A DNA stretch of 11,054 bases from a bacterium (GCA_020349685.1 CP070698.1:1762808-1773861); one strand, 5' to 3'; shown: positions 1 through 11,054, numbered from the stretch's first letter. Notes: generated by a model not told the origin, from the sequence alone. Numbers and translations: made by a program.

Positions 1-1598
1 AGCTTGAGCTCCTCCTTGCCGAAGGCGCCGGGTTTCCTTGAGACAACCGCAATGGCTGCCTTCAGCGGTTTATCACTATCTTTCATGAAACACGGTATGG
101 CGGCAAAGGAGACGACATCCGACAATTTTTCTCCCTTGCGGAAGAAAGGCGACCTTTTGACCGGCCTGCTGCTTATAACGATCTCGGCCCCTTGGGCGTC
201 CCCCAGTCCCTGGATGGACTCAAGCTCGCTGAATCTCCTGATGAGAAGGCCCATCTGGCTGGATTCCTCCCTGAGGATCTTCTCGCTCCCCAGCTGTTCG
301 AGAAGGTTCCCCTTGGAGGCCGCAACCGTGAGACCCTCATCGTAGAGCATGACAGCTGCACCGTCACACTTGGGGACCGCGTCCACCACCGCATCGAGCG
401 CCTTGGCCGCAATGAACTCCGGTTCCAGAGACTGCGTCAATCCCCGGGCATATCTGGATACGGCATCCCTTGACGACAGATCCGTTGTCAGTCTCTGCAG
501 GTTGCCGGCCGTTTCCATGGCCCTGAGGATCAGCAGGCCGAATTCGTCCAACAGCCTTGCAGTGGAATTGTCCAGGGACATCGAGTTGACCTTCTCGCTG
601 TCGAAATAAAGAACGCAGCGGATCTTGTCCGCGGAGGTGCCGTCCTCCGCGTCCTTTCCCCACTTCGGGTCTTTCACGATCTTGACGAGAAACGATCCGA
701 CCTGGACATCCTCGGGGTAGAAACTGAGGGATTTCCTGGCTGAAGTGGCGTCGGAAACACAGAGGATTCCTTCCCGCTCCCTCGTGATGTGGATAAAGCC
801 CTTGTCCCCTGGAACAAGCCCCTCGATGATCGGGACGCCGCTTTTTACGGCGGCGGCCCGCATCCGGAAAAACCCTATACTGTCATCGTCCGGGATAAGA
901 AGGATGCCCGTTCGCGCATTGAAGATACGGCAGCCCCACCTGAGGAGCGGCTGGAGAAAGTCGTCCTCGTTCAATGCAATGGCCACGGCCGAATCCTCAC
1001 TCCGTATCCGATCAGTGGATTCCGGAAAGCTTTCTTCCCTGATCCGCTTCATCATCTCCCTGGCATCGCTGTTGATCCGGCTGAGCTGGGACCGCAGGTG
1101 CGATATATGCTTTCCGTCCCTCCACATCCTGACACCCAGGACCGCGCTGTAGAAAAGCAGCGCACCTGTCCAGTACAGGAGCTCCGGGTCCCCCTCGAAG
1201 AGGAACCTGCCGCCTGCGGCAAGGGAAAGGATCAGGGCCGGGACCCAGAAGAAATGGATGCGTCGTGCGAATACGCTCAAAGGGTAGGCGATAAAGAGCA
1301 GCAGGGGGATGAGGGTGAGGGAGGCATAAAAGGCCTGGACCACGGCACCGGCAAGGACGCACAAGGTGAAATGGATCGAGGTGTCCGTTCCCAGCTGCCT
1401 GACACCCTCCCCGCGCTTGAGCATCATCGTGACGGCCAGGGCCAGAGAGCCGCATCCCAGGGATGCCTGCGCAAGAAAGTAGAAAAGCTCAGGTCTGCGG
1501 TCCGAGGCCGCCAGGGGGAGGACAATGGAAGCGGCGAGCAGGCCCACGGTGACCAGGAACAGACGCTTGATCCCCGGGGCGTAGGCGTCGGCACTCAT
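1..1598 (-). CDS. Membrane sensor protein, about 6 TM helices + two GAF-like domains; 3'-truncated by the window edge; probable DmxA-like diguanylate cyclase (output domain not visible)
   Basis: Manual translation from ATG at 1598 (ATGA overlap with ftsB stop 1595-1597) gives 532 codons with no stop to the window edge: MSADAYAPGIKRLFLVTVGLLAASIVLPLAA...six hydrophobic segments in the first ~160 aa...FLQPLLRWGCRIFNARTGILLIP...VLYFDSEKVNSM (GAF1-like)...LTQSLEPEFIAAKALDAV...SFAAIPCF...AAIAVVSRKPGAFGKEELK (GAF2-like). Absent from the ORF track, presumably because it has no stop in the window. Confidence 0.8.
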   Translation of the reverse strand, partial: MSADAYAPGIKRLFLVTVGLLAASIVLPLAASDRRPELFYFLAQASLGCGSLALAVTMMLKRGEGVRQLGTDTSIHFTLCVLAGAVVQAFYASLTLIPLLLFIAYPLSVFARRIHFFWVPALILSLAAGGRFLFEGDPELLYWTGALLFYSAVLGVRMWRDGKHISHLRSQLSRINSDAREMMKRIREESFPESTDRIRSEDSAVAIALNEDDFLQPLLRWGCRIFNARTGILLIPDDDSIGFFRMRAAAVKSGVPIIEGLVPGDKGFIHITREREGILCVSDATSARKSLSFYPEDVQVGSFLVKIVKDPKWGKDAEDGTSADKIRCVLYFDSEKVNSMSLDNSTARLLDEFGLLILRAMETAGNLQRLTTDLSSRDAVSRYARGLTQSLEPEFIAAKALDAVVDAVPKCDGAAVMLYDEGLTVAASKGNLLEQLGSEKILREESSQMGLLIRRFSELESIQGLGDAQGAEIVISSRPVKRSPFFRKGEKLSDVVSFAAIPCFMKDSDKPLKAAIAVVSRKPGAFGKEELK

Positions 1599-1903
1599 TT
1601 ACTGTTTTTCTCCGGGCGTTCTTTTAGTATGAAGACCGTTTCCCCTTCCCGAACCATTCCCAGTTCCGTCCGAGCCAGGTATTCTATGGTGGCCTGGTCA
1701 TCTCTGAGCAGACTGATGTGCTCGGCAAGCCTGACGTTGTTCTCCTGAAGGTCAAGCACCCTTGATCTGAGACCGTCCCTCTGCTCGACCATCTCCCGAA
1801 GCCGTATAAAGCCCCTTTCACCCGCGGCGCTGTAAACAAGGAACAGGCACACGGCCAATACCAGAAGCAGCAGCAATCTGCGTCTCGGGGGAAACGGTCT
1901 CAC
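1595..1903 (-). CDS. ftsB: Septum formation initiator FtsB/DivIC family protein
   Basis: 102 aa: short basic N-tail, one TM helix, GERGFIRL, coiled coil, and IEYLARTELGMVREGETVF, matching the FtsB/DivIC ExxAR..LG.vk.gE motif. GTG start. Confidence 0.88.
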   Translation of the reverse strand: MRPFPPRRRLLLLLVLAVCLFLVYSAAGERGFIRLREMVEQRDGLRSRVLDLQENNVRLAEHISLLRDDQATIEYLARTELGMVREGETVFILKERPEKNSK

Positions 1904-1998
1904 CGGGAAAGGTCCGCCTTTTCTTTCAACAGCGCCTCCTGATCCTCAAGGGCGGCGTAGCACACCTGTACTTACCGCCGCTCCGGCTGCAAAAAAGT

Positions 1999-4500
1999 TC
2001 ACGCGACCTGCATCTTCTCTATCTTGCGGGCCCATGTCTGCAACCTGCTTGTGACAAGACCCTCTTTGGGGCTCTCCCCGTAAATGTGAAAACAGGCATG
2101 GTTGGAGCTTGGGTAGATCAGGACCCAGCCATCATCATCCTCGAGACGAACTCCTTCTATGGCTTTGGTCTCTTCCCCCAGCTCCTCTATCAGGGTGCGC
2201 ATCACCTGGCCTTTGGCCTCCCAGGCGCATGGGACGATGCTGTGCTGCAGATAGGCCTCTGGAAGGGAATCCACGAGGTCTCCCAGGCGGGCACCGGAAG
2301 CGACCATCATTTCCATGGTCTTTAAGAGGCAGAACATGGCATCAAAGGATGGGTGAAAATCGGGGAAGGCAACACCACCTTCCAGGTTCCCTGCCAGGAA
2401 GGCCGACCCGGAGTATGCTGCATCTAAGATCGCGCTGGTGCTGATCGGTGTCCTTATGACACTGGCATCGTGCTCCAGCGCCAGCTTCTCCAGGTTTCCG
2501 CTCGCGTTGGCAGGGACGGCGACCGTGCATCCCGGGTTCATCCTGAAGGCGAGCAGTGCAAGGATCTGGAGCATCTTTCCACCGTCTATCCACCGTCCCC
2601 TTTCATCGATGAGTGTAAGGGTTTCACCGTTGGTGCTCAGGATCGCGCCGAGGTTCGCCTCGAGCTTCTGAACGTATTCGGAGACCTGCCCGACAGCTCT
2701 GTCGAACTGCCTGGTGGTGCGGATCACTCTCTCCTCGTCGATATGAGAGTTCAGGGAAACCACCTCCGCGCCCGTCCGGCCCAGAAGGGCCGGCAGGATC
2801 TTGATGGTCGTGCCGAAAGCATAATCCACGATAAGCCTCATCCTGGATCTGGAAACGGCCGTCAGGTCAAGGTTTTTCAGGAAGGCTTTCTCGTAGGATT
2901 CGGAACCGTACTCCGGGGCGAGAATGGATCCTGAGTTCTCAATGGAAGCTCTCCTGAAATCCATTCTGAAAAACAGCCTGTCGATCTCTCCCCGCTGGGA
3001 GGCACTCAGCTCCCTTCCATCCTCGCCGAAGAGCCTTATTTCAAGGATCTCGGGATCAGTTGGGGTCCTCCTGACGTGCATCCCTCCCACATCTCCCTCC
3101 GCCCTGATGAGGTGCCTGGCAACAGGGATGGGGATAACGCTCGCCTCGTGCACGCCCACACCAACAGAAAGAATGCCGGAAGAAATGGCCTCACTGATCA
3201 TCCGGGACGATCTGTGGATCCCTCTGGAGAGGGACACCGTGGAATGCTCGGGAAACAGGGCGCCGAAGGAAGCTCCCAGCCTGGCCGCGAACTCGGGCGT
3301 TATCTCCCTGTTGGCAAGTCCGCTTATAATGCCCCCTGTAAAAAGGGTGCCCCGCCAGCGTGATCCCCAGATAAAATCGTTGGACAGGACCGCCCCGTCT
3401 TCCACAACCTTCTCGGGCCAGATCCTCACGCCTGCCTGAATGATACTTCCCCGGCCGATGATGCAGTCCTCGCTAATGACCGACCCTTCCTCTATGTTGG
3501 CCCGGATCCTGACCTGGGTCCTGGAACCGATGACGCTTCCGGCAACAAAACAGCCACGCCCGATCAGGGCGTCATTCCAGACGACCGAAGACCTCATACG
3601 AACGTTGGGCTCCACAGTGACGCCGTGCCCCAGGAAGGAATCCCGGATCCGGCACCCGTCACTCACCTTGACCCCGTCACCGAGAACGACGGTACCGCTA
3701 AACCAGGCTTCCTCGGAAACCTGGGCACCCTTGCCCAGGTACAGAACGGCCTCGTCGAGCACCTTCATGTCACCGGGGATGTCCAGCGATATGGTGCCTG
3801 CCGATATCTCGCGGTGCAGCTGGAGATATTCCACCGCATTTCCCACGTCCTTCCAGTAACCCTGGGCGACGTAAGCGCCAAGAGGCTGACCATCATCCAG
3901 GAGCCGGGGAAAGATATCCCTCGAAAAATCGCTGCTCACACCCTCCGGGATCCGGTCGAGGATCTCAGGTTCCATGATGTATATTCCCGTATTGATGGTA
4001 TCGCTGAAAACTTCCCCCCAGGTCGGTTTCTCCAGAAAGCGCGTGACCTGGTCGTCCTCATCGGTGATCACCACACCAAAGGGAAGAGGGTTGTGAACCC
4101 TCGTGAGGACCATCGTGGCCATTTCCTCTCGCTCTCTATGGAACTCCCAGGCATGGGTCAGGTCAAAATCGGTGATGACGTCACCGCTGATGATGAGGAA
4201 AGGCCCATCGATGACCTCCGACACGCCACGAACGGCGCCGGCTGTGCCAAGGCCGCCGGGAGGATCCTGGTGATAGGTGATCTGCGCTCCGAAATCCCTG
4301 CCATCCCCGAAATGTTCCTCGATCGTCTCCGGAAAAAAGTAGGTCAACATCAGGATCCGCCTGAACCCGTGCCTCACCAGAAGCCTGACGATATGTTCGA
4401 GCATGGGGCGGCCGGCAACGGGCATCATCGGCTTGGGCCGTTTGATGGTCAGCGGTCTCAGCCTGGTTCCGTATCCACCTGCCATGACGACGGCTTTCAA
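1999..4500 (-). CDS. Mannose-1-phosphate guanylyltransferase-like NDP-sugar pyrophosphorylase fused to a left-handed beta-helix and a degenerate phosphohexomutase (PMM/PGM-like) domain, 833 aa
   Basis: N-terminal KAVVMAGGYGTRLRPLT..PKPM nucleotidyltransferase motif, FLEKP, YWKDVG, hexapeptide repeats, then LFTGGIISGLANREITPEFA (PMM domain I-like). Start moved to TTG at 4500, preceded by a GGAGGAG Shine-Dalgarno; the track's start at 4575 is probably too long. Confidence 0.88.
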   Translation of the reverse strand: MKAVVMAGGYGTRLRPLTIKRPKPMMPVAGRPMLEHIVRLLVRHGFRRILMLTYFFPETIEEHFGDGRDFGAQITYHQDPPGGLGTAGAVRGVSEVIDGPFLIISGDVITDFDLTHAWEFHREREEMATMVLTRVHNPLPFGVVITDEDDQVTRFLEKPTWGEVFSDTINTGIYIMEPEILDRIPEGVSSDFSRDIFPRLLDDGQPLGAYVAQGYWKDVGNAVEYLQLHREISAGTISLDIPGDMKVLDEAVLYLGKGAQVSEEAWFSGTVVLGDGVKVSDGCRIRDSFLGHGVTVEPNVRMRSSVVWNDALIGRGCFVAGSVIGSRTQVRIRANIEEGSVISEDCIIGRGSIIQAGVRIWPEKVVEDGAVLSNDFIWGSRWRGTLFTGGIISGLANREITPEFAARLGASFGALFPEHSTVSLSRGIHRSSRMISEAISSGILSVGVGVHEASVIPIPVARHLIRAEGDVGGMHVRRTPTDPEILEIRLFGEDGRELSASQRGEIDRLFFRMDFRRASIENSGSILAPEYGSESYEKAFLKNLDLTAVSRSRMRLIVDYAFGTTIKILPALLGRTGAEVVSLNSHIDEERVIRTTRQFDRAVGQVSEYVQKLEANLGAILSTNGETLTLIDERGRWIDGGKMLQILALLAFRMNPGCTVAVPANASGNLEKLALEHDASVIRTPISTSAILDAAYSGSAFLAGNLEGGVAFPDFHPSFDAMFCLLKTMEMMVASGARLGDLVDSLPEAYLQHSIVPCAWEAKGQVMRTLIEELGEETKAIEGVRLEDDDGWVLIYPSSNHACFHIYGESPKEGLVTSRLQTWARKIEKMQVA

Positions 4501-4596
4501 ACCTGCTCCTCCCTCTGGACAGACTCCCGCCAGGACCGCAGGATCCGGCAGGCACCAGAAAAGGGTAAAGTGCAACTCAACACTTTAAATTTACAC

Positions 4597-4626
4597 ATAT
4601 TAGACCAGGTGGCAAGGTGGGGTCAA
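4597..4626 (-). promoter_or_regulatory. Putative sigma70 promoter for the nucleotidyltransferase-ftsB-GAF gene run
   Basis: Minus strand TTGACC (4626-4621), then either TG-n-TCTAAT at a 16-bp spacer or TAATAT at an 18-bp spacer, about 100 bp upstream of the TTG start. Confidence 0.4.
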
Positions 4627-4755
4627 GGAAGGGAAATAAGCGTCTGGTGTCTCGTGACCAGGTTCAAAGGCCCAGGGTCCGGGACCCCGACTCGATCCGC
4701 CATTTGCAGTTTTACCTTCCACCCCTCTTTCCAGAGGTCATCACGCCGTTTCCGT

Positions 4756-4784
4756 TTGTATTTTCAATATGAAATGATTACATT
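4756..4784 (+). promoter_or_regulatory. Putative sigma70 promoter of msrA with overlapping AT-rich palindromes
   Basis: TTGTAT (4756-4761), 17 bp, TACATT (4779-4784); SD AGAGGAGG at 4802-4809 before ATG 4816. Confidence 0.5.
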
Positions 4785-4815
4785 TAAAAAACATCGGCAT
4801 TAGAGGAGGTTTTTC

Positions 4816-5673
4816 ATGATTCTGAACACGCTTGCGTACTCTTTACTATCTATGGTCATTTTAACTCTTACTTCGATAATAGTCCTGCCCGTTTCGGCCA
4901 CGGCCCTGCAGGTCGCGTCCGGCGTGCCTGCGGCAGGGCCTTCAGACTCCGCAGGGGGGGCGGCCTGTGATCTGCCCCCTGACCTGAAGGTTGATGACAG
5001 CGGTGAGGACCGACGGGGGACCGGATCACCTGTAATGGATACGCGCGCTCCTGAAAAATACAGTATGGCTACCTTTGCCATGGGCTGATTCTGGGGTCCG
5101 GACTCCCTGTACGGGAGTCTTGACGGTGTGATCAGAACACGTGTGGGCTATGCTGGTGGAACCTTTCAGAACCCCACTTACCGAAGGATCGGCGACCACA
5201 TGGAGACGATCCAGATCGACTACGATCCTGAACGTGTCAGCTACGATAAACTTCTGGAGGTATTTTTCTCCGGTCATGATCCCACCTGGCCCTCGCCCGT
5301 CAGACAGTACGCTTCGGCTATATTCTTTCACGACGAGGAGCAGGAAAAGCTCGCCTTGGAGGCCCTCGATAAAGCCGGTAAGAATACGGGTAAAAAGGTC
5401 TCAACGCAGCTGCTGCCCTACGCCGGCTTTACCCGCGCAGAGGACTACCATCAGAAATATTATCTGAGGAGCGTCCCCGGTGTCGCGGCCCTTTACGACG
5501 GCCAGTTCCGGGACCAGGACGCCTTCACCGACTCCACCGCCGTAGCGCGTGTGAACGGATATATCGGCGGCAACGGCACGGTGGAGCAGCTGGAGAAGGA
5601 GAAAGAGGAACTGGGGATCACCGACGAGGCCATCGAAGCGCTGAAATGGATATTGAGGAAAGCGGGGAAGTGA
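4816..5673 (+). CDS. msrA: Selenocysteine-containing peptide-methionine (S)-S-oxide reductase MsrA (Sec91 encoded by TGA 5086-5088), 285 aa, with N-terminal hydrophobic signal/anchor
   Basis: ORFs 4816..5088 and 5128..5673 are in the same frame. Reading through the TGA gives ATFAMG-U-FWGPDSLYGSLDGVIRTRVGYAGG, placing TGA exactly at the catalytic Cys of the MsrA GCFWG motif. Downstream MsrA motifs PTY, GDHMET, HDPT, QYASAIF and AEDYHQKYY are intact. Strong SD upstream of 4816. Confidence 0.93.
5096..5124 (+). promoter_or_regulatory. Bacterial SECIS element for msrA UGA recoding
   Basis: Perfect 7-bp stem GACTCCC (5101-5107)/GGGAGTC (5113-5119) with loop UGUAC (GU at loop positions 2-3), extendable by G-U and GTC/GAC pairs to 5096-5124. 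There are 19 nt between the UGA and the loop, which fits the bacterial SECIS model. Confidence 0.85.
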
Positions 5674-5696
5674 AAGCGGTATCTGGAATCTAGTAT

Positions 5697-5763
5697 CTAG
5701 CAGGCTGCTGAAAAACCCCGACGCTGAAAAAGTCCACGAGGGACTTTTTCAGGATCCTGCTAG
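5697..5763. mobile_element. 59-bp MITE-like / IS-end remnant with terminal inverted repeats and CTAG flanks
   Basis: CTAG (5697-5700) | CAGGCTGCTGAAAAA (5701-5715) ... TTTTTCAGGATCCTG (5745-5759) | CTAG (5760-5763). The inverted repeats match 13/15. No transposase in the window. Confidence 0.6.
5724..5752. terminator. Perfect 12-bp hairpin, likely bidirectional terminator between convergent msrA and rhodanese genes
   Basis: CTGAAAAAGTCC-ACGAG-GGACTTTTTCAG, with a T5 tract on each strand; the GC core is short. Confidence 0.5.
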
Positions 5764-5780
5764 AGTCTAGACTCCAGACG

Positions 5781-6116
5781 CTAGACTCTGGATCGGGTCT
5801 CCAGCGGAAGTCCCCTTAAAACCCAGTCCCTGTAGCTGTCGTTGTAATCATGCACAGGACCGAAACCCATCCTGTCCAGCTTGCCTGCCACGAGGCCGCT
5901 GGCGGGGCATTTCCAGTCGTTGCTGTAAACGACGATCCTGACACCCAAGGGAAGCAGTGCCCCGGCCCGCTCCTCCACGTCCATGTTGAGGAGCGAAACG
6001 GCGCCAGGCAGATGGTCGACGGCGTAGTCCTCCTCGGCCCGCGCGTCCACAACGACCATCTCCTCTCCGGAATCCATCCACGTCTTCAAAGTATCAGCGT
6101 CGATCTGCTCGACCAT
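5781..6116 (-). CDS. Single-domain rhodanese-like protein
   Basis: 111 aa: VVVDARAEEDYAVDHLPGAVSL (the DvR...Y..gHIPGA motif), IVVYSNDWKCPAS, and the C-terminal LDRMGF..V.DY..S..DW..GLPLE signature. SD GGAGG upstream. Confidence 0.88.
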   Translation of the reverse strand: MVEQIDADTLKTWMDSGEEMVVVDARAEEDYAVDHLPGAVSLLNMDVEERAGALLPLGVRIVVYSNDWKCPASGLVAGKLDRMGFGPVHDYNDSYRDWVLRGLPLETRSRV

Positions 6117-6131
6117 GGTTTATCCTCCCAG

Positions 6132-6156
6132 AAAAAAAGACCTCCCGTGTCGAGGC
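6132..6156 (-). terminator. Weak intrinsic-terminator-like hairpin with U7 tract directly upstream of the rhodanese RBS
   Basis: Minus strand GCCUC-GACACGG-GAGGU-C-UUUUUUU, then CUGGGAGGAUAAACC-AUG. Confidence 0.35.
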
Positions 6157-6180
6157 ATTATCATCCCGGATCTATGTGTT

Positions 6181-6266
6181 TTAGCGATAGCTGCAACTCT
6201 GGCCAAAGTCTTTCGAGAAGACTCTGCGGGACCACGGCCAAGGGAAACTCTCTTTCCCTCCGCTAA
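6181..6266 (-). other. Unassigned multi-stem structured element (candidate leader RNA or short repeat element)
   Basis: Nested pairings in + coordinates: TTAGCG 6181-6186/CGCTAA 6261-6266; TGGCC 6200-6204/GGCCA 6236-6240; AGTCTT 6207-6212/AAGACT 6218-6223; AGGGAAA 6241-6247/TTTCCCT 6253-6259. Confidence 0.45.
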
Positions 6267-6278
6267 CCCTATTCCCTT

Positions 6279-6313
6279 CTCCTGACCCCCGACCCCTGGC
6301 TCCCGGCTCCCGA
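6279..6313 (+). repeat. Degenerate heptamer tandem repeat (CYCCYGR x5)
   Basis: CTCCTGA CCCCCGA CCCCTGG CTCCCGG CTCCCGA. Confidence 0.7.
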
Positions 6314-6377
6314 TGGCCGGAGCCCGGTATTGCTTTTGCCGGCAACCCGAACCAGATGGTGGATACTGAATCTGCTC

Positions 6378-6410
6378 CCTTCCACTTTACCCTTTCCCCT
6401 TTCCCCTTTT
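6378..6410 (+). repeat. Degenerate heptamer tandem repeat (CTTTCCC x ~4.5)
   Basis: CCTTCCA CTTTACC CTTTCCC CTTTCCC CTTTT. Confidence 0.7.
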
Positions 6411-6433
6411 AGTGATACAACCCCCTACCCTCC

Positions 6434-6462
6434 CTGACATCCGAGGCCAAAAGCTATATAAT
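6434..6462 (+). promoter_or_regulatory. Sigma70 promoter of glgP
   Basis: CTGACA (6434-6439), 17 bp, TATAAT (6457-6462): 11/12 consensus. SD AAGGAG at 6513-6518 before TTG 6525. Confidence 0.75.
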
Positions 6463-6524
6463 CGGAGTGTCAAACTGCATCTGCTGATGGGTCCGGACGC
6501 CGGGCCTCTACCAAGGAGTTTACC

Positions 6525-8255
6525 TTGCTCGGAAATCTCAAGATAGCTTATTTTACCATGGAGATCGGCCTCCGGACCGGGATTCCGACCTACAGCGGTG
6601 GTCTCGGCGTGCTCGCCGGGGACACCATAAAGTCCGCCGCCGATCTCGGGCTGCCTGTCGTGGCGGTCACACTCTTGTCCCGCAAGGGATACTTTACCCA
6701 GGAGCTGACAAGCGACGGGACCCAGATCGAGCACCCCGTCCAGTGGAACCCCTCGGACCTCCTCGAGCCTCTTCCCCACCAGGTCTCCGTCCAGATCCAG
6801 GGCCGCAAGGTAAAGGTGGGTGTCTGGCGGTACGAGGTCCTCAGTCAGACCGGCGGCAGCGTTCCCGTATACTTTCTCGACACCGACATCGAAGGGAACA
6901 CGGACCAGGATCGCGAGATCACGCACCACCTCTACGGAGGGGACAGCACCTACCGCCTGAAGCAGGAGATCGTCCTGGGCATCGGCGGTATCCGCATGCT
7001 CCAGGAACTTGAGATTGACATCTTCAAATACCATCTCAACGAAGGGCACTCGGCCCTCCTGGCCCTGGAGCTTCTCAATTGGCTGCGCCGGGACATTACG
7101 ACGGTCTGGGACGAGAAACTGGTGTGGGATGTGGAAGCTGTCCAGGAGCGGTGCATCTTCACGACCCACACCCCGGTAGAGGCCGGTCACGACAAATTTC
7201 CCTATGACCTCGTCACCAGCATCCTGGGTGAGATCGTCCCCCTTGAGATCATGAAGGAGCTCGGGGGCACGGAACACCTAAACATGACCCTTCTGGCTCT
7301 TAACCTGAGCAATTACGTCAACGGTGTGGCCAAGAGGCACGGGGAGGTCTCCCGGGAGATGTTCCACGGGTATCACATCCACAGCATCACCAACGGCGTC
7401 CACTCCCACACGTGGACATGTGAGGGCTTCCGGGAGCTCTACGACAGCTATCTGCCAGGCTGGGCCAACGAACCGGAGCTGTTCGTCCGGATCGACACGG
7501 TCCCCGACGAGAAGATCTGGGAAGCCCACGTGGCTTCCAAGAACAAGATGATCAGCAGAATCCGCGAAAAGACCGGTGTGAGCCTTTCCCCGGAGGTGCT
7601 GACCATAGGTTTCGCCCGCAGGGCAACCAGCTACAAACGGGCCGACCTGCTCTTTTCCGACCTTCAGCGGTTGAAAAGGATCGGGGACGGGCGCCTTCAG
7701 ATCGTTTACGCCGGGAAGGCCCATCCCAAGGACGAACCCGGCAAGGATCTCATCAGGCGCATCTTTACGCACGCGAGGGAACTCGCCGACCATGTCACCG
7801 TCGTCTATCTGCCCGACTACAACATGGAAACGGCGTGCTGCATGGTGGCCGGGGTGGATCTGTGGCTCAACACCCCCTTGAGGCCCATGGAGGCGTCCGG
7901 CACGAGCGGCATGAAAGCCGCGCACAACGGCGTTCCGAACTTCAGTGTTCTTGACGGCTGGTGGGTCGAGGGACACATCGAGGGTGTGACCGGATGGTCC
8001 ATCGGTCCTGAGCCCAGTGGAAAGGACAGGGACGGGCGCAACGGTAAAGTGGATGAAAAGGATCTTTACGACAAGCTCGAGAAGGTCATCATGCCCCTTT
8101 ATTACGGCAACCGGCCGGGTTGGATCCGTGTCATGAAGAACGCCATAGGCAAGAACGCCTATTATTTCAACTCACACCGCATGATGCGCCGGTACGTGAC
8201 CTTCGCCTACATCTCGACCCACTCCACCGGTGAAGACGCGGCTGGAAAGTACTGA
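6525..8255 (+). CDS. glgP: Alpha-glucan (glycogen/maltodextrin) phosphorylase, GT35, short 576-aa form
   Basis: IAYFTMEIGL..YSGGLGVLAGD, HLNEGH, FTTHTP, ITNGVH, GFARRATSYKR, AGKAHP and the PLP-lysine motif EASGTSGMK. TTG start with SD. Confidence 0.95.
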   Translation: MLGNLKIAYFTMEIGLRTGIPTYSGGLGVLAGDTIKSAADLGLPVVAVTLLSRKGYFTQELTSDGTQIEHPVQWNPSDLLEPLPHQVSVQIQGRKVKVGVWRYEVLSQTGGSVPVYFLDTDIEGNTDQDREITHHLYGGDSTYRLKQEIVLGIGGIRMLQELEIDIFKYHLNEGHSALLALELLNWLRRDITTVWDEKLVWDVEAVQERCIFTTHTPVEAGHDKFPYDLVTSILGEIVPLEIMKELGGTEHLNMTLLALNLSNYVNGVAKRHGEVSREMFHGYHIHSITNGVHSHTWTCEGFRELYDSYLPGWANEPELFVRIDTVPDEKIWEAHVASKNKMISRIREKTGVSLSPEVLTIGFARRATSYKRADLLFSDLQRLKRIGDGRLQIVYAGKAHPKDEPGKDLIRRIFTHARELADHVTVVYLPDYNMETACCMVAGVDLWLNTPLRPMEASGTSGMKAAHNGVPNFSVLDGWWVEGHIEGVTGWSIGPEPSGKDRDGRNGKVDEKDLYDKLEKVIMPLYYGNRPGWIRVMKNAIGKNAYYFNSHRMMRRYVTFAYISTHSTGEDAAGKY

Positions 8256-8362
8256 AAAGAGCCGAGGCAGCTAGGACCAGGGGCAGGATCCTGAACCCGG
8301 ATGCGATTCCGTTTCACTCCCTGTAAAAGAGATACACGCATGCAGATCCACTGGACTCCGGA

Positions 8363-9937
8363 CTATTTCGCGTAAACGCTGTAGTCGATATCGGGGAAGA
8401 TGTTGTCCGCCTCCTCCATCGCCCTGAGTTTATCCTCGTCCCAGCCGTCGTCCAGAATAGCGTCGAGCTGGTTGAAGCGGTCCACGTGCAGATTGAAGCG
8501 CTTCTGAGCATACTCAACGCTGGTCCCCATGGTCATGATAAAGGGCCAGTCGCTGGATTGGGCAAGGAGAAGTTCGCGGGCCATCTGGTTGAGGATCCTC
8601 CTGCGGAGAGGATCGGGTGCCGGATACTGGCGCGCCCTGCCCGACATCCTGATGGCCGCGTTGTGCAGGTACCTCCAGATCCAGTCGTTGGATCCGTTAA
8701 GCCACACCTCGTAATATCCCTTGTCGCCCCAGCTTGAGGAGCACGGTGTAGCCACCTGGTGGGTAGGGTTCTCCTCCAGATACCGGGCAAGGGTCACCGG
8801 ACGGATGATGGAATCGGCCATGCGCCGGAAAACGTGTTCCAAAAAATCGGGGCCCTCGAACCACCAGTGTCCGAAAAGTTCCGCATCGTAGGGCGAAAGG
8901 ACGATGGGCGGTTTGTCCATGAGCCCTGCCAGGTGCTCTACCTGACGCTCCCGGTTGAAGACAAAATTGGCCGCGTGCTCCCGGACCCGCTCCGCTGCCC
9001 TTTCAGGTTCATAGAGCTCCTTGTGCTCCGTATCTCCGGTTATCCGGTGATACTTGATACCTGTGAAGGTGCGGATGCCGTCGGGGCTCACATAAGGCCT
9101 GATATACTCCATGTCCAGATCGAACCCGGCATCCCTGTAAAAATCCCTGTAGGCCTGGTCTCCCGGGTATCCTTCCTTGGAGCTCCACACCTGCTTGGAT
9201 GACTCGTGATCTCTTGCAAAGGCCGCGACACCTGCAGGCGTGTAAATGGGCGCGAACACACCGAAAAGACTTCGCGGCCTCGAATAGAGCAGACCGTGGC
9301 TGTCCATGATGAAAAACCTCAGGTTGTATGCAGCCAGAACCTCATCGAGCCCCTGGTAGTAGGCGCATTCAGGGAGCATGATCCCCGCTGGATCCCGCCC
9401 GAGAAGGCGCCGATGGGTGTTCACGGCCACCTCAATCTGCGCTTTGACGGAAGGGGGGTGATAGGCGAGCAACGGCAGAAAACCGTGGGTGGCACCGCAT
9501 GTAACGATCTCCACGTGACCACTGTCAGCCAGACTCCTGAATCCCGCCAGCACGTCCTTACCCAGGCTGTCGACGAAAAAGCGCCGCTTGATCGTGAAGC
9601 GGTCCATGTAAAACCTGGCCAGCCTGTTAAGCTCCGGCTGGTCACGGGTGCGGAGGATCTCCTTTTCGGCGAGTTCGATGGTGCGGGCCATGTATCCCGT
9701 GAACCTTTCCATCAGGAGCCTGTCAGCGAGCATGGATGCCAGAGTGGGCGTCAGACTCATGGTGAAATGAAAGGGAACGCCTTCATCGCGAAGGATGGAG
9801 CACCTCCTCAAAAGGGGAAGATAGCACTCGGCAAGAGCCTCGAAAAACCAGTGCTCCTCGAGAAAATAATCGTATTCGGGATGCCTGACGTAGGGCAGGT
9901 GAGCGTGCAGGAAAAGACCCCAGTACCCGGACTTCAT
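8363..9937 (-). CDS. GH57 1,4-alpha-glucan branching enzyme (DUF1957 C-terminal domain)
   Basis: LHAHLPYVRHPE, EEHWFFEA, TCGATHGFLP, LPECAY (nucleophile Glu), PYDAELFGHWWFEG (acid/base Asp), ELLLAQSSDWPF and DNIFP: the GH57 branching-enzyme subfamily signatures. Confidence 0.93.
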   Translation of the reverse strand: MKSGYWGLFLHAHLPYVRHPEYDYFLEEHWFFEALAECYLPLLRRCSILRDEGVPFHFTMSLTPTLASMLADRLLMERFTGYMARTIELAEKEILRTRDQPELNRLARFYMDRFTIKRRFFVDSLGKDVLAGFRSLADSGHVEIVTCGATHGFLPLLAYHPPSVKAQIEVAVNTHRRLLGRDPAGIMLPECAYYQGLDEVLAAYNLRFFIMDSHGLLYSRPRSLFGVFAPIYTPAGVAAFARDHESSKQVWSSKEGYPGDQAYRDFYRDAGFDLDMEYIRPYVSPDGIRTFTGIKYHRITGDTEHKELYEPERAAERVREHAANFVFNRERQVEHLAGLMDKPPIVLSPYDAELFGHWWFEGPDFLEHVFRRMADSIIRPVTLARYLEENPTHQVATPCSSSWGDKGYYEVWLNGSNDWIWRYLHNAAIRMSGRARQYPAPDPLRRRILNQMARELLLAQSSDWPFIMTMGTSVEYAQKRFNLHVDRFNQLDAILDDGWDEDKLRAMEEADNIFPDIDYSVYAK

Positions 9938-10611
9938 GGCAGATCCTTTCCCCGCCCAAGCGGCCAGGAGGAAACCGGCACCCCCGGTCCCGGAGGGCCG
10001 TAGACGCCCTCCCTTTCAAGGGGTTGACGGTCGCCGCCAGACAATCGGAAGATCTCCTCAAACTCCCTTCGACGCGTCATCCAGAGGGTATCGAGCTCCT
10101 CGGAAGGGGCGTCGTCGGGTAACCTGATCCGGTTGGATCTGGCGACGGTGGCAAACCCTTCGGCGCCGGGAACAATCAGCTCCGATTCGATCTCCATTCC
10201 GGACCGGGGAAGGTGAATGTAATAGGTCCCCGACCGGCCCCGGACACTTTCGGACAGGATCTCGTCGCCGTCCTTAACGGACAGGACTCGCAGGAAGATG
10301 CTTCCGGGTGGTTCCTCGTCCAGTTCCCAATAGGCGAAAGCGGTCCTGGGCTTCTGCGGAAGGACGCACAATCTGTTCTCTCCGAGGAAACGGGGAAGCG
10401 TCGGCGTCCCGGCCCCGACCTCTGTCTTAAAGGCCTTTTCCGCAGGGATGGCCGCGCTGGACGGTACGGGAACCCCGGGTTGACCGGCTTTTGAAAGATC
10501 GGCCAGTGCCCGGGCCAGCTGCACCTTGGTCATCCGGCTGCGGCCCTTCACGCCCGCTTCTCTCGCCAGGGCGGCAAGTTCCTCCTTTTTTTTCTTCATG
10601 TAACGTTCCAT
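9934..10611 (-). CDS. DUF4912-like protein with N-terminal Rho-N-like helical motif, 225 aa
   Basis: Probable start ATG 10611 (GAGGG SD, just after the glgA stop). EELAALAREAGVKGRSRMTKVQL (Rho-N-like), then LPRFLGENRLCVLPQKPRTAFAYWEL...YYIHL...VARSN.I.LP.DAPS (DUF4912-like). Stop overlaps the GH57 ATG (ATGA 9934-9937). Confidence 0.78.
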   Translation of the reverse strand: MERYMKKKKEELAALAREAGVKGRSRMTKVQLARALADLSKAGQPGVPVPSSAAIPAEKAFKTEVGAGTPTLPRFLGENRLCVLPQKPRTAFAYWELDEEPPGSIFLRVLSVKDGDEILSESVRGRSGTYYIHLPRSGMEIESELIVPGAEGFATVARSNRIRLPDDAPSEELDTLWMTRRREFEEIFRLSGGDRQPLEREGVYGPPGPGVPVSSWPLGRGKDLP

Positions 10612-10616
10612 CGGTA

Positions 10617-11054
10617 TCAATCCCTCTCTTTTTCTGTCAGTTCCCTGTACAACCCGGCGTATTGTCTGGCGGACCGGCGCCAGGAATTGTCCTGTTTCAT
10701 GATCCTGGGTACGATGGATGCCAGGCGGCCATCGTGGTAGATCTCTCCTGCCCTGTGCAGGGCACATAGGATGTCCCCCTCCAGAACCTCCCCAAATACG
10801 ATTCCGTTGCCCTTTTCTCCTTCCGCGTCGAGATCCGCGACCGTATCTGCCAGACCGCCTGTGGCCCGCACCACAGGAACAGCACCGTACCGCATGGCGA
10901 TCATCTGGCCCAGGCCGCAGGGCTCAAAACGGGAGGGCATGAAAAAAAAATCGGACCCGGCATAGATCCTCCGGGCCAGCTTGTCGTCAAACCCAATATT
11001 TACCGACACGCGACCCCTGAGCGGCGCAGCGGCTACTCTCAGGGAATCCTCCAG
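10617..11054 (-). CDS. glgA: Glycogen synthase GlgA (GT5), C-terminal part; 5' end outside the window
   Basis: Frame is open from the window edge: LEDSLRVAA...GFDDKLARRIYAGSDFFFMPSRFEPCGLGQMIAMRYGAVPVVRATGGLADTV...NSW..SA..Y..LY. Confidence 0.93.
   Translation of the reverse strand: MEDSLRVAAAPLRGRVSVNIGFDDKLARRIYAGSDFFFMPSRFEPCGLGQMIAMRYGAVPVVRATGGLADTVADLDAEGEKGNGIVFGEVLEGDILCALHRAGEIYHDGRLASIVPRIMKQDNSWRRSARQYAGLYRELTEKERD

Follow-up and report, generated by a model that had tools for sequence, protein, structure and literature searches.

The analyzed window is a stretch of 11,054 nt that constitutes one entire contig of a MAG of 2.03 Mb, assembled in about 340 contigs joined by 100-N runs, with a completeness of 81.9% and a G+C content of 57%. 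Its plus strand carries an msrA gene at positions 4816-5673, preceded by a Shine-Dalgarno sequence AGGAGG (4804-4809, plus strand) that is read directly from the DNA and is separated from the ATG at 4816 by a 6-nt spacer. Under translation table 11 this gene appears as two ORFs sharing one frame, namely a 90-aa ORF (4816-5088) that stops at the TGA at 5086-5088, and a 181-aa ORF with a GTG start (5128-5673). The initial annotation had proposed that the two ORFs join in frame across this TGA to restore a G-U-FWG motif, and translation with TGA read as U indeed yields a single MsrA of 285 aa plus stop, with only one in-frame UGA and the sequence ...ATFAMG-U-FWGPD... around residue 91 (U). The 181-aa ORF on its own lacks the G-U-FWG active site, as was also stated there, since its first codon corresponds to residue 105 of the joined product. 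The splitting or truncation of the gene expected from standard annotation is exactly what table 11 gives; the proper form would be one 285-aa selenoprotein with a transl_except at 5086-5088, and dozens of MAG homologues need the same treatment. The full length of the product is matched by orthologues of related genomes, each with exactly one TGA. In most of the nine orthologues (the window copy and eight from the same family), the corresponding upstream start is preceded by a GGAGG-like box, and the orthologous C-termini end at the same place as the true stop codon of the window gene, which is again a TGA (5671-5673, plus strand).

The flanks of msrA in the window are a sugar-nucleotide/PGM fusion gene and a rhodanese gene, both unrelated to it and located on the opposite strand. 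The msrA and rhodanese genes are convergent, and the interval between them holds a long imperfect inverted repeat (5675-5783, no strand assigned) with a minimum free energy of -54.6 kcal/mol and a z-score of -8.6, and none of 200 shuffles folds as well. It is a possible two-way terminator, and it was not called by a scan for consensus terminators. A sigma-70 scan of the plus strand upstream of 4816 returned no promoter-like site. Contigs of one RNA-library run (X18) cover positions 4813-5138; this library may contain DNA, and we do not claim transcription from it.

The protein contains a PMSR catalytic domain (PF01625, E 1.6e-41) at residues 85-218 (5068-5469, plus strand), which includes G90-U91-F-W-G94 and Glu130, and a C-terminal helical domain at residues 240-280 by Pfam (5533-5655, plus strand). 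The latter matches PF20939, the 'Selenoprotein MsrA helical domain', with 23.8 bits, a borderline score given the cut-off of 23.7, and is additionally covered by the alignment with PDB chains. The NCBIfam model TIGR00401 (msrA) gives 120 bits (cut-off 108). Among solved structures, the best matches are the chains 4u66, 7c13 and 4lwj-4lwm of CoMsrA, the enzyme of Clostridium (Alkaliphilus) oremlandii OhILAs (E ~1e-49). In this alignment, residues 79-275 fall on chain residues 4-200 of 209 over 197 ungapped positions, with Sec91 on CoMsrA residue 16 and Glu130 on CoMsrA Glu55. The sole Cys of the window protein is Cys51 in its N-terminal extension; the catalytic and helical domains contain none.

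The accessible part of the CoMsrA report (PMC4479559) describes a '1-Cys type' enzyme, 209 residues long, which has Sec as residue 16 and no Cys and is built of a catalytic domain (1-144) and a helical domain (145-209) that is missing from other MsrAs. According to the same part, in which 4LWM is given as the structure of C. oremlandii MsrA, the native selenoprotein was made in E. coli and is 20-fold more active than its own Cys form; it accepts glutaredoxin but not thioredoxin as reductant, and Glu55 (essential), Gly51 and His53 are named among its residues. The window protein shares with CoMsrA (PDB 4LWJ-4LWM, 4U66, 7C13) the catalytic Sec in G-U-FWG, the Cys-free catalytic domain, the conserved Glu (Glu55 there, Glu130 here), and the PF20939 helical domain. 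It has a PMSR fold with UGA at the catalytic position, and its motif fits the GUFWG/H of selenoprotein MsrA. The assignment to the Sec-MsrAs of the Alkaliphilus/Clostridium oremlandii kind, made initially without database searches, agrees with PF01625, PF20939 and the CoMsrA chains, and the enzyme is predicted to be a '1-Cys' MsrA of the C. oremlandii type with the extra C-terminal helical domain. Unlike CoMsrA, which is 209 aa long, devoid of Cys, cytosolic and recycled by glutaredoxin, the window protein carries about 75 extra N-terminal residues, comprising a hydrophobic, putative signal/anchor segment and the conserved Cys51, and it comes from an uncultured diderm sediment bacterium.

Conservation of the catalytic UGA codon

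The codon of the catalytic Sec91 (UGA, 5086-5088, plus strand) was evaluated by translation, by its conservation in relatives, and in sequencing runs. No differing letter was recorded at 5086-5088 in any of four runs, and three DNA runs, each from a different study, have contigs that cross these positions (X1 records 1-3, X4 record 23, X12 record 10). Polymorphisms are listed at the neighboring positions 5097, 5100 and 5108, which means that 5086-5088 was covered. A sequencing error masking TGC or TGT, which the initial annotation had considered, finds no variant to build on in the DNA runs of these three studies.

A protein search of 40 relatives produced matches in 27 of them. Of the 15 same-family genomes, eight have a TGA-containing orthologue; these orthologues are 42-61% identical to the window protein and have exactly one in-frame TGA each, and one same-genus genome (G002) has an additional partial copy. 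Among the 27 matches, those from outside the family have no stop. The TGA lies inside G-U-FWG in all nine orthologues, and the residues that are invariant in frame on either side of it include T86, F87, G90, F92, W93, G94 and others. One family orthologue (G007) diverges after about residue 207 and has its C-terminus in another frame, so decay or assembly error does occur within the family.

The comparison was extended to a wider set built with one genome per GTDB species, in which at least 564 loci were confirmed and the best 80 were used. One of these 80 lacks the motif. For the remaining 79 loci, the codon at the Sec column is TGA in 59 and TGC or TGT (Cys) in 20; since these loci are a ranked sample, the Sec:Cys ratio should not be taken as an unbiased frequency. 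The occurrence of Cys at this column in homologues had been anticipated from the window sequence. The Sec forms come from MAGs labeled Anaerolineales, Dehalococcoidia, Nitrospirota, Thermodesulfobacteriota/Desulfobacterota, Planctomycetota and Spirochaetaceae, among others. The archaeal loci from Thermoplasmatota in the wider set are Cys forms throughout.

The hairpin downstream of the UGA codon

A SECIS-like hairpin (5096-5124, plus strand) lies 3' of the UGA codon and was characterized by folding, codon constraint, covariation, and comparison of Sec with Cys forms. Its core is a 7-bp stem, GACUCCC (5101-5107) paired with GGGAGUC (5113-5119), that closes the apical loop UGUAC (5108-5112), whose second and third positions are GU; 12 nt separate the A of the UGA from the first stem base. 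These are the stem, loop and spacing that had been read from the sequence initially. The fold extends this core with a wobble pair, G5100-U5120, and with a lower stem of 3 bp (5096-5098/5122-5124). The stability of this single sequence is not above chance (z-score -1.43; 19 of 200 shuffles fold as well or better), and the significance of the hairpin comes from comparison with other sequences. Scanning 4700-5800 against Rfam at E up to 10 gave only three chance-level matches and no SECIS model. The alignment restricted to the family contains no double changes, and all 500 of 500 shuffles equal its score; it is uninformative on covariation because the stem never varies there.

This invariance is informative in its own right, as a sign of constraint on the RNA. 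Within the 12 codons after Sec, all nine orthologues use the same codon at four of the five invariant degenerate residues (TTC, GAC, TCC and GGG). Elsewhere in msrA this is the case at two of 38 invariant degenerate residues, both of them Gln encoded by CAG.

For the comparison of Sec with Cys forms, we used the Cys forms of the same subfamily as the preferred control, since they have a near-identical peptide; they replaced the GCFWCME-type Cys paralogues, which are less suited because their peptide differs. A 5-bp core of the stem is intact in 48 of the 59 Sec forms versus two of the 20 Cys forms, and at least six of the seven pairs are kept in 42/59 versus 3/20. The loop has the form xGU in 58 Sec forms and eight Cys forms. 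Over the 45 nt after the codon, the mean folding energy is -17.7 kcal/mol for Sec forms and -13.9 kcal/mol for Cys forms, a difference whose significance (Mann-Whitney p ~0.0009) is overstated by the kinship of the sequences. Two Cys forms (L086 and L089) retain the full 7-bp stem, as expected of recent Sec-to-Cys conversions. With their near-identical peptides, the 59 Sec and 20 Cys forms could serve as a natural data set for defining the requirements of a SECIS element.

Covariation was assessed in an alignment of 65 Sec-form regions (64 distinct), made up of the window, five relatives and the 59 loci; the rows of three relatives (L020, L024 and L027) were left out as duplicates of L047, L048 and L115. 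Across the 64 distinct sequences, 86.6% of the cells are paired, versus 22-59% when the partner strand is slid. Compensatory changes occur in eight cells at two pairs, and RNAalifold reports the loop-closing pair changing from G-C to A-U in six sequences. The covariation score of 0.100 exceeds the shuffled value of 0.058 +/- 0.008 and is reached by none of 500 shuffles, although it draws on two or three pairs, and kinship among the sequences makes the shuffle counts overstate its significance.

A small apical loop with a guanosine, located shortly 3' of the UGA, is given as the hallmark of bacterial SECIS elements in the accessible part of PMC1088965. The hairpin resembles these elements in that its stem begins 12 nt past the UGA, its small apical loop contains a G (GU), and it is tied to the TGA forms; it differs from them in that the window copy has no bulged U. 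Its sequence is specific to the family (GACUCCC-NGUNN-GGGAGUC), and no curated Rfam model covers it. We regard it as a putative SECIS of the working type that is predicted to bind SelB. The initial view of the hairpin as a SECIS immediately 3' of the UGA is well supported by its association with Sec forms. The opposite outcome considered at the time, namely that the hairpin is not conserved in relatives and the gene is decaying, is at odds with the conservation of both the UGA and the hairpin.

Selenocysteine machinery and alternative readings of the TGA

The initial annotation predicted selA, selB, selC and selD elsewhere in the genome, and two of these genes were identified in the MAG. The tRNA-Sec gene (selC) scores 74.2 bits with Rfam RF01852, whose gathering score is 47, and is reported by ARAGORN as SeC(tca); selB is an intact 658-aa ORF that matches TIGR00475 with 362 bits against a cut-off of 242. 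The two other genes were not found in the 81.9%-complete assembly: neither TIGR00474 nor PF03841 detected selA, and the sole match of TIGR00476 (selD) is a ThiL adjoining ThiE. Each of selA and selD scores above the cut-off in 12 of the 15 family relatives, including both same-genus genomes, and the selD of the relatives is itself a selenoprotein gene with one TGA. Both genes are above the cut-off in six of the eight relatives with Sec-MsrA; in the other two, G005 has only a selA fragment (27.5 bits) and G007 has no selD above the cut-off.

The positions expected for the missing genes were located by synteny with the same-genus genomes G001 and G002. In G001, gene X is followed by selA and then by selB. 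The gene X homologue of the MAG (1022022-1023223, minus strand) stops 88 nt short of a contig end, and the selB-carrying contig breaks off about 190 nt upstream of that gene, at a point that aligns inside the selA-selB spacer of G001, about 55 nt past the selA stop. This spacer of G001 contains short GAAACGG-type repeats, a possible cause of the break in the MAG assembly there. By synteny, selA would fall between the MAG contig ends at about 1021934 and 293667, and selD between those at about 896007 and 1282352; in G001, selD is flanked by two blocks whose homologues in the MAG stop about 240 and 120 nt from contig ends. The lack of selA and selD in the MAG speaks against a selenoprotein gene, but, indirectly by synteny, it is explained by the coincidence of their expected places with assembly gaps.

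In addition to msrA, the MAG has a second selenoprotein gene, encoding an FdnG-like formate dehydrogenase of 1038 aa that has a twin-arginine signal. Its frame has a single TGA at the catalytic position (...HQARIUHSATV...), followed by a 9-bp hairpin; we take this site to correspond to the Sec site of E. coli FdnG. GrdB (PF07355), used as a further selenoprotein marker, gave no match in the MAG and likewise none in the control genomes, so that this marker is uninformative. The host lineage very probably uses selenocysteine.

Several other readings of the TGA at 5086-5088 were weighed. The default under table 11 is a decaying or truncated gene in which the TGA is a real stop, leaving a 90-aa fragment or a 181-aa protein without the active site, and it could draw on the lack of selA and selD in the assembly and on the frameshifted appearance of the G007 orthologue. 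We consider this very improbable, as the same TGA, with conserved residues on both sides, recurs in eight relatives that are 42-61% identical and, across several phyla, in 59 of the 79 loci of the wider set, the hairpin accompanies TGA and not Cys codons, and the MAG possesses tRNA-Sec, selB and the second TGA-containing gene. An error of sequencing or assembly in place of a true TGC or TGT (Cys) is conceivable in a window taken from a MAG of about 340 contigs, but it is less probable still: contigs from three studies have no other letter at these positions, even though polymorphisms are listed close by, and TGA is found in all orthologues. The least credible reading, which we consider negligible, is a general reassignment of UGA to Trp or Gly (codes 4 and 25). 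Nothing beyond the open frame speaks for it, and it conflicts with the termination of msrA and its orthologues at the final TGA, with the exactly one TGA of the 1038-aa formate dehydrogenase frame at the catalytic position, with homologues carrying Cys, and not Trp or Gly, at this column, and with the presence of tRNA-Sec and selB.

The reading of the TGA as selenocysteine accommodates the frame, motif and domains of the gene, the conservation of UGA and hairpin, and the tRNA-Sec and selB of the MAG, all observed directly. The plus strand of 4816-5673 very probably encodes a selenoprotein methionine-S-sulfoxide reductase A in which UGA 5086-5088 specifies Sec91, and we infer the insertion of Sec at this codon. 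In the proposed sequence of events, translation would start at ATG 4816, and the ribosome reaching the UGA would meet the hairpin at 5101-5119 acting as a bacterial SECIS. SelB carrying Sec-tRNA(Sec) would bind this hairpin, Sec would be inserted as residue 91 of G-U-FWG, and translation would run on to the real stop at 5671-5673. The selenolate of Sec91 is then expected to attack the sulfoxide of Met-S-O, releasing Met and forming a selenenic acid, whose reduction would require a thiol reductant. In this diderm host, the putative N-terminal signal/anchor would most likely direct the enzyme to the periplasm or attach it to the inner membrane.

N-terminal extension and predicted localization

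The N-terminal extension, which went unremarked in the initial annotation, comprises about 75 residues with a hydrophobic stretch, VSA/ATA motifs, and an acidic linker rich in Pro, Gly and Ser that contains Cys51. The hydrophobic segment covers approximately residues 7-27 (4834-4896, plus strand), is followed by VSA/ATA, and is predicted from the sequence and its orthologues to be a signal peptide or anchor. In the window copy, the n-region has no positive charge and there is no lipobox. Cys51 (codon TGT, 4966-4968, plus strand) forms part of an A-C-x-L-P motif 40 residues before Sec. A Cys aligned with it is found in eight of the nine family orthologues, about 40-47 residues before Sec, and the upstream start together with the hydrophobic segment is present in all nine. 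Among the wider Sec forms, 53 of 59 have a hydrophobic segment, directly followed in 13 of them by a lipobox-like motif, as counted by a crude hydropathy and regular-expression scan of the open frame upstream.

The genomic surroundings were compared at 88 related loci, which have 83 same-strand ORFs within 350 nt of msrA. MsrB is the commonest and only recurrent neighbor among them (18/83); it usually has an N-terminal extension of its own, and in other phyla the arrangement is frequent. No member of the thioredoxin, DsbD or CcdA families (E <= 1e-5) occurs among these 83 ORFs, and in the window no gene for a redox partner adjoins msrA. The MAG gave no match to DsbD_TM, the marker of a DsbD/CcdA-type membrane reductase, which at 82% completeness does not demonstrate absence. 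BamA is present in the MAG (230 bits), which identifies the organism as diderm, and both its MsrB and its two Cys-type MsrA paralogues start with signal-like sequences.

These observations bear on whether the enzyme acts outside or inside the cytoplasm. A genuine Sec-MsrA could be cytosolic if translation started at the internal ATG 5035 (Met74) or if the anchor faced the cytoplasm. The start at 5035 would produce 212 aa with Sec at position 18, comparable to the 209-aa CoMsrA with Sec16, which according to the accessible part of PMC4479559 is itself cytosolic and glutaredoxin-dependent; the uncharged n-region of the window copy, the lack of a DsbD_TM match in the 82%-complete MAG and the lack of a redox-partner gene beside msrA in the window also speak against export. 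However, the position of Met74 is Met in only four of the nine orthologues, compared with nine of nine for the upstream start and hydrophobic segment, and the AGGAGG stands before ATG 4816 and not before ATG 5035. The lipobox-like motifs of homologues, the extensions of the neighboring MsrB proteins, and the signal-like N-termini of the other Msr genes of the MAG also argue against a cytosolic enzyme, which we regard as rather unlikely. The hydrophobic segments of the orthologues, the lipobox-like forms, the signal-like N-termini of MsrB and MsrA proteins and the diderm host together suggest that the enzyme is probably exported, or tethered to the membrane facing the periplasm.

An exported MsrA would have known counterparts in the periplasmic MsrAB of H. 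influenzae and the MsrAB of S. gordonii, which, as far as the accessible accounts of these systems go, repair Met sulfoxide outside the cytoplasm by virtue of an N-terminal signal, as is proposed here. In the same accounts these are Cys enzymes and MsrA-MsrB fusions with a dedicated electron supply of the thioredoxin/CcdA type, whereas the window enzyme is a stand-alone MsrA with catalytic Sec and no adjacent partner gene. A literature search of limited coverage found no published account of an exported selenoprotein MsrA. We tentatively propose, as a possibility that is somewhat doubtful at present, that the gene belongs to a large, apparently undescribed clade of extracytoplasmic Sec MsrAs, and that in this lineage Cys51 serves as the resolving residue and passes a selenenylsulfide to a periplasmic reductant. 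Members of such a clade would be signal-anchored or lipoproteins, often paired with an exported MsrB, and would occur in sediment anaerobes of the Chloroflexota, Nitrospirota, Desulfobacterota, Planctomycetota and the lineage of the window. If these Sec-MsrAs are extracytoplasmic, the cytosolic glutaredoxin route of CoMsrA would be unusable for them. The resolving role of Cys51 and the identity of the reductant are speculation. We know of no reductant for an envelope Sec-MsrA, and the sole biochemically studied enzyme of the family is, to our knowledge, cytosolic.

The window gene is a new member of an established selenoprotein MsrA family; as the family, its motif and its structure were already established, it adds a member and not a concept. 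The less ordinary part is the putative N-terminal signal/anchor of about 75 residues, which has a conserved Cys and suggests that the selenoenzyme is periplasmic, and this export/anchor variant is apparently widespread in sediment anaerobes. The predicted export or lipoprotein signals in most of the close homologues point to selenium-dependent repair of oxidized methionine in the cell envelope of anaerobes. The novelty of the selenoprotein as such had been rated too highly at the outset: the accessible part of a 2026 review (PMC13188914) lists MsrA with the GUFWG/H motif among the experimentally supported prokaryotic selenoproteins, and the family has been known since 2009, according to the accessible parts of PMC4479559 and PMC13188914. 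MsrA is also included in a 2007 count of the selenoproteins of the Olavius delta-1 symbiont, as given in the accessible part of PMC1976440. One locus of our wider set (L083) comes from a genome labeled Olavius delta-1 symbiont.

Conserved cysteine and variant forms of MsrA

The family orthologues of the Sec-MsrA, together with homologous loci L056, L058, L077, L078, L110, and L111, carry a cysteine approximately 42-47 residues N-terminal to the selenocysteine, often within a C-x-[LP]-P motif. This residue is distinct from any lipobox cysteine, and it is shared between the family of the source organism and apparently exported Sec forms from Dehalococcoidales and Nitrospirae MAGs. In the source genome (G000), signal-peptide-like N-termini were found on the only MsrB and on both of the two Cys-type (GCFWCME) MsrA paralogues (G000:C1:316752-317312, 317613-318400, and 599160-599770). 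No MsrA without a signal-like N-terminal segment was found in this genome with the query used.

Several homologues depart from the common form. The orthologue in the family relative G007 (L026, contig G007:C241) keeps both the TGA codon and the hairpin; past approximately residue 207 it diverges from the family and its C-terminus matches in a different frame, reflecting either a frameshift or an error in the assembly. Two loci from Dehalococcoidia MAGs (L086 and L089) encode Cys forms with a TGC codon and retain the full 7-bp GACUCCC/GGGAGUC stem; they look like recent Sec-to-Cys conversions in which the SECIS was left as a fossil. Among the best 80 of at least 564 loci, all six Thermoplasmatota archaeal homologues (L088, L099, L101, L105, L118, and L123) are Cys forms, and each is adjoined by an msrB gene.

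Formate dehydrogenase and the selA-selB region

The second selenoprotein gene of G000 encodes a 1038-aa FdnG-like formate dehydrogenase with a twin-arginine signal (G000:C1, approximately 1023300-1026580, minus strand). Its single TGA (1025989-1025991) lies within HQARIUHSATV, with a 9-bp hairpin on its 3' side. The neighbouring gene is located, in the same-genus relative G001, immediately upstream of selA-selB.

The selA-selB spacer contains tandem GAAACGG-type 8-mers (L009, G000:C1:293480-293667; also L039), with additional GTGTGTGGG and CCCCGATAC repeats in G001. The G000 contig terminates within these spacer repeats, and this break is probably the reason why selA is missing from the assembly.

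Genomic surroundings of msrA

The neighbours of msrA in the window are glycogen and sugar-nucleotide genes. The surrounding ORFs (1999-4575, 6525-8255, 8363-9937, 9934-10767, and 10617-11054) include an 858-aa fusion of nucleotidyl transferase and phosphoglucomutase/phosphomannomutase domains, an alpha-glucan phosphorylase-like ORF, a GH57 branching enzyme, a DUF4912 protein, and a glycosyl transferase; a 532-aa ORF (3-1598, minus strand) had no Pfam match.

Between msrA and a convergent rhodanese gene (5781-6116, minus strand) lies an imperfect inverted repeat of approximately 110 nt (5675-5783), with a folding energy of -54.6 kcal/mol (z-score -8.6); it could act as a bidirectional terminator or represent a small repetitive element. 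Its 41-nt core has one further genomic copy (G000:C1:1422722-1422762, 95%), and in DNA run X4 the contig depth at 5699-5772 was 8-15x the flanking depth.
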